IMG/VR virus record: IMGVR_UViG_3300045988_153285
Location: 69,906 to 133,905 of that record
Direction: 5' to 3' (one strand)
DNA length: 64,000 nt
DNA from: a virus
Part shown: piece after piece, positions 1 through 64,000 of the stretch
Position numbering within the stretch: position 1 is the first letter of the stretch
Layout of the letters: the number at the start of each line of letters is the position of its first letter
Made by a program: the position numbers and the translations under genes
Notes under the pieces: generated by a model
What the model saw: the letters and a program-made list of their open reading frames with translations, nothing else
The model's database searches: none
What the model was told of the DNA's origin: nothing

Positions 1-1
1 T

Positions 2-124
2 AAAAATAACAATTTAGATTTAGATACAATAAGAGAAGAATTAAGGGAATATGATTTCATAAAAGTTGATAATGTTCATAATACATTTAAGAATTACATA
101 AAAGAGTTAAGAGAGAATATTTAA
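2..124 (+). CDS. C-terminal end of an ORF that begins upstream of the window; function unknown
   Basis: Frame open from base 2 to TAA at 122-124 (...IREELREYDFIKVDNVHNTFKNYIKELRENI*); lies directly upstream of the CRISPR leader. Confidence 0.3.
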   Translation, partial: KNNNLDLDTIREELREYDFIKVDNVHNTFKNYIKELRENI

Positions 125-187
125 TTGTCGATGTAGTGGGATTTTAACACTAAGTTAATTAGACAGAAAATAAAAGACGGTCAGAGG

Positions 188-217
188 TTGCAAACTTAGT
201 GTTAGAGCCAATATAGA
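188..217 (+). promoter_or_regulatory. candidate sigma-A-type promoter in the CRISPR leader
   Basis: TTGCAA 188-193, 18-nt spacer, TATAGA 212-217, ending 5 nt before repeat 1; chance matches are likely in AT-rich DNA. Confidence 0.25.
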
Positions 218-222
218 TACGG

Positions 223-846
223 GTATTAATTATAATATGGTTATTTATAAACAACAACCTTTTAAAGTCATTATGAGTATTCCAATATGTATTAATTATA
301 ATATGGTTATTTATAAATGAATGTGGACTCCTATATAAGATTATCTTCGATACGTATTAATTATAATATGGTTATTTATAAATATATATAAATTTTATGT
401 GTTTCTTCAGTTTCTTCTGTATTAATTATAATATGGTTATTTATAAACTATAAATAGGTGTTTTTAACTCTAAATAGTGTCAAAGTATTAATTATAATAT
501 GGTTATTTATAAATAGATCTACTGCCATTTTAATATTCATACTATTCACTTGTATTAATTATAATATGGTTATTTATAAACAGTGGTAATTCTATTGTCA
601 ATATATCACCATAACTAGTTTTAATATTAATAATATATATTTATAAAGGTAGTAACAGTTTTAGGAACATTGACAGCTGGTGTGTTTAAATAGTAATATA
701 ATTATTTATAAATGGTGTAGTGGTATACGACATCGAAAATAAAACTGCGTTTAAATATTAATATAGTTATTTATAAACTAAAAGGTCTTCCTAGATACAT
801 TACATCTAAAGAAGTGTATTAATTATAATATAAATTATTTTATAAA
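223..846 (+). CRISPR. CRISPR array, 10 repeats and 9 spacers, type I-B-like repeat style
   Basis: Six identical 29-nt repeats GTATTAATTATAATATGGTTATTTATAAA start at 223, 289, 354, 419, 485 and 552. Four increasingly degenerate copies start at 618, 684, 749 and 816. Nine unique spacers of 36-38 nt. Degenerate end faces cas3, so leader is inferred at 125-222 and transcription on +. Confidence 0.93.
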
Positions 847-866
847 ATTGAAAGGAGTAAAATAAA

Positions 867-2813
867 ATGTTAAAAGAGTATATAGCAAAAACAGATAAAA
901 CATCATTAGAAGATCATAATAAAGAATTGACAAATATACTGAAACAAATAATTGATATATATGATATAGAAAATATAAAAGAATCATTGAATAGATGTAT
1001 TGAATATCATGACATAGGAAAATGTTCTGATTCAATGCAGAATAGATTAAAGGGAAAAGACGTTAATTTTATAAGACATGAATGGGTCGGTGCAAGTGTA
1101 GAAGATCTGACAGATGGTGAAAGATTGGCTATATTAACGCATCATAAAGATATTAGTAAGTCATTAGAATTAATTGATAATGATAAGTATATATCTGAAT
1201 TAGAAGAAATTAAAAATAAATTGAATATAAAATTAAATAATATTGATGATTTTGTTAAGAAAGTAAACAAACCGAGGTGTAGTATTACAAAAGATTTAGA
1301 TAATATATTATTAAAGGGTTATTTAAATTATTGTGACCATTTATGCAGTGCAGGTAATATAACTATAGATAAAGGATTTAATTCTTTAGATAGGTTTAAG
1401 TTTAATAATTATAATTCTATTCAGAATAAGGCTATGAATACACGTGAAGACGTTTTAATTCAAGCTATGACAGGATTAGGTAAAACAGCGGCATCTTTAT
1501 TGTGGAGTAATAATGTTCAGAATGAGGACAAGTCTAAAAGAATATATTACATATTGCCTTTTACAGCTAGTATAAATTCGTTATATAAAGATTTCTTAAA
1601 TAGAAATATATCTACCACAATGCTACATAACAAAGCTGAATATTTTATGGACAAGCTGCATGATGAATATAATTATAAATTAATGAAGTATTCCACTAAG
1701 CAACTAAACATTTGCACAATATTTCAATTAGCTAAGGCAATTTTTAGTTGTAAGAACTTTGAAATGATAATAGCTCAAATGAAGAACAGTATAATAATGG
1801 TAGATGAAATACATTGCTTTGATTTAAAAACGTTGAGTTATATTTTAGAATTATTAAGATTTTTAAAATATAAATTAGGATGTAGAATCTGCATAATGAG
1901 TGCCAGTATTCCAACTGTATTACAGAAATTAATAAAGGATAGACTAGATATAAACAAGGTTATATATGCTGATAAGCGTGATCTAAAAATAAGACATAGA
2001 ATACATAGAGTAAATAAAACAATTTTGGATGACATAGAAAAAATAGAAAATGATCTAAGAGAAGGAAAGCAAGTTATAGTGTGTGTTAATAATGTGACTA
2101 CTTCTCAGATTATTTATAAAATATTTAAAGATAAATATAAGTGCAAGTTGATACATGGTAGATTTAATACTAGAGATAGAGAAATTGCTGAACAAGGGCT
2201 AAAGGTAAATCAATTACTTGTAGGAACTCAAGCGATAGAAGTATCTTTAGATATTAGTTATGATACAATGTATACTGAAATAGCGCCATATGATGCTTTA
2301 CTGCAGCGTTTCGGAAGAGTTAATAGACGTGGAGAAAAGGGAATTAGAGATATTTACATATATAATAACTATAATAAATGTATTTATGATGATGAACTAA
2401 TTAATAATACAGATTTAGTTATAGATGAAATAATACATAATGATAATAGAATAATACTTGAAGAAAAAGTTGAGCATTATTTGGATAAAGTTTATACATA
2501 TATAGATATAATTAGCTACAATAAATATTCAAATTCTTTAGAAAAAGTAATAAATAATCTTAGAGTTGGAAACTATAATAAAAATAGCATAAAAGAGATG
2601 ATTCAAGGTGATACAGTATCGGTAATTCCTGAGTGTCTATTGGAAGAATATCAAAAGCTGATAAATGATAGAGAATATTTAAAAGCTCAATCACTAAAGT
2701 TAAATATTAATTCTAATAGAATGAAATACAATAGTGACATGTTTTATATATGCGATGATTTGGTTGTATCGAAATATAAATATACATATGATTTAGGTAT
2801 GGAGTTTGAATGA
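867..2813 (+). CDS. cas3: Cas3 HD nuclease / SF2 helicase (compact, 648 aa)
   Basis: HD-domain motifs SLEDH, EYHDIGK, IRHEW, LTHHK. Helicase motifs MTGLGKTAA (I), MVDEIHCF (II), MSASIP (III), QRFGRVNRRG (VI). SD AAAGGAG 851-857; start is 20 nt after the last repeat. Confidence 0.9.
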   Translation: MLKEYIAKTDKTSLEDHNKELTNILKQIIDIYDIENIKESLNRCIEYHDIGKCSDSMQNRLKGKDVNFIRHEWVGASVEDLTDGERLAILTHHKDISKSLELIDNDKYISELEEIKNKLNIKLNNIDDFVKKVNKPRCSITKDLDNILLKGYLNYCDHLCSAGNITIDKGFNSLDRFKFNNYNSIQNKAMNTREDVLIQAMTGLGKTAASLLWSNNVQNEDKSKRIYYILPFTASINSLYKDFLNRNISTTMLHNKAEYFMDKLHDEYNYKLMKYSTKQLNICTIFQLAKAIFSCKNFEMIIAQMKNSIIMVDEIHCFDLKTLSYILELLRFLKYKLGCRICIMSASIPTVLQKLIKDRLDINKVIYADKRDLKIRHRIHRVNKTILDDIEKIENDLREGKQVIVCVNNVTTSQIIYKIFKDKYKCKLIHGRFNTRDREIAEQGLKVNQLLVGTQAIEVSLDISYDTMYTEIAPYDALLQRFGRVNRRGEKGIRDIYIYNNYNKCIYDDELINNTDLVIDEIIHNDNRIILEEKVEHYLDKVYTYIDIISYNKYSNSLEKVINNLRVGNYNKNSIKEMIQGDTVSVIPECLLEEYQKLINDREYLKAQSLKLNINSNRMKYNSDMFYICDDLVVSKYKYTYDLGMEFE

Positions 2814-2833
2814 ACTTAAATTAAAAATTTAAA

Positions 2834-2882
2834 ATATAAATTAATAAAATAGATTGACAAATTTAAATAAGTAATATATAAT
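2834..2882 (+). promoter_or_regulatory. promoter with conserved 17-nt upstream box (copy 1 of 7)
   Basis: ATATAAATTAATAAAAT 2834-2850, 3 nt, TTGACA 2854-2859, 17-nt spacer, TATAAT 2877-2882. Confidence 0.7.
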
Positions 2883-3134
2883 AAATAATGTAAGATTAAG
2901 GCATAAACCTTTAGCATAAGTATTGTCATAAATAATATGAAGGGCGGTGATTATCAAATTTAGGATAAATACATAAAACAAATCAAGATCAAACCAATTT
3001 AAATAAAAAATAAACCTATTCACACATTATTAACGGTTGACCTTAATTGGTCAATCTGAGGATATTGAAAAGTATCTTGAGATTAACTAATTAAGAAATG
3101 ACTTATAAATTAAAATTACAAAGGAGTTGGGAAA

Positions 3135-3308
3135 ATGAATGCATATGAATTAATGAAAGAATTCTATGATCTAGATAATGAGATTTTAGAATTGGTAAAC
3201 AAGAAAAATAAGAAAGATGTAGCCTGGATGGACAAGGCGATCGATTCAAAATTAAGCAGACAATTAGAAATTAAGCACACTTTAGAAAGAATAAATGTAG
3301 TGTTATAG
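3135..3308 (+). CDS. hypothetical small protein (57 aa)
   Basis: ATG 3135 preceded by AAGGAG; in-frame TAG 3306-3308; below ORF-track size cutoff. Confidence 0.55.
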   Translation: MNAYELMKEFYDLDNEILELVNKKNKKDVAWMDKAIDSKLSRQLEIKHTLERINVVL

Positions 3309-3318
3309 GAGGGAAATT

Positions 3319-3705
3319 ATGAATCATAAATACATAGAAGAAATTATGGATATAGAAGAATCGCCTTATGGTTGGTCAAAAAATACGGGTAGAGATGAAA
3401 TGTGGGAAGATCAAAGAAGAATATATGGGTTTGATGAAAGAGAAACTTGGAGTTTAGATGCAACATTTATCTATTGGCTATATGAACGATTGAGAATGTT
3501 TAATGAAGTAAATTGTATAAATACTGATTTTCATACATTCGATATAAACGGTAAGAAACTTACTCAACAAGAATGCATAGATACTATGATAGCTAAATGC
3601 AAAGATTATATAGCATATCGAGGAATAGATGATAATTATACTTACAACTTAAAAAATGAAATTTTAGATATATGGAAAGAATGCATTCATGCTATGTGGT
3701 GGTAG
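3319..3705 (+). CDS. hypothetical protein (128 aa)
   Basis: ORF track; SD AGGAGGG upstream; tightly packed co-oriented operon. Confidence 0.75.
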   Translation: MNHKYIEEIMDIEESPYGWSKNTGRDEMWEDQRRIYGFDERETWSLDATFIYWLYERLRMFNEVNCINTDFHTFDINGKKLTQQECIDTMIAKCKDYIAYRGIDDNYTYNLKNEILDIWKECIHAMWW

Positions 3706-3742
3706 CAAATAAAATGCGGATTTTAAAAGGAGTTGAATAAAA

Positions 3743-4087
3743 ATGGATAGAGAAATAATATTGAAAGCTTTAAGAATTCATGAAGATGGAATAATGCAAT
3801 TTACTCTAGGAGAGGTAACTGTTGACGAAGATGAGACAATTAAATGTAGTGATATTTATAGTTCAGAATGGGAAAATCATAGTGAAGAAATAGCAGTTTC
3901 GATAGAAAGTATATTATGTAGTAATATGCCTTTAAAACCAGATATGTTGGTAGGTATTATAGTAAATGAATGGTTTAACTATGTTGGTAGTGATGTTGAA
4001 GATTTAAACTATTATGGTTTACTAGGTGTAGCTATAGAAATTATAGATTATATAGAAAGATGCCAACACAAGGATGATAATGAATAA
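3743..4087 (+). CDS. hypothetical acidic protein (114 aa)
   Basis: ORF track; SD AAAGGAG upstream. Confidence 0.75.
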   Translation: MDREIILKALRIHEDGIMQFTLGEVTVDEDETIKCSDIYSSEWENHSEEIAVSIESILCSNMPLKPDMLVGIIVNEWFNYVGSDVEDLNYYGLLGVAIEIIDYIERCQHKDDNE

Positions 4088-4119
4088 TTTGAAATTATTG
4101 CGAAAGAGAGGATTTTAAA

Positions 4120-4314
4120 ATGGTAGTAAGAAATGATAAAGATAAATTAGTTTTTCAAAGTTTAGATTTTGAAATAATGTTAGGTGATATGTTTATGAAG
4201 TGTAGGAATGTAAGAGAAGCACAGTGGTTAGCATGTCAATTACAGGGTGCAGTTGAAGTTATTTGTGAAGAGAAAATAGATGAAATTGAAAGTGACGAAG
4301 AATTATGTGATTAA
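4120..4314 (+). CDS. hypothetical protein (64 aa)
   Basis: ORF track; SD AGAGAGG upstream; bracketed by the inverted motifs TTTGAAATTATTGCGAA / TTCGCAATTT. Confidence 0.65.
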   Translation: MVVRNDKDKLVFQSLDFEIMLGDMFMKCRNVREAQWLACQLQGAVEVICEEKIDEIESDEELCD

Positions 4315-4356
4315 TTCGCAATTTAAAAATAGGACTTTGAAATTATTACGAGGTAA

Positions 4357-4458
4357 ATGGATATGGTTATTTTAAAAATTATAATAGGGTTATGGTTAAT
4401 TTTTGTAGTAATACCAACATTATTTAAGATACTAGAAGATTACAAACATACAAAATAA
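4357..4458 (+). CDS. possible small membrane peptide (33 aa)
   Basis: ATG 4357 after GAGG; MDMVILKIIIGLWLIFVVIPTLFKILEDYKHTK has one hydrophobic helix; very short. Confidence 0.35.
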   Translation: MDMVILKIIIGLWLIFVVIPTLFKILEDYKHTK

Positions 4459-4515
4459 AGGAGTAGCAAGTAATTCATTAAAAAAATTAACGAATAACTG
4501 AAAGGAATAATATAA

Positions 4516-4683
4516 ATGATGGTTTATCAAATAATGGAATATAGAAATTGTGACGAACATTATAGTTGGGGAATGTATTCATCTGAAGAGAATGCAATAC
4601 TTTACTTAAAACAAATGGGATGGGATAAATGTGAGGATTTTGAGATTGTATCATATGAGTTGGATGAAAAACTAAAAAAGTAA
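4516..4683 (+). CDS. hypothetical small protein (55 aa)
   Basis: ATG 4516 after AAAGGAA; replaces the antisense track ORF 4487..4714. Confidence 0.45.
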   Translation: MMVYQIMEYRNCDEHYSWGMYSSEENAILYLKQMGWDKCEDFEIVSYELDEKLKK

Positions 4684-4851
4684 TTCGCAATTCAAAAAGT
4701 GAAGAAAAATACATAGATAATTATGAAGAGTATTCAAATATTGGCGATGACGGATGTCTAGAGTACGAAAGTAAATTAGGGTATTAATTAAACAATAATT
4801 AAAAATAAAGTGAATTGATAAAATTACAAATTTATTAAAGTAGGTGATAAT

Positions 4852-5061
4852 ATGAAAAAGAAATTAACAGAAGAAATAGAAAATCTGGAAAGAAAAATGA
4901 TGACTGCTGGAACAATATTAGCTGTAATATCATCAATAGGATTGTATGCTTGGGCGTTTGGTGTAAAGATGGTGCATCCAGCAATATATGTTATGAGTAT
5001 GATAATGGGTATAGGTTTCTTTTGCACAGCCTGTGTAGATAAAATTAGGAGGTTGAAATAG
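4852..5061 (+). CDS. small membrane protein (69 aa)
   Basis: ORF track; two hydrophobic segments; SD AGGTGA upstream. Confidence 0.7.
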   Translation: MKKKLTEEIENLERKMMTAGTILAVISSIGLYAWAFGVKMVHPAIYVMSMIMGIGFFCTACVDKIRRLK

Positions 5062-5062
5062 T

Positions 5063-5500
5063 ATGAAGCAAATAGTTGTAAATGGTGGAGAAACTCATGG
5101 AGGTTTATTAACTCCAAAGTGGGTAGTTGAATATTACAGAAGAAAAGGAATTGAGTTATTTGTTTATATTCCTGAATTAATAGAAGATGATTATATATAT
5201 GAATTGAAAGATCCAAACGAGTTAGATGATAACACTTGTATATATTGTCCGTTATATTTACTTGATAATTTTGGTGATATTATTGAAGAAATTACCGATG
5301 AAATAGCTCAGAAAGTAGTTAATGAATACGATATGTTTAAAGATAGAGAAGATAAGACATTAATAGATATTGTAAAAGAAATAAATAATGAAAACTTAGT
5401 TAAAATCATAGAGATACCTGATGACGTTGAATATGACGTTGCAGAATCAGATTGTGGATTTAGGGAATGGGTAGAAGAAAAACATAGAGTGTGGTATTAG
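5063..5500 (+). CDS. hypothetical acidic protein (145 aa)
   Basis: ORF track; SD GGAGG inside end of preceding gene. Confidence 0.75.
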   Translation: MKQIVVNGGETHGGLLTPKWVVEYYRRKGIELFVYIPELIEDDYIYELKDPNELDDNTCIYCPLYLLDNFGDIIEEITDEIAQKVVNEYDMFKDREDKTLIDIVKEINNENLVKIIEIPDDVEYDVAESDCGFREWVEEKHRVWY

Positions 5501-5511
5501 GAGAAATAAAT

Positions 5512-5637
5512 ATGAGTAGATTAGATTTTGAATTAAAGGTTATTGATATATTAGATGATGCATGTAGTAATTTATCAAGTCAAGAATTTGACAAGCTGTT
5601 AGAAAGAATTAAAGAAACTATTGAAGATTATGAATAA
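5512..5637 (+). CDS. hypothetical small protein (41 aa)
   Basis: ATG 5512 after AGGAGA; stop TAA 5635-5637. Confidence 0.45.
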   Translation: MSRLDFELKVIDILDDACSNLSSQEFDKLLERIKETIEDYE

Positions 5638-5655
5638 GTATATGGAGGCAAGAAT

Positions 5656-5907
5656 ATGAAAAATGATAATAAAGTTATACAAACAAATATAACAAACAAG
5701 GATATAGTTATTAGAATACCAAAGAAATTTATACTTGAAGACTTTGAAAACAGTGTTGAAGACTATAAAATAAAAGGAAATAAGAAAACAGAATTTATAA
5801 ATGAATTCACTAAGTTATTTAGAGAACATATAGAAGATAACGATATTGTAGTTGATATTTATGATGAATTATGTGATACAGATTTAGTTAAAGAAATAGA
5901 ATATTAA
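5656..5907 (+). CDS. hypothetical protein (83 aa)
   Basis: ORF track; SD GGAGG upstream. Confidence 0.7.
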   Translation: MKNDNKVIQTNITNKDIVIRIPKKFILEDFENSVEDYKIKGNKKTEFINEFTKLFREHIEDNDIVVDIYDELCDTDLVKEIEY

Positions 5908-5946
5908 AATTAATAAAAACAATATTTTAAAGAAAGGAATAGTTAT

Positions 5947-6084
5947 ATGTTTTGCTTAGATGACAATAAATATAAAAATGAGTGCGGTAAGTGTTGTAGT
6001 AAATGTATGGATAGACAAACTCATTTATGTAAGAAAAGCTGTTTTTATTTGACTTTTAGATGTGATGAATGTATGCATCAATAA
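5947..6084 (+). CDS. Cys-rich small protein (45 aa)
   Basis: ATG 5947 after AAAGGAA; 11 Cys including CGKCCSKC and CDEC. Confidence 0.45.
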   Translation: MFCLDDNKYKNECGKCCSKCMDRQTHLCKKSCFYLTFRCDECMHQ

Positions 6085-6106
6085 AATAATAGGAGGTTAA
6101 TTAGAT

Positions 6107-6304
6107 ATGAACACAGAATTTTATACAATTATGATTGGTGATAAGTTCTTAAATTCGAATTTATTTAGAAAAGAAAATGAATTGATAACAGAGGCAGTTA
6201 AATTTACATATGAAGAAGATTGTAGAGAATATTTTAATGATCTTAGAAAAGACAAGCCATTTAAAATAGTTAAGGTTAAATGCGAATTAGAGGAAGTAGA
6301 ATAG
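6107..6304 (+). CDS. hypothetical protein (65 aa)
   Basis: ORF track; SD AGGAGG upstream. Confidence 0.7.
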   Translation: MNTEFYTIMIGDKFLNSNLFRKENELITEAVKFTYEEDCREYFNDLRKDKPFKIVKVKCELEEVE

Positions 6305-6318
6305 AGGAGGAATATACA

Positions 6319-6480
6319 ATGAAAGCAAAAATAGCATTACATGGTTGTGATGATATTACACGTTTTGAGGTTGAAGTTGATGATAACAAGTTAGAATTTA
6401 TTAAAGAATTGTCTGAAAAGTCTATAGAAGAATCAGAATATGCGTGTATGCCAGTTTTAAAATATGAAATATGTGAATAA
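6319..6480 (+). CDS. hypothetical protein (53 aa)
   Basis: Track ORF 6280..6480 trimmed to ATG 6319, which follows GAGGAGG at proper spacing. Confidence 0.6.
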   Translation: MKAKIALHGCDDITRFEVEVDDNKLEFIKELSEKSIEESEYACMPVLKYEICE

Positions 6481-6526
6481 AATTTACGATTTATATAAAT
6501 TAATATAATAAAAGGAGTGTTTATTT

Positions 6527-6727
6527 ATGAAAAACAAATTAACAATAGCTGTAACAATTTTACTATTAAACATTGCAGTCGGAGGATGGTCAGTAAATGA
6601 AATACTATCCTGGTTCGGCAAGAATATACCATTTGCATTTGATATAATTTTAGGATTAATAACAGGATCTATTTCAATACCAGTAGCAATTGTAGGATGG
6701 ATATTAAAAGTTTGTGGAGTATTTTAA
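6527..6727 (+). CDS. small membrane protein (66 aa)
   Basis: ORF track; two hydrophobic helices; SD AAGGAG upstream. Confidence 0.7.
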   Translation: MKNKLTIAVTILLLNIAVGGWSVNEILSWFGKNIPFAFDIILGLITGSISIPVAIVGWILKVCGVF

Positions 6728-6745
6728 AAAGGAGTTAATACATAT

Positions 6746-6919
6746 ATGAACGTAATAGCATGGACAGTGTTAACGTTAAGCTGGTTAAGTGCAGCAATAT
6801 GTTTAACAGGTGTAATTATAGAAGGTAATACTAAAGATAAAGTTAAGAATTTAGTACGAGCTAGTATAAACATAATGACAATGTATTTAATGTTATATAT
6901 GTTAGGATTTATAATTTAA
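6746..6919 (+). CDS. small membrane protein (57 aa)
   Basis: ATG 6746 after AAGGAG; hydrophobic sequence MNVIAWTVLTLSWLSAAICLTGVII... Confidence 0.5.
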   Translation: MNVIAWTVLTLSWLSAAICLTGVIIEGNTKDKVKNLVRASINIMTMYLMLYMLGFII

Positions 6920-6949
6920 GTAAAAATATAATTTTACAAAAAAAACATA

Positions 6950-6998
6950 ATATAAATTAACAAAATTGGTTGACAAGTTCTTTTATATGATATATAAT
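6950..6998 (+). promoter_or_regulatory. promoter with conserved upstream box (copy 2)
   Basis: ATATAAATTAACAAAAT 6950-6966, 3 nt, TTGACA 6970-6975, 17 nt, TATAAT 6993-6998. Confidence 0.7.
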
Positions 6999-7110
6999 AA
7001 ATTATGTAAGGAGGACAAGTTAATAAATAATAAAAATTAAAATACAGAGATAAGAATAAAACCTGTGAGAAGATGGTTAAATAAATTGAAATAAAAAGGA
7101 GAAATGAATT

Positions 7111-8040
7111 ATGGAAAGAACAGCAAACAAATTATCAATCGTAGGAGTTTTAGTTAAGAAAGGTTTAGAAATCAGAAATGTAGGAGAAGACAAAGAATGC
7201 ATATCTGGAAGTTTAGTTTTAAGAACTGATGATGGTAGTGAACACGAAGTTAATTATTTTGCAAATAAATATAAGAAGGATGAGAATGGAAATTTCACAA
7301 GTGAAATTAGTAAAATGTATACTGGTTATGAAACAATTATTTCAGATTACATATCTTTAGAAATGGATAAAGATAATGCAGATGTTATTAAAACAGGAAG
7401 CACTGAGTTAACAGCAAATGATTTTAAGAATAAAGAAGGAAATTTAATATCAACTAATAAGATTAGAGCAAATTTTGCAAATAGATTGTCAGATCAAGAA
7501 AGAGAAATAACGCCAAAAGCGGCAACATTTGAAGTATCAGGAGTGATAACAAAAATTCAACCTGAAATGATTAAAGATGAAGCAACTGGAAATGGAATAG
7601 TAATGTTAGATGTAATTGGTTATAATGGTACTATAATTCCTGTCAAATTAACAATTCCATCAAACTTAGTAGATGGATTCGGAAAAGCAGGTTTCTATGA
7701 AGGTGGTACAGGGAAGTTTACAGGTAACATTATAAATACAAAAACAATAGAAACAGTTGTAGAAAAACAAGCGTTTGGAGAAGATAAGGTTTATGAAACA
7801 ACAAAAACTGTAAAAAGATATGAAGTTAGAGGTGGATCTCCATTAGGTGGATTCGAATCATTAAAAATAACTCAAGAAGAATATTCAGCGGCACAATCTA
7901 AGAGAAGATTAAAATTAGATGAAATTAAAAATGGTACAAATAATTCAAATACAAACAATGTAAATAATATGAACAATCCTTTTGGACAAGCAGCTCAACC
8001 ACAAGTTAATCCATTTAGCAGTAACCCTTTTGCTAGATAG
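7111..8040 (+). CDS. hypothetical protein, possibly the ssDNA-binding partner of the adjacent ATPase (309 aa)
   Basis: ORF track; first gene after a promoter; N/Q/P-rich tail with NPF repeats. Functional guess rests only on position next to the AAA_24-like ATPase. Confidence 0.35.
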   Translation: MERTANKLSIVGVLVKKGLEIRNVGEDKECISGSLVLRTDDGSEHEVNYFANKYKKDENGNFTSEISKMYTGYETIISDYISLEMDKDNADVIKTGSTELTANDFKNKEGNLISTNKIRANFANRLSDQEREITPKAATFEVSGVITKIQPEMIKDEATGNGIVMLDVIGYNGTIIPVKLTIPSNLVDGFGKAGFYEGGTGKFTGNIINTKTIETVVEKQAFGEDKVYETTKTVKRYEVRGGSPLGGFESLKITQEEYSAAQSKRRLKLDEIKNGTNNSNTNNVNNMNNPFGQAAQPQVNPFSSNPFAR

Positions 8041-8061
8041 CAATACATATAAATTAACAAA

Positions 8062-8088
8062 ATAAGGGTGTTTAATAAACACCCTTAT
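8062..8088 (+). terminator. stem-loop after gene 7111..8040
   Basis: ATAAGGGTGTT / AACACCCTTAT 11-bp stem; no clear U-tract; preceded by an eighth copy of the 17-nt promoter box (8047-8063). Confidence 0.35.
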
Positions 8089-8132
8089 GAAATATAAATT
8101 AAATTTATTAGATTGAAGGAGAGATTATTAAT

Positions 8133-9122
8133 ATGATGGGATTAAATATTTTTGATATTCAAGAAAACAAGGTAACTACAAATTTAAATCAATATGGAAT
8201 TATATTAATGAGTGAAACTGGTGATGGTAAAACAACAACAATGAATAATATATTAACTCAATTAGCAGATGGAGATAAGAAACCATTATTCATAATGTTA
8301 GAAGATCGATATCAACATATTCCAGGAATCAAAGCAATAAGAGTTAGAAATATGGGAGAATTAAATACAGTAAAATCACAATTAATGAACCCTAAAGCTA
8401 AAGAGTTATTTAGTTGTATAGTATTTGATACAGTTGATAAATTAGATTCAATGATTGAAAAATATGTTGCTGATTCAAAGGAAGTGCAAATAACTGGTGA
8501 TTTAGGGTTTGGAAAAGGTAATAAATACATAAAGAGTACAATTCAATTCATTACAGAGTTAAGAAATAATGGATGGACACCACATTATATAGCACAAGCT
8601 GTAAAAAATGAAGATATAACAACGAAGAGTGTAACTTATACAGTTAAGGTAAATAAAGAGATTTGGGGGCTTATTTCACATGATGCATATTTAATAGGAT
8701 TTTTAAGTGTAAATGCTAAAGGTGATAGATTAATTAATTTTAAGAAAACTAAAGAATATCCTCAATTAAAAGATTCTATAGGAATGCCAACGAATGTTAA
8801 ACCTCAAGAATTTAAAAAAGTTTTCAAAGAGGGAGTTACTAAAATGGCAGGTGGAATGCTTACAGATGAAGATACAATAAATGTAGTAGTTAATGATACT
8901 AGAGACTTTGAAGCTATAAAACAAAAGGGAATGGATTTAGGATCAGAACTTGCAGCTAATGGTTATTTAAATGATGCCATGTTTGTATTAAGTCAAACAA
9001 TAGGAACTGATGAAAATGGAAATGCTAAAATGTTCGATTCATTAATACCTGCTCAAATAGATTTAGCTGAAGTAGTGGTTCAAAAATTAGAAGAATTAAA
9101 GAGAACAAAAGGATTAGCTTAA
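8133..9122 (+). CDS. AAA_24 / Sak4-like RecA-fold ATPase
   Basis: Walker A SETGDGKTTT, Walker B IVFDTVDKL; size and position typical of phage Sak4-type recombination ATPases. Confidence 0.6.
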   Translation: MMGLNIFDIQENKVTTNLNQYGIILMSETGDGKTTTMNNILTQLADGDKKPLFIMLEDRYQHIPGIKAIRVRNMGELNTVKSQLMNPKAKELFSCIVFDTVDKLDSMIEKYVADSKEVQITGDLGFGKGNKYIKSTIQFITELRNNGWTPHYIAQAVKNEDITTKSVTYTVKVNKEIWGLISHDAYLIGFLSVNAKGDRLINFKKTKEYPQLKDSIGMPTNVKPQEFKKVFKEGVTKMAGGMLTDEDTINVVVNDTRDFEAIKQKGMDLGSELAANGYLNDAMFVLSQTIGTDENGNAKMFDSLIPAQIDLAEVVVQKLEELKRTKGLA

Positions 9123-9126
9123 ACGA

Positions 9127-9153
9127 ATAGGGGCGTATATCGTCCCTATTTTT
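9127..9153 (+). terminator. rho-independent terminator
   Basis: ATAGGGGCG-TATAT-CGTCCCTAT stem (one G-U) followed by TTTTT. Confidence 0.7.
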
Positions 9154-9175
9154 ATAAAGAGATGGGTGGTGTAAT

Positions 9176-9661
9176 ATGGCAAGATTAGCAAAATGTAAAT
9201 TGTGTGGGATCGAAATTCCCAAAGATGAGAAATTACTAATATCCAATAAAAGATATTGTAGATCTTGTTATGATATAAAGATTAAAGAAAATGAAGATTA
9301 TACTAATTTAAAATTAAATATATGTACAATATTTAATATTGATGTTCCAAGTGGGTTAATGTTGAAGCAAATAAAACAATTTAAAGAAGAATTGAATTAT
9401 ACATACGCAGGGATTAATTATTGTTTATGGTATTTAACTCAAATTAAAGGAGTTAAATTAGAATTTAAATATGGAATAGCTCTAGTTAAGTTTGAATATG
9501 AAAATTCAAAAAATTATTACATGCAACAATGCAAAATAAAAGAAAGTGTTAAACCACCACAAAATATAGAAATTAAGAAAATTATAAAGATGAAAACAAA
9601 TAGAGATTATAAAAATAAATTTCTAATTGATATAGATGATATTATAAAGGATGGTGTATGA
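9176..9661 (+). CDS. zinc-finger protein, unknown function (161 aa)
   Basis: ORF track; CKLCG...CRSC N-terminal Zn-ribbon. Confidence 0.7.
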   Translation: MARLAKCKLCGIEIPKDEKLLISNKRYCRSCYDIKIKENEDYTNLKLNICTIFNIDVPSGLMLKQIKQFKEELNYTYAGINYCLWYLTQIKGVKLEFKYGIALVKFEYENSKNYYMQQCKIKESVKPPQNIEIKKIIKMKTNRDYKNKFLIDIDDIIKDGV

Positions 9662-11297
9662 TATGAAATTTCAAGGATTGACAGATAAAAGAAATATATA
9701 TTTATTGTTAGGTTGTTATTGTAATAATCCTAAATTCATACTAGATGATAAATACAAAACTTGTCCTTCAGATTATCCAGAAAAGTTCCATAAGATAATA
9801 TTTGGAGCAATATTTAATATTGCTAAGAAATCAAATGTTAACAAAATTACAGCAGTTGAAATTGAAAATGAATTAAGTTCGTTCAAAACATCTTTTGATA
9901 TATGGAATATAAATAATGGATTTGATTATATAGAAGGTGCTATACAAGAAACAAAAGACAAAGCATTCAATGTAGATTTATACAGAGATGAGGTTAGAAA
10001 ATATAGCATACTGAGAAATGCAGCAGAAGAATTAGGTTTAGACATATCTTTCATTTATGAAGAGTTTGATGAGTTGGATACTACAGATTTAAGATTAAAA
10101 GAAAAACAATCAAAAATGGAAAAATTCAATAATATGAAAAGTATAGAAGTTTCATCTTTAATAAATAATAAATATTTAAATTTTAAAAACATGTGGGATG
10201 ATAAGTTCTCAGATAATTATAGTTTTCATATAGGGGACGGAATTGATGAAAGGTTGGAAGCTCATAAAAATCAAGATGATTCGTGGGGTTATCCGTTCCA
10301 AAGCGGATATATGACTACTGCCTTTAGAGGAATGAGAGGGAAGAAGTTCATGATTAGATCTAGTATATCGGGAGGTGGAAAATCTAGGTCTTCGATGGCA
10401 GAAGCATGTAATATAGGTTGTGATAGGATTTATGATTGGGGGAGTCGTCAGTGGATTAGTACTGGTGAAAAACAACCATGTTTATTCATATCAACAGAAT
10501 TAACAAAAGAAGAAATTCAAGATTGTATACTGGCTCATATCAGTGGTATTGAGGAGGATAGAATTGGAGAATGGAGAGATATAACTGACGAAGAATATGA
10601 AATATTAAAGGAATCATCAAGGTTAATGAAAGAATCATGTGTTTATGGTGAACATTTACCAGATTTCACAATAGATTTAATAGCTGATACTATTGAGGAA
10701 TATGTATTAAATTATAATATAAGATATGCTTTTTTCGATTATATAAATGATTCACCATCATTATATTCTTATTATATGGAAAAGACTGGTGTTAGATTAC
10801 AAACACATCAAATACTATTCTTATTCTCTCAATCACTAAAAGCTATGGCAAATAAATATGATATTTATTTAGGAAGTGCAACTCAATTGTCATCTAACTG
10901 GAAAGAAGAAAAGGATGCAAATGCACTAAAAGGTTCTAAAGCTATAATAGAAAAGGCTGATTATGGGGTGATATCATTACCAGCAACTCCACAAGATCTA
11001 AAAAAATTAAAATCTGTATTGGAAAGCGGGTTTTATGAAACTCCTAATTATTGCTATCATATATTCAAAAATAGAGGTGGAAAATGGAATTCAATTGTAA
11101 TCTGGACAAAGTTAAACATGGGTACTATGAGGGAAAAAGATTGCTTTGTTACTAATACTGAATTTGAAATAATATCAGATATTGAAAAGACAATATTAGA
11201 ATTTGAATTAGATTATATTGGAAATGCCACTGAATTTGAAGCTACAGATGCAAATGCTAAAGAATACATAGAAGAATTAAATAAAACTAAGCTGTAA
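9651..11297 (+). CDS. DnaB-like replicative DNA helicase
   Basis: P-loop SISGGGKSRS, Walker B-like AFFDYIND, RecA-fold C-terminal domain; start may be ATG 9663. Confidence 0.65.
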   Translation: MVYDMKFQGLTDKRNIYLLLGCYCNNPKFILDDKYKTCPSDYPEKFHKIIFGAIFNIAKKSNVNKITAVEIENELSSFKTSFDIWNINNGFDYIEGAIQETKDKAFNVDLYRDEVRKYSILRNAAEELGLDISFIYEEFDELDTTDLRLKEKQSKMEKFNNMKSIEVSSLINNKYLNFKNMWDDKFSDNYSFHIGDGIDERLEAHKNQDDSWGYPFQSGYMTTAFRGMRGKKFMIRSSISGGGKSRSSMAEACNIGCDRIYDWGSRQWISTGEKQPCLFISTELTKEEIQDCILAHISGIEEDRIGEWRDITDEEYEILKESSRLMKESCVYGEHLPDFTIDLIADTIEEYVLNYNIRYAFFDYINDSPSLYSYYMEKTGVRLQTHQILFLFSQSLKAMANKYDIYLGSATQLSSNWKEEKDANALKGSKAIIEKADYGVISLPATPQDLKKLKSVLESGFYETPNYCYHIFKNRGGKWNSIVIWTKLNMGTMREKDCFVTNTEFEIISDIEKTILEFELDYIGNATEFEATDANAKEYIEELNKTKL

Positions 11298-11310
11298 AGT
11301 AGGTGTTCAA

Positions 11311-12393
11311 ATGGACGCTAAAGAATTAAAGAATAAATTGAATAGTGAACAAATCAAGATTATACTTGAAAATTTAGGCGGCGTAATTTGGTATGAAGAT
11401 GATGATAAATTGATATTAAATACAATATGTCATGGAGGGGATTCACCAAATAAGTTATATTATCTAAAAGAAGAGAAGCACTTTTTTTGTTACACTCATT
11501 GTGGACAAACTGATATATTTGCAATAGTTTCAGAGGTGAAAGACTTCAATTTACCACAAAGTATAAATTATATTTGTACATTATTAGGAATATCTCAAAT
11601 AAAAGAAGGTTTTGGACAAGATTGTGCAGATGTATTAGATGATTGGAGTTTTATAAATTCATATAAACGTAAATATGAAAAAATAAATAAAGTTGAAAAA
11701 TCATATGAAGTATTAAATAATAAAATATTAAATATGTTTCAAAATATTTATACTAATGAGTGGATAAATGATGGTATTTCAAAAGAAGTTATGGAAAAAT
11801 ACAATATAATGTATTCTACATTAAAACAATCAATCGTAATCCCACATTATAGTATTAACGGAGATTTAATTGGTATTAGACAAAGAGCAACAATTCAAGA
11901 AGACATTGATTGTTTTGGAAAATATACTCCTTTTTCAATTTGTGGTGAAATGTACAATCATCCATTATCTACAAACTTGTATGGGTTAAATATAAATAAA
12001 GATTGCATAAAAAGAACTAAGAAAGTAATGATTGTTGAATCTGAAAAGGGGACTTTACAAGCAGCTACAATGTTTGGAATAGATAATAATTTTACAGTGG
12101 CTTTATGTGGTTGTTCTAAAATAAGTAAAATTCAAAGAAAATTATTACAAGATTTAGGTGTCATAGAGGTGATAATTGCATTAGATCGTCAATATGAAAA
12201 AGTTGATAGCGAGGAATATAATAAATGGAGAAAACATATAAGCGAAAAAATAATTAATCCATTATTACCATACTTTAACGTAAGTGTAATATGGGATACA
12301 GAAGGTTTATTAGGATTTAAAGATAGTCCAACAGATAGAGGGAAAGAAACATTATTAAGATTAATGAAATCAAAAATTAAAATAAGTGGGTGA
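11311..12393 (+). CDS. DNA primase (CHC2 zinc finger + Toprim)
   Basis: CHGGDSPNKLYY...FFCYTHCG zinc finger; Toprim MIVESEKGT and IALDRQ. Confidence 0.75.
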   Translation: MDAKELKNKLNSEQIKIILENLGGVIWYEDDDKLILNTICHGGDSPNKLYYLKEEKHFFCYTHCGQTDIFAIVSEVKDFNLPQSINYICTLLGISQIKEGFGQDCADVLDDWSFINSYKRKYEKINKVEKSYEVLNNKILNMFQNIYTNEWINDGISKEVMEKYNIMYSTLKQSIVIPHYSINGDLIGIRQRATIQEDIDCFGKYTPFSICGEMYNHPLSTNLYGLNINKDCIKRTKKVMIVESEKGTLQAATMFGIDNNFTVALCGCSKISKIQRKLLQDLGVIEVIIALDRQYEKVDSEEYNKWRKHISEKIINPLLPYFNVSVIWDTEGLLGFKDSPTDRGKETLLRLMKSKIKISG

Positions 12394-12397
12394 TATT

Positions 12398-14140
12398 ATG
12401 AATTTTAAAATTGAAAAAAGAAATAAATTAAACATAGGGTTCGGAAATGTATTAGAATCATTGTTAAAAGTTAGAGGTGTTGAAGATGTAAATAAATTTC
12501 TAAATTTAACAGATGATGTTATAGAGGATATTAATAATTATGATAACATTGAAGTAGCTTCCCATATATTACTTGAACATTTAAAATGTAATAGTAAAAT
12601 TGCAATAATAGTTGATAATGATGGTGATGGTTTTTCTAGTGCAGCTTTATTATATAATTACATAAAACGAATAAAACCTTCAATTAAATTAGAGTATTTA
12701 ATTCATAGCAATAAGGCTCATGGTTTAACTGAAGAGATGATGGAAAATATAAGAGCGGGAAATTATAATTTATTATTTATACCTGATGCTGGTAGTGGAA
12801 ATATACAGCAACATAAGATATTGAAAGAAAAACTAGCTATGGATATTATAGTATTAGATCATCACCAATGCAATAAATATTCTCCATATGCTTGTGTTGT
12901 AAATAATCAAATGTCTAAAAATGTGAGGAATAAATCAATCACAGGAGTTGGAGTCACATATAAGTTTTGCAAGTATATTGACAATATACTGAATTTAAAT
13001 GTAGCAGATGATTTTTTAGACTTATTAGCATATGGTATGGTTAGTGATAGTGCTGATTTAAGAGAATTGGAAAGTAGATATTTAGTATTGGAAGGATTGA
13101 ATAGAATTCAAGATGGTGTAAATTCAAATGAACTTTTAAAGAAACTATATAAATCTAAATCATATTCGATGAATAATAAATGTACAATAAGTGGAATGGC
13201 TTTTTACATGTGTCCTGCTATAAATTGTATAATACGTGGAGGAGATTTAGAGATAAAGACAATATTATTCAAGGCATTTATAGGTTCAGATGAAATATTT
13301 AAAGATAAAATTAGAGGTAAAGGTGAAGTTGAATTATCAGTTGAAGATTATATATTAAGAGTTTATACAAAATTAAAAAAGGTTCAAGATAAAGCTGCGG
13401 AAGAAGGAGTTGAGTTGATGAAAAATCAAATTAATCAATTTAACTTAAATAATAGTGAAATTATTATTGTCAATGGAACTGAAATAGAAAATAAAACTTA
13501 TAATAGATTAATAGTTAATAAATTATGCAGCGCTTATAATAAACATATACTTCTATTAAGTGAAACTGGAAGTTCACTATCTGGTAGTGGAACTGGAGCA
13601 AAAAATAAAGAGATTTCTGATTTTAGAAAATGGTGCGAATTAACTGGATTATTTAATTATTGTGAAGGACACCCTTCTGCATTTGGATGTCAAATTCCAA
13701 CATATAATATAAATAAATTATACGAATTGATATCAACAATTCCTTCAAGTGATGTATTAGTATATAACGTGGATGAAATATTTACAGAGAAATCTTTAAA
13801 TAAAGCTACTGTATCATTTATAGGTAGCTATGATTATATATGGGGTAATAAATTAGATGAACCTATATTTGCAATAGAAGATATTATTGTTGACTCTAAT
13901 AACATCAAGTTAATGGGAAAAAATAAAAATACTATAAAAATAATACATAATGGAATTGAGTTTATAAAGTTCAAGTCATCTGAAGATGAGTATAATAATA
14001 TAATGAAAAATAAACATAATATTTTTACAATAGTAGGAAAATTTAAAGTTAATGAATATTGTGGTAATACTACACCACAAGTATTAATTGAAGATTATAA
14101 ATATAAAGCTACAGAAGTAAAACCAAAATTTATATTTTAA
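12398..14140 (+). CDS. DHH-family phosphoesterase / RecJ-like ssDNA exonuclease
   Basis: DHH motifs IVDNDGDGFSS, FIPDAG, VLDHHQ. Track start GTG 12386 moved to ATG 12398 after GTGGGTGA. Confidence 0.65.
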   Translation: MNFKIEKRNKLNIGFGNVLESLLKVRGVEDVNKFLNLTDDVIEDINNYDNIEVASHILLEHLKCNSKIAIIVDNDGDGFSSAALLYNYIKRIKPSIKLEYLIHSNKAHGLTEEMMENIRAGNYNLLFIPDAGSGNIQQHKILKEKLAMDIIVLDHHQCNKYSPYACVVNNQMSKNVRNKSITGVGVTYKFCKYIDNILNLNVADDFLDLLAYGMVSDSADLRELESRYLVLEGLNRIQDGVNSNELLKKLYKSKSYSMNNKCTISGMAFYMCPAINCIIRGGDLEIKTILFKAFIGSDEIFKDKIRGKGEVELSVEDYILRVYTKLKKVQDKAAEEGVELMKNQINQFNLNNSEIIIVNGTEIENKTYNRLIVNKLCSAYNKHILLLSETGSSLSGSGTGAKNKEISDFRKWCELTGLFNYCEGHPSAFGCQIPTYNINKLYELISTIPSSDVLVYNVDEIFTEKSLNKATVSFIGSYDYIWGNKLDEPIFAIEDIIVDSNNIKLMGKNKNTIKIIHNGIEFIKFKSSEDEYNNIMKNKHNIFTIVGKFKVNEYCGNTTPQVLIEDYKYKATEVKPKFIF

Positions 14141-14189
14141 ATATAAATTAATAAAATATATTGACAAATAAATTGAATTTTGTTAACTT
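14141..14189 (+). promoter_or_regulatory. promoter with conserved upstream box (copy 3)
   Basis: ATATAAATTAATAAAAT 14141-14157, 3 nt, TTGACA 14161-14166; weak -10 TAACTT 14184-14189 with a TG 1 nt upstream. Confidence 0.55.
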
Positions 14190-14209
14190 GAATATGAGGT
14201 GATGAAAAT

Positions 14210-16735
14210 ATGAAGTATGACATAATAGCTTATGATTTTGAGGTATTCAGTAAAGCTAAATGGTGGATGGTTGTTTTTATTGATTATGAAACTAGAGAAA
14301 AAACTATAATATTAAATAATAAACAGGAGCTAGAGGAATACTATAGATTACACAAAGATGATATTTTTATAGGGTATAATTCTAGGGGATATGACCAATG
14401 GATTTTAAAAGGAATATTATTAGGTAAAGATCCATTTAAAATTAATGATGGTATTATAGAAGAAGATAAAAAAGGCCATCAATTATTAAGAAATGCCAAA
14501 GAAGTCGTTTTAAATAATTTTGATGTTGCTAATCCTATGAATAGCTTAAAACAATTGGAGGGTTTCATGGGAAGTATGATTAAAGAATCATCAGTACCAT
14601 TTGATTTAGATAGACCTTTAACAGAAGATGAAATACAAGAAACGATAAAATATTGTACACATGATGTAGAAGAAACGATAAAAGTTTTTGAATATAAAAA
14701 AGAAGATTTTGATAGCCAACTATTATTAATTGAAACTTTTGATTTAGGAATGGATATGTTCAATAAAACTAAAGCACAATTATCAGCTCATATTCTTGGA
14801 ACTGTAAAACAAGAATCTATAGATGATGAATTTGATTTTGAATTTCCAAAAACATTAATTTTAAATAAATATAAATACATACAAGATTGGTACAGAAATC
14901 CAAGGAATTTAACTTACGATAGAAAATTAGAAGTTGAGGTTGCTGGATGTCCTACAACATTTGCTTATGGTGGGGTTCATGGTGCAAAATCTAATTGTTT
15001 CAGAGAAGGTATAATATTATGTTTTGACGTTGCATCCCTATATCCATCAATTATGATAAATTATAATTGTCTTAGTAGGAACGTATTGGAACCTAAAAAA
15101 TATGAAGAAATAAAACACCAAAGATTAGAGTTTAAGAAACAAAAAGATAAAAGGCAAGCTCCACTAAAAATCGTATTAAATTCAACTTACGGTATATTGA
15201 AAGATAAAAACAATCCTTTTTATGATCCTAGAATGAGTAATCAAGTTTGTGTTACTGGGCAATTACTACTTTTAGATTTAGTTGAGAAAGTTGAACACTT
15301 AGGTGAAGTGTTACAGATGAATACTGATGGTGTTTACATGTATATGAAAGACATGGAATCTGTTGAAAAAGTAAAGCAAATTGCACATGAATGGGAAAGA
15401 AGAACAATGTTAGAGTTGGAGTTTGATATTTACGCTAAGATATACCAAAGAGATGTAAATAATTATATTATAGTTGATGAAAATGGTCACTATAAATCTA
15501 AAGGTTGTGTGAAGAAAAAGTCTCCAATTGATTACGATTTACCTATTATAACTAAAGCAATTATAAATTATTGTGTAAATGATATACCAATAGAAGACAC
15601 AATAAATAATTGTGACGACTTAATGGAGTTTCAAAAAATAGTAAAAGTATCAAAGCTATATAAATATGCTTATTATGGTACAGTAAAACAAATAACAGAA
15701 GGTAAGAATAAATTTACTGTTAGAGATGAGGGAATTAAATTACCAGAAAAAGTATTAAGAGTATTTGCCTCATCAAGAGATGATGATAAAGGAGTATTCA
15801 AAGTAAAAAATGAAAAGAAAGTAGAGAAAATAGCTAATACTCCAGATAAATGTTTTATATTTAATGAGGATGTTAAGTATGAAAAATGCCCAGACTATTT
15901 AGATAGATCATATTATATTGAATTAGCCAAAGAACAATTAAATGATTTCCTTGGGCTAAATGATAAAGTTATAAAAATTAAAAAAAGTAATGAAGAACAG
16001 ATATTAGAGGTATTAAATAAAAATTACACTGATTTTTACGATGTTCTAGTAGATATAAAGTTAAATACAAATATAACTAATGCGATTCTATTGAAATATA
16101 TAAATATAGAAGCATTCAATAGATTTGGTAAGTGTAAAAAGCTATCAAAGTACTTAAATTTATTTAAAATGATATACGGCAAGAAAAGTGTAACACCTAA
16201 AATGATAAAAGATATAAATAATGATGAAATATTAGATATATTGAAATCTAATTGCGATTATGATTCTATCAAGAATACATATAAGAACTTAAATAGTGAA
16301 CAAGCTCTTAGAGATATATTTAAATATTTACCAGATGAGGATATTCATATCTCAACAAAAATAAAACAAGAGTATGACTTGTATGATGATTTAACAATAA
16401 AAGATTCTTCACTAGATGAAAATTTAATTTTCATAATGAATATAAACAATACAAAAAATCCTTCCATCATAGCTTATAACTTAAAGTATGGAGTCGTAAA
16501 TATACTTAAAATTAATAAAGAAATATTCAATATATTAGAATTAAGAGTTGGAGACTTTGTTTATATAAAATCGATGGAACGAAAACCAAAAGTCAAAGTT
16601 ATAGATAAGGTGGATGGTGTTAATGTATTAGGGTGTTCTGAAGAGTTTTATGATTGGTGGTTAAATGAGTATGAAATCATACTTAGAGATTATGGTAAAA
16701 ACAATAAATTAATTGTAGATACTGAAATGGAGTGA
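14210..16735 (+). CDS. family B DNA polymerase
   Basis: Exo I YDFEV; pol motif A DVASLYPSIM, motif B KIVLNSTYG, motif C QMNTDGV. Confidence 0.8.
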   Translation: MKYDIIAYDFEVFSKAKWWMVVFIDYETREKTIILNNKQELEEYYRLHKDDIFIGYNSRGYDQWILKGILLGKDPFKINDGIIEEDKKGHQLLRNAKEVVLNNFDVANPMNSLKQLEGFMGSMIKESSVPFDLDRPLTEDEIQETIKYCTHDVEETIKVFEYKKEDFDSQLLLIETFDLGMDMFNKTKAQLSAHILGTVKQESIDDEFDFEFPKTLILNKYKYIQDWYRNPRNLTYDRKLEVEVAGCPTTFAYGGVHGAKSNCFREGIILCFDVASLYPSIMINYNCLSRNVLEPKKYEEIKHQRLEFKKQKDKRQAPLKIVLNSTYGILKDKNNPFYDPRMSNQVCVTGQLLLLDLVEKVEHLGEVLQMNTDGVYMYMKDMESVEKVKQIAHEWERRTMLELEFDIYAKIYQRDVNNYIIVDENGHYKSKGCVKKKSPIDYDLPIITKAIINYCVNDIPIEDTINNCDDLMEFQKIVKVSKLYKYAYYGTVKQITEGKNKFTVRDEGIKLPEKVLRVFASSRDDDKGVFKVKNEKKVEKIANTPDKCFIFNEDVKYEKCPDYLDRSYYIELAKEQLNDFLGLNDKVIKIKKSNEEQILEVLNKNYTDFYDVLVDIKLNTNITNAILLKYINIEAFNRFGKCKKLSKYLNLFKMIYGKKSVTPKMIKDINNDEILDILKSNCDYDSIKNTYKNLNSEQALRDIFKYLPDEDIHISTKIKQEYDLYDDLTIKDSSLDENLIFIMNINNTKNPSIIAYNLKYGVVNILKINKEIFNILELRVGDFVYIKSMERKPKVKVIDKVDGVNVLGCSEEFYDWWLNEYEIILRDYGKNNKLIVDTEME

Positions 16736-16739
16736 TAAT

Positions 16740-18971
16740 ATGAATAAAGAAAATATTGTAAAATGTATAGTTGAGTTAGGGAAGGTATTCTTCCCTAAAG
16801 GTAAATCTCATATAAAATCAGGTGAATTTGGTATATTTGTCGCTGATATAATTGAACCAATAGATAATTGTGAAAATATATATAAGAACATCAAATTAAA
16901 AGGTACTTGCTGTGAAATACAATATGGTGAAAAATATAAAGTATCTTGTAAATTATGTGATGTAAATGAGAAGTTTGGGAATACATATGAAATAGTATAT
17001 ATAAATAGAATTGTTGATTTAAAAGATGAAGTCAAGCAAAAGAATTTTTTAATGTCAATATTAAATGAGAATGTTGTAGCAAGATTGTACGATGAATGTG
17101 AAAATGTCATAGATTTATTAGATAATGAAGATGTAGAAAGTTTAAGTAAGATTAAAGGAATTGGTGTAAAATCAGCAATGAGATTAATTGAGAAATATAA
17201 AGATTGTAAGGATTACAGTGAAGTATATTCTGAACTAGGCCATTTAGGTTTTACAAGTAACTTAATAAAGAGATTGGTAGATTATTATAAATCACCAGAT
17301 GTTGTAATTGATATAGTTAAAACTAATCCATATCAGTTAGTAAATGTAGATGGTATTGGATTTAAAAAGGCAGATGAAATAGCAGCTAAAACTGGAATAA
17401 AAGGAGCTAATCCAAACAGAATTAAAGGTTGCATATTGTATATATTAAATCAATCAGGTGAAATAGGTAAAAGTTTTTTACATTATAGTGATTTATTGAA
17501 GCAATTAAGCGATAATATTGGGTTTATTGAACAGGATGTTATAAATAAGGTTGCTAGTGATTTAATATCAAAGAATGAAGTTTATTTAAGTGAAAATGGG
17601 GAGTACATTGGTTTAAAAAAATATTATAATTTAGAAAATAAAATTAAAAATGAATTATTAAGAATAGCTAATAGTGAAAGTAAAATGAAAATAAACAATA
17701 TTGAAGAAACAATACAATTAACAGAAAAAGATCAAGGATTTGATTTCACAGAAGAACAAAGAAATGCAATTATTGAATTTACAAAAGCAAATGTATTAGC
17801 ATTAACTGGAGGTGCTGGTTGTGGTAAAACTAGTGTGTCTAAGGGTATGATGGATTTGATAAAGAAATATTCAATATGTGCATGCGCTTTAAGTGGAAAA
17901 GCTTCTGTTAGAATTACTGAGGCTACTGGAATAGAAGCAAGCACAATACATAGATTATTAGGATTCCAACATGGAGAGTTTGTGTACAATAAAAAGAATC
18001 AATTAATTGCTGATGCAGTATTTTTAGATGAAGCTACTATGGTCAACGGTGAATTATTTTTAAGTCTATTAGAGGCAATTCCAAATGGTTGTAAATTAGT
18101 AATGATGGGTGACGTGCAACAATTAACACCTATTGGAAGTTGTCAAGTATTCGCAGATGTATTGAGTTCAAAATCCATAACTTCATGTAAATTAACAAAA
18201 CCTCATAGACAAGCTATGAAATCAGGAATTATTCCATTATCAATGAATATAATAAATCAAAATAATATATTTGATTCAACATTTGAAGGTAGAACTATAT
18301 TAGGTGAGTTAAAAGACATGGAATTGAATATATATAAATCGAATGAATCGCATTTAAATGAAGTAGTTGAGTGTTTCATGAGGGAGTATAACAAGACAAA
18401 TGATTTAATGGAAACCCAAATAATAGCACCAATGAGAAATAGAGGAGACTTCTCAACATATGCAATTAACATTGAAGTTCAAAAAAGAATAAATCCCATT
18501 AATTCAAATAGAAAACATATAACTGTGTCGCTAGATAAGGAAAGATTTTATACTATTCAAGTAGGGGATAAAGTTATAAATACTAAAAATAATTATAAAT
18601 CGAAAAATGCAGATGGTATTGAAGTTCCCGTTTTTAATGGAAATATGGGTATTGTTAAAGATATAGATGGTGAGTTAATTACAGTAGACTTTATAGGTAT
18701 TGGTGAATTAATATTAGATGCAAAAGGCGCAAAGAGTTTAGAGTTAGGCTATGCAATTACAATACATAAAAGTCAAGGTTCTGGATTTTCAACTGTAATT
18801 GGAGCTATAGACTCATCTGCATATGTTTTATTAAATGCTGAATTATTATATACATTGGTAACTAGAGCTAAAAAGTATTGTGTGTTAATTGGTAAAAATA
18901 CAGCAATCAGAACTGCGATCAAAAAAAGAGAAATAAAAAATAAACAAACATATTTAAATAATATTTTATAG
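16740..18971 (+). CDS. RecD/RecD2-like SF1 helicase
   Basis: LTGGAGCGKTS (I), LDEATMV (II), GDVQQLTPIG (III), ITIHKSQGS (V/VI region). Confidence 0.85.
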   Translation: MNKENIVKCIVELGKVFFPKGKSHIKSGEFGIFVADIIEPIDNCENIYKNIKLKGTCCEIQYGEKYKVSCKLCDVNEKFGNTYEIVYINRIVDLKDEVKQKNFLMSILNENVVARLYDECENVIDLLDNEDVESLSKIKGIGVKSAMRLIEKYKDCKDYSEVYSELGHLGFTSNLIKRLVDYYKSPDVVIDIVKTNPYQLVNVDGIGFKKADEIAAKTGIKGANPNRIKGCILYILNQSGEIGKSFLHYSDLLKQLSDNIGFIEQDVINKVASDLISKNEVYLSENGEYIGLKKYYNLENKIKNELLRIANSESKMKINNIEETIQLTEKDQGFDFTEEQRNAIIEFTKANVLALTGGAGCGKTSVSKGMMDLIKKYSICACALSGKASVRITEATGIEASTIHRLLGFQHGEFVYNKKNQLIADAVFLDEATMVNGELFLSLLEAIPNGCKLVMMGDVQQLTPIGSCQVFADVLSSKSITSCKLTKPHRQAMKSGIIPLSMNIINQNNIFDSTFEGRTILGELKDMELNIYKSNESHLNEVVECFMREYNKTNDLMETQIIAPMRNRGDFSTYAINIEVQKRINPINSNRKHITVSLDKERFYTIQVGDKVINTKNNYKSKNADGIEVPVFNGNMGIVKDIDGELITVDFIGIGELILDAKGAKSLELGYAITIHKSQGSGFSTVIGAIDSSAYVLLNAELLYTLVTRAKKYCVLIGKNTAIRTAIKKREIKNKQTYLNNIL

Positions 18972-19028
18972 TTAAATTTTCAAATAAAAGTCTAGTTTTA
19001 TAAAAATTAAAATAATAGGAGTGATTAA

Positions 19029-19121
19029 ATGAAATATGTAATGAGTGATATACATGGTTGTTACGATGAATTTATAAATATGTTAGAGTTAATTAACTTT
19101 AATGAAGGTGATGAATTATAA
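19029..19121 (+). pseudogene. N-terminal remnant of a calcineurin-like metallophosphoesterase gene (30 codons)
   Basis: [30 protein letters not shown] carries the SDIHG motif I but stops just before the expected GDxxDRG motif. Confidence 0.6.
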
Positions 19122-19135
19122 AAGGAGTGAATGAT

Positions 19136-20353
19136 ATGAGGAAAGTTTTCTTAGATAATTTACCTAAAAAAATGAGGATAGATAAAGAAATTATTGATTG
19201 GAAGGGTAGTATGGGAATCAAAGTACCGTTTATCTATGATGATATTGAAGGAGAAGTTGAGATTATTAACTATGATAATGGAATTTTAACTATAAAAAAT
19301 TTATTGAATAATGAATTTTTTAAAATAAAAACTGATAAATTATCAAAATGTAAACTTGGGAAGATGCTAACGAAGTATACAAAAAACTTTAAATATAACA
19401 TCAATAACAATATTATAAGCGAAAATAGAGATTTAATCATAACCGATAGAGAATATAGGGAGAGAAAACATTCTAATGCAAACAGTATTATAAATGATAA
19501 ATACTATAAATATACATGTAATAAATGTGGTTGGACTGAGGGATGGATTGTAGAGGGAAGCTTAAGTAAGGGTGTTGGATGTTCTTGTTGCTACAACAGA
19601 TCTGCTGTTTTAGGCATAAATACAATATGGGATACTGATAGATGGATGTGTGATTTAGGTGTATCTGAAGAAGATGCAAGAAAATTTACTAAGTCTAGTG
19701 GGAAAAAGATAGAAGTTATATGTCCTGATTGCAAGAAAAGAAAATTGGTTTCGATTGATAAAATATACAAAAATAAATCCATAGGTTGTAGTTGTGGAGA
19801 TGGAATTAGTTATCCTGAAAAATTTATAAATGATGCGCTAAATCAATTAAATGTTGAATTTCAAAGTCAATTAACAAAGACAACATTTGAATGGTGCGGA
19901 GACAAAAGATATGACTTTTATATACCAGAATATAATATGATAATTGAAACTCATGGCATACAACACTATGAAGATTGTAATTGGGGTAAAGCATGTGATA
20001 TTCAAGAGAACGATAGAATTAAAAAGGAATTAGCAAAAGAAAATGGTATTGAGCATTACGTTGTTATAGATTGTAGATATAGTGAATTAGAATGGATTAA
20101 GAATTCTATATTAAATAGTAAATTGGTAGATATGCTTAATTTATCTAAAATTGATTGGCTAAAGTGTGAAGAATTTGCACTGAAGAATATTGTCAGGGAA
20201 GTATGTGATTATTGGAATAATAAAGAGGAGTGGGAGACTACAACAACCATTGCAGAAAATAATGAATGGGGAATTAGAAGTGTTATTACAGTAATAAAAT
20301 ATCTCAAAAAAGGAACAATCTTAGGATGGTGCAACTATAATCCTAAAAGATAA
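19136..20353 (+). CDS. Zn-finger + Vsr/DUF559-like (PD-(D/E)xK-fold) endonuclease, homing-endonuclease-like
   Basis: CNKCGW, CSCC, CPDCKK, CSCG zinc knuckles, then DFYIPEYNMIIETHGIQHY core. Own SD AAAGGAG; sits between the two phosphoesterase remnants. Confidence 0.5.
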   Translation: MRKVFLDNLPKKMRIDKEIIDWKGSMGIKVPFIYDDIEGEVEIINYDNGILTIKNLLNNEFFKIKTDKLSKCKLGKMLTKYTKNFKYNINNNIISENRDLIITDREYRERKHSNANSIINDKYYKYTCNKCGWTEGWIVEGSLSKGVGCSCCYNRSAVLGINTIWDTDRWMCDLGVSEEDARKFTKSSGKKIEVICPDCKKRKLVSIDKIYKNKSIGCSCGDGISYPEKFINDALNQLNVEFQSQLTKTTFEWCGDKRYDFYIPEYNMIIETHGIQHYEDCNWGKACDIQENDRIKKELAKENGIEHYVVIDCRYSELEWIKNSILNSKLVDMLNLSKIDWLKCEEFALKNIVREVCDYWNNKEEWETTTTIAENNEWGIRSVITVIKYLKKGTILGWCNYNPKR

Positions 20354-20364
20354 TATAGTTCACT

Positions 20365-20445
20365 ATGTTTTTTTGTGTATTTAAGAAAGCAAACGGTAAA
20401 TTAGCTTGTTTGTGCTTAGATACTATGGAAGAATTTTATATCTAA
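20365..20445 (+). pseudogene. C-terminal remnant of the same metallophosphoesterase gene
   Basis: MFFCVFKKANGKLACLCLDTMEEFYI* resembles the (DTG)xVF..GKLxCLxLD end of PP-lambda-type phosphatases; no SD. Confidence 0.45.
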
Positions 20446-20450
20446 ATTCA

Positions 20451-20479
20451 AGGCAGCTTAACGGCTGTCTTTTCTTTTT
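20451..20479 (+). terminator. rho-independent terminator
   Basis: AGGCAGC-TTAACG-GCTGTCT stem (one G-U) followed by TTTCTTTTT. Confidence 0.7.
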
Positions 20480-20489
20480 AAATTTTTTA

Positions 20490-20538
20490 ATATAAATTAA
20501 TAAAATAGGTTGACAAAGGTATAATATGGGTATATAAT
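20490..20538 (+). promoter_or_regulatory. promoter with conserved upstream box (copy 4)
   Basis: ATATAAATTAATAAAAT 20490-20506, 3 nt, TTGACA 20510-20515, 17 nt, TATAAT 20533-20538. Confidence 0.7.
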
Positions 20539-20579
20539 TAAATCATCAAGTAAATAAAATAATAAATGAGGTGGTTAAT

Positions 20580-21191
20580 ATGGCAGAAAGAAATTATACT
20601 TTAAGTGAATTAAAACTAATTGAAAAGGTAAAAGAAGAAAACACAACTTGTTATTATTGTGGTGATCCATTGAAATCTAAAAATAGAACAATAGATCATA
20701 AAGTTCCAATAAGCAGAGGTGGACAAACTACATTAGACAATCTAGTAGTAAGCTGCAAAAGATGTAATGAAGAAAAGGGAATGATGAATGATGAAGAGTA
20801 TTTAAGTTTCTTAGAAAAGTTTAGAAAATACATAGATGAAGATATTAACTTTAATGAATTAAAAGATATAAAGACTAAATACCAAGGAATATTAGATAGG
20901 CACAAAGAATTATGTGAGAAGCATCGCTTGATAGGGTGTGAAGTTAGAAAAGTTCAAGATATAATAATGGTTATGAAGATGAATGCAGCAGATGGATACA
21001 TATTAGCAAGAGATTTACAAAAGTTATTAAATGAACAAAATGAAATTAAAAAGCAAAAAGAAAGTATAGCTAAATTAAGAGATATGGCTATAAATCAAAT
21101 AAATGAAATATCTAAGAATATGACGGCTTTAGCAGATACAGTAAGGAGCAATTACAGGAATGATGTAATAAGAAATATCAGATATAAATAA
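20580..21191 (+). CDS. HNH endonuclease with C-terminal coiled coil
   Basis: CYYCGDPL...DHKVPISRGGQTTLDNLVVSCKRCNEEKG; ATG 20580 after GAGGTGG (track start 20571). Confidence 0.8.
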   Translation: MAERNYTLSELKLIEKVKEENTTCYYCGDPLKSKNRTIDHKVPISRGGQTTLDNLVVSCKRCNEEKGMMNDEEYLSFLEKFRKYIDEDINFNELKDIKTKYQGILDRHKELCEKHRLIGCEVRKVQDIIMVMKMNAADGYILARDLQKLLNEQNEIKKQKESIAKLRDMAINQINEISKNMTALADTVRSNYRNDVIRNIRYK

Positions 21192-21208
21192 AAATTAACA
21201 AAATAGAG

Positions 21209-21460
21209 GTGATAAAGTTGAATGTAAAGGCATATTATAACCTAACAGAAAGAAGAAGTAAAGTAGAAAGATACATAGAAGATTATGATGTAGTCATAAA
21301 AGAACTTAGAGATGAAGCTAAGAAGTTGAAGAAGGGTAGCATGGAGAGACAAGAGTTGATGAAAAGAGCGAATGACCTAAAGAATGATTCTACCTATAGA
21401 GAACTACAAATTGAGCTTAGAACATTAAATTATTGTATTAATACAGTATTTTATAATTAG
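21209..21460 (+). CDS. hypothetical coiled-coil protein (83 aa)
   Basis: ORF track; start uncertain (GTG 21209 or TTG 21218 after AGAGGTGA). Confidence 0.6.
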   Translation: MIKLNVKAYYNLTERRSKVERYIEDYDVVIKELRDEAKKLKKGSMERQELMKRANDLKNDSTYRELQIELRTLNYCINTVFYN

Positions 21461-21472
21461 GTGGTGATTTGA

Positions 21473-21718
21473 ATGAATGCTTTAATAATTGATAATAAAC
21501 CTTATTGCTCTAAATGTAAAGTGCAATTAGGGAATGGAACAGGTGAATATTCACTAATAACACATGAAGGTAAAAATTACGTAAAGTTTCAAAGATATTG
21601 TAATAGTTGTAGAAATAAGATTGATTACTATGCAGATATAACTTTAGAAGGAACTACCAGATATTCATTTAGTAATGATGTCAAAGAAATAAAAGACGAG
21701 GTGAGCAATAATGATTAA
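21473..21718 (+). CDS. Zn-ribbon protein (81 aa)
   Basis: ORF track; CSKC...CNSC; SD AGGTGGTGA. Confidence 0.7.
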   Translation: MNALIIDNKPYCSKCKVQLGNGTGEYSLITHEGKNYVKFQRYCNSCRNKIDYYADITLEGTTRYSFSNDVKEIKDEVSNND

Positions 21719-21878
21719 ATTAATTGCTGAAGAGAAGTGTTGTAGAACTACTATAACATTCAGTGAACACAACCAAGAGAAAGAGAATCAGTACTTAGCA
21801 GATTTTAAGGTAAACTCTAATATATATAAGATAATTAGAATTGAAAATGATGAAGAAGTAATTTTATTAGAGAGGTAG
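21711..21878 (+). CDS. hypothetical small protein (55 aa)
   Basis: ATG 21711 overlaps end of the preceding gene (ATGATTAA); stop TAG 21876-21878. Confidence 0.45.
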   Translation: MIKLIAEEKCCRTTITFSEHNQEKENQYLADFKVNSNIYKIIRIENDEEVILLER

Positions 21879-21881
21879 AAA

Positions 21882-22094
21882 ATGAATAAAAGATTAAAAA
21901 CAGATTTAGAAGTTATATGTGAACCGACTTGGGTAAAGATGTGTTGTCCTCATTGTGATGAAGAAATAGAAATTGATTACGATGAATTTACTAGAAGTAT
22001 GATCGGTGAGTATTGGTGTGATTGGGAAGGTGAACTAATCACCTGTGAACATTGTGATGAAATTTTTGAAATAGGCTGTGTTCATATGGAATAA
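21882..22094 (+). CDS. Zn-ribbon protein (70 aa)
   Basis: ORF track; CPHCDEE...CEHCDE. Confidence 0.7.
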   Translation: MNKRLKTDLEVICEPTWVKMCCPHCDEEIEIDYDEFTRSMIGEYWCDWEGELITCEHCDEIFEIGCVHME

Positions 22095-22141
22095 AAACGA
22101 CATTTTATTGAAAAATAAATTAAATAAAAAGGAGTATGATT

Positions 22142-23338
22142 ATGGAACAAACAGTTAAGGTAAAAGATTTTATTATAGATTTAAGTAAAGTTAAAGAACC
22201 AACTACTATGAGTAAAAAAGCAGTAGCGCCCAAGGTTAATTATTCATTGGTGTTAGAGAATGATATGGATTTTGTAATAAAAAGAAAAACATCTAAAACA
22301 GATAAGGATCTTGTATTTTTGGTGAGTCAAGATTTATATTATATAAAAAATAATGGCGATGATACTGTGATTCAGTTAGATATGAATAACTATAAAAGGC
22401 AAATAAGTGCATTTTTAAGAGATATGGGAATGTGGATGAATTTTGAAAAGGTAAAATGGACTGAAAATTGTTATACTGAGAACCTTTATAATATGTTTAC
22501 AGATGAAACTAAGAGGATTCTAACAAGACATGGAATTAATTTAAGAGGTAGTTATTATAAAAATGAGGTAGCTAATGCATTAAAGACTAATCCCAAAATA
22601 GTAAAGTATTGGTTTTCAAAGTTTAACGATATACATAGATACACGTTAGAAGCAATACTTTATTTAAATAATGAGTATAACTTTAATAATGCTAAATATT
22701 TAATAGATTCTATGTATGACTTAAATAGGACTAAATTAAGTGGATATTATACAACTCAAATGTTATCTTTAGCAAAGGGTTATAATTGTAATATAAATAC
22801 ACTTATAGATTACATAGTAAGAGGATTATATTCTCAAGGAATAGATTCTATAGAAAATGACATTTATAACGACTATAGGGATTATTTATCAATGACAAAT
22901 GCTATGAAAGGCAAGATAAAGGATAAATATCCTAAATATTTAAAAACAGAACATGATAAGGTATCAATGAGATATAGCATTTGGAGAAAATACAAAGATG
23001 ATTTAGAAATATTTAAGATTACTGAAGAGAATAAGAAATTGGAATTTAGTGATAAAAAATATAGCATTATATTACCTGAAACAAGTTCAGATATAGTTGA
23101 TGAAGGGATTAATCAATCGCATTGTGTTGCATCATATGTTAAGAGAGTAGCAAATGGAGATACATTAATATTATTTATGAGATATACAGATATTATTGAT
23201 GAATCATTAGTAACCATTGAAGTAAAAAATGGTGAAGTATGCCAAGCTAGGGGATATGCAAATAGAGGTTTAAGCAAAGAAGAGTCGGCTTTTATTAAAA
23301 AGTGGGCTAAAATAAATGAATTAAAGGTTAATTATTAG
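22142..23338 (+). CDS. PcfJ-like domain protein
   Basis: C-terminal INQSHCVASYVKRVANGDTLILFMR...TIEVKNGEVCQARGYANRG resembles the PcfJ family signature by eye. ATG 22142 preferred over 22136 on SD spacing. Confidence 0.5.
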   Translation: MEQTVKVKDFIIDLSKVKEPTTMSKKAVAPKVNYSLVLENDMDFVIKRKTSKTDKDLVFLVSQDLYYIKNNGDDTVIQLDMNNYKRQISAFLRDMGMWMNFEKVKWTENCYTENLYNMFTDETKRILTRHGINLRGSYYKNEVANALKTNPKIVKYWFSKFNDIHRYTLEAILYLNNEYNFNNAKYLIDSMYDLNRTKLSGYYTTQMLSLAKGYNCNINTLIDYIVRGLYSQGIDSIENDIYNDYRDYLSMTNAMKGKIKDKYPKYLKTEHDKVSMRYSIWRKYKDDLEIFKITEENKKLEFSDKKYSIILPETSSDIVDEGINQSHCVASYVKRVANGDTLILFMRYTDIIDESLVTIEVKNGEVCQARGYANRGLSKEESAFIKKWAKINELKVNY

Positions 23339-23350
23339 GAGGAATGTAAA

Positions 23351-23734
23351 ATGGAATTAAAAGTAGGAATGAAATTAGAGTTAATAAAGAATTTAGATTG
23401 TGGAATTAGAGTCATAGAGAAAGGTGAAGTATTTAAAATTAAACATATATCAGCAAATAAAGTGTCTTTAATTAATAATGAAATAGGTGTGGGCGTATTT
23501 GAATTAGAAGAAGTTAAGGAATATTTTAAAGAACACATAGAAGAAATTAAAACAGATGAAGATGTTAAGAGAGTAATATATAGTGATAAAGTTACAGTAG
23601 TAATTCTAAATAGTGGAATCAAAGGAATTGCTAAATGTTTAGAAGAAGATGAATATGATAAGAAGGTAGGATATAGAATCGCATATTTAAAAGCTAAAAT
23701 CAAAGAAATGAATAAGGAGTTGAAAAGTTATTAA
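23351..23734 (+). CDS. hypothetical protein (127 aa)
   Basis: ORF track; SD AGGAGG; the overlapping antisense ORF 23335..23703 is low-complexity. Confidence 0.75.
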   Translation: MELKVGMKLELIKNLDCGIRVIEKGEVFKIKHISANKVSLINNEIGVGVFELEEVKEYFKEHIEEIKTDEDVKRVIYSDKVTVVILNSGIKGIAKCLEEDEYDKKVGYRIAYLKAKIKEMNKELKSY

Positions 23735-24003
23735 TGATAAAGAAATTAATTAGAATATACATACAAAGTTTCAAATATTCCAGGAGATTATCCAAGCTAT
23801 ATAAAACATTAGATATACTTATGAAAGAATTTGATTGCACACAAAAGTCTGAAGATAAGAAGATGTTATATAGATCACTAACAGAACTTCATAAATACAC
23901 AAGTGGTTTATTAAAAGAGTTTGATAATTATATAGAAAATAATAAATTTAAGAGTGGAGGAATGAATAATGCAAGTAACAATGACAATGGAAGAATACAC
24001 TAA
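23734..24003 (+). CDS. hypothetical protein (89 aa)
   Basis: ORF track; start overlaps the preceding stop (TAATG). Confidence 0.6.
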   Translation: MIKKLIRIYIQSFKYSRRLSKLYKTLDILMKEFDCTQKSEDKKMLYRSLTELHKYTSGLLKEFDNYIENNKFKSGGMNNASNNDNGRIH

Positions 24004-24562
24004 GTTAATAACTGCCAATGCCAAACAGGTTGAACAGTTAAATAAAATGATGGAGAAATATGATAATATCAGCAAAGAAAGATATGAACTGTTAAAATCT
24101 CAAAATAATAATGAAGATTGCAAATACTGCAACGGTAATGAAGAAACAATAATGTATACATCTGATGGTAATAGCATCTATATAGGTGAAGGTGGTACTT
24201 ACAAGCGATATGGTGATAATAGTGGGAAGATATGCTTAATAAATAGTGATAGCTATAAAGGTAATGAAGTGGAAATAAATTATTGTCCTATGTGTGGCAA
24301 GAAGTTAGGCGATAATACAAATCAAATGAGTAAAAGTCAGGGAAATAAATTAAAATACATACAAACATTGTTAGAAGAGACTGGTAATAGTTGTTTTATA
24401 AACCTATATAAAAGATGGGATTATGTATTTTCTATAGAAATAATATATTTCGATGAATTAACAACAATTTCAGAATCATTTGGTATAAAAGAGTTCGATG
24501 AATTGAATCCACATATCATAGTAAATGATTTATTAGATAAATTTGATAAACAAAAACGATAA
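23969..24562 (+). CDS. Zn-ribbon protein (197 aa)
   Basis: ORF track; CKYCNG...CPMCGKK; SD GGAGG upstream. Confidence 0.7.
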   Translation: MQVTMTMEEYTKLITANAKQVEQLNKMMEKYDNISKERYELLKSQNNNEDCKYCNGNEETIMYTSDGNSIYIGEGGTYKRYGDNSGKICLINSDSYKGNEVEINYCPMCGKKLGDNTNQMSKSQGNKLKYIQTLLEETGNSCFINLYKRWDYVFSIEIIYFDELTTISESFGIKEFDELNPHIIVNDLLDKFDKQKR

Positions 24563-24653
24563 GATCAGATTTCAAAAGTAGTTATTTAAATAGGATTTAG
24601 ATAGTTTAAATTAATATAAAAGAAGAATTCTATTAGAATTGGAGGATTAAAGA

Positions 24654-24833
24654 ATGAGTGTTTATACTGAATACGATAGATTAAGAGATGAATTAAAATG
24701 TAATTTAGAGAATTGTTTAGAGAAAGCAAAAGAATTAATGTTAGGCACAGAAATATGGGGTTACGATCACATGAAAGAAGATTATGCTGAAGAATTATAT
24801 TTTGCTATTAAAAATGCAATAAAGAAAGTTTAA
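24654..24833 (+). CDS. hypothetical small protein (59 aa)
   Basis: ATG 24654 after GGAGGA; stop TAA 24831-24833. Confidence 0.5.
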   Translation: MSVYTEYDRLRDELKCNLENCLEKAKELMLGTEIWGYDHMKEDYAEELYFAIKNAIKKV

Positions 24834-24855
24834 TTGATTAGGGGGGGGTAGAAGT

Positions 24856-25014
24856 ATGAGAGAAGGTAAAATTTTAATATTATCAGATTGTTCCGAATGT
24901 ACTTTTAGAAATGGATATTATTGTGATTTTGAAAGAAAGAATATTGCAAAGGAAGATATGGTTAAATATCACTATGGTGTATTTCCTAATTGGTGCAAAT
25001 TAAAAGATTATTAA
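24856..25014 (+). CDS. Cys-containing small protein (52 aa)
   Basis: ATG 24856, 7 nt after a G8 tract (24841-24848) that would act as its SD. Confidence 0.5.
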   Translation: MREGKILILSDCSECTFRNGYYCDFERKNIAKEDMVKYHYGVFPNWCKLKDY

Positions 25015-25040
25015 AATATAGATTAGTAGGAGGAGTAATA

Positions 25041-25148
25041 ATGAAATTAAGCTATGGGGATGGTTTTAAATATGTAATGATTGCATTAGGTGCATTTTGG
25101 ATTATATTGGCAATATTTTTAGGAACAATATGTTATATAAGAATGTAA
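25041..25148 (+). CDS. small membrane peptide (35 aa)
   Basis: ATG 25041 after AGGAGGAG; one hydrophobic helix. Confidence 0.45.
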   Translation: MKLSYGDGFKYVMIALGAFWIILAIFLGTICYIRM

Positions 25149-25386
25149 ATAAATCAGTTGTTTTATATAGTTAAAAATAAATTAAATAGGTATGTATATG
25201 AAAGAGTTTAAAGTAGTATCTTATAAAAGTACGGATAGACACATACATAGTGTTAGAAAGATATTCGAAGGGACTTATGACGAATGTTTAAAGTTTTATA
25301 TATAGAATAAAAGTAAATACCGATGCAAGAATGAATTATTAGAATTAATGTATAATAACTAAAAATTAAAATAAGGAAGTGATATT

Positions 25387-25731
25387 ATGATTAAGTTAAG
25401 TGAATTAAAAGATGATGAAATGTTAATTGTAGATATGGGGAGTTATGGCCATGTAATATCAAAAGAAGATTACTTAAATGAAATAGAAGAACATCGAGGA
25501 AACAAAGTATATACTTCAAATAAATATAAGGCTAGTATAGATGCATACGATATGCTTGAAAGTGCTATAGAACGTGAATATCAAAATATGTATGAAGATT
25601 GGGATATTGAAATAAGGCAAGATACAACCAAGGAAGATATAGAAGATATTCAGATTGTCTTAGATAGAATTTTAAGTAGAAGTGATAATATATCTTATAC
25701 AGAAAAAGAACAAGTAGAAATTGATATGTAG
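25387..25731 (+). CDS. hypothetical acidic protein (114 aa)
   Basis: ORF track; SD AAGGAAG upstream. Confidence 0.75.
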   Translation: MIKLSELKDDEMLIVDMGSYGHVISKEDYLNEIEEHRGNKVYTSNKYKASIDAYDMLESAIEREYQNMYEDWDIEIRQDTTKEDIEDIQIVLDRILSRSDNISYTEKEQVEIDM

Positions 25732-25739
25732 GTGATTGA

Positions 25740-26093
25740 ATGAGTAGAGAAATTAAATTTAGAGCATGGGATAAACATTATAAGAGGTTTAGAGATATCG
25801 TATTGAATAGTCCTATAAGTGCATTAAACAACAATGAAATTGATGAGAGATTTGAATTAACTCAATACACAGGATTAAAAGATAAAAATGGGAAAGAAAT
25901 ATATGAAGGTGATATACTAAGGGTTTATGACGACTTCTTTAGAGATGGGTTAGACGATATGTATGGAGTCGTAAAGTTTGACAATGGTAGATTTTATCTA
26001 AATACATTTAAGCCTTATTATAATGAAACTTGGATATACTTTGAAGTTGTGGGCAACATCTATGAAAATCCTGATTTATTGGAGGAGGAGTAA
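25740..26093 (+). CDS. YopX-family protein
   Basis: REIKFRAWDK...LTQYTGLKDKNGKEIYEGDIL...GNIYENPDLLE is the typical YopX pattern. Confidence 0.75.
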   Translation: MSREIKFRAWDKHYKRFRDIVLNSPISALNNNEIDERFELTQYTGLKDKNGKEIYEGDILRVYDDFFRDGLDDMYGVVKFDNGRFYLNTFKPYYNETWIYFEVVGNIYENPDLLEEE

Positions 26094-26095
26094 TT

Positions 26096-26629
26096 ATGTT
26101 ATATTATGCAGGAATAGGATCAAGAGAAACACCAAAAGAATTTTTAGATTTATTTACTAGAGTAGCTAAATATTTATCAACTAAAGATTGTGTGCTACGT
26201 TCAGGTGGTGCAAAAGGTTCAGACCAAGCATTTGAGTTAGGTGCAATACATAAAGAGATATATTTGCCTTGGAAGGGATTTGAAGGTAGTAATTCTAATT
26301 TAATAGTTAAAGATGAAATGGCTTTTGAAATAGCAGAGAAGTATCATCCTAGATGGACTTATCTATCTCAAGGCGCGCAAAAACTTCAAGCAAGAAACTC
26401 TCATCAGATATTAGGCAATGACTTAAATTCTCCTAGTGACTTTGTAATATGTTGGACTAAAGGTGGTAAAGGTAATGGAGGAACAGGTCAAGCAATTAGA
26501 ATAGCCAAAGATTATAATATACCTGTTTTTGATTGCGGTAAATATAGTGATGTCAGAGAATGTGCAAAAGAATTAAAGAGATTTTTAGATAAAATATTGG
26601 AGGGATTAAATGAGTCTAGAAGATATTAG
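26096..26629 (+). CDS. DprA/Smf-like (SLOG-type Rossmann fold) protein
   Basis: YAGIGSRETP...LRSGGAKGSDQAFELGA matches the DprA/DUF2493-type nucleotide-binding signature by eye. Confidence 0.5.
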   Translation: MLYYAGIGSRETPKEFLDLFTRVAKYLSTKDCVLRSGGAKGSDQAFELGAIHKEIYLPWKGFEGSNSNLIVKDEMAFEIAEKYHPRWTYLSQGAQKLQARNSHQILGNDLNSPSDFVICWTKGGKGNGGTGQAIRIAKDYNIPVFDCGKYSDVRECAKELKRFLDKILEGLNESRRY

Positions 26630-26774
26630 AAAATTAAATAAAAATAACAATATCATAGAGGATGAGGTTTCCTATGATGGATTTGAACCACAAGAAGAAG
26701 ATTTAAAATTCTTAGAATTTATAAAGCAAAGAGGTGTTAATAGTGAGTATAAAAGAAATGGAATTAGAATGTGA
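26610..26774 (+). CDS. possible small protein (54 aa)
   Basis: ATG 26610 after GGAGGGA, overlapping the end of 26096..26629; overlaps the next candidate ORF. Confidence 0.35.
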   Translation: MSLEDIRKLNKNNNIIEDEVSYDGFEPQEEDLKFLEFIKQRGVNSEYKRNGIRM

Positions 26775-26928
26775 AATAAGAGAATTGAAAACAAGGATTA
26801 GATATTGTGCAGGTATTGTTGAAGAAATAAGCACAAATCTATTACAAGAACAAATGAAAGGTAATAAAGAAGTAAAATTAGCTAGAGATGGTTTAAGAGA
26901 TTTAGTTGATTTTATGAGGAGATGCTAA
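26743..26928 (+). CDS. hypothetical small protein (about 61 aa)
   Basis: Track ORF 26734..26928; GTG 26743 is best spaced from AGAGG; start uncertain. Confidence 0.4.
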   Translation: MSIKEMELECEIRELKTRIRYCAGIVEEISTNLLQEQMKGNKEVKLARDGLRDLVDFMRRC

Positions 26929-26962
26929 GTAAATTATTAATTTTAAAGGGAGTGATAAATTT

Positions 26963-27250
26963 ATGTATACACAAAAAGAGTATTTTGAAGATATAGAAGA
27001 TATGAAGAGAATTGACACTACAAAACCATTCCATCCACCAGCTAGTGCTTTTAGGAAGGTAAATACTCAAATCCAGAATACATATTTTAATAAAGAAAAT
27101 ATAAATAAAAAGATGATGGTCATAGATGTCAACTGTTTTAGTTTCACAGGAGATTATGTTTGCCCTCATTATCATGATAGTTTTTCATCTGATAAAGAAT
27201 TAAGAGAAGAAGTTTGGGATAAACACTGCAGGAAGTGTTGGAATAAATAA
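26963..27250 (+). CDS. hypothetical protein (95 aa)
   Basis: ORF track; SD AGGGAG upstream. Confidence 0.7.
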   Translation: MYTQKEYFEDIEDMKRIDTTKPFHPPASAFRKVNTQIQNTYFNKENINKKMMVIDVNCFSFTGDYVCPHYHDSFSSDKELREEVWDKHCRKCWNK

Positions 27251-27290
27251 AATTGAGATTTTAAATAAATTAATAAAAATGGAGGGTAAA

Positions 27291-28049
27291 ATGAGCAATA
27301 AGATTAAACCAGTAGATTATAATGAAAAGATTTGTTTTAAATGTTTAAAGGAAAAGGATAATACGCATACATATACATTAGGATATAGAGGATATGGTAG
27401 TGGATTTGATAACTTTAATACAATTCTTCAATTATGCGACGATTGCAATCATGAAGAGTTAGGTATATGGTTTAATGAAGAACCAGAGTTAATTGATGGC
27501 TATTGTGAGGATTATAAATATGAAGATAATATTTTTGAATTTGTAAAATCATTGCCAATACAAGGAAGAGAGTTGTTTGAAAATCAATGTGCTAGGGGAG
27601 CTTGTTCATATCCAATGGAATCACAGGATTGGATAGATGTTGAATTAGGGGTTGCACCAGATAGTATATATAAAGAATATGGAATGTATTCGCCTTCAGA
27701 AATAAAAGCTTATGAAGAAAGATTCCCTACTTGTGAAAATGTATATCTCAAAACATACAAAGATGGATCTGGAGGTTGTAGATGTAATTATGGTGCTTAT
27801 GGCGAAAAAGATGGTAGTTGTGGTTCAAATATTTCAGATGAATGTTATACTTGTAGTCATTACAAAAAGAAGGGCTTCGACTATTCAATGAGAGAAGAAA
27901 AAGAACTATACATAGAGAAAGAAAAATTAAAAAGAATTGAGATGTATGAATGGACTTGTGAAGTTTGTGGAGAAATAAATCATACTTATATATATTCAGA
28001 TATGTTTGTTTGTCCTAAATGCCATCAATATTATAATGATTGTGAATAA
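27291..28049 (+). CDS. Cys-rich multi-Zn-ribbon protein
   Basis: Track ORF trimmed to ATG 27291 after GGAGGG; CFKC, CDDC, CEVCG, CPKC pairs. Confidence 0.7.
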   Translation: MSNKIKPVDYNEKICFKCLKEKDNTHTYTLGYRGYGSGFDNFNTILQLCDDCNHEELGIWFNEEPELIDGYCEDYKYEDNIFEFVKSLPIQGRELFENQCARGACSYPMESQDWIDVELGVAPDSIYKEYGMYSPSEIKAYEERFPTCENVYLKTYKDGSGGCRCNYGAYGEKDGSCGSNISDECYTCSHYKKKGFDYSMREEKELYIEKEKLKRIEMYEWTCEVCGEINHTYIYSDMFVCPKCHQYYNDCE

Positions 28050-28074
28050 AATTAATAAATAAGTAAGTGATTAT

Positions 28075-28214
28075 ATGAAACAAACCAGGCATATAACATT
28101 GCCAAAGAATAAAGATATAAAGTACTTTTACTATAGCTGCGAGACTTGTGGAGACAAATAGATAGTTATGAATATTATACATATGGCAAATGTGATGTTT
28201 GCAGGTACATATAA
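28075..28214 (+). pseudogene. Zn-ribbon gene interrupted by a one-base frame change
   Basis: Frame 1 gives MKQT...YYSCETCGDK then TAG at 28159. Starting at A28158 (the last base of the AAA Lys codon), the -1 frame continues IDSYEYYTYGKCDVCRYI* to 28214, supplying the second CxxC. Confidence 0.4.
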
Positions 28215-28228
28215 AGGAGAGATTTAGA

Positions 28229-28438
28229 ATGAAGAGAGTAATATTAGAAATGGATTTAGAAAATAAAGATGATATGACAAATGATATACTAATAGAATTA
28301 ATAGAAAGTGAATTACAATGGCATAGAGAAATAGATGGAATTAGTAATGTAAAAGTTTTGCATATGAATGACTATTTAGGTTATGTGAGCGATTTAGAAA
28401 ATAGATCAAGTCATTTCAACTATGGATATGAAGAATAA
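28229..28438 (+). CDS. hypothetical acidic protein (69 aa)
   Basis: Track ORF 28199..28438 trimmed to ATG 28229 after AAAGGAGAG. Confidence 0.65.
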   Translation: MKRVILEMDLENKDDMTNDILIELIESELQWHREIDGISNVKVLHMNDYLGYVSDLENRSSHFNYGYEE

Positions 28439-28447
28439 AAAAATATA

Positions 28448-28500
28448 ATATAAATTAATAAAATAAGTTGACAAGAATAAGAAAGATATGGTACTATAAT
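28448..28500 (+). promoter_or_regulatory. promoter with conserved upstream box (copy 5)
   Basis: ATATAAATTAATAAAAT 28448-28464, 3 nt, TTGACA 28468-28473. The -10 is ambiguous: TGgTACTAT at 18 nt or TATAAT 28495-28500 at 21 nt. Confidence 0.55.
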
Positions 28501-28516
28501 ATCAGGAGGTGGTTAG

Positions 28517-28747
28517 ATGATTGCAAATGAGTTATTTGAAATTATAGCAGAACATTTTGATTATAACAAGAAAGAAATAATAACAAATGTAAATGAACTA
28601 TTATTTAATATTCATGAAGATTCAAAGAAGTTTGCGTACACATTAGATAAGCTAAAAGAAGATTATGCATTAGAAGATGAACCGAGATGTCCTTTGTGTG
28701 GCGAAGACTTAACAGTAATAAATGAATGGGATGAAGACAGAGGATAG
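28517..28747 (+). CDS. Zn-ribbon-like protein ending at an in-frame TAG (76 aa; 101 aa if read through to 28822)
   Basis: ORF track; CPLCGE before the TAG; 24 further open sense codons after the TAG contain the matching CEDC. Confidence 0.6.
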   Translation: MIANELFEIIAEHFDYNKKEIITNVNELLFNIHEDSKKFAYTLDKLKEDYALEDEPRCPLCGEDLTVINEWDEDRG

Positions 28748-28849
28748 CATCAAGGATTTCCAGCTAATGAACATATGGTGTTAATAGGATGCGAGGATTG
28801 TTCATACATATTAAATGAATAAAAATTAATAAAATAAAGAGGTGAAGAA

Positions 28850-29485
28850 ATGCTAATGAAAAAGCTAATGCTGACTCTATTTTTTAGTAGTGGGATAATA
28901 ATTCCATTTGTAGAAGCAGCAAAAACTGATTCGGTAGCGAGGCAACTAATTGATGTCGATTTGTACGAATTTAAAAATTATAGAAATGAAATGAATGAAA
29001 AAGTACAAGCTTATGAAAAATATAAAATTGAAGAACAGAAGAGAATCGAAGCGGAACAAGAGAGATTAAGGCAAGAAGAGTTGGAAAGGCAAAGAATTGA
29101 GGAAGAAGAAAAGAATAAATTAATTAACAAGCTAGGATATGAACCGAGCAAGATAGTTAAAGTTAATTGCAAAGTAACATTTTATTATGCTGATAGCACA
29201 ACTCTTCAAGGTGGATATAATGATAAAAAGGGTATTCCTTTAAGTAGTCATAGTGAACCTATAGTTGCACTACCTAGTGATGTTACATATGGAAGTTACA
29301 TAGAATTTGATAAAGAAATTAGAGGGAATACACTTTTCAAAAACGTTGACAGTGGTGGAGCCATTAAGTGGTTAGATGATAACACCATTATAGTAGATGT
29401 ATTTGTTCCTGAAGCTGGTAGCTATAATGAATTAATTAATATGGTGAAGAATACAACTACTACAGCAACTATATATTATAAATAA
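28850..29485 (+). CDS. secreted 3D-domain (YuiC/MltA-like) cell-wall protein
   Basis: Signal peptide MLMKKLMLTLFFSSGIIIPFVEA, E/R/Q coiled coil, C-terminal VTFYYADSTTLQGG...VDSGGAIK...VDVF resembling the 3D domain. Confidence 0.55.
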   Translation: MLMKKLMLTLFFSSGIIIPFVEAAKTDSVARQLIDVDLYEFKNYRNEMNEKVQAYEKYKIEEQKRIEAEQERLRQEELERQRIEEEEKNKLINKLGYEPSKIVKVNCKVTFYYADSTTLQGGYNDKKGIPLSSHSEPIVALPSDVTYGSYIEFDKEIRGNTLFKNVDSGGAIKWLDDNTIIVDVFVPEAGSYNELINMVKNTTTTATIYYK

Positions 29486-29526
29486 AAGAACAATTTGAAA
29501 TTATTGCGAGTTAAAAGGAGGATAAA

Positions 29527-29796
29527 ATGGCACAAGCAATAAATAACCTTATAGGTAAAAAGTTTGGAAGGCTTACTGTTATAGGTTATACAGACAGAAG
29601 AGTGTCCAGAGCTGTAGTTTGGAAATGTAAATGTGAATGTGGAAATATAACTTATATGACACATAGGTGTTTAAAAAGTAGCGTAAGCTGTGGGTGTTAT
29701 CGGAATGAGAATTGTAGCAAAGTAGGATTAACCTATAATTCAGTAGGAAGAGAAGCCTATAAAAATAAATTAAATATGGGGAAGGTGAAATTATGA
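29527..29796 (+). CDS. hypothetical Cys-rich protein (89 aa)
   Basis: ORF track; GKKFGRLTVIGY...WKCKCECGN...SCGC; SD AAGGAGG. Confidence 0.7.
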   Translation: MAQAINNLIGKKFGRLTVIGYTDRRVSRAVVWKCKCECGNITYMTHRCLKSSVSCGCYRNENCSKVGLTYNSVGREAYKNKLNMGKVKL

Positions 29797-29966
29797 AGTT
29801 ATCTATAAATGCAAGAAAGCTATATCCAGAAGCAATATTTTATATTAATTGGGCTAAGAAAAGTAAAAATAGAAAAGTAAAAAGAAGATTAGTTATAAAA
29901 GCATTAAAAGAAATCAAGTGTCTTTCAAGCAAGGAGCTAAGAAGAAGAATATTGACAAAATATTAG
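29793..29966 (+). CDS. basic small protein (57 aa)
   Basis: ATG 29793 overlaps the preceding stop; K/R-rich; stop TAG 29964-29966. Confidence 0.45.
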   Translation: MKLSINARKLYPEAIFYINWAKKSKNRKVKRRLVIKALKEIKCLSSKELRRRILTKY

Positions 29967-30005
29967 TGAACAATTCAAATATATTGTGAACAGGAGGATT
30001 GAATA

Positions 30006-30224
30006 ATGGAAGATTTAATTAAAGAAGATCAGTTAAAAGAAGATAGAAGAAGAGTTAATAAATTTACCGCAGAAAGAATGGCTAGACAAAACAAGGATAA
30101 GTTACATGAGAAATTAGAAGATTTATTTATAATGTATCTTGATAGCGATGAGTGTAGATTCATGAGATTTTCACAATTAGAAGATTTAAGAAAGTTTTAT
30201 GTATACATAAAGGAAAATTTATAA
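30006..30224 (+). CDS. hypothetical protein (72 aa)
   Basis: ORF track; SD AGGAGG. Confidence 0.7.
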   Translation: MEDLIKEDQLKEDRRRVNKFTAERMARQNKDKLHEKLEDLFIMYLDSDECRFMRFSQLEDLRKFYVYIKENL

Positions 30225-30303
30225 AAATCGAATTTTATTTAAACTGAACGATGGGAATCAGCCAGTTAAACATATAAATTAAAATATTAAAGGAGTTGTT
30301 TAA

Positions 30304-31461
30304 ATGATTAAAGTAATTAAGAAAGATGGTACAAAGGTTCAATTTGACAGAAGAAAAATAGTTAATGCAGTGAACAAAAGTGCAAGTAGATGCGTAGTGA
30401 AATTAACTCAACAGGAGCTAGACAGCATATGCGATAAAGTAGAAGAATACTTAAAACAAAGTGGAACTACCGAAATAGATGTTGCAGATTTACATTACAT
30501 AGTTGAGGAGTCTTTAGAATTTATAAATAAAGAAGTAGCAAAAAGTTATAGAGAATATAGAAACTATAAGATAGATTTTGTAAGTATGCTCGATGAAGTT
30601 TACAATAAAGCTCAAAGTATAATGTACAGAGGCGATAAAGAGAATTCTAATACAGATAGCACATTAGTTAGTACAAAAAGATCGTTGGTTTATAATGAAT
30701 TAAATAAAGAGCTATATAATAAATTCTTCTTAACTACAGAAGAAAGACAAGCTTGTAGAGATGGATACATATACATACACGATAAATCAGCTAGAAGGGA
30801 TACGTTTAACTGTTGTCTTTTTGATACTAAAGCAGTAATGACCGGTGGATTTGAAATGGGTAACTTATGGTACAATGAACCAAAGACTATAGATACTGCT
30901 TGTGATGTTCTCGGAGATATAATAATGATGAGTGCTAGTATGCAATACGGGGGTTGGTCAACTAGAATAGATGATTTATTAGCCCCATATGTAGAGAAAA
31001 GCTATAAAATATATAAAGATGAATTATTGGGATATGGATTAAATTCTGAAAAAGCAGAAGAAATTGCATTAGAAAAAGCTAATAGAGACTTAGAACAAGG
31101 ATTACAAGGGTTAGAATATAAATTAAATTCTGTAGCAAGTTCTCGTGGAGACTATCCTTTCACTAGTTTCGCATTAGGTTTAGGTACTAGTAGATTTGAA
31201 AAGATGGTATCCATAGCAGCTTTAAATGTAAGAAGGAGAGGACAAGGAAAAGAAGGAAATAAAAAACCTGTCTTATTCCCTAAATTAATTTTCTTATATG
31301 ATGAAAACTTACATGGATCAGGAAAAGAATTAGAAGATGTTTTTGAGGTTGCAATATCTTGTAGCCAAAAATCAATGTACCCTGATTATCTTTCATTAAC
31401 TGGTGATTCTTATGTAGGTGAAATGTATAAAAAATATGGAGAAGTCGTATATCCTATGGGT
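30304..31461 (+). CDS. nrdD: anaerobic ribonucleoside-triphosphate reductase NrdD, exon 1
   Basis: ATP-cone-like N-terminus VIKKDGTKVQFDRRKI; ends ...VVYPMG. Joining to exon 2 (CRAFLSPW) restores the conserved PMGCR(S/A)FL motif. Confidence 0.85.
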
Positions 31462-31697
31462 TGAATAGCAGCTCATATAAAACCTCTTTAATTGCTGGAA
31501 ACCTAAATCAGAGATGACATGGCAATCAGCAGCGAAGTCCTTAACAGGAAACGTTCAGAGACTAGAGAAAGGGTAGCTAATACGAACTTATTAGTGAGAA
31601 CCGATTATCGTAGGAGTAAAATCCGAAATGGGAGGATATGTTGAAGCGTTAACATATAAGATATAGTCCGAGCCATTAGAAATAATGGATAAACTTG
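31462..31697 (+). ncRNA. group I self-splicing intron (no ORF), nrdD intron 1
   Basis: Near-consensus core elements: P AATTGCTGGAAACC 31490-31503, Q AATCAGCAGC 31524-31533, R GTTCAGAGACTAGA 31553-31566, S AAGATATAGTCC 31658-31669. 5' exon ends in U (31461), intron ends in G (31697). Confidence 0.85.
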
Positions 31698-32186
31698 TGT
31701 AGAGCATTTCTTAGCCCTTGGTTCGAAAGAGGGGGTATAGATCCAGCAGATGAAAATGATAAACCTATTTTTACATCAAGGTTTAATTGCGGAGCTATAA
31801 CACTACATTTACCGATGATTTACCAAAAGGCTAAAGTTGAGAATAAAGATTTTTATGAAGTATTAGATTATTACTTAGAAATGATAAGGCGAATACATAT
31901 AAGAACAAATGAGTATTTAGGAAATATGAAAGCATCTACAAATCCATTAGGTTTTATGGAAGGTGGATTCTTAGGTGGCAAATTAAAAGCAAATGACAAA
32001 ATTAAACCTCTATTAAAAGCAATGACCTATAGTTATGGAGTTACTGCATTAAACGAATTGCAATTGCTTCATAATAATAAATCATTAGTAGAAGATGGTC
32101 AATTCGCTTTAGAGGTTATGGAATATATAAATGAAAAAATAGAAGTATTTAAATATGAAGATGATATACTTTATGCAGTTTACGGT
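31698..32186 (+). CDS. nrdD: NrdD, exon 2
   Basis: Starts CRAFLSPWFERGG, ends ...ILYAVYG; the track 'M' at 31695 is a TTG inside the intron. Confidence 0.85.
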
Positions 32187-32506
32187 TAATGTAGCCGTGT
32201 TTAAACTACTAAACCCTACCAAGGGGTGTGTTACTTTAATAGTAATGCTAACGGTCAACTAAGCCAAAAGGCTAAGGTGGTAAGAGAGCCTAAGTCCTAT
32301 ATGGATATGGTAATACCGTGTCTTGTCAAAAACAAGATTTAGAGGACATCGAAAGGGTAAATATAAATTAAAGCTAGTTTATATTGAGTAACCGAGTAGA
32401 GTAGACTATGAGATAGGTACATAGTCGAAACTGGTAGCATTGTTAGCAGCAATGAAGATATGTTGCAGTCGGAAACGTAAGAATATAGAAATATATGTAC
32501 CGATTG
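32187..32506 (+). ncRNA. group I-like intron (no ORF), nrdD intron 2
   Basis: Interrupts the conserved YG|TPAES junction. Exon ends in U 32186, intron ends in G 32506. R/S-like GTAGAGTAGACTAT and ACATAGTCG. Bases 32210-32433 recur as an exact inverted copy at 63777-64000. Confidence 0.75.
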
Positions 32507-32977
32507 ACTCCTGCTGAAAGTTTATGTGGTCTTCAAGTAAAACAATTTAATGAAAAATATGGATATGTTGAGGGAATATCTAATAAAACATATACAAGTA
32601 ATTCATTTCATTGTTGGGTAGGAGAAGATATTAATCCTATCCAAAAGCAAGACTTAGAAAAGAGATTCTGGAATTTATTTAATGGTGGTAAAATACAATA
32701 TGTTAAATATCCAATAGATTATAATAAGGAAGCAATTAAAACATTAATAAGGAGAGCTATGAAGTTGGGCTTCTATGAAGGCGTAAATCTTGCACTAAGT
32801 TTTTGTGATGATTGTGGACATCAGGAATTAAATATGGATGTTTGCCCTAAGTGTGGAAGTAAGAATTTAACTAAGATAGACAGGATGAATGGCTATCTTT
32901 CATATTCAAGAGTAAAGGGCGATACAAGATTAAATGAAGCTAAAATGTCAGAAATAGCCGATCGTATTTCTATGTAA
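32507..32977 (+). CDS. nrdD: NrdD, exon 3
   Basis: TPAESLCG..., Zn site CDDCGH...CPKCGS, glycyl-radical motif DRMNGYLSY. Confidence 0.85.
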   Translation, partial: TPAESLCGLQVKQFNEKYGYVEGISNKTYTSNSFHCWVGEDINPIQKQDLEKRFWNLFNGGKIQYVKYPIDYNKEAIKTLIRRAMKLGFYEGVNLALSFCDDCGHQELNMDVCPKCGSKNLTKIDRMNGYLSYSRVKGDTRLNEAKMSEIADRISM

Positions 32978-33031
32978 TAAAAATTAAAATAATAGGAGAG
33001 TTTATCTCTCCTGTATAAGGAGGTAAAAAAT

Positions 33032-33484
33032 ATGAATTATCATAATATAACTAAAACTGACATGTTAAATGGTGACGGTCTTCGTGTGGTACTTTGGGTA
33101 TCAGGTTGTGAACATGCCTGCAAAGGGTGTCAAAATCCTCAAACATGGTCAGTCCATAGCGGTATACCATTCGATGAGTACGCAAAAAAAGAATTATTTG
33201 AAGAATTATCAAAAGACTATGTAAGTGGAATTACTTTTTCTGGCGGAGATCCACTTCATACTTCAAATAGAAATGAGGTATTAGAATTAATTAAAGAAAT
33301 AAAAGTTAAATTCCCCGATAAAACAATATGGGTATATACAGGATATCTTAAATCGAATGTAGATATGTTAGATGGCTTCGAGGATATAGATGTATTGGTT
33401 GATGGTAAATACATAGAAGAATTAAGCGTGCCTTCACCTCAATGGTGTGGGAGTTCTAATCAAGTAGTCCATCGATTAAAATAG
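33032..33484 (+). CDS. nrdG: anaerobic RNR activating enzyme (radical SAM)
   Basis: CEHACKGCQNP CxxxCxxC cluster motif, GITFSGGDP; directly downstream of nrdD. Confidence 0.9.
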   Translation: MNYHNITKTDMLNGDGLRVVLWVSGCEHACKGCQNPQTWSVHSGIPFDEYAKKELFEELSKDYVSGITFSGGDPLHTSNRNEVLELIKEIKVKFPDKTIWVYTGYLKSNVDMLDGFEDIDVLVDGKYIEELSVPSPQWCGSSNQVVHRLK

Positions 33485-33492
33485 GAGGAAGT

Positions 33493-34260
33493 ATGTTAAA
33501 TAGGTTAGGAGAAGAGAAAGTAAATAAATACGGCAGTAAAATGAAAATAATAGAATATAATTCTCCTTATAATATTACAGTGGAGTTTGAAGACGGGTAT
33601 GTAGAAAAAGGGAGATATGATGTTTTTAAGAGAGGTGCTATTTTAAATTGGAACGACAAATTTGTGCTAGGTGTTGGATATAAAGGAAAAGGGAAATATA
33701 AATTAAAAGAAAACGGAAAAGATACGTTTCTGTACACTGAATGGCACTCTATGTTGGCTAGATGTTATAATAAAAATCAACAACTTAAAAATAAAACATC
33801 ATCTTATAAGAATTGTATAGTCTGTGAAGAATGGTATAATTTTCAAAACTTTTGTGAGTGGTGGGAATCTAATTATTATGAAATCAAAGGAGAAAAAATG
33901 AGGTTGGATAAAGATGTATTGTATAAAAATAATAAGGTGTATTCACCAGATACATGTATCATAGTCCCTGAAAGGATAAATATGGTTTTGCAAACAGGAA
34001 GATCAACAAATAAAAGTGGATATCCTGGAGTAGATAAGAGAAGTGAGAATAGTTATAGAGCAAGATGTAATGTAACTGATAAAATCAATGGAAGTAAAGT
34101 TATAACTATAGCTTCATTTAATAATCCAGTAGAAGCGTTTCGTGCTTATAAAGAGTTTAAAGAAAATTATATTAAGCAAGTAGCAGATGAATATAAGGAC
34201 AGAATCCCTAAGAAATTATATGATGCTATGTACAGGTATGAAGTTGAAATAACAGATTAA
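33493..34260 (+). CDS. AP2-domain homing-endonuclease-like protein
   Basis: SGYPGVDKRSENSYRARCNV...ASFNNPVEAFRAYKEFK is an AP2 DNA-binding domain; free-standing gene wedged between nrdG and dut. Confidence 0.5.
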   Translation: MLNRLGEEKVNKYGSKMKIIEYNSPYNITVEFEDGYVEKGRYDVFKRGAILNWNDKFVLGVGYKGKGKYKLKENGKDTFLYTEWHSMLARCYNKNQQLKNKTSSYKNCIVCEEWYNFQNFCEWWESNYYEIKGEKMRLDKDVLYKNNKVYSPDTCIIVPERINMVLQTGRSTNKSGYPGVDKRSENSYRARCNVTDKINGSKVITIASFNNPVEAFRAYKEFKENYIKQVADEYKDRIPKKLYDAMYRYEVEITD

Positions 34261-34307
34261 TACATATAACAATAAAAATTAATATATAAAAGGAGAGAAA
34301 GTAGATT

Positions 34308-34748
34308 ATGAAATTAAGAATCAAATATTTACAAGATGCAACAAGAATGAATAAAATAACAAAAGGAAATTGGATTGATGTATATGCATACCAAGACACA
34401 TTTGTTCCAGAAGGTGAAAGAGCGATGATTAATTTAGGATTTGCGTTAGAATTACCTAAAGGATGGGAAGGGCATTTAGCACCAAGAAGTTCAACATTTA
34501 AAACTTGGGGAGTGATTCAAACCAATAGTGTAGGAGTTGTCGATGATACATATATAGGTGATAATGATATTTGGCATATGCCTGTATATTGCCTACAAGC
34601 AAAACACGATAATGGAACATGGATAAGAACTGGAGATAAAATAGGGCAGTTTAGAATAATGGAAGTAATGCCAGAAATAGAATTTGAGGAAGTCGAATCA
34701 TTCGGTAATCAAGATCGTGGTGGTTTTGGGACTACAGGGGTGAAATAA
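34308..34748 (+). CDS. dut: dUTP diphosphatase
   Basis: dUTPase motifs DVYA, PRSS, GVVDDTYIGDND, QDRGGFGTTG. Confidence 0.85.
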   Translation: MKLRIKYLQDATRMNKITKGNWIDVYAYQDTFVPEGERAMINLGFALELPKGWEGHLAPRSSTFKTWGVIQTNSVGVVDDTYIGDNDIWHMPVYCLQAKHDNGTWIRTGDKIGQFRIMEVMPEIEFEEVESFGNQDRGGFGTTGVK

Positions 34749-34749
34749 C

Positions 34750-34953
34750 ATGAAGACATTAATAATTTTTATAATAACATTGATATTTTCCATGTTCATG
34801 GCAGTAGATAAAGATGGAGTAAAAATAAATAATAAAACAATTAAAACTTATCCTAAAAGAGTAGCATATTGCTTCATAGCATTAATCATATTTGTATCAA
34901 TAATATCATGGGTTACCATACTACCAATCTTAGGACTACTATCATTACTATAA
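34750..34953 (+). CDS. small membrane protein (67 aa)
   Basis: ORF track; two hydrophobic helices. Confidence 0.65.
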   Translation: MKTLIIFIITLIFSMFMAVDKDGVKINNKTIKTYPKRVAYCFIALIIFVSIISWVTILPILGLLSLL

Positions 34954-34960
34954 TACATAA

Positions 34961-34989
34961 ACACTTAGGTTAATCCTAGGTGTTTTTTC
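34961..34989 (+). terminator. rho-independent terminator
   Basis: ACACTTAGG-TTAAT-CCTAGGTGT stem followed by TTTTTT. Confidence 0.75.
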
Positions 34990-35006
34990 TTTTCTAAAAA
35001 ATTAAA

Positions 35007-35055
35007 ATATAAATTAACAAAATACGTTGACAAAATAAAAATACCAATGTATAAT
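35007..35055 (+). promoter_or_regulatory. promoter with conserved upstream box (copy 6)
   Basis: ATATAAATTAACAAAAT 35007-35023, 3 nt, TTGACA 35027-35032, 17 nt ending in TG, TATAAT 35050-35055. Confidence 0.75.
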
Positions 35056-35101
35056 AATATACATAAGGTACAAGTTGCCAAATAAATTAAGAGGTGATTG
35101 A

Positions 35102-36391
35102 ATGGAAAAAGTATTAGAGATTATTAATCGATTAAGATTAACTACAAAGACAAATGAGAAATTAGCAATATTAAAGCACCATAGTGATAATGAATTGCTA
35201 AAAGAAACTCTATATTATACATATAGTGATAAGAATTATGGATTTAGCGAAAAGCTACTAAGGCAAGCTATGGAATCATATGAAACTAAATTTATTCTAA
35301 CTTGGAAAAACTACAAAGATATGTTAGATGAATTATCCTCTAGCAACATCAATGATAAACTAAGAGAACAAACATATGAATTTCTTTCTTTATATGATGA
35401 AGAAGAACGTGATTTATATATTAATATAATATCAAATGATTTAAAGATAGGAATAAATGTAAAATCAATAAATAAAGCTATTCCTGGATTAATACCTACA
35501 TTCGGTGTTCAGCTAGCAGAATCTTTCTTTAAACAAAAAGAAGGTTTCTTGGATGGAAAAGAATTTATTCTGTCTACTAAACTTGATGGAAATAGACTTG
35601 TAGCTATTAAAAACAAAGATAAGGTTGAATTTAAAACTAGACAAGGTAAAGTAATGGAGGGATTAATTGAATTAGAAGAAGAATTTAAAGATATCCCAAA
35701 TGGAATTGTTTTAGATGGTGAATTAATTCTTAAAAACGATAAAAACTTACCTTCAGATGAATTGTTTAGAGAAACTATGAAAGTTGCTAGGAAGAAAGGC
35801 GAGAAGAGAAATTTAGAGTTCCATGTGTTCGATTGTATTGAATTAGATGGATTTAATAAAGGTTATGATCCTACTCCTTGCATAGAAAGAAAACAAAAAG
35901 TTTCTAATTTAATTAAAAATAAAAAGTGGTTAATTGAAGTTCCTGCTTTATATATAGGAAAAGATGCTAATATGATAACTAAATTATTAGACGAAGCTAT
36001 TTCGAATAATCAGGAAGGTATAATGATTAATATAGCAAACTCAGGATATAGCTGCAAGAGAACTAAAGATATTTTGAAAGTTAAAGCATTTTTGGATGGA
36101 GATATGAGATGTGTTGATGTCATAGAAGGAACAGGAAAGAACACAAATAAATTAGGGGCTATAACAGTTGAGTTCGAATACGAAGGTAAATTATATAGAT
36201 GCGATTGTGGAAGCGGATTTTCTGATTTTGAACGTAAATTGTATTGGGACAATCCTGAGTTAATATTAAATAAGATAGTTACCATAGGTTATTTTGAGAT
36301 AAGCAAGAATAAAAATGGTTCCATTGGCTTACGTTTTCCTACATGGAAGTCAATAATTAGAGATGATAAAGACGACATAAGTATGAACTAG
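35102..36391 (+). CDS. ATP-dependent DNA ligase
   Basis: Motif I STKLDGNR (KxDG), III VLDGELI, IIIa FHVFD, IV EGIMIN, V LKVK. Confidence 0.85.
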   Translation: MEKVLEIINRLRLTTKTNEKLAILKHHSDNELLKETLYYTYSDKNYGFSEKLLRQAMESYETKFILTWKNYKDMLDELSSSNINDKLREQTYEFLSLYDEEERDLYINIISNDLKIGINVKSINKAIPGLIPTFGVQLAESFFKQKEGFLDGKEFILSTKLDGNRLVAIKNKDKVEFKTRQGKVMEGLIELEEEFKDIPNGIVLDGELILKNDKNLPSDELFRETMKVARKKGEKRNLEFHVFDCIELDGFNKGYDPTPCIERKQKVSNLIKNKKWLIEVPALYIGKDANMITKLLDEAISNNQEGIMINIANSGYSCKRTKDILKVKAFLDGDMRCVDVIEGTGKNTNKLGAITVEFEYEGKLYRCDCGSGFSDFERKLYWDNPELILNKIVTIGYFEISKNKNGSIGLRFPTWKSIIRDDKDDISMN

Positions 36392-36505
36392 AAAGGGAAT
36401 GTAGGAAAGGAGAACGAATCCAAAATATAATAAATCAGTTTAGAATTGAAAAATCCATAGCAATACTGAATGGGATGGTAAAAATTACTGATTAAATAAC
36501 TAAAA

Positions 36506-36554
36506 ATATAAATTAATAAAATTGATTGACAAAATTAAAAGCAAGCTATATAAT
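36506..36554 (+). promoter_or_regulatory. promoter with conserved upstream box (copy 7)
   Basis: ATATAAATTAATAAAAT 36506-36522, 3 nt, TTGACA 36526-36531, 17 nt, TATAAT 36549-36554. Confidence 0.7.
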
Positions 36555-36606
36555 AGCTATACAAACACAATATGTAAAATTAATAGATTAAAAGGAGAGT
36601 TTAAAA

Positions 36607-36909
36607 ATGGTTAAGATGGTGGGGAGTTATACAAGGCCAGAAGAATTATTAACAAAGTTGGCGAATGAAAATTCATATTTAAAGAAACAAATAAAAGAAT
36701 TGAAAGAGGAAAATTCAAGACTGACGCAAATAACAGAAGATCAAGAAATAGAATTACAATATGCTAGATATTACGCAGACGAAGAAAACTATAAAGAAAG
36801 TATAGAATTGGCTAATCTACAATCAGATGATATAGTAACATATGAAGAATGGTTTAATAGCGAATTATCGGACAAGCTCATAGAAGCTTATGCAAAATAT
36901 TATAATTAA
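36607..36909 (+). CDS. hypothetical coiled-coil protein (100 aa)
   Basis: ORF track; SD AAAGGAGAG. Confidence 0.7.
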   Translation: MVKMVGSYTRPEELLTKLANENSYLKKQIKELKEENSRLTQITEDQEIELQYARYYADEENYKESIELANLQSDDIVTYEEWFNSELSDKLIEAYAKYYN

Positions 36910-36931
36910 TACATAAATGAGGTAAATAAAT

Positions 36932-37078
36932 ATGATTAAATTAATAGCTTTTATATTATTGATAGCGATATTTTTAATAATGCTTATTGCGGCTGTATGT
37001 TGCTTGATTACTGCTGGGAAATCAGACGATTTATATTTAGGTGAGAATCAATACGAAGATAATAAAATTAACATATAA
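36932..37078 (+). CDS. small membrane peptide (48 aa)
   Basis: ATG 36932 after GAGG; MIKLIAFILLIAIFLIMLIAAVCCLITAGK... Confidence 0.45.
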   Translation: MIKLIAFILLIAIFLIMLIAAVCCLITAGKSDDLYLGENQYEDNKINI

Positions 37079-37091
37079 AAGAGGTGAAAAT

Positions 37092-38693
37092 ATGGATCAG
37101 TTTTATAATCAAGATTATTTTCCGACCCCCGACCATCTATTAGATAGAATGATTGAAAAGTTAGGGCATAATTGGAAGCATGAAGTTAAACATGTTCTTG
37201 AGCCTTCGGCAGGAGCTGGACATCTAATAGAAGGTATGAAGAATAGATATATGAAAGGACAAAAAATAAACGGGTTTTGGTGTCGTGGCTCAAAGACTTG
37301 TGATATTAAGTTTGATGCGGTTGAAATAGAAGATGGCCTAGTAGCTATTCTAAGAAATAAAGGTATAAATGTAGCTTATCATGGTGATTTTATGGATTAT
37401 GAACCACAAAAGTATTACGATTTAATATTCTGTAATCTACCATTTAGTTGTTGTAGCAAGCACTTAATTAAATGTATTAAGATACAAGAGAGAATAGGTG
37501 GTAAAATAGTTGCAATAACTTCAGCTACAATGTTAGAAAATGCATATAGTAATGATAGAGAATATTTAGAAAGATTATTAGAAGAATATAATGCTGATAT
37601 AGAATACATAGAAGAAGCATTTACGACTGATGATACAGAAAGAAAAACAAATGTAAAAATAGCATTGATTTATATTGATATTCCTATGAAGAATAAGGAA
37701 TCTATGTTTGAAAGAGAATTTAAAAGAGATTGTCCTAATATAGAAATAGAGGATGTTAATGCAGTAGCATTAAAGAAAAATAAGCTAGAACAGTTAGTGT
37801 TTGAATATGATTTATGTGTTAAATCTAGTGTAAAACTATTTGAAGAAAAGATGCGGGTTGATAAATTACTAAGTGGATTTGGTTTAAATAATGAATTATC
37901 AATATGCAAAGATTATTGTAATCCAAAAGCATTAAACATTAACACTTTTATTGAAGAAATGAATCAGAAATTTTGGCGTAAATTTATAGATGAAACAGAT
38001 TTTGAGTCAATGTTGCCTAGTCAACTAAAAGATAATTTCAGATCAAATATGCAAGCAAATAGAAATATAGCTTTTAATTTAGATAACTTGTATTATTTCT
38101 ATAATGAATTAATGAATGCTATACCAGATAGTTACGAAAAGACTGTAGCTAAAGTATTTGATGATTGCACTAGGAAATATAACTATACTGATTCAGAATG
38201 GTGTAAAACTACATGGGGATATGATGGATTTAAATCCAATAATGCTTTTGCTATTAATAGCAGAGTAATAATCCCTTGTTATATAGCTAATCCCAACTCT
38301 TATGGTACTCAAATCCCTGCAATATTTGTTGATTTAAATATTATATTTAACAACATAGCAGGAATTAAAAATAAAGATGATCTGAAATATCAGGGTGAGA
38401 TTTATAAGGCTATAACAAATCATTGTAAAAAGTTTGAAACTGAACACTTTCTTATATCTACATTTAAGAAGGGTACAATGCACATTTATTTTAAAAACAA
38501 AAAGCATTTAGCTATGTTTAACTATATGGCAGGTAGGGGAAAGTCATGGTTAGGTGAAGGTTTTGCTGATAAGCCTTATGATGATATGAATGATAGTGAA
38601 AAGGAAATTGTTAGAGTATTAGGATTTGAACCTGAAGATTTTAAACAAATGCAGTTGCAAAATAAAAGGGAATATATAAAATTATTAGCTTAA
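37092..38693 (+). CDS. N6-adenine DNA methyltransferase with a large C-terminal extension (DUF4942-like)
   Basis: SAM motif LEPSAGAGHL, catalytic-type motif FCNLPFS. Track start 37041 trimmed to ATG 37092 after AGAGGTGA. Confidence 0.6.
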   Translation: MDQFYNQDYFPTPDHLLDRMIEKLGHNWKHEVKHVLEPSAGAGHLIEGMKNRYMKGQKINGFWCRGSKTCDIKFDAVEIEDGLVAILRNKGINVAYHGDFMDYEPQKYYDLIFCNLPFSCCSKHLIKCIKIQERIGGKIVAITSATMLENAYSNDREYLERLLEEYNADIEYIEEAFTTDDTERKTNVKIALIYIDIPMKNKESMFEREFKRDCPNIEIEDVNAVALKKNKLEQLVFEYDLCVKSSVKLFEEKMRVDKLLSGFGLNNELSICKDYCNPKALNINTFIEEMNQKFWRKFIDETDFESMLPSQLKDNFRSNMQANRNIAFNLDNLYYFYNELMNAIPDSYEKTVAKVFDDCTRKYNYTDSEWCKTTWGYDGFKSNNAFAINSRVIIPCYIANPNSYGTQIPAIFVDLNIIFNNIAGIKNKDDLKYQGEIYKAITNHCKKFETEHFLISTFKKGTMHIYFKNKKHLAMFNYMAGRGKSWLGEGFADKPYDDMNDSEKEIVRVLGFEPEDFKQMQLQNKREYIKLLA

Positions 38694-38707
38694 AGGAGGA
38701 TATAGCA

Positions 38708-38884
38708 ATGACAAAACAAACTAAAATAAGAACATTTTCGGCTGAATCTATTACAAAACTAGAGGATAAATTAAATGAATTCTGCAAAGACAAAGAAGTT
38801 AAAACAATACAATATCAAGTAGATAATACTTTTTGTTTATATAAACATTTGGCTATGGTGGTGTATGAGATTACGACACATTAA
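38708..38884 (+). CDS. hypothetical small protein (58 aa)
   Basis: ATG 38708 after AAGGAGGA; stop TAA 38882-38884. Confidence 0.5.
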   Translation: MTKQTKIRTFSAESITKLEDKLNEFCKDKEVKTIQYQVDNTFCLYKHLAMVVYEITTH

Positions 38885-38908
38885 AAATTAAAATATGGAG
38901 GATATAAA

Positions 38909-39025
38909 ATGTTAGAAAAAATATATGAACAATTAACTGGTCGTTGTTGGCACGTATACTCTAAAATTCCGAAAGAGGTGGTACATTATAAGTGTATGAA
39001 ATGCGGGAAAATTATAGTAAAATAA
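38909..39025 (+). CDS. possible small Zn-binding peptide (38 aa)
   Basis: ATG 38909 after TGGAGGA; C..H...CMKCG. Confidence 0.4.
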   Translation: MLEKIYEQLTGRCWHVYSKIPKEVVHYKCMKCGKIIVK

Positions 39026-39093
39026 TAAACAATTCAAAAATATTGTAAATAAAATTGAAGTTTTATAAAAATTAATAAAAAGGAGATAATGAA

Positions 39094-39999
39094 ATGAGTA
39101 ATATAATAAACTGTAAAGCAATAAGAGATAAATACATAGAAGAAATTAAACAAAAGGATTTAACAGGATGTACAGTGGCATTTGTACAAGTAGGTGAAAA
39201 TCAAGCATCAAATGTATATGTGCGTAATAAAAAGAAGCTATGTGAAGAAGTTGGAATAGAAGTAGAACATTATCACTTATCTGAAAACATTACAGAAGAA
39301 CAACTATTAGCAACAATAGATATGTTAAATAAATGTAGTGCAATTACAGGAGTAATGGTACAACTCCCATTGCCAAAACATATAGACGAGAATAAGGTTA
39401 TTAATGCAATAGATCCTAATAAAGATATTGATGGTTTCCATGTTGTAAACAAAGGCAAGGTTGTTATAGGTGATGAGAGTGGAATTATTGCGGCTACTCC
39501 AAAGGGAATTATGACAATATTAAAAGAAGAAGGAATTGATTTAAAAGGTAAAAATGTAGTTGTAGTTGGAAGAAGCAATATTGTTGGTAAGCCTTTAGTT
39601 AGTTTATTAATTAATGAGGGTTGTACAGTTATTTGTTGCAATTCTAAAACACCTATGGGTTATTTAAAAAAGTATATATCAGATTGCGATATATTTATAT
39701 CGGCTATAGGCCAAGCAAACTATTGGAATTTAGATAAATTCAATGGAACTTTAGAACATAGAGAGCTGTTAAAAAAATACGCTCCTGAAGAATATAAAGA
39801 TACGTTCTTCACAGGTATATGTCCAGTAGCTATAGATATTGGCATCAATAGAGATGAAAATAATAAACTTTGTGGTGATATAGATAAAGAATTATATCCA
39901 TATTTTAAAAAGGTTACAAGTGTTCCTGGTGGAGTAGGGGTAACTACACAGATGTCGGTTGTAAGTAATATAGTAGAATTATTTGAGAGGTGGTTTTAA
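39094..39999 (+). CDS. folD: bifunctional methylene-THF dehydrogenase / methenyl-THF cyclohydrolase FolD
   Basis: VQLPLPKHID, DIDGFH, VVGRSNIVGKPL, TSVPGGVGVTT collinear with bacterial FolD; contains an insertion before the GINR segment. Confidence 0.85.
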   Translation: MSNIINCKAIRDKYIEEIKQKDLTGCTVAFVQVGENQASNVYVRNKKKLCEEVGIEVEHYHLSENITEEQLLATIDMLNKCSAITGVMVQLPLPKHIDENKVINAIDPNKDIDGFHVVNKGKVVIGDESGIIAATPKGIMTILKEEGIDLKGKNVVVVGRSNIVGKPLVSLLINEGCTVICCNSKTPMGYLKKYISDCDIFISAIGQANYWNLDKFNGTLEHRELLKKYAPEEYKDTFFTGICPVAIDIGINRDENNKLCGDIDKELYPYFKKVTSVPGGVGVTTQMSVVSNIVELFERWF

Positions 40000-40001
40000 A
40001 T

Positions 40002-40472
40002 ATGATAAAAAAGATTAAAAATAAAATCAACTACTTGTTGAATAAAAACAAAATAGACAACTCATACATAGAAATTTTTGAAAGCAAATATGGTTTAGGA
40101 GGTGGCGACTTGTCCGTTTGGGTAAATAAAACTAATATAGAGTCCTTACCATATGAATATCATTTATCTACCGAAGGCTTTCTATTTTATAAAACTTTAG
40201 AGGATGGAGTTAAATATTATAACGAATTACTAAAGGAATTTGAAGAATTTATTGTAGCTAATGTTGAACTCATAGATGAAGATATAGAAGATGGCAAATA
40301 TTCAGAATGGGGAAAATACAAAAGATTATATGGGGTAGATATAAAACATACTGAAAATGGATGGACTATAGATATAGAAGCTCCTACATTTTATAGTTTA
40401 AATAATGCATATTTATGGTTTAAAGGGCTTGTAAATCAGTTAAATGAAATATTACAAGAGTATAATAAATAA
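40002..40472 (+). CDS. hypothetical protein (156 aa)
   Basis: Track ORF 39990..40472 trimmed to ATG 40002 after GAGGTGG. Confidence 0.7.
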   Translation: MIKKIKNKINYLLNKNKIDNSYIEIFESKYGLGGGDLSVWVNKTNIESLPYEYHLSTEGFLFYKTLEDGVKYYNELLKEFEEFIVANVELIDEDIEDGKYSEWGKYKRLYGVDIKHTENGWTIDIEAPTFYSLNNAYLWFKGLVNQLNEILQEYNK

Positions 40473-40519
40473 ATCTATTTAATAAAAATTAAAATAATAC
40501 ATAGAGGAGAGATTGAATT

Positions 40520-41254
40520 ATGAAAAATAAATTAAATATAACTGAAACACAGGTATTTGGATTTGAAGCATCATTTAGAGGAATGAGAAATCCTAAAAAC
40601 AGTTGGCATTTAAGTGATACAACAACATTAAATTGTTTAAAACATGATTATAATATAGAAGATATAAAACCTTTAATGCCTTATGACACTATAGAAGGTG
40701 TATTATTAGGTGAGAAAGATCTCAAACTGGCGCAAACATTAATTAAAGCTGGATCAGAGCATATGAAGTTTATGAGAATGATTCAAGTGTGGGCGGATAT
40801 GGATATGACGAGATTCTTTTGGAGTGAATTTGATACATATAAATTTAATTCTAAGAATAGCTGCAGCACAATGCACAAACTATTAAATCCTAAAAATGAA
40901 ATTACATTAGATATGTTTGATTATTATGAAGAAGATTTAGATGTGGTAACTGATAATATAAAAAGACTAAATGAAATAAGAGAGGTGTTCTTAGCAACAA
41001 AAGATTTTAAAATTCAATGTCAATTAAAGAGAAGGGCGAAAACATTATTGTTTGATGGATTCTTGCAGTTAAGAACAGTTAACACTAACTATGCAGAATT
41101 AAGAAATATGGTTCTGCAAAGAAATAAACATCAATTAGCACCTGATTGGCAAAATTGCTTCTGCACATGGGTTACAACACTACCTTATGCTAAAGAATTA
41201 ATTTTCTGTGGATTAGAAGATGAATACGAAAGATTAAAACAAAAAGAAAATTAA
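40520..41254 (+). CDS. ThyX (Thy1)-fold protein lacking the canonical RHR...SxRY signature
   Basis: By-eye collinearity with ThyX: EHMKFMRMIQVWADMDMTRFFWSEFDTYKFNSKNSCSTMHKL vs HE.PFEH..F.F....SR...RQ..RHR..S....S.RY. Later TVNTNYAELRNMVLQR...APDWQ vs T.N.R.L..F..LR...AQ.EI. Confidence 0.45.
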   Translation: MKNKLNITETQVFGFEASFRGMRNPKNSWHLSDTTTLNCLKHDYNIEDIKPLMPYDTIEGVLLGEKDLKLAQTLIKAGSEHMKFMRMIQVWADMDMTRFFWSEFDTYKFNSKNSCSTMHKLLNPKNEITLDMFDYYEEDLDVVTDNIKRLNEIREVFLATKDFKIQCQLKRRAKTLLFDGFLQLRTVNTNYAELRNMVLQRNKHQLAPDWQNCFCTWVTTLPYAKELIFCGLEDEYERLKQKEN

Positions 41255-41285
41255 TATAAAAGCAGTATTTTATTAGGAGGTTTGA

Positions 41286-41507
41286 ATGAATAGAAAATAT
41301 CAAAAATTAAAAGAATCAATTAAATACATATTAATAGCATTAATTGCATGGTGGACTTATAATCACACAACAGTAACTTTATATAATACTGATAGCGTTA
41401 TATTGACTGAAATAGTTAAGTTATCTGCTGTTACAATGATAACCTATTTAGTAATGTGCGCATTAATACCAATAGGAAGATTATTATTAAAATTTATTAA
41501 TAAATAG
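41286..41507 (+). CDS. small membrane protein (73 aa)
   Basis: ORF track; SD AGGAGG; two hydrophobic helices. Confidence 0.7.
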   Translation: MNRKYQKLKESIKYILIALIAWWTYNHTTVTLYNTDSVILTEIVKLSAVTMITYLVMCALIPIGRLLLKFINK

Positions 41508-41518
41508 GAGTGAATTAA

Positions 41519-41707
41519 ATGATAAGAATAATATGTGATAAATGTAATAAAGATGCTGATTTCTTTGGTGCTAAAGAGCTAACTAAGGAAGAAATAGATA
41601 AATTATCAGTAGAGTATAACACAGAATTTCAAGGCAAATTAATGATAGAAACTTTTGTGTGTCCTAGCTGTGGAGATGTGAGAGATTTTATACATGTTTT
41701 ATACTAA
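41519..41707 (+). CDS. Zn-ribbon protein (62 aa)
   Basis: ORF track; CDKC...CPSCG. Confidence 0.7.
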   Translation: MIRIICDKCNKDADFFGAKELTKEEIDKLSVEYNTEFQGKLMIETFVCPSCGDVRDFIHVLY

Positions 41708-41742
41708 AAAGAAAATTAACAAAATAAGGTAATAAATTATAG

Positions 41743-41794
41743 ACTCCTGCATATCATAGTAATATAAGAGATGATGTGAAGGAGTTTTTATTTT
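41743..41794 (+). terminator. long stem-loop plus U-tract whose 3' arm contains the SD of the next ORF
   Basis: ACTCCTGCATATCAT (41743-41757) pairs with ATGATGTGAAGGAGT (41771-41785): 15 positions, one mismatch, one G-U. Followed by TTTTTATTTT; AAGGAG 41779-41784 is the SD for ATG 41795. Confidence 0.55.
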
Positions 41795-41989
41795 ATGCTA
41801 AAAGAAAATCAAATCTGTACATTTACTAACAAAGGAAGTTGGACTAATTCTAGATTAGATGGTGAGAAGGTAATAATTAAAAGAATATATGATTATGAAG
41901 TAGTAGTTGATTTTTTAGAGGCAACTAGCATGGGGCATAGATTGGCAAATATGATGGTTGACATTGAGGAATTGAACATTTGTAATTAA
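41795..41989 (+). CDS. hypothetical protein (64 aa)
   Basis: ORF track; last plus-strand gene before the convergence zone. Confidence 0.6.
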   Translation: MLKENQICTFTNKGSWTNSRLDGEKVIIKRIYDYEVVVDFLEATSMGHRLANMMVDIEELNICN

Positions 41990-42000
41990 AAAAGTAAAAA

Positions 42001-42048
42001 ATAAGGGATAATAGGCTACAAATTAATGTAACTTACTATCCCTTATTT
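42001..42048 (+). terminator. stem-loop terminator ending the plus-strand block
   Basis: ATAAGGGATA 42001-42010 pairs with TATCCCTTAT 42037-42046 (10 bp, 26-nt loop), then TTT. Confidence 0.45.
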
Positions 42049-42144
42049 GTATAAAAACTAAATTTTATAATGAATATTTATGCCTATAGAAGGCTATAAT
42101 AATTAATGGTTATAGAATGCAGTGATGCATCTAACGGATAAAAA

Positions 42145-42224
42145 AATAAGGGTACTATAAAGCAATAATAAAATAACTTAACTGAATTTAGTTATCTTAA
42201 AATCATTTTTATAGTACCCTTATT
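42145..42224 (-). terminator. 17-bp perfect inverted repeat, probably the distal terminator of the minus-strand recombinase operon
   Basis: AATAAGGGTACTATAAA 42145-42161 / TTTATAGTACCCTTATT 42208-42224, 46-nt spacer with an inner ATAACT/AGTTAT stem. On the minus strand it is followed by a T7 run (plus A-run 42139-42145). Confidence 0.5.
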
Positions 42225-42398
42225 AAAAGATTGTAACGCCATATGTCTTATGATATAATAAAACCCTCATCATCGGAGTTGAGCCTACAGGTTCTCTCCT
42301 TTAATTTAATCTCTCTCATACTCGTTTATCCTCACTTATACTCGGTTTTTCAAATGTATAAACTTGTTAAAATCATCATTTTATAAACCAAATTAAAA

Positions 42399-42422
42399 AG
42401 AGTAGGAAAGTGTCCACTCTTA
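42399..42422 (-). terminator. rho-independent terminator after ORF 42470..42799
   Basis: Minus strand reads AAGAGTGGACACTTTCCTACTCTTTTTAATTT: imperfect stem AGAGT.GGA / TCC.ACTCT then a T-run. Confidence 0.5.
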
Positions 42423-42469
42423 AATTAATTTATCATCTCATTTTTTATTTAATTTATTTTTGTTCATTG

Positions 42470-42799
42470 TTATCTAATCTTCTCCTTTATGATAGTTATA
42501 TCGGTCTTCATTTCACTTAAATTACTATTTATGCTTTGGAATTCTTTTGTGGTTCTATCAAACGTCTCTAATGCTAATCTCAATGTCTTTTTATCTTCTT
42601 TATTTTCTTCTTTCATTGCCCTTATTTCATCTTTAGACTCTTTAACATCTGATTTTAAATCATTAATTCTTTCATTGGTAAGATTCATATTTCTCTTATC
42701 CACTGTTTTTATATATGCTATAAGTCCAATTACTGCTAAAAGCAATAATCCTGCTATCGCACTAACCTTGTATGTTTCTGTTAATACTTGTTCAATCAT
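42470..42799 (-). CDS. membrane-anchored coiled-coil protein (109 aa)
   Basis: ORF track; N-terminal TM helix AIAGLLLLAVIGLIAYI then a K/E-rich coiled coil. The overlapping plus ORF 42489..42824 is low-complexity antisense. Confidence 0.55.
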   Translation of the reverse strand: MIEQVLTETYKVSAIAGLLLLAVIGLIAYIKTVDKRNMNLTNERINDLKSDVKESKDEIRAMKEENKEDKKTLRLALETFDRTTKEFQSINSNLSEMKTDITIIKEKIR

Positions 42800-42944
42800 T
42801 TTTAATTACCTGCCTTTCTGTTGATTCCATTTATTGTATCTATAACGCAAAATTATTGTGGCTACTAATGAGATTAATAGGGTTATCCCATTGACTATCA
42901 CCTCCTTTAGTTGCTCCTTAGATTTGTTGGATTGTTATTTGTAA

Positions 42945-43952
42945 TTAATCAAATAGGTTATCCATTCCCTCATCAGGTCTAAGATCATAGAATTTTTGTG
43001 TCGTAGAAATATCGTTATGTTGACAAACATATTTACTTACTAATTTAATATCCTTACCTTTAGATAAGAGATGAGTTGCTGCACTAGCTTTAAATAAGTG
43101 TGGATTAATTCTTCTGCCTAATATATCTGACAGTATATCTGAACAAACACCATTAACCCATTCTTTTGAAGCCATTTTAATTTTCCCATCATATTTAGTA
43201 GTAAATATATATTCATGTTCATACCCTCTATGTTCTAACCATAAGTTTATGTAATCAATACATTCTTGATTTAACATGTATTGACAAATCTTACCATCTT
43301 TACTGCGCCCTTTTTCACGAACTTTATTGCTTAGAACATAAGATTTACCTTCTGGAATGCCATCTTTTATGCAGTCAACTTTAAATTGAACTATCCCTCC
43401 ACGTCTAGCACCACAATTAAACGCACATACTACCCAAGCTAGAGCCATGTAGTTCTCATCTGCAAGTAATACTTCTTTTAATTTTTCATATTCCTTCTCC
43501 GAAATAGGGATTTTTTCATAAACATAATTTAATGGGATATCTTTAAAAGCAGTAGTAAAATTTCTAAATAATTCATATTCATCACTATCATCTGCAACAT
43601 TATCTAAAATATAATTACATAATGAGCTACACGCACTTTTCTTAAATTTTAATCCGCTGCTACTCATACCCCTATTAGTAAGATAACTCATATATCTCGT
43701 AAAATCTCTTTTCTTAATTTTGTATAGTGGTTTATCATTACATGACGTATACACCCAATAGACAAATTGTTTTAATGCAGACCAATATTGCTTCCTAGTA
43801 TCAGGACTGAGTTGTGGCTTAGAATCGAAGAATTCTTGAATCATTTCTCTAGTTTCTTGATTGCATCGCTTGTACATTTCATCTGTTACTGTAGGAAGTT
43901 TTAAAGATCTCTCCCTAACCATATTCATTTCTATATTTTTGTTATTTTCCAT
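42945..43952 (-). CDS. tyrosine recombinase / phage integrase family
   Basis: SAM-like N-domain. Catalytic-domain features CGARRGG (Arg I), NPHLFKASAATHLL (HxxR-like box with K), VCQHNDISTTQKFY (H...Y). SD AAGGAGG. Confidence 0.75.
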   Translation of the reverse strand: MENNKNIEMNMVRERSLKLPTVTDEMYKRCNQETREMIQEFFDSKPQLSPDTRKQYWSALKQFVYWVYTSCNDKPLYKIKKRDFTRYMSYLTNRGMSSSGLKFKKSACSSLCNYILDNVADDSDEYELFRNFTTAFKDIPLNYVYEKIPISEKEYEKLKEVLLADENYMALAWVVCAFNCGARRGGIVQFKVDCIKDGIPEGKSYVLSNKVREKGRSKDGKICQYMLNQECIDYINLWLEHRGYEHEYIFTTKYDGKIKMASKEWVNGVCSDILSDILGRRINPHLFKASAATHLLSKGKDIKLVSKYVCQHNDISTTQKFYDLRPDEGMDNLFD

Positions 43953-44144
43953 AAGTTTATTCCTCCTTAAATTTATTAATTTATGGTTGTGGGCGTAGAA
44001 TCATCTACGACCAAGAGGAGAGATTTTCAACCTCCCTCTGAATTGTGTTTGTTAATTTTTGCTCGTTCATGGTAGGCGTTTGTATTGTGATAGAGTAATA
44101 CTAATAACCTAAATCTCACTAAAATCCACTTATACTGCAAATCC

Positions 44145-44196
44145 TTTTGTCAAAGATGTGTAAATTTTATATGTATTTTTGTCAATAATGTGTAAA
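44145..44196 (-). promoter_or_regulatory. two 20-nt direct repeats, each containing a minus-strand TTGACA; candidate operators or promoters upstream of the recombinase gene
   Basis: TTTTGTCAAAGATGTGTAAA 44145-44164 and TTTTGTCAATAATGTGTAAA 44177-44196 (18/20 identical, 32-nt period). Confidence 0.45.
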
Positions 44197-44202
44197 ATGC
44201 AC

Positions 44203-45075
44203 CTAATTAAGTTTAAATAAATTTACGATACCCTGCATTTCATTTAATTTATTACCTTTATAATATATTCTTGGGTTCACAACTATAAATTCTTTACCAC
44301 CTATTTTAGATTGCATTATTACTTTTTCGTTATTAACAGTTAATCCCATTAAAGCTCTTTTCATAGAGTCAACCCTGCTATACCCTAAGTATTCGGATAA
44401 TTCTTGCATAGTGTATTTTTCAATTAATTCAACTATATCTTCTTTAGGATTTTTACATATAACGTTTGTTTTATAATTTACTAATGGCAACAATTTAATA
44501 AGCAATCCTAATTTCTTATGCTCTTTTGGTAATGAATTTTCATACAGTTCTTTTATTGCTTTATCAAACATTCTAACCACTTCTTTCTTATTCTTTACTT
44601 CACCTTTTACACATACATCTGTATTGACTTTAACATAACCTTGTTTATCATAATGGATAAGATTATTTTCTTCTAAGTATTCTATAGTCCTGTAACAATC
44701 TTTCGAACTTAAATTTAATATTTCAAACAAATCTTTTTTAACACACAATCTACCTTCTGCTTTAGCATTACCTAATTCCAAATATCCTTTAAAATTCTCA
44801 AATGTACATAAATATAAAAATCTAAATGTAAATTGATTTGATTCTAGCTTGTTATAATAATTAAAATAAAAACCACCCAATTCTTCTTTAATAAACTGCT
44901 TGAATAAATCATTATTGGGAATAAATTCTTCTCCTCTATCATTGAGTTTGCTGTTACCTTTTGGCGCAGAAGTGTAGTTTGATTTTAAATATTCTATTTC
45001 TTCCATAGTTAAGTATTGTATTATTTCACCTGTATTTTCATTAAAAATTGAATAGTTTGTTAATTCATTCATCAT
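44203..45075 (-). CDS. winged-helix DNA-binding protein, possibly a replication initiator or regulator (290 aa)
   Basis: ORF track; two wHTH-like segments (...DCYRTIEYLEENNLIHYDKQGYVKV..., ...MQELSEYLGYSRVDSMKRALMGL...). Function is inferred only. Confidence 0.35.
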   Translation of the reverse strand: MMNELTNYSIFNENTGEIIQYLTMEEIEYLKSNYTSAPKGNSKLNDRGEEFIPNNDLFKQFIKEELGGFYFNYYNKLESNQFTFRFLYLCTFENFKGYLELGNAKAEGRLCVKKDLFEILNLSSKDCYRTIEYLEENNLIHYDKQGYVKVNTDVCVKGEVKNKKEVVRMFDKAIKELYENSLPKEHKKLGLLIKLLPLVNYKTNVICKNPKEDIVELIEKYTMQELSEYLGYSRVDSMKRALMGLTVNNEKVIMQSKIGGKEFIVVNPRIYYKGNKLNEMQGIVNLFKLN

Positions 45076-45530
45076 TTCTTCCCTCTTTTCTTTTTGTTAA
45101 TTTTATTTTGTTTCTGAATCTGCATATATTCTTTCTTTTGTAGTTTATCTTCGAGGTTATACCATTTACCACCTAAAGTTACCACTAGCTCAAATCTAGC
45201 ATCTTGATTTAGGTATTTGCACATCTTGATCTTATTTTTACTTTCAATTGTTATATTATATAAACTACCTTTTACGTCCACAATTACAAGTTGTCCATCT
45301 TTTTCATAAGTCATATCACTTACATACACCATCTGCCTTACAGCATTTCCGTAGCTGTCTTTAAACTTAGGAACTAACACAAACTCTCTTTGTCTATCTA
45401 GGTTAGTTATTAAGCCTTGTTCTTGCATATCACATAAATGCAACCAATATTTGTATTCTGTAGTGCTGTCAAATTCTCCATATTTATCATCTTTAACTTT
45501 TTTACTTGCAAACTTTCTACTTCTAGCCAT
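45072..45530 (-). CDS. DUF1064-family (PD-(D/E)xK-like) nuclease
   Basis: KYGEFDSTTEYKYWLHL...FVLVPKF...YVSDMTYEKDGQLVIVDVKG matches the DUF1064 pattern; SD AAAGGAGG. Confidence 0.6.
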   Translation of the reverse strand: MARSRKFASKKVKDDKYGEFDSTTEYKYWLHLCDMQEQGLITNLDRQREFVLVPKFKDSYGNAVRQMVYVSDMTYEKDGQLVIVDVKGSLYNITIESKNKIKMCKYLNQDARFELVVTLGGKWYNLEDKLQKKEYMQIQKQNKINKKKRGKK

Positions 45531-45641
45531 TCAATTTCCTCCTTTATATTGTTAAATTTTTATCATAGTTATTGTTTGTATTGCTTGTACCCTCAAAATC
45601 ATCTAAATAATTACGCTAAATAGAGATTATGTTAATACACA

Positions 45642-45670
45642 TTGATACGTATTCGCAAAAATGTTATAAT
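45642..45670 (+). promoter_or_regulatory. sigma-A-type promoter for ORF 45690
   Basis: TTGATA 45642-45647, 17-nt spacer with TG 1 nt upstream of the -10 (TGTTATAAT), TATAAT 45665-45670; divergent from the minus-strand operon. Confidence 0.6.
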
Positions 45671-45689
45671 ATTTATGAGGTGATACAAA

Positions 45690-45923
45690 TTGGCATTCAT
45701 AATTAATGGACAAGTTATAACAGAAAAAGGTGATTATCTTTCTAAAGGTGAAAGATCACGATTAAATTCAACAATGAGGACAGATTTACATAAAGACTTT
45801 TCAGCATTAATGAAATATCACATCAGAGAGCATATGAGTGTTGGCTTTGATGTATTAATAGAAATGCTTCAAGATAATCCTGAAATGTTGAATGAATTTA
45901 TAACTCGTTGTAAGAAATACTAA
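45690..45923 (+). CDS. hypothetical protein (77 aa), TTG start
   Basis: ORF track; SD GAGGTGA 6 nt upstream; isolated plus-strand gene between minus-strand blocks. Confidence 0.55.
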   Translation: MAFIINGQVITEKGDYLSKGERSRLNSTMRTDLHKDFSALMKYHIREHMSVGFDVLIEMLQDNPEMLNEFITRCKKY

Positions 45924-46063
45924 CTTCAATTCTGACAGATTTTAAATTTCAACTTCATGTTCAAACGTAACGAAAGTAGTTGAATAAAATTCTATCATCA
46001 ATCAAAATATTTTAGCCATATAGACAAATAATAAAAAGTCCTGTATAATATAATATTAAATTT

Positions 46064-46088
46064 AAAAAGAGGGGATATTTCACCCCTC
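46064..46088 (-). terminator. rho-independent terminator ending the late operon
   Basis: Minus strand reads GAGGGG-TGAAATAT-CCCCTC followed by TTTTT. Confidence 0.75.
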
Positions 46089-46106
46089 AATTTATTATTT
46101 TATTAA

Positions 46107-47474
46107 TTAAGCTAATGTAAAGCTGTCTATTTCAACAGTTCTAAATCTGATACAACCTTCTAATTGTCCACCTAATTCTTCTAAAGCAGTTTGGTCAGCC
46201 TTTAATGCTATTTTACCATCAACTTCACCTTTATAAGTGTTGAATGTTTCTGTTTCAACTTTTGTAGCAACAGCAGAAGCATTAGCGTCAGCCATTCCTT
46301 TAACTTCGTTGATTGCATTTACAACTGTATCTTTTGCAGAAGTAGCTAAACCAGAAACAGCACCCATTTCAGCTTTTAATGCATATTCTTCATGGTCATG
46401 AGTAGCATCAGCTTTGTTTGCTAAAGCACCTGTAACTTCTTCTTTATAGCTGTCAAATGCAGATTGTTCTACTTTAGTTGCGATAGCAGAAGTGTTAGCA
46501 TTAACTAATCCTCTAACTTCTTCAACTTCATTTCCTAAAGCGTATTCTTCGTGAGTATGACCTTCGTTAGATTTTCCTGTTAATAATCCTTCAACTTCAA
46601 TTTTGTATTCAGCTAAGTCAGAAGCGTTCTTATTAGCTTTAGCGTCTGCACCTTCAGCAGTAGCCTTAACACCATTTATAGCTTCAGTTACTTCTGTAGC
46701 ATTTGCTTTGTCATTTAACTTTCCTTCTACTTCTAATTTGTAAGCTTCTAAAACTGAGTTTTCAACTTTAGCATCTAACTTACCTTGTACTTCTGTTTTG
46801 TATGCTTCAAATACTACGTTGTCAACCTTAGTTGCTAATTTAGATTCAACTTCACCTTTAGTGATAGCGTCAGTTACAGATGTAAGTGGTCTAAATCTCT
46901 TTTCAAATGTAGATTCTAAAGCATTAACACAGATATAAGTTGTGTCAACTATAAATACCATATCACCATTTTGAACAGTTAATAACATTGCTGCTTCTTG
47001 GCTTTCAGCATCGAAATGTTCATTGATTGCTATAGCAGGTATCATAGATTCATCTAATTTACCGTTAGCTCCTAATACTGGAATGTTACCTTCTGCATTA
47101 CCAATATTTTTGTAAGCAGCAGTTCCTAGATCAGCAACGTTTGCCTTCTTTTCTATTTCAGTTGTTAATTCTTGTTTTGCAGTAGCTATATCTTGTGCAA
47201 CTTGAGTCTTATCAGCTTTATCGCTTTCTAATGTAGTAACTCTTCCTTCGACAGCACCTATTTTACCATCTAAAGCTAAGTCAGCTTCTTTGTATTCTTT
47301 TTCAACTCTAGCTATTTCACCTGCATTAGTAGATATTTGTCCTTCTAAAGAAGTCAATTGGTCATTTAATTTAACGCTACCATCACCAACGAATACCGCT
47401 TTACCATCTGTTACAGGTAATACTTCCTTCCCTTGTTTGTCCACTAATAATACGTAATTTCTTAAATCTGCCAT
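46107..47474 (-). CDS. tail fibre-like protein (455 aa)
   Basis: N-terminus MADLRNYVLLVDKQGKEVLPVTDGKAVFV is homologous to that of ORF 49726..51651. Repetitive coiled-coil segments (EAYKTEVQGKLDAKV / EAYKLEVEGKLNDKA) and H(T/D)HEEYAL repeats. Confidence 0.55.
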   Translation of the reverse strand: MADLRNYVLLVDKQGKEVLPVTDGKAVFVGDGSVKLNDQLTSLEGQISTNAGEIARVEKEYKEADLALDGKIGAVEGRVTTLESDKADKTQVAQDIATAKQELTTEIEKKANVADLGTAAYKNIGNAEGNIPVLGANGKLDESMIPAIAINEHFDAESQEAAMLLTVQNGDMVFIVDTTYICVNALESTFEKRFRPLTSVTDAITKGEVESKLATKVDNVVFEAYKTEVQGKLDAKVENSVLEAYKLEVEGKLNDKANATEVTEAINGVKATAEGADAKANKNASDLAEYKIEVEGLLTGKSNEGHTHEEYALGNEVEEVRGLVNANTSAIATKVEQSAFDSYKEEVTGALANKADATHDHEEYALKAEMGAVSGLATSAKDTVVNAINEVKGMADANASAVATKVETETFNTYKGEVDGKIALKADQTALEELGGQLEGCIRFRTVEIDSFTLA

Positions 47475-47521
47475 AAATAAATTCCTCCTTAAAATTAAAA
47501 AATATTTTTGTTTGTTATTTT

Positions 47522-47896
47522 TTATGCTAAACTGCCGTTTTCAATGTCGAAAGGTTTAGTGCCTATACCAGCAATACCATTCGGGCCATTTTCATCGACA
47601 ATTATAACCAATCTACAATTTTTCTTTTCAGATAAATAAACTGAAACATTGTTTTCATCTATTGCAACTGTATCAGCTACATCAAACAGTTCCCCATCAT
47701 CATAAGCTTGTACAATTACATTCATTGAGTCGAGGTTATGATTAATGTCATATTTGAATAAGCCATTATGAGTTTCGTCATCAACAACTTCTATCAGATT
47801 AGCAGCTAAAATATTAAATCTAACTTCTTCTGTATTAGTAACATCATTATTGTCGCTATACTTTTTAATTAATGCAATAACCATAGCTAAATTCAT
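47522..47896 (-). CDS. hypothetical protein (124 aa)
   Basis: ORF track; SD AGGAGGTGG. Confidence 0.7.
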   Translation of the reverse strand: MNLAMVIALIKKYSDNNDVTNTEEVRFNILAANLIEVVDDETHNGLFKYDINHNLDSMNVIVQAYDDGELFDVADTVAIDENNVSVYLSEKKNCRLVIIVDENGPNGIAGIGTKPFDIENGSLA

Positions 47897-47910
47897 TGCC
47901 TTTCCACCTC

Positions 47911-48093
47911 CTATAATTCAATCCATTTGGTCTTATCACCATTTAATATGAAAACTCTTAAATTTTCACCATCAATAAATGTAATTGTACTGTTAGGAGC
48001 TTGCCCTCGTTTATCAATCTTTTCGATTTCAACTTCTTCAGAAACAGACCATTCACAAACTCCCAAAGGGCTATTACTTAAAAGTGTTATCAT
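47911..48093 (-). CDS. hypothetical protein (60 aa)
   Basis: ORF track; SD AAGGAGGG. Confidence 0.6.
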   Translation of the reverse strand: MITLLSNSPLGVCEWSVSEEVEIEKIDKRGQAPNSTITFIDGENLRVFILNGDKTKWIEL

Positions 48094-48217
48094 TTAATTC
48101 CCTCCTTTGAATAAGAATTTTAAAATTTGCTAATACTATTAACAACCAAGATTATTTTAAATAGGAGAGTAGGGCAAAATATTAAAACATACTGCAGCTC
48201 TATTCTCCTTAATTAAA

Positions 48218-48475
48218 TTATTTCTTTTCTATAAAGTTTCTAAATAATTCATACATTCCTGTAGAAGCAAGTCCACTAATTAATCCAGCAACTATAACAT
48301 TTGGATCTATTGCTCCTGAAACAAAGCAATTAAATAGCACACCTATAGCTCCCATGATTAAAGGTATATATTTGTTTGGGATAAAGTCTAGTGATGTTTT
48401 TATAACATAACCAACCCCTAAACAGAAAGCTAAAGTAATAACAACGATAAATTCACTTAAAAATGTTAAATCCAT
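48218..48475 (-). CDS. holin (phi-LC3/LL-H-like family)
   Basis: 85 aa, hydrophobic helices, charged C-terminus ...GLASTGMYELFRNFIEKK; adjacent to the endolysin. Confidence 0.7.
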   Translation of the reverse strand: MDLTFLSEFIVVITLAFCLGVGYVIKTSLDFIPNKYIPLIMGAIGVLFNCFVSGAIDPNVIVAGLISGLASTGMYELFRNFIEKK

Positions 48476-48501
48476 AATAATTCCTCCTTAATATTTTAAT
48501 T

Positions 48502-49557
48502 TTATAATCCTAATAATTTTCTCCAAGTTGCTTGCCCACAAACACCATCTTGAGATAAACCCTTAGAACTTTGATATGACTTAACTGCATTGGCAGTTCC
48601 ACTACCATAAATTCCATCTATTCCATTAGTTGAATATCCTAAGCTAACCAATTTCTCTTGAAGTAATTTAGTAATATTGCCACTTGCACCTTGTCTAAGA
48701 GTAGGACATCCATTAAGAGTGTTGACTCCTGCAATACCATCTACTTTTTGATTAGAAAATCCTTGATTATTACATTCTTGTTGTAATCTTCTTACCCAAT
48801 CATCACCTGAATTAGAACTTTTCTTAGCAATTAATTCATCTAATTTAGCAAAAGTTCTTATTCCTGCTAATCCATCTGGATCTAAACCATTATCCTTTTG
48901 AAATTGAACTAAACTATTGTAAGTCCCTTGCCCAAATTGTGAGTCTGCGCCATATCCACCACAGTTATAACCTAATAAAATCAGTTTCTCTTGCAATTCC
49001 TTACATCTACTTCCTACATATTCTTTTGCTTTTTGTACATTAGATTTAGTTTCAGTAATAGGATGAGTAGTAACAACTACATTTTCTACCTTTGTTTCGG
49101 TTTGAACAATCCCTTTTCTTGCCTTTAATTCGGCTAAAGGATAATTCGTTCCAGGACAATTAGAACTTCCAACCTCTCTATGCCCATAAATAGGTAGTTG
49201 CCCATATTTATTATCTAAATATTGAATTAACCATTTAATAGCATTTAGCTGTGCTGTTGGCATAATTTCTGTCATATAACTTCCTTCTGCACATATTCCT
49301 AGTGTATTAGTATTTGCACCACTTACATGCGCACCGATTGCATTTTCTGGTCTTCCTCTATAAATCGTTCCATCTTTTCTTACAAAGAAATGATATCCTA
49401 TTCCAGTCCATCCATTGCCTAAGTGCCAAGAATGAATTTGTTGTACAGTACAAATTGAATCTTCTGCATGGTGTAATACTATTTTCTTTGGTTTGTTAGT
49501 GTAGCTTAAACTTCCATTCCATTTAAAATTTGTTTCAATAATTTGCATTAAAGCCAA
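48502..49557 (-). CDS. endolysin: N-acetylmuramoyl-L-alanine amidase (Amidase_2/PGRP) + peptidoglycan-binding repeats
   Basis: IVLHHAE...GWTGIGYHFFVRKDGTIYRGRPENAIGAHV. Three PG_binding_1-like repeats (LQEKLILLGYNCGGYGADSQFGQGTYNSLVQFQKDNGL... etc.). Confidence 0.85.
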   Translation of the reverse strand: MALMQIIETNFKWNGSLSYTNKPKKIVLHHAEDSICTVQQIHSWHLGNGWTGIGYHFFVRKDGTIYRGRPENAIGAHVSGANTNTLGICAEGSYMTEIMPTAQLNAIKWLIQYLDNKYGQLPIYGHREVGSSNCPGTNYPLAELKARKGIVQTETKVENVVVTTHPITETKSNVQKAKEYVGSRCKELQEKLILLGYNCGGYGADSQFGQGTYNSLVQFQKDNGLDPDGLAGIRTFAKLDELIAKKSSNSGDDWVRRLQQECNNQGFSNQKVDGIAGVNTLNGCPTLRQGASGNITKLLQEKLVSLGYSTNGIDGIYGSGTANAVKSYQSSKGLSQDGVCGQATWRKLLGL

Positions 49558-49725
49558 CTCCTTTATTAATTTAATTTATAAAAAGAGACTAGAATTAATC
49601 TAATCTCTAATTTGTACATATTTAATTTTTATTTGTATATAACTAATTGAATAATCTTATAAAAATCAAGTTTTATTTAGATTCAATTTATTTTATTTTT
49701 ACGAACAATATTTATCAATTGTAAA

Positions 49726-51651
49726 TTAACTTCTAACATTATTATCAAGCCATTGTGCATTATGTTCCGCCATAAATCTTAAAGTATTACCGCTTTTATC
49801 AGTGTGTGGATGTACTTTGTCTGGCAACCATAAGTATAAATACGGTATGGCACTCTGCTTTTCAGTCGTTGTCACCCAATTATATAAACTTGAATTTTCA
49901 CTATCCGCAACCCATTTCCCATAAGGTTCTATAGTTTCTTGTGACCAACCATAAACTTCCCATGCTTTAAATAAAGGTAATGAATATCTTTTTGCAATTT
50001 TTTCTTGATATTCCGCTACCTCTGGTCTATTTTGATTTTCATAATTACCGATAATCACTATTCTAGCAAAAGGATTCATGTCTTTAATTTTACTTATTAT
50101 AAAATCAAAAGCCCCTTGGAAAGTGTATAAATTATTTTTCCCATATTCATTATATTTACTTTCATCTAAGTAATCTGCGTAACCGAAATCATTAAATCCA
50201 TGATCTATTACCCATAAATCTATATTTTCATTTTTATACTTATTTATTTTGTTTTCCCACGAATAACCTCTTATTGTCGCCCCATTTGGTGCAGAAGTTG
50301 GTTTTCCACTTGTAAAAATAGAGGAGTTATAATTATTTACTATCCAGTTCATTTCTTCAATACTATTTGTTAAACATCTACTAACTTTTTCAAAATTACT
50401 TATAAAACCGTATGGGTTGGAAGATGAAATAAGGTTTGGGTTTTTACAATGAACACATGAGCTTCCTATTGCTTCATTATAGACAGTTGCCCCCAAAATT
50501 TTACCTACTCTCTGAGGGTAAGCATTGTCGTTGAAAAACCCAGTAAGTCCACCTGCGGGTATTGACGTACCTAACCATACAATTTTTTTATTTTTCCAGT
50601 AACTAATTTTTTCCGCATTAAATAATTTTGAAATTACACTTACTCCTTCAAATGTTACTTCTAATAAATTTATATCTTCATTTCCCACTGTTACCCCAAT
50701 TGTAGTAGCTTTTCCAACATCAACAATATTTTCAAAACTTACAATTTCATCAAATCCAACTCTATCAATAACATTATTATTTTTGTCAAACAATACATAT
50801 AAATTAGTATATAGAGAATATTTGGCTTTTAACTTTAATTCATTAATTAAACTTACGTCATATGTTATAAATTTATATTCAGTATGACTTACAAATTCAT
50901 TTGTTACTTTATTCCAGTATCCATTTTTTATCGAAATAGGTGGTAATACTTGTTTACTATTTTTTAAATTGAATTTTTTTAATTTATCTTTTAAATTATT
51001 TTTTACTTCTTTTACAATTATACTATCTATATAAGTTTGGTTTGTTGATACTATTAAAGTAGTTGCATTAGAAACATCAACAGATTTTGTAATTTCACTC
51101 GTTCCGTCTTTTAATGAATGTTCAAATATAGAACCATTTTCATCTATTAATACATATTCATCGTAATAGTGTTGTATAGTACCATTTATTACAATTAAGT
51201 CAATACCCTTTACATCATAAGATTTTGCCCCAAATTCTGTATTGGGTAATGGAATTTTATTTCCATTTGAGTAAAAATAATTTTCTTTTGTTCCTAATAT
51301 ATCTCTTGTCAACATTGATGCTTTTTCGATAGTATTAATTCTATCATTAGAAATCGGGAAACTATTACCAAAACTATTTGTTCTTAATGCTACTAACTCC
51401 GTATCTTTATTAGGATTTAAATCTTGTTCTGTTTGAAAATCATTAACTTGATTTTTTAACTGATTTACTTCATCTTTACTTGCTTTTTGTTCCAATTGTT
51501 CGTTTAATTCCGTAGTTTTACTATCTATTTCTGTTAATTTATTTTCTAGTTTCTTTGTTCCTCCTTCTACAAAAACACCGTTCCCATCCGTAACAGGAAG
51601 AACTTCTTTTCCGTCTTTATCTTCTAGTATTATATAATTTCTATTTGCCAT
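49726..51651 (-). CDS. tail fibre / receptor-modifying protein with C-terminal SGNH hydrolase domain
   Basis: Fibre-type N-terminus shared with 46107..47474. SGNH blocks VWLGTSIPAGG (I), VIDHGFNDF (III), DKVHPH (V). Confidence 0.6.
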   Translation of the reverse strand: MANRNYIILEDKDGKEVLPVTDGNGVFVEGGTKKLENKLTEIDSKTTELNEQLEQKASKDEVNQLKNQVNDFQTEQDLNPNKDTELVALRTNSFGNSFPISNDRINTIEKASMLTRDILGTKENYFYSNGNKIPLPNTEFGAKSYDVKGIDLIVINGTIQHYYDEYVLIDENGSIFEHSLKDGTSEITKSVDVSNATTLIVSTNQTYIDSIIVKEVKNNLKDKLKKFNLKNSKQVLPPISIKNGYWNKVTNEFVSHTEYKFITYDVSLINELKLKAKYSLYTNLYVLFDKNNNVIDRVGFDEIVSFENIVDVGKATTIGVTVGNEDINLLEVTFEGVSVISKLFNAEKISYWKNKKIVWLGTSIPAGGLTGFFNDNAYPQRVGKILGATVYNEAIGSSCVHCKNPNLISSSNPYGFISNFEKVSRCLTNSIEEMNWIVNNYNSSIFTSGKPTSAPNGATIRGYSWENKINKYKNENIDLWVIDHGFNDFGYADYLDESKYNEYGKNNLYTFQGAFDFIISKIKDMNPFARIVIIGNYENQNRPEVAEYQEKIAKRYSLPLFKAWEVYGWSQETIEPYGKWVADSENSSLYNWVTTTEKQSAIPYLYLWLPDKVHPHTDKSGNTLRFMAEHNAQWLDNNVRS

Positions 51652-51664
51652 TATTCATTCCTCC

Positions 51665-52669
51665 TTATGTCAAGCTTTCAGCAGTAAATAGTTTATAATT
51701 TATTTTTCTAATCATATTATCCCTTAAATTTGCTTCGCCTTCTCTAGCTAATAATATCTCTCCCTCATCCACATTCGTAGTCATTAATGGCTTGTAATAC
51801 GATGCAGAAAGTGTAACAGAAAGGTTTATAGCTTCATCCGATTTTAATAAAATTCTTGTTTTATCTATTATCTTGTAGCCCATTGTAACAGCTTCTTTTG
51901 TATCTGCATTTTTAAAAGATATGTGAGGATTCTCACTATTTAAATCATGTGTTATTTCTTTTTCATATACATCAACATTTAAAGTCCAATCAGAAGATTT
52001 AATTATGACCTCTTTATTTCCTGCAACATTTATAACCTCATCTTTGGCTTGTTGTATATTATCTTGAATTTCTTGAATAGCTGTATCTTTTCTCTTTTCC
52101 GCTTCGGTTATTGCACTATCCACAGCTTGTATACATTCATTCTTTTTGTTTTCTAAATTAGTAATTGTTAATTTTCCTTCTGCAATAAGAGACTCTAATA
52201 ATTCAATTACCTTTTTGGCATCACCTATGTCTAAAAGAAATCTCAATGCTTCTCTACCAGCATCTATAATTTCTTGTAATGTTAGCACTACATGCTTACC
52301 ACTTATATCATGCTCATCATAGATTCTACTGCATCCTATAAGTTGGATACCTTTCTTATAATAATTATATATTTTTGTTTTCCCAAATTGAGATTTATCT
52401 AAATATGCTACCCCATTATTGTAATCTATATAGTATGTATTTGGCGTTATTTCATCTCTATTAAATACTTCTGTCATCTGAGTATTATTTTCGTTTAATA
52501 TAATAACTCTATTATATTCATCTGGCACATATTCTAATTGAATAGTCCCATGAACCGAAACTTGCTTTTCTTCTTTATCTACTTTAATGGATATCGGGTT
52601 GCCATATTCGTCTAAATTATATTTGAATATTAAGGCATCTCCATTAAATTGATCGTAATTCAAATTCAT
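51665..52669 (-). CDS. baseplate / fibre-associated structural protein (334 aa)
   Basis: ORF track; position between Tal and the fibre gene; central coiled coil. Confidence 0.45.
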   Translation of the reverse strand: MNLNYDQFNGDALIFKYNLDEYGNPISIKVDKEEKQVSVHGTIQLEYVPDEYNRVIILNENNTQMTEVFNRDEITPNTYYIDYNNGVAYLDKSQFGKTKIYNYYKKGIQLIGCSRIYDEHDISGKHVVLTLQEIIDAGREALRFLLDIGDAKKVIELLESLIAEGKLTITNLENKKNECIQAVDSAITEAEKRKDTAIQEIQDNIQQAKDEVINVAGNKEVIIKSSDWTLNVDVYEKEITHDLNSENPHISFKNADTKEAVTMGYKIIDKTRILLKSDEAINLSVTLSASYYKPLMTTNVDEGEILLAREGEANLRDNMIRKINYKLFTAESLT

Positions 52670-52751
52670 TATAATAACTCCTCCTTATTAAATTTATTTT
52701 TTTGCATAATAAAAAGGCTTAGAAATTAATCTTAGCCTTTTGTTAAAATAC

Positions 52752-53213
52752 CTATTTTAAACCAATTTCTATTTTATCAAACTCGTTAATTTTTATATCT
52801 ACTTGAATCAATTCAAAACTGTTTCTACCTTTAATGATAGGTTTTATCATCTTTTGCTCTACTGTTAAAACAATATTATTGTCTTTGATAAAATTATAAA
52901 CTATTGTACCGTTTTCTATAATTTCATCTACACTAGAAAAAACTCCGGATACAACTTTAACATCAACTCCCCCATTATCCATAGCATAATAATTATATAA
53001 ATAATCAGTATTATCTTTTAATGCCTCATATTCTTCATCCGTATGCGCCGTTGCTTCATGAATTCTTTCATCTTCAGCTTTATTATCTTCTTTTGTATTA
53101 ACAACATCAATAGATGTTTTTTGTTCTTTATTGTTATAATTTTCTGTGTTATTAGAACATCCTATAAAAAATATACATAATATTGATATTAACATAATTC
53201 TTAATTTTACCAT
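52752..53213 (-). CDS. lipoprotein (153 aa)
   Basis: Signal peptide plus lipobox MVKLRIMLISILCIFFIGC|SNN; flanked by terminator-like hairpins inside the tail module. Confidence 0.65.
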   Translation of the reverse strand: MVKLRIMLISILCIFFIGCSNNTENYNNKEQKTSIDVVNTKEDNKAEDERIHEATAHTDEEYEALKDNTDYLYNYYAMDNGGVDVKVVSGVFSSVDEIIENGTIVYNFIKDNNIVLTVEQKMIKPIIKGRNSFELIQVDIKINEFDKIEIGLK

Positions 53214-53275
53214 ATTTTATACCCCACACTTTAAAATTAAGAATATTTTAACATATATAACTCAATATTACAATA

Positions 53276-53515
53276 TTAAAACCCACAAACTTCAGCTTCT
53301 TTTTCAACCAACTCTTTAAATGCTAAATATTCTGATTTTACAAGTTCTTTATTTTTTGAATAGTATTCGTTATTAATAATTTGAATGTTTGTAGAAAAAG
53401 TATTATATTCCGTCCCTATTTGACAACTTAAAAATGCCACATCAATTTTACTTCCATCATCCAAAGTAATTACAACCTTCTTTGTATAGTTTATTGTTTT
53501 ATTAATTTCACTCAT
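53276..53515 (-). CDS. hypothetical protein (79 aa)
   Basis: ORF track; SD AGGAGG. Confidence 0.65.
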   Translation of the reverse strand: MSEINKTINYTKKVVITLDDGSKIDVAFLSCQIGTEYNTFSTNIQIINNEYYSKNKELVKSEYLAFKELVEKEAEVCGF

Positions 53516-53536
53516 TGTTTTTCCTCCTAAACTTTA

Positions 53537-56500
53537 TTACCATGTTACAAATGATTTTGAGTATAAATTTATATATATATGTCCCCTTGTAGAAGATTCT
53601 AATATTATTTCATTCACTATACCTATAGTTAAATATGCAGTTATATCAACCTCAGTGTCGCTATTTATATTATCTCTTACTACTCTTCCGTTTACTTTTA
53701 GAACTACATTACTAGGTATATTTTCCGTGCCATTTAAATCATAACAACCATACTTCTCAGCATGAGTGTGATTTGGTATGTTTAAATTAGTAGTATGACT
53801 GTGATTTGGACAATTATGACTATGCGCACCTATAGATATACTTACTGAATGATCGTGGTCAAATTGAAATTTAGAAATTGGATGTACATGCTCATTTCCC
53901 GAATATTCAACTTGAGGGTTTGTTGTGAATTCTGATTGGAAAGTGGCATAATTTTGATTACTACTTGTTATAGTGCTTGAATATCCACCACCAGAACTAC
54001 TTGTTGAGCCTCCTCCGCTTAATGTAGAAACTCCTTGCACATAAGCGCCCCCACCTTCCATTCCTTTGCTATAAACTCTGAAAGGTCTTAACTTTATCAT
54101 GATTATACATTCTTTCAATATATTTACGTTATTTTTTATTCTGAAATATGAATACATAGGAGAATTTAAATCTACCGCTGAACGGTCGGTATATTGAAAT
54201 TCACTAACTATCCCATCTTCACTTAAAACCAAACCCTTCCCATCTTTTCCATACAATCTAAGTCTTGCCTTTCTGACCCCATTTTCTAATTCTGTACCCA
54301 AAAATACTCTCTGAACATCGTTAGCATCTTTTATAGATAATCCGAATCCTTTGTTTAAATCATCCATATCGCCGATATAAAATTCTCCATTTTCACTGGT
54401 TATATAAAGCTTATGACCAAGAATTATCTCGCCGATTAGCTGTTTGGCTATAATTCCATTTTCATCTATGGCACATTTTGCATTTAACCATCTATCATTA
54501 GTTATAGCCATCATACTAGAACTTAAATATAACTGATTGTTTTCGTTAGTTGCATCTATTAAGAAGATCCCACTTTCACTCATATCAATCTTTATAGTTT
54601 CTGTTCTAGATTTGATTCCTTGTGCCTTCATTTCCAATCCGTCTGTAAGCATTTTATTAATATAATCATTTACACTTGTTGAGTTTTTCCATATATCTTT
54701 ATAGTTATTTGTATAAGTATTACTTCTATTTATCTTCTCACCTATTGTACTTAATTTAGATAATTCATCTAAATTTTTATCTCTATTACTAAAACTTATA
54801 CTGCTAATTTTATGTTCTTTAGGAATGTAAGTAAATCCAACTATTCTTATATGTCCTTCGCCTGTTTCCATTAAGTTTTCTTCTTCTAAATTAACAAAGT
54901 CACCTAACACAATCCATTCATTCCAAGCATTATCTCTAGGTAAATTTTGAATTAATCCAACAAGAGTGGTTTCAAATTGTATGTTTAATTTATTTCTTTC
55001 TTTTAATATCTCTACTGAATTCTGATATAATCTATAATTAGTTAAACTATGTTCATCCGTCAATTCCATTATATTAGTGATATCTTTTAATTCTATAAGC
55101 AAATCTTTAGTAAATATCTCTCCTTTATCATCTCTGGCAGTTTCAACCTGAATGGACTTTACCTTTTCAGATATCCAATCATCCAGCTTTGCAATATTAT
55201 CCTTGCATTCTGTTATATCTCTTAGTATCTCTGTTAATTTATCTTGCTTTTGATTAATTTCCTCGCTCAACCTTCTTACATCTGATTCACTTTCAGATTT
55301 AATATAGGCCGATCTTATCACTTCTAATCCTCTTATGTTTTCTTCTAGTGCAGTTTTCTCGCTTTCTAATTTAATTTTATATTTATTATATCCGTTTAAC
55401 TCTAATCTCTTTTCTAATATATCCGCCTGCGTATCACCTTCTAATAATTTAGTATATCTATTCCATGCAATTAATAACTCTTCACTCATAAGTCCGTTGT
55501 TAATATAATATGTATAGTCTAATATATAATCATTTCCAGTTGGATTTTCTTCAGATATATTAGCATTATCACTCTTTACATATAACTTATTGCATATATC
55601 ACTATACTGTAAATTCTGGTTTATAGATTTAACAAAATTCTCATAACTAAGTATTAATCCATTATTTTCACCAACTTCTTCTAAAGCATAACAATTGAGA
55701 ATTCTATTATAATTATCGAATATAAAAACCACATCGTATGCCTCTGATACATTTTTTCTCAAAAAGTCTATCCATTGATACGACCCCTCATCAAAATTTC
55801 TCATCTTTATATTTTCTATATCAACTTCATTACCATTTGTATAATATAAATTGATTGCATCGAATTCACATTTTAATCCATCTAAATTCGTAAATTCTTC
55901 CCAAAATTCTTTTGTTAATCCATCAGTAAATGTTATTTCATATTTTACGGCATATCTATAAGTATCATTTCCATCATAAGTTGCTTTTATTTTTGATATT
56001 CCTGTATGTAAATTCCCAAAAGAATTATGTGTTTCCTTCTCTTCCTTTAGAAATTTATTATCATTAAAAGTATCATAACTCTTAATATTTGAATAATGAA
56101 TTTGCAATGTAACTACATTTTTATCATCAATAGGATTTATTTCAGTAAAATCTTTCTCCCATAGTGTCATACCTCTCTTCACTTTTGCTATTGATAGACT
56201 ATCTAGAATAGGCATAGTAAACTCTTCACTACATCTACCAAATTCTTTCCTAGCTTTTTCTGTGACAACACCTATAGACCAACTAGGATTATCTAATAAA
56301 AATTCATCTAGTATTCCATCTGCTATATATAATTCATCGTTTCCTTTATATAATTGCCTTGATATTGAACCTATGTCATATGAAAATTCTAATGTTTTTT
56401 CAAAGGAATATGCTGTTATACTCTTAACTTTTTTACCATTAGACTCGCTATTTATCTCGCATTCATCTATTATATATCTTTCTTTCCCAAATAATATCTG

Positions 56501-56725
56501 CTGCCTTTTGCCTAAAAATTTATCGTATATAATATTATCCACAGTAATTCCATTATGTGTAATCTTATTTGGAACTGTTAATTTCATAATGTCATAATCC
56601 TGGAATTTATACTCTATGCTATCTATGAATTCTTTAGGTATTTCACAAAATTCTTCCCTTGTGTTCTTCATCAATATAAATTTATCTATATTTGAATTAT
56701 CTTTTATATTAACTTTTCTAAACAT
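53537..56725 (-). CDS. tail-associated lysin-type protein (Tal / minor structural protein, 1062 aa)
   Basis: Large ORF that follows Dit in gene order; central coiled coil; Gly/Ser-rich linker; C-terminal HxH-repeat region. SD AAGGAGAGAGAG. Confidence 0.6.
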   Translation of the reverse strand: MFRKVNIKDNSNIDKFILMKNTREEFCEIPKEFIDSIEYKFQDYDIMKLTVPNKITHNGITVDNIIYDKFLGKRQQILFGKERYIIDECEINSESNGKKVKSITAYSFEKTLEFSYDIGSISRQLYKGNDELYIADGILDEFLLDNPSWSIGVVTEKARKEFGRCSEEFTMPILDSLSIAKVKRGMTLWEKDFTEINPIDDKNVVTLQIHYSNIKSYDTFNDNKFLKEEKETHNSFGNLHTGISKIKATYDGNDTYRYAVKYEITFTDGLTKEFWEEFTNLDGLKCEFDAINLYYTNGNEVDIENIKMRNFDEGSYQWIDFLRKNVSEAYDVVFIFDNYNRILNCYALEEVGENNGLILSYENFVKSINQNLQYSDICNKLYVKSDNANISEENPTGNDYILDYTYYINNGLMSEELLIAWNRYTKLLEGDTQADILEKRLELNGYNKYKIKLESEKTALEENIRGLEVIRSAYIKSESESDVRRLSEEINQKQDKLTEILRDITECKDNIAKLDDWISEKVKSIQVETARDDKGEIFTKDLLIELKDITNIMELTDEHSLTNYRLYQNSVEILKERNKLNIQFETTLVGLIQNLPRDNAWNEWIVLGDFVNLEEENLMETGEGHIRIVGFTYIPKEHKISSISFSNRDKNLDELSKLSTIGEKINRSNTYTNNYKDIWKNSTSVNDYINKMLTDGLEMKAQGIKSRTETIKIDMSESGIFLIDATNENNQLYLSSSMMAITNDRWLNAKCAIDENGIIAKQLIGEIILGHKLYITSENGEFYIGDMDDLNKGFGLSIKDANDVQRVFLGTELENGVRKARLRLYGKDGKGLVLSEDGIVSEFQYTDRSAVDLNSPMYSYFRIKNNVNILKECIIMIKLRPFRVYSKGMEGGGAYVQGVSTLSGGGSTSSSGGGYSSTITSSNQNYATFQSEFTTNPQVEYSGNEHVHPISKFQFDHDHSVSISIGAHSHNCPNHSHTTNLNIPNHTHAEKYGCYDLNGTENIPSNVVLKVNGRVVRDNINSDTEVDITAYLTIGIVNEIILESSTRGHIYINLYSKSFVTW

Positions 56726-56855
56726 AACTCTCTCTCCTTCCTACCATGCTTGAACCTCCCACGACTAAAGTCATAGGATTCTTGGGTAATCTCAACCATT
56801 GTCAAGAAATTTACCAAGCTATCCTCCTAGTTCCTAAGATTTTCTTATTTATTAT

Positions 56856-58010
56856 TTATAATTCTAATTTTCTTAACCCTTCATTTAATATATTTATACT
56901 TGCATTATAATCTCTATCTATTTTTAACCCACATTTTTCACATATATAAGTTCTACATCCTAAATCCTTTGTTTGATTGCTTTGTGATCCACAATTGCTA
57001 CATAATTGACTTGATGGGTAGAATCTATCTATTCTTGATATTAACTTATAATTCCATCTAGCCTTATATTCTAATTCTCTATTAAATTCAAAGAAACTTG
57101 CATCTGATATTGATTTTGCTAACTTATGATTTTTAATCATACCACTAGAATTTAAATCTTCTAAACAGATAATATCATAATCTTTGATTAATTTAGTTGA
57201 TAATTTTTGTAGAAAATCTATTCTACAATTAGTTATCTTTTTATGCCATTTATTAACTTTTAACCTTTGTTTATTTCTATTATTAGAACCTTTCTTTCTT
57301 TTACTCAGTTTTCTTTGAGATTTAACCAATTGTTGCTCGTACTTTATATAAAATTTAGGATTATTTATAATTTCATTATCTGACGTAGTAGCAAACTCTT
57401 TTATCCCTAAATCTATTCCTATTACTGCCCCAGTTTGTTCTAATGGTTTAGACACTACACCTACACAACACAAACTTATATAATACTTATTATCTGTATC
57501 TCTTGATAATGTAGCAGACACAATTCTCCCTTCATATTGTCTTGAATACGCAATTTTAATTTGTTTTACTTTGGGTAATTTAATTTTGCAATTTTGTTTT
57601 TTAAATTTGCCAGTAGAAGTATATTTAATTTCTTTTTCTAATACCGCAATATTACCATTAGTATAATTTATTTTAATACTTTGATAATTATTTTTATAAG
57701 ATTTAAACTTAGGAAAACCACATTCTTTTTTAAAGAATTTTAAGAATGTCTGATACTGATATTTAATGGTATTTTGTAGAACAGATTTTTCACACTCTTT
57801 AAGCCAAGGATTTTTATTTTTAAGAAGTGTTAATAATTTCGACATTTTATTATAATTTAAAACACTTTTATGATGGTTTAATCTATGTTTATTTATATTT
57901 AAGAAATAGTTCCAAACGTATCTTTTGGCTTTAAACATATTTTCTATCTGTTCTATTTGATTATTTTTAGGATATATTCTATATTTAAATCCTTTTTCTA
58001 TTGTTTCCAT
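56856..58010 (-). CDS. tnpB: TnpB (IS605 OrfB) RuvC-like RNA-guided nuclease
   Basis: METIEKGFKYRIYP start; RuvC D (IGIDLGI), E (ICLEDLN), D (DRDYNASINI); Zn finger CSNCGS...CEKCG. ATG 58010 after GAGGTG (track start GTG 58019). Confidence 0.85.
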   Translation of the reverse strand: METIEKGFKYRIYPKNNQIEQIENMFKAKRYVWNYFLNINKHRLNHHKSVLNYNKMSKLLTLLKNKNPWLKECEKSVLQNTIKYQYQTFLKFFKKECGFPKFKSYKNNYQSIKINYTNGNIAVLEKEIKYTSTGKFKKQNCKIKLPKVKQIKIAYSRQYEGRIVSATLSRDTDNKYYISLCCVGVVSKPLEQTGAVIGIDLGIKEFATTSDNEIINNPKFYIKYEQQLVKSQRKLSKRKKGSNNRNKQRLKVNKWHKKITNCRIDFLQKLSTKLIKDYDIICLEDLNSSGMIKNHKLAKSISDASFFEFNRELEYKARWNYKLISRIDRFYPSSQLCSNCGSQSNQTKDLGCRTYICEKCGLKIDRDYNASINILNEGLRKLEL

Positions 58011-58027
58011 TATTAACACCTCGCTTT

Positions 58028-58432
58028 CTATTTTTCTTTTTGGGTTTTAATATAGTTTATTATTTGTTCCTCGGTATTTTCTGATACTGTAGCTATAAAA
58101 TAACTGGGATTCCACAAATGCCCACCCCATAATTTCTTTTTTAAAATCACACCATATTCCTTCATTAACAATCTAGCACTAACACCCTTTAATGCTTTTA
58201 TCATATCTGGAATGTAATGCTGTGGTGTACACTCTATTAATAAATGTATGTGATCTAAATCACTATTAATTTCGACTATTTTAAAATTATTATCTTTAGC
58301 TATTTTATTTAATATTTCTATTAATTTGTTTTCTATTATATCATCTAAAACTCTACGTCTGTATTTTACACACCAAACTATATGGTATTGTATTGAGTAA
58401 ACATATCCTCGTCCATGATATACATTTGCCAT
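58028..58432 (-). CDS. tnpA: IS200-type Y1 (HUH) transposase TnpA
   Basis: YHIVWCVKYRRRVL, HUH motif DHIHLLIE, catalytic Tyr in INYIKTQ. ATG 58432 after GAGGTGA (track start 58474). Confidence 0.85.
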   Translation of the reverse strand: MANVYHGRGYVYSIQYHIVWCVKYRRRVLDDIIENKLIEILNKIAKDNNFKIVEINSDLDHIHLLIECTPQHYIPDMIKALKGVSARLLMKEYGVILKKKLWGGHLWNPSYFIATVSENTEEQIINYIKTQKEK

Positions 58433-58627
58433 TATATTCACCTCATATTTATATAATAACATATGTATTAGCATTATTCAAGTAATTATCTAAGTTTATT
58501 TAACTTTTTAAATTAACATATGTAATGCTATATAATATGTCCTAACTCATGACTGAAGTCACGAGTGTGCGGACACAATCATATCAATATACTTTTATAT
58601 ACTCATATATAGTAGGAATTTCACCTA

Positions 58628-59404
58628 CTAAAATAAATTAATCTTATTCTGATATATCAATTTAACTTTTGCTTCTTCACATGTTATCTTTATTTTATTT
58701 CTACCATATGGTAGTTTCAAAAACTCTTTGTTTGATTTTGAATATATATTTTTCTTACTATCTAATTTAGAAACCATTTGTTTCATATTGTCATTGTAAA
58801 CATAAATATGTTCTCCAGAATCAAGCCCTTCAAACTTTACTATTTGTCCTGTAGTCACATTTTCAATTATTATATTGTTGCCTTTTAACATTTTGATTTC
58901 TATATCAGGATAAATAAAATCATCATATGTGCTTTTGTTATATACATCAAATTCCTTTTCCTCTGCACATCTAACTGAGTTTAACATTATAGGAGAATAT
59001 GCATGAGGACTTGATAACCTCATATTTAAAGTAATTACACCTTGTCCACTTCCAACTCTCCACAAAGAACCTTGTGTGAATATAACATAATAAACTAACC
59101 CCCCACATTCAAAGGCATTATATTCTTTCTTGCAAAGTATTCTGGTTAATTCAGATAATTCAATTTCTGTAAAAGGGGCTATTTCATCATTAACAACTTT
59201 AGTTATAGACATTTCTAATGTAGGACATTCATCTTTCACACCATAAAATACCGGTACATCACCTACGCCATCTTCTTCGTTTATACTTCTATTAACACCA
59301 AACTGTGACGTAAGATCTCCATTACCTTTTGTGCATATCATATATTTACCTTTACTATCAAATCCATTGAACCTAAACCATAAATTTCTATCAAATTGAG
59401 CCAT
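58628..59404 (-). CDS. distal tail protein (Dit)-like
   Basis: 258-aa ORF immediately downstream of the tape measure gene; N-terminus FRFNGFDS...typical of siphovirus tail-component proteins by eye. Confidence 0.55.
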   Translation of the reverse strand: MAQFDRNLWFRFNGFDSKGKYMICTKGNGDLTSQFGVNRSINEEDGVGDVPVFYGVKDECPTLEMSITKVVNDEIAPFTEIELSELTRILCKKEYNAFECGGLVYYVIFTQGSLWRVGSGQGVITLNMRLSSPHAYSPIMLNSVRCAEEKEFDVYNKSTYDDFIYPDIEIKMLKGNNIIIENVTTGQIVKFEGLDSGEHIYVYNDNMKQMVSKLDSKKNIYSKSNKEFLKLPYGRNKIKITCEEAKVKLIYQNKINLF

Positions 59405-59446
59405 TATTTCACCTCACTTTTTATAACAGGCGAGGATTAACCCCGC

Positions 59447-62400
59447 CTAACTTAATTTTTTCACTATGTTTTTATAAATTTCTTTTACTTGTGCATCTAA
59501 CATATCTTGAATACTTCCCAATGTAGAACTATCCGCATTTCCTGTAATTGTTATTCCTCCAGTTGTAATACTTATATCGCCTATGCTTCTAGAACGAGAA
59601 ATATTATCATATGAAGGTATTGTCATTCCAGCATTACTCATAATAGAATTTATGCTGCTATATAATGTTTTTATCTGTTCAAGATTACTTAACCATTCCG
59701 ATTGTTGTAATGCAACATTTGCAAATCCTACCTCAGTCTCTTTAAGCATATCATTCATGCTATTTTGAACATTTATAGTCTCTTCACCTATTTTTATCAT
59801 GCCCGTGCTAATTGCTTCTGCAACCATTTGGGACAAATTTTCTGTTGAAGTCATATCTTCCAATTCTTTATCTAGCAATGCTTCTTCTTCATCGAATCTA
59901 TCATTGATAGCTTGATTTTGTTGTTCTTTAATCTTGTCATTAATTACCTTTTGTTGATCTTCATATTCTTCAAGAAGCTGTTTTAATCTTAGTTGACCAG
60001 CTCTACTCGTGTCATTCTTAACTTTATCAATTTCTGCTTGGATTTCAGCCAATTTATTTCTCTCAGTATTCATTTCTTCTTCAAAATTAGCTTCTTCATA
60101 CTCTTTATTATAAAGTTCTTTTTCTTTGTTCAGAGCTTCTTTCTTGGCATCATATCTTTTCTTTAATTCGTATTCTATAGTTTCAGATATATTTTTTTCC
60201 ATGTCGGCAATTAATTCAGCTTGTGTTTTATAAACATCTTTAATTGTATTGTTTAGAGACTCCCATTCCTGTTCTTGACTAGGAATTGTTTTATTAACTA
60301 ATTCATCATAAGATTTCATAGCTTCCTCTAATTCTTTTACTTGTTCGATTGCCTTCTCTTTAGCATCTCCGCTTAAACTATTTGCCCAATTAACTTTAGA
60401 TGTAAGTATTTGATTATAGTTAGATATGTCACCCACACTATTAAAGCTTACACCTTGACTTGATAATGAATTTTTTAACTCTTGTGCTTCTTTCTTTTGT
60501 TCAGCTATTAGATTTTTAATTGCTTGTTGTTGCTTCTTATATAATTGAATTTCTTTTTCCATAAGTTTAATTTTTTGTTGACCAGTAGCACCATCTTGAA
60601 GAATTTTGTTAGTTTCAAGTTCATTATTTACATCATTTATTGCATCTTCTAAATCATGATATCTATCTACAAGAGATTCCATGTCTTCTACTTCTTTAGA
60701 TGAGGATGATGAGCCTGAAGAACCTTTATTGCCACTAGAACCACTACCTATACTACCATGAGAAACTCCACTACCAACTCCGCCAGAACCTACATAACTA
60801 GAAACTGTATTTGAAATTGAATCCGCTATAGAGTCTACTTGGTTTTTGTAATTTTCAAATTCTTTAATAACCATTTCAGATTCTTTTTTGAATCCTAATG
60901 TTCCCAAATTTAGTCCTTGGTTTTGTGCCTTTGCAAATGCTCTAAAACTTGCTATCTTACTATTAATATAGTTAGCATAGTTTTTGGCATCTACAGAGTA
61001 ATTGGAGTTATTTGAGTTTACCATTTGTCTAGTTCCATCAATCATAGCATTGTTGACAGAGTCTGAAGAAGTAATTTTTGAATTGGCTAAACTTACATAG
61101 TTTTTATCATCTGTAACATAATTTTTCGAATTATTATCAACAACTTCTTTTTCGGCATTCATCCTTGCATTTGCGATATCAAAAGAACTTCTCATTTTAC
61201 TATTTTCTTTATTAATATAGTTACTTTCATCTGTATTATAGGTGTTTGCATTTGCATTAGTTAAACTAGCTTCTGCATTAGCTCTTGTCATAACAGATTG
61301 ATTAGAAATATTAGCTTTTGTATTTTCTAAATTCACTATAGCTTGTGCTTCGGCATTTGTAGCATCTACAACTTCTTGACTCCCACTAATTTCAGCTTGA
61401 GCCATAGCTATAGCTGTTTTTAATACTTCATCTTGTGCTTTTGTTTTTTCATCCAATAACGAATTGATATTTTGAATAAAGTTGGCTTCGTCTCCTAATA
61501 ATGCAATAAGTTGGTTATCTCCACTACTCAAAACCTTAGTCATTGTATCTGTGTCTAACATTCCATATTCTGAGTATTCTTCTTTCATTTGCTTCAGCAA
61601 TTCAATTCCATCTTGTAAACCCGAGAAAGAATCTGCTAAGTTTTCAACTGCACTTTTTGCCTCATCTGTTGCCATAGCTAATTTCAACATTTGGTCAGTA
61701 GCATCTATGATACCATCACCGTTGATGTCAGTTAACGCTTCTGCAGCTCCGCCTGCTGATTCATCAGTTTCTTTTAACTTATTAATAAGTTCTTCTGTTT
61801 GACTTGCACTATAACCAAGAACTTCTCCTACTTTTTTAGCCTGTTCAGCATACTTATCGTTTGAGACACCTAATATTTTATATGCTTCATAACTTGCTTC
61901 AAGAGTATCATTTAAAGATTCAACTCTCTTTTTATATACATCTACATCTTTTGCACTTACTAATAATTCTCCGCTATCACTTAGTTTACTTTCGATATTT
62001 ATAGAACCTTCAACTTCGTCTTCAGCTAATTTATTAACTTGTTCAAGAACTTTATAATATTCTTGATATTTTTCTATAGCATCATCTAAACCTGTATCTG
62101 TTTTTGTATCATTTTTTTCTAGAATATTTAAAGCATCTGATTTAGCTAACTCTAAATCTTTATCTATTAACTTCTTAGTTGCTTCTAAGTTTAATCTCTT
62201 TGCCTCAGTATTATTCTCTATTGCTTTAGAAGCTGATGGATATATAGATATTATAGACTCTTGAGTTGCCGCTAATTTATCTTCAACAGCCTTATATTCA
62301 GCAGTTCCTTTTGATAATGTAGATAATGTATTTTGTAATTCTTCATATGTATTCACTAGATCTATAACATTCGACATTTCACTATTGGAATTAGTTGTTA

Positions 62401-63094
62401 TGAATTCTTGATTTAATTCATTTAATTCACTTCTTGTTAGGATTAGTTTATCTATCAAACTTCCTAACCCAGATATAATAGCACTTATTCCCATTGTTAA
62501 AGCCATACTCATAGCAGCATTTAGGGCTACTGTTGCTATCTTAGCTGATATTAAAGCAGTTTGAGTTGCTATTAGCTTTGAATTAAGTCCTAATAATTGC
62601 TTTCCTGCATTTGCCACTGGTGGCCCGATTTGAGTGGTGGAATTATTATATGCTTTAATATTATCTATGTTTGATTTAATCTGTGCGGATTGTTTTATTA
62701 AATTTTGCTCAAATATCTTCAGACTATTTTGTATTTTGGATACTCCAGGAATAAAACTTACCATAGTTGAAGTTGATTCTCTAAACTTGTTATTAAATAT
62801 GGTTAATGCCCCTACTACAGCCGTAATAGTTGTAGGCATAGCTCCAAAAGTATCTATGAATCCACTTACAGCATTAACTCCTGTAGTTAGACCGCTAATA
62901 AAATCTTTTAAGAAGTCGCTATCCATCATTTGCATAGATATCTTGTCAAGAGAAGCTTTGAGTGCATTTACCCTTCCTGATAACGAATCGATATATGCCT
63001 GATTTTCTTTTTCAGCAGATCCAGCAGAATCTTTAAGGGTTTCATATGCATTCTCTAATTGACTAGCATTTTGCATGATTGAAGTAAAAACATT
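59447..63094 (-). CDS. tape measure protein, 3' exon
   Basis: 1209-aa helical/coiled-coil track ORF 59447..63076. The frame stays open upstream (KNTNVFTSI-MQNASQLENAYETLKDSAGSAEKEN), so the exon probably starts near 63094. Confidence 0.7.
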   Translation of the reverse strand, partial: NVFTSIMQNASQLENAYETLKDSAGSAEKENQAYIDSLSGRVNALKASLDKISMQMMDSDFLKDFISGLTTGVNAVSGFIDTFGAMPTTITAVVGALTIFNNKFRESTSTMVSFIPGVSKIQNSLKIFEQNLIKQSAQIKSNIDNIKAYNNSTTQIGPPVANAGKQLLGLNSKLIATQTALISAKIATVALNAAMSMALTMGISAIISGLGSLIDKLILTRSELNELNQEFITTNSNSEMSNVIDLVNTYEELQNTLSTLSKGTAEYKAVEDKLAATQESIISIYPSASKAIENNTEAKRLNLEATKKLIDKDLELAKSDALNILEKNDTKTDTGLDDAIEKYQEYYKVLEQVNKLAEDEVEGSINIESKLSDSGELLVSAKDVDVYKKRVESLNDTLEASYEAYKILGVSNDKYAEQAKKVGEVLGYSASQTEELINKLKETDESAGGAAEALTDINGDGIIDATDQMLKLAMATDEAKSAVENLADSFSGLQDGIELLKQMKEEYSEYGMLDTDTMTKVLSSGDNQLIALLGDEANFIQNINSLLDEKTKAQDEVLKTAIAMAQAEISGSQEVVDATNAEAQAIVNLENTKANISNQSVMTRANAEASLTNANANTYNTDESNYINKENSKMRSSFDIANARMNAEKEVVDNNSKNYVTDDKNYVSLANSKITSSDSVNNAMIDGTRQMVNSNNSNYSVDAKNYANYINSKIASFRAFAKAQNQGLNLGTLGFKKESEMVIKEFENYKNQVDSIADSISNTVSSYVGSGGVGSGVSHGSIGSGSSGNKGSSGSSSSSKEVEDMESLVDRYHDLEDAINDVNNELETNKILQDGATGQQKIKLMEKEIQLYKKQQQAIKNLIAEQKKEAQELKNSLSSQGVSFNSVGDISNYNQILTSKVNWANSLSGDAKEKAIEQVKELEEAMKSYDELVNKTIPSQEQEWESLNNTIKDVYKTQAELIADMEKNISETIEYELKKRYDAKKEALNKEKELYNKEYEEANFEEEMNTERNKLAEIQAEIDKVKNDTSRAGQLRLKQLLEEYEDQQKVINDKIKEQQNQAINDRFDEEEALLDKELEDMTSTENLSQMVAEAISTGMIKIGEETINVQNSMNDMLKETEVGFANVALQQSEWLSNLEQIKTLYSSINSIMSNAGMTIPSYDNISRSRSIGDISITTGGITITGNADSSTLGSIQDMLDAQVKEIYKNIVKKLS

Positions 63095-63474
63095 CGTATT
63101 TTTATTTTCTTATAATCGCTATACTATAAGAGATTGAAAAATTCAATCCTCACACTTTCATGTGAGATTAGACTATTTCTTCACCTTCAGCATTACCTGT
63201 TAAGGGCAATCCATTTCCACTACCAATCACTTGTAGTGTACTCCCATTTCAGGGATAGTCGTTTGACCTTCCTATTTCTAGGCTTGGCGACCAAATTTCC
63301 ATTGTATAAGCACTTAGGATTTAACCATATGCCATCTCTACACTTGTTATGATTTCTCACCATCATAAAGGTTTCTGATTCTATCCTTTATTGTGGTAGT
63401 AGAGCTTTAGGATTTACTGGTTTTAAGATTGTGTCCTATGCACATTTCTGTACACACGGAGCGAATATTACTCT
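63095..63474 (-). ncRNA. group I-like intron in the tape measure gene (boundaries approximate)
   Basis: About 380 nt with no credible ORF between two in-frame TMP segments. Minus-strand R/S-like elements GGTCAAACGACTATCC (63252-63267) and GAAGAAATAGTC (63171-63182). Proposed 5' exon ends in U (63475) and intron ends in G (63095). Confidence 0.5.
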
Positions 63475-63705
63475 ATTTTTACCTGCTATTTCCTCGGCTA
63501 ACATTGCTTGTTCCATACTATTTAAGTCGTCCCAGACTTCACCAATGTCTTTTAAAATGTCATATGTTGACCTAAACTCATTATTGGCATTAGTTAAAGA
63601 TACACCTGTAATTTCTTTTATAAATTCTCCCATTGAAGCACTAAGCTCTTCGCCTTCCTCGGATACACCACGTAATCTCATGGAAATTGTTTTCAATCCA
63701 TTAGC
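63475..63705 (-). CDS. tape measure protein, internal exon
   Basis: ...ANGLKTISMRLRGVSEEGEELSASMGEFIKEITGVSL...MLAEEIAGKN. The track ORF 63436..63777 extends into introns at both ends. Confidence 0.55.
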
Positions 63706-64000
63706 CCAATATAGATGAATATTTCTATTCTGGTTACTATATTGCAACATATCTTGAAGTTTGCTAAACTTCCCCACAGTTTCGACTATGTACCTATCTC
63801 ATAGTCTACTCTACTCGGTTACTCAATATAAACTAGCTTTAATTTATATTTACCCTTTCGATGTCCTCTAAATCTTGTTTTTGACAAGACACGGTATTAC
63901 CATATCCATATAGGACTTAGGCTCTCTTACCACCTTAGCCTTTTGGCTTAGTTGACCGTTAGCATTACTATTAAAGTAACACACCCCTTGGTAGGGTTTA
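63706..64000 (-). ncRNA. group I-like intron in the tape measure gene, truncated by the window edge
   Basis: 63777-64000 is the exact reverse complement of nrdD intron 2 bases 32210-32433. The 3' end is inferred by alignment with the nrdD copy (shared AAGATATGTTGCA and AGAATA..GAAATAT, terminal ...ATTG). Confidence 0.65.

What the first reader, a model, noticed from the sequence alone, without database searches (positions are those of the whole stretch)
63706..64000. Identical 224-nt intron core shared by nrdD and the tape measure gene, with a compensatory change in the next hairpin
In my base-by-base comparison, bases 63777-64000 are the exact reverse complement of 32210-32433 (nrdD intron 2), with 224 of 224 matching. 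The identity runs off the window edge.

Immediately after the identical block, each copy has a hairpin of unrelated sequence. The nrdD copy has CATTG-TTAGCAG-CAATG at 32438-32454. The TMP copy, on the minus strand, has GAAGTTT-AGC-AAACTTC at 63772-63756. Both then share AAGATATGTTGCA and an AGAATA..GAAATAT segment before ending in ...ATTG.

Perfect identity of the catalytic core, with structure-preserving divergence in a peripheral helix and different flanking exons, indicates recent intron transposition between two unrelated genes of the same phage without an intron-encoded endonuclease. It also means the track ORF start at 63777 lies inside an intron. The two inverted copies, 31 kb apart, are a potential substrate for genome inversion.
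Basis: seen in the sequence. Interest (0 to 1): 0.7.

Follow-up and report, generated by a model that had tools for sequence, protein, structure and literature searches.

The report
Group I intron copied into tail gene
A small self-splicing RNA intron that normally lives in a phage's anaerobic ribonucleotide reductase gene has recently also landed in its tail tape-measure gene, at a site sharing only the 6-7 bases the intron pairs with; this is good natural evidence that such introns can jump without their own endonuclease.

Summary
Window 63777-64000 is the exact reverse complement of 32210-32433 (224/224).

- **What it is.** Both copies are about 320-nt, ORF-less group I introns with P7.1 and P7.2. 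Rfam does not detect this family, and GenBank phages have no match to its 3' half.
- **Structure.** About 60 distinct relatives from metagenomes give strong covariation for P3, P7.1, P7.2, P8 and P9.
- **Insertion sites.** Every member sits after TACGGT and carries the guide sequence GCCGT. All are in nrdD (two sites) except the tape-measure (TMP) copy, which occurs only in this phage lineage.
- **TMP copy.** At least 12 independent assemblies read through it. Splicing restores a TMP collinear with uninterrupted homologues. An intron-less allele with the empty site AATACGGT|A exists at 99% protein identity.
- **Donor.** The TMP copy is 99% identical to the nrdD intron of a sister phage, not to the resident nrdD copy.
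- **Differences between the two window copies.** All lie in the P1 loop, P3, P8 and P9, and all preserve pairing. The identical block is bounded by the two P3 strands, so the core was exchanged.
- **Caveat.** In other assemblies the two cores differ at 6-7 positions, and contigs of this phage tend to end at this repeat. The perfect identity may therefore come from the assembly.

The mechanism I favour, guide-sequence-directed reverse splicing, is inferred and not shown.

The parts
63707..64000 (-). TMP-resident copy of the intron. The 3' 294 nt of about 320 are in the window. The missing 5' 26 nt (AAATAGGATTGCCGTTGTAAAACCCA) lie beyond the window edge.
   Evidence: the full copy was read in L002 9052-9370 and in L261-L270. 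The terminal G is at 63707.
63481..63706 (-). TMP exon that follows the intron (..V|ANGLKTISMRLRGVSEEG..EEIAG).
   Evidence: the spliced peptide aligns in one piece to uninterrupted tape-measure genes.
32187..32506 (+). nrdD intron 2 (320 nt), the resident 'A-type' copy at nrdD site B (..AVYG|TPAES..).
   Evidence: the 5' exon ends ACGGT, the intron ends ATTG, and the fold z-score is -3.5.
32210..32433 (+). 224-nt block identical to rc(63777-64000). It spans P2, P2.1, P4-P6, the P7 5' strand, P7.1 and P7.2, and is bounded by the variable base pairs of P3.
63777..64000 (-). The same 224-nt block in the TMP copy.
32182..32198 (+). P1. The 5' exon ACGGT (32182-32186) pairs with the guide sequence GCCGT (32194-32198), with U.G at the splice site.
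   Evidence: the same exon and guide-sequence pair is present in the 44 distinct family members whose 5' end lies on the stored DNA.
32206..32211 (+). P3 5' strand (CTACTA). It pairs with 32432-32437 (TGGTAG).
   Evidence: 17 distinct strand pairs, 98% paired against 63% after shuffling.
32432..32437 (+). P3 3' strand of the nrdD copy.
63773..63778 (-). P3 3' strand of the TMP copy (TGTGGG). It pairs with CCCATA, which lies just outside the window.
32438..32454 (+). P8 hairpin of the nrdD copy.
   Evidence: 24 distinct variants, 99% paired.
63756..63772 (-). P8 hairpin of the TMP copy. The sequence is unrelated but the shape is the same.
32344..32348 (+). P7 5' strand (GGACA). It pairs with TGTTGC at 32461-32466. 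J8/7 (AAGATA) is at 32455-32460.
   Evidence: sister introns have GACTA/TAGTC at the same places, which amounts to two compensatory pairs.
32467..32506 (+). P9 domain and terminal G of the nrdD copy.
   Evidence: 24 distinct outer-stem variants, 95% paired.
63707..63743 (-). P9 domain and terminal G of the TMP copy.

Best explanation
Both repeats are copies of one ORF-less, self-splicing group I intron of about 320 nt.

Shown:
- The 5' exon ACGGU pairs with the internal guide GCCGU, with U.G at the cut. The intron ends in G just after a P9 helix.
- P3, P7.1, P7.2, P8 and P9 are supported by counted covariation across about 60 relatives. P2, P2.1 and P5 show compensatory changes read by eye. 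P4 has a single compensatory variant. P6 is only weakly supported.
- Removing the intron restores NrdD (..AVYG|TPAES..) and the tape-measure protein (..DSNTV|ANGLKTISMRLRG..).

Inferred from comparison:
- The family's home is nrdD, at two Tyr-Gly sites that both read TACGGT.
- In this phage lineage one variant, still found at 99% identity in the alternative nrdD allele of a sister phage, was inserted ectopically into the tape-measure gene after AATACGGT. The only resemblance between donor and recipient sites is the 6-7 nt that pair with the guide sequence.
- The insertion is young, because an otherwise 99% identical TMP allele lacks it.
- Afterwards the 224-nt core between the two P3 strands was exchanged between the TMP copy and the resident nrdD copy. 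The ends stayed locus-specific because the two P3 strands must match each other.

Inferred mechanism: integration was guided by the intron RNA's own guide sequence. That means reverse splicing into a TACGGU site of the TMP transcript, followed by reverse transcription and recombination. I put this last step at about 45%. It was not tested here.
For: - **Identity and coordinates:**
- **Group I kinship:**
  - The P4-P6 segment matches intron regions of Staphylococcus, Bacillus, Enterococcus and Brochothrix phages.
  - Examples inspected include introns in nrdE and in large terminase.
  - The homologous phiAGATE terminase intron is recognised by RF00028.
- **Covariation**, percentage paired against shuffled controls:
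  - P3: 98% against 63%.
  - P7.2: 99% against 72%.
  - P8: 99% against 54%.
  - P9: 95% against 57%.
  - None of 1000 shuffles reached the observed value for any of these.
- **P5:** compensatory change AGCC/GGCT to AACT/AGTT.
- **P7:** GGACA/TGTTGC against GACTA/TAGTC in sister introns.
- **Insertion sites:** the 44 distinct members whose 5' end is on the stored DNA have a 5' exon ending TACGGT and the guide sequence GCCGT. Across all members only three site types occur: nrdD site A, nrdD site B and TMP.
- **Rarity of the target:** TACGGT occurs only 4 times in the 64-kb window.
- **The TMP intron is real:** it is contiguous in at least 12 independent assemblies.
- **Splicing is plausible:** the spliced peptide is collinear with uninterrupted TMPs.
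- **Intron-less allele:** P0001/L281 has the empty site AATACGGT|AGCTAAC.
- **Donor:** L001 is 99% identical to the TMP copy over 311 nt. Its flanks are 96-99% identical to the window, but its NrdD is only 27% identical.
- **No ORF:** the longest stop-free stretch in the nrdD copy is 55 codons.
- **Second example in the family:** L157 has two virtually identical ORF-less copies at nrdD sites A and B.
- **Fold:** z-score -3.5.
Against: - RF00028 gives no match to either copy even at E <= 10.
- The helix order is unusual. Two covarying hairpins lie between the P3 5' strand and J3/4-P4.
- The P7 strands are invariant within the family, so P7 rests on comparison with sister introns only.
- No obvious P10 pairing exists for the TMP 3' exon.
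- No splicing data are available.
- No reverse transcriptase was looked for or found.
- About half of the family encode HNH endonucleases that might act in trans.
- The shared TACGGT would also be seen if insertions arose by any route and only splicing-competent ones survived.
- The perfect core identity is seen only in this window. In other assemblies the nrdD core differs from the usual TMP core at 6-7 positions.
Confidence: 0.7

Rival explanations
1. The perfect 224/224 identity is produced by the assembly. The two true copies would differ at a few positions, as in other strains, but were represented by one collapsed graph segment. The contig stopped at the far end of that segment.
For: - The identity block ends exactly at window position 64000.
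- An independent 67.8-kb scaffold (L016/L274) has its nrdD intron about 31.8 kb from its end, the same distance as in the window.
- An IMG/VR contig ends 9 nt into the TMP intron when approached from the other side.
- In 10 other assemblies the nrdD copy has P5 = AACT/AGTT and a P6 loop with AAGC, whereas 8 of 12 TMP copies have AGCC/GGCT and AAAAA.
- The two sites occur in all four combinations among TMP copies. Independent bubble resolution would also produce this.
Against: - The contig reads through the nrdD copy with both unique flanks.
- The TMP copy, with its own P3, P8 and P9 and its exon junction, is reproduced in at least 12 assemblies made by different pipelines. Its existence and its identity of at least 97% to the nrdD core are not in doubt.
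- None of the 10 other nrdD copies is mosaic.
Confidence: 0.3
2. The move into TMP was DNA-based. An HNH homing endonuclease cut near the TMP site by relaxed specificity, and the break was repaired from the nrdD intron by illegitimate or microhomology-mediated recombination. The endonuclease could come from a related intron in a co-infecting phage or from the free-standing HNH gene next to nrdG in sister genomes.
For: - About half of the family carry HNH_3 ORFs in P6.
- Sister genomes have a 352-aa HNH_3 ORF just downstream of nrdG.
- The review PMC3984707 lists relaxed endonuclease specificity as a route to ectopic sites.
Against: - Donor and recipient sites share only ATACGGT. That gives no homology for repair and little for a long endonuclease recognition site.
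- The insertion is exact to the nucleotide at both intron ends.
- The 80 nt of 5' exon next to the site are identical between intron-plus and intron-less alleles, and there is no symmetrical conversion tract.
Confidence: 0.2
3. The two copies are old, independent residents of nrdD and TMP, and their cores are kept identical by purifying selection on the ribozyme.
For: Ribozyme cores are conserved. Tourasse and Kolsto (PMC2504315) describe TMP introns with conserved cores and diverged P1, P2, P8 and P9.
Against: - Other family members differ visibly throughout the same core in the alignment.
- An intron-less TMP allele exists at 99% protein identity.
- TMPs at 64-68% identity lack this intron while sharing the neighbouring one.
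- The TMP copy is 99% identical to an nrdD intron elsewhere.
Confidence: 0.03
4. The element is moved as DNA by the IS200/IS605 transposase encoded in the same phage, as an IStron-like or miniature element. This would explain insertion just 3' of a fixed short sequence.
For: - A TnpA(Y1)+TnpB element lies at about 56.8-58.6 kb.
- From my own knowledge, not checked here: IS200/IS605 elements insert 3' of a specific short target without duplication, and IStrons combine a group I intron with such an IS.
Against: - The intron ends and the IS ends share no similarity; the best matches are 8-12 nt at chance level.
- The fixed sequence is exactly the complement of the intron's own guide sequence.
- Family members occur in many phages, but I did not check those for the IS.
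Confidence: 0.03

Closest known systems
Subgroup IA group I introns of Firmicute phages (SPbeta nrdE/nrdF, SPO1-like and Staphylococcus phage introns; Rfam RF00028)
   Same: - P1 has a U.G pair at the splice site, and the intron ends in G.
- The P4-P6 segment is detectably homologous (GGTAAGAGAGCCTAAGTCC..GGATATGGTAATACCGTG).
- P7.1 and P7.2 lie between P7 and the P3 3' strand.
- The J8/7 sequence is AAGATA.
- Relatives carry HNH endonuclease ORFs.
- The host genes are ribonucleotide reductase genes.
   Different: - RF00028 does not match it.
- The P3 5' strand follows P1 directly, and the two P2-type hairpins sit between it and J3/4-P4.
- P7 is GGACA/TGTTGC, with an extra G in the 3' strand, instead of GACTA/TAGTC.
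- The 3' half has no blastn match in 50,697 GenBank phage records.
Group I introns in prophage tape-measure genes of the Bacillus cereus group (TMP-IVS1/2/3 and term-IVS1; Tourasse and Kolsto 2008, PMC2504315)
   Same: - These are introns inside TMP genes.
- Homologous introns occur at different sites or genes, with a conserved core and diverged P1, P2, P8 and P9.
- Most lack an endonuclease gene.
   Different: - There the related introns are 65-80% identical overall (cores of the closest pair 90-92%), and their P1 has changed to fit each site.
- Here the copies are 97-100% identical in the core, and the TMP copy is 99% identical to an nrdD intron.
- Here the guide sequence is unchanged and the target hexamer is the same.
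Proposed spread of group I introns by reverse splicing (rDNA introns; Roman and Woodson; Bhattacharya et al. 2005; reviewed in PMC3984707)
   Same: Related introns occur at different sites whose 5' flank is complementary to the guide sequence. No endonuclease is needed.
   Different: - The known circumstantial cases lie within rRNA genes.
- Here the sites are in two unrelated protein-coding genes of a phage.
- An identifiable donor variant and an empty-site allele are both available.
- Nothing here shows the RNA route directly.
T4 nrdD (sunY) intron
   Same: It is a group I intron in a phage anaerobic ribonucleotide reductase gene.
   Different: No sequence match was detected. The T4 nrdD intron is mobile and T4-type introns encode their own homing endonucleases (abstract of PMC1865063). 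I did not compare the insertion site.

Membership tests
Group I intron | The 5' exon ends in U, which forms a U.G pair within P1 with an internal guide sequence. | tested here: met
   ACGGU|..GCCGU in both copies and in the 44 distinct relatives whose 5' end lies on the stored DNA.
Group I intron | The last intron nucleotide is G. | tested here: met
   ..ATTG| at 32506 and 63707. Every relative ends in G after the P9 stem.
Group I intron | Core helices P3-P8 are present, including the P3/P7 pseudoknot topology. | tested here: met
   P3, P7.1, P7.2 and P8 show many counted compensatory changes, and P5 shows one read from the alignment. P4 has one compensatory variant, and P6 is weak (72% paired against 49% shuffled). 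The P3 3' strand lies between P7.2 and P8, as expected.
Group I intron | A P7 helix carries the guanosine-binding G-C pair, flanked by J6/7 and J8/7 consensus sequences. | tested here: inconclusive
   Both strands (GGACA / TGTTGC) are invariant in the family. My search pattern fixed the 3' strand. Comparison with sister introns (GACTA/TAGTC) gives two compensatory pairs. The pairing needs a bulged G in the 3' strand.
Group I intron | A match to Rfam RF00028 at the gathering score. | tested here: not met
   No match even at E <= 10. The two neighbouring canonical introns score 81.6 and 38.3 bits.
Group I intron | Precise removal restores a reading frame collinear with intron-less homologues. 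| tested here: met
   For TMP: including an empty-site allele. For nrdD: YG|TPAES, with NRDD Pfam domains on all exons.
Group I intron | Guanosine-dependent self-splicing. | not testable with these tools
   This needs in vitro transcription and splicing, or RNA data.
Subgroup IA | Extra helices P7.1 and P7.2 lie between P7 and the P3 3' strand. | tested here: met
   Two covarying helices are found at 32355-32393 and 32404-32426.
Subgroup IA | P2 and P2.1 lie between P1 and P3. | tested here: not met
   The two covarying hairpins (32214-32226 and 32230-32246) lie after the P3 5' strand (32206-32211) and before J3/4-P4.
Endonuclease-driven homing intron | The intron encodes a homing endonuclease. 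| tested here: not met
   No ORF: at most 55 stop-free codons, measured on the nrdD copy, with the TMP copy being the same about-320-nt element. Relatives carry HNH_3 ORFs.
Spread by reverse splicing | The new site shares with the old one only the 4-6 nt that pair with the guide sequence. | tested here: met
   TTTACGGT, TATACGGT and AATACGGT. The 3' exons are unrelated.
Spread by reverse splicing | There is no co-conversion of flanking exon sequence. | tested here: inconclusive
   The donor is in a non-homologous gene. Intron-plus and intron-less TMP alleles differ at 12 positions between +1 and +124 downstream and at none within 50-80 nt upstream. This cannot be separated from ordinary allelic variation.
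Spread by reverse splicing | A reverse transcriptase and a cDNA recombination step exist. | not tested
   No search for a reverse transcriptase in phage or host was made.
Group II intron | A 5' GUGYG, a domain V, and a size above 600 nt. | tested here: not met
   The copies start UAAUGU and AAAUAG and are 320 nt long. Rfam gives no group II match.
IStron | A group I intron is joined to an IS200/IS605-type element or its ends. | tested here: not met
   No ORF, and no similarity to the ends of the phage's own IS.

The most novel reading that the evidence does not exclude
This is a family of small group I introns that actively colonises any expressed TACGGU site using only its guide sequence. The route would be reverse splicing, reverse transcription and recombination. 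The nrdD-to-TMP jump, and the duplicated copies at nrdD sites A and B in L157, would be fresh events. The family also represents a structural subclass that current models miss, with the P2 hairpins moved into the P3-P4 junction and an altered guanosine-binding helix.
Probability: 0.35. Interest if true: 0.8.

Novelty: new variant of a known kind. Interest (0 to 1): 0.6.

Why it matters
RNA-mediated transposition of group I introns to new sites has long been proposed. According to the 2014 review read here (PMC3984707), it has no direct experimental support, and its best circumstantial cases lie inside rRNA genes.

This phage lineage offers what is needed to test it:
- a donor variant at 99% identity;
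- a recipient site in an unrelated essential gene that shares only the bases complementary to the guide sequence;
- an intron-less allele with the empty site;
- sister introns with and without an endonuclease.

There are practical consequences too. Gene callers split both nrdD and the tape-measure gene into fragments here. The repeat also breaks metagenomic assemblies of this common gut phage.

Tried and rejected
- **Rfam at gathering threshold on the whole window:** nothing found, and even the canonical nrdD intron 1 was missed. It appeared only in the permissive regional scans.
- **megablast of both regions against GenBank phages:** no relatives.
- **Search for the source genome in IMG/VR with a TMP exon pattern:** no hit.
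- **A 16-mer pattern around the P7 3' strand:** mostly chance hits.
- **The one scan of GTDB genomes:** a single hit in an Oscillospiraceae MAG. By my rough estimate a hit like this is about as likely by chance as not, and its flanks look unrelated, so I dropped it.
- **My first P7 guess (GTAAC/GTTGC):** rejected. TAAC(C/T) covaries with (G/A)G(G/A)TA as the outer stem of P7.1.
- **P10 pairing for the TMP 3' exon:** I looked by eye and found none convincing.
- **Fetching both intron copies from one independent long contig:** two extra look-ups returned lists of contigs that did not overlap. Exchange within one genome therefore could not be separated from an assembly effect.
- **Similarity between intron ends and the IS200/IS605 ends:** none.
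- **Literature searches for hairpins inserted in J3/4 ('P3.1'):** one failed on syntax and the other returned nothing relevant. I cannot say whether this helix order has been described before.
- **MAFFT alignment A1:** too poorly aligned in the variable helices for column-based pair counting. I counted pairs from anchored extraction instead.
Full report
**1. Observation**

The repeat finder reports one long inverted pair, 32210-32467 against 63743-64000 (258 nt, 95%). Reading both strands shows that 32210-32433 equals the reverse complement of 63777-64000 at 224 of 224 positions.

The shared AAGATATGTTGCA and the ..ATTG ends are also there.

The ORF 63436..63777 starts inside the repeat.

**2. 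Gene context**

nrdD is in three pieces in the window (ORFs at 30304, 31695 and 32495). The same pieces in sister contigs all carry the NRDD Pfam domain.
- Intron 1 (31462-31697) is a canonical group I intron (RF00028, 81.6 bits). It sits at PMG|CR.
- Intron 2 (32187-32506) is the repeat. Joining ..TACGGT to ACTCCT.. gives ..AVYG|TPAES...

On the minus strand the tape-measure gene is also split.
- A weaker canonical group I intron lies at about 63149-63480 (38.3 bits, E = 5e-8).
- The repeat ends at 63707, followed by the exon ANGLKTISMRLRG...

RF00028 does not match either copy of the repeat, even at E <= 10.

**3. The missing part of the TMP copy**

The exact 1209-aa and 81-aa TMP exon products are encoded on many public contigs.

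At least 12 independent assemblies read straight through a 319-320-nt insert (L002 9052-9370, L005, L261-L270). It lies between ..GAAGTAATGAGAGACTCGAATACGGT and GGCTAATGGATTG...

The spliced peptide ..MRDSNTV|ANGLKTISMRLRG.. aligns as one piece over 93-100% of its length to uninterrupted tape-measure genes. These are from Brevibacillus, Bacillus, Thomasclavelia, Enterocloster and Clostridioides phages.

The base before TAAACCC is A in the TMP copy and C in the nrdD copy. The identical block is therefore exactly 224 nt and ends at the window edge.

**4. It is a family**

Two conserved motifs and a gapped pattern retrieved about 60 distinct relatives from IMG/VR and metagenome contigs.

- **Guide sequence.** The 44 distinct members whose 5' end lies on the stored DNA have a 5' exon ending TACGGT, followed 7-15 nt later by GCCGT. 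This gives P1 with a U.G pair at the cut.
- **Sites.** Only three kinds of site occur:
  - nrdD site A (..QQYG|GFT..);
  - nrdD site B (..YG|TPAE..);
  - the TMP site, found only in the window's lineage.
- **Endonuclease ORFs.** About half of the members carry a 160-200-aa HNH_3 ORF, one also with NUMOD4, inserted after P4-P6. The window copies are the ORF-less form; the longest stop-free stretch in the nrdD copy is 55 codons.
- **A parallel case.** In L157 two virtually identical ORF-less copies sit at sites A and B of one nrdD gene.
- **Rarity of the target.** TACGGT occurs only four times in the 64-kb window, which is 28% G+C.

**5. Structure**

I extracted helix strands using conserved anchors and counted pairs over distinct variants.

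| Helix | Distinct variants | Paired | After shuffling partners |
|---|---|---|---|
| P3 | 17 | 98% | 63% |
| P7.2 | 21 | 99% | 72% |
| P8 | 24 | 99% | 54% |
| P9 outer stem | 24 | 95% | 57% |

None of 1000 shuffles reached the observed value for these four.

- The outer stem of P7.1 has 7 variants and keeps a conserved purine.A mismatch.
- P5 shows AGCC/GGCT against AACT/AGTT between strains.
- P4 has only one compensatory variant. P6 is weak (72% paired against 49% shuffled).
- P2 and P2.1 also vary while keeping their pairing, as read by eye from the listed sequences.
- The P4-P6 segment is detectably homologous to intron regions of Staphylococcus, Bacillus, Enterococcus and Brochothrix phages. 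The examples inspected include introns in nrdE and in large terminase. One of them, in phiAGATE, is recognised by RF00028.
- The P7 strands are invariant (GGACA and TGTTGC). Sister introns that share the flanks have GACTA and TAGTC instead, which amounts to two compensatory pairs.
- The nrdD copy folds better than shuffles (z = -3.5).

Two features depart from the usual subgroup IA layout.
- The P3 5' strand follows P1 directly, and the two P2-type hairpins lie between it and J3/4-P4.
- P7 needs a bulged G in its 3' strand.

I could not establish whether this layout has been described before.

**6. How the two window copies differ**

All differences lie in the P1 loop, in both strands of P3 (CTACTA/TGGTAG against CCCATA/TGTGGG), in P8 and in P9. 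All of them keep the pairing.

The identical block runs from the last two bases of the P3 5' strand to the first two bases of the P3 3' strand. These are therefore two diverged variants, A and B, whose middle has been exchanged. A recombinant that swapped only one end would break P3.

**7. Where the TMP copy came from**

An IMG/VR contig (L001) carries a B-type intron at nrdD site B. It is 99% identical to the TMP copy over 311 nt, including P3, P8 and P9.

Its flanks are 96-99% identical to the window, but its NrdD is only 27% identical. L001 is thus a sister phage with a replaced nrdD cassette.

The only marked difference from the TMP copy is in the 10-nt P1 loop, at 4 of 10 positions.

The donor and recipient sites share only ATACGGT.

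**8. The insertion is recent**

A protein search with the spliced peptide found P0001, which is 99% identical and reads across the junction. Its contig shows the empty site ..AATACGGT|AGCTAACGGG...

TMPs at 64-68% identity (P0003, P0005) read across the site without the intron, yet still end in the neighbouring canonical intron. For P0003 the DNA shows TATGGTC at the site.

Intron-plus and intron-less alleles are identical for 50-80 nt upstream of the site. They differ at 12 positions between +1 and +124 downstream. I cannot interpret this pattern with confidence.

**9. How firm is the perfect identity?**

The core has two polymorphic spots: the P5 stem and the P6 loop.

| Copy | Assemblies | P5 / P6 state |
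|---|---|---|
| nrdD, other assemblies | 10 of 10 | AACT/AGTT + AAGC |
| TMP | 8 of 12 | AGCC/GGCT + AAAAA |
| TMP | remaining 4 | the other three combinations |
| nrdD, this window | 1 | AGCC/GGCT + AAAAA (the TMP-typical state) |

This fits real gene conversion between the copies. It equally fits graph collapse during assembly.

Contigs of this phage tend to stop at this repeat.
- The window ends exactly at the block boundary.
- A 67.8-kb scaffold has the same nrdD-to-end distance as the window.
- An IMG/VR contig ends 9 nt into the TMP intron from the other side.

I could not obtain both copies from one independent contig.

**10. Mechanism**

- **Shown:** the anatomy of a group I intron, exact insertion after TACGGU at three sites, no ORF, a young insertion, and a donor variant.
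- **Inferred:** guide-sequence-directed integration by reverse splicing.

The review read here states that this route needs only 4-6 complementary bases plus reverse transcription and recombination. It also states that the route has no direct experimental support, and it names relaxed endonuclease specificity as the alternative.

The alternatives are listed with the rival explanations. An IS200/IS605 route was checked and found unsupported.

**11. Comparison with what is known**

Group I introns in prophage tape-measure genes are known. So are homologous introns at different sites, or in different genes, with conserved cores and diverged P1, P2, P8 and P9 (PMC2504315).

What is new here:
- the degree of identity;
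- the unchanged guide sequence and target hexamer across unrelated genes;
- an identifiable donor and an empty site;
- a family layout that Rfam misses and whose 3' half has no blastn match in 50,697 GenBank phage records.

**12. Inversion**

Crossing over between the inverted cores would join nrdD 5' exons to TMP 3' exons. It would also pair an A-type P3 strand with a B-type one. No such hybrid occurs among the roughly 60 sequences. I regard inversion as a lethal side reaction, not a feature.

**Verdict**

The donor is the B-type nrdD variant of a sister phage, not the resident copy. The perfect core identity is a separate and less certain matter.

Noticed in passing
window 31462-31697 (+): nrdD intron 1 is a canonical group I intron (RF00028, 81.6 bits) at the PMG|CR site. 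The whole-window Rfam scan at gathering threshold missed it. It appeared only in the regional scan.
   Followed up: partly
window about 63149-63480 (-): There is a second group I intron in the tape-measure gene (RF00028, 38.3 bits, E = 5e-8), after ..EEIAG. More distant TMPs (P0003, P0005) share it, so it is older than the repeat copy. A 35-nt stretch of it is 100% identical to Streptococcus phage Str-PAP-1 and Lactococcus phage 38502. Its 3' boundary was not fixed.
   Followed up: partly
L261, L264, L267, L268, L281, L282, L285 (upstream of the window edge): Some strains have a third TMP intron (canonical group I features, about 500 nt) after ..LNEAG, so it is polymorphic. Likewise, L015 and L019 have an extra intron in nrdD exon 1.
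   Followed up: no
window about 56780-58600 (-): An IS200/IS605-type element (Y1 TnpA 58028-58474, TnpB 56856-58019) with hairpin ends lies in the intergenic space between tail genes. It is present in the sister contigs L002-L004 and L006.
   Followed up: partly
L001 against window 27244-35839: The sister phage has 96-99% identical flanks, but its nrdD is only 27% identical at the protein level. A whole-cassette replacement has occurred at the same position.
   Followed up: partly
window 33493-34260 (+): The slot downstream of nrdG is variable. Here it holds a 255-aa ORF with a weak AP2-domain match. Many sister contigs have a 352-aa ORF there instead, mostly with a weak HNH_3 match. This is probably a free-standing endonuclease-type slot.
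   Followed up: partly
L157 5948-6272 and 7305-7628 (the same contig as L226): Two virtually identical ORF-less copies of the same intron family lie in one nrdD gene, at sites A and B. Both follow TACGGT.
   Followed up: partly
window 2814, 6930, 14129, 20470, 28436, 34987, 36486 (+): A 50-74-nt promoter-like repeat recurs seven times (ATATAAATTAATAAAATA..TTGACA..17 nt..TATAAT). It is probably a phage promoter class with an upstream element.
   Followed up: no
window 210-860 (+): Seven or more copies of GTATTAATTATAATATGGTTATTTATAAA occur at about 66-nt spacing. The array resembles iterons or a promoter array.
   Followed up: no
L200 and L259, 19 nt downstream of nrdD site B: In some phages another intron-like insert begins only 19 nt into the exon that follows the family intron (..GAGAGTTTGT|TGTAATAGGC..).
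   Followed up: no
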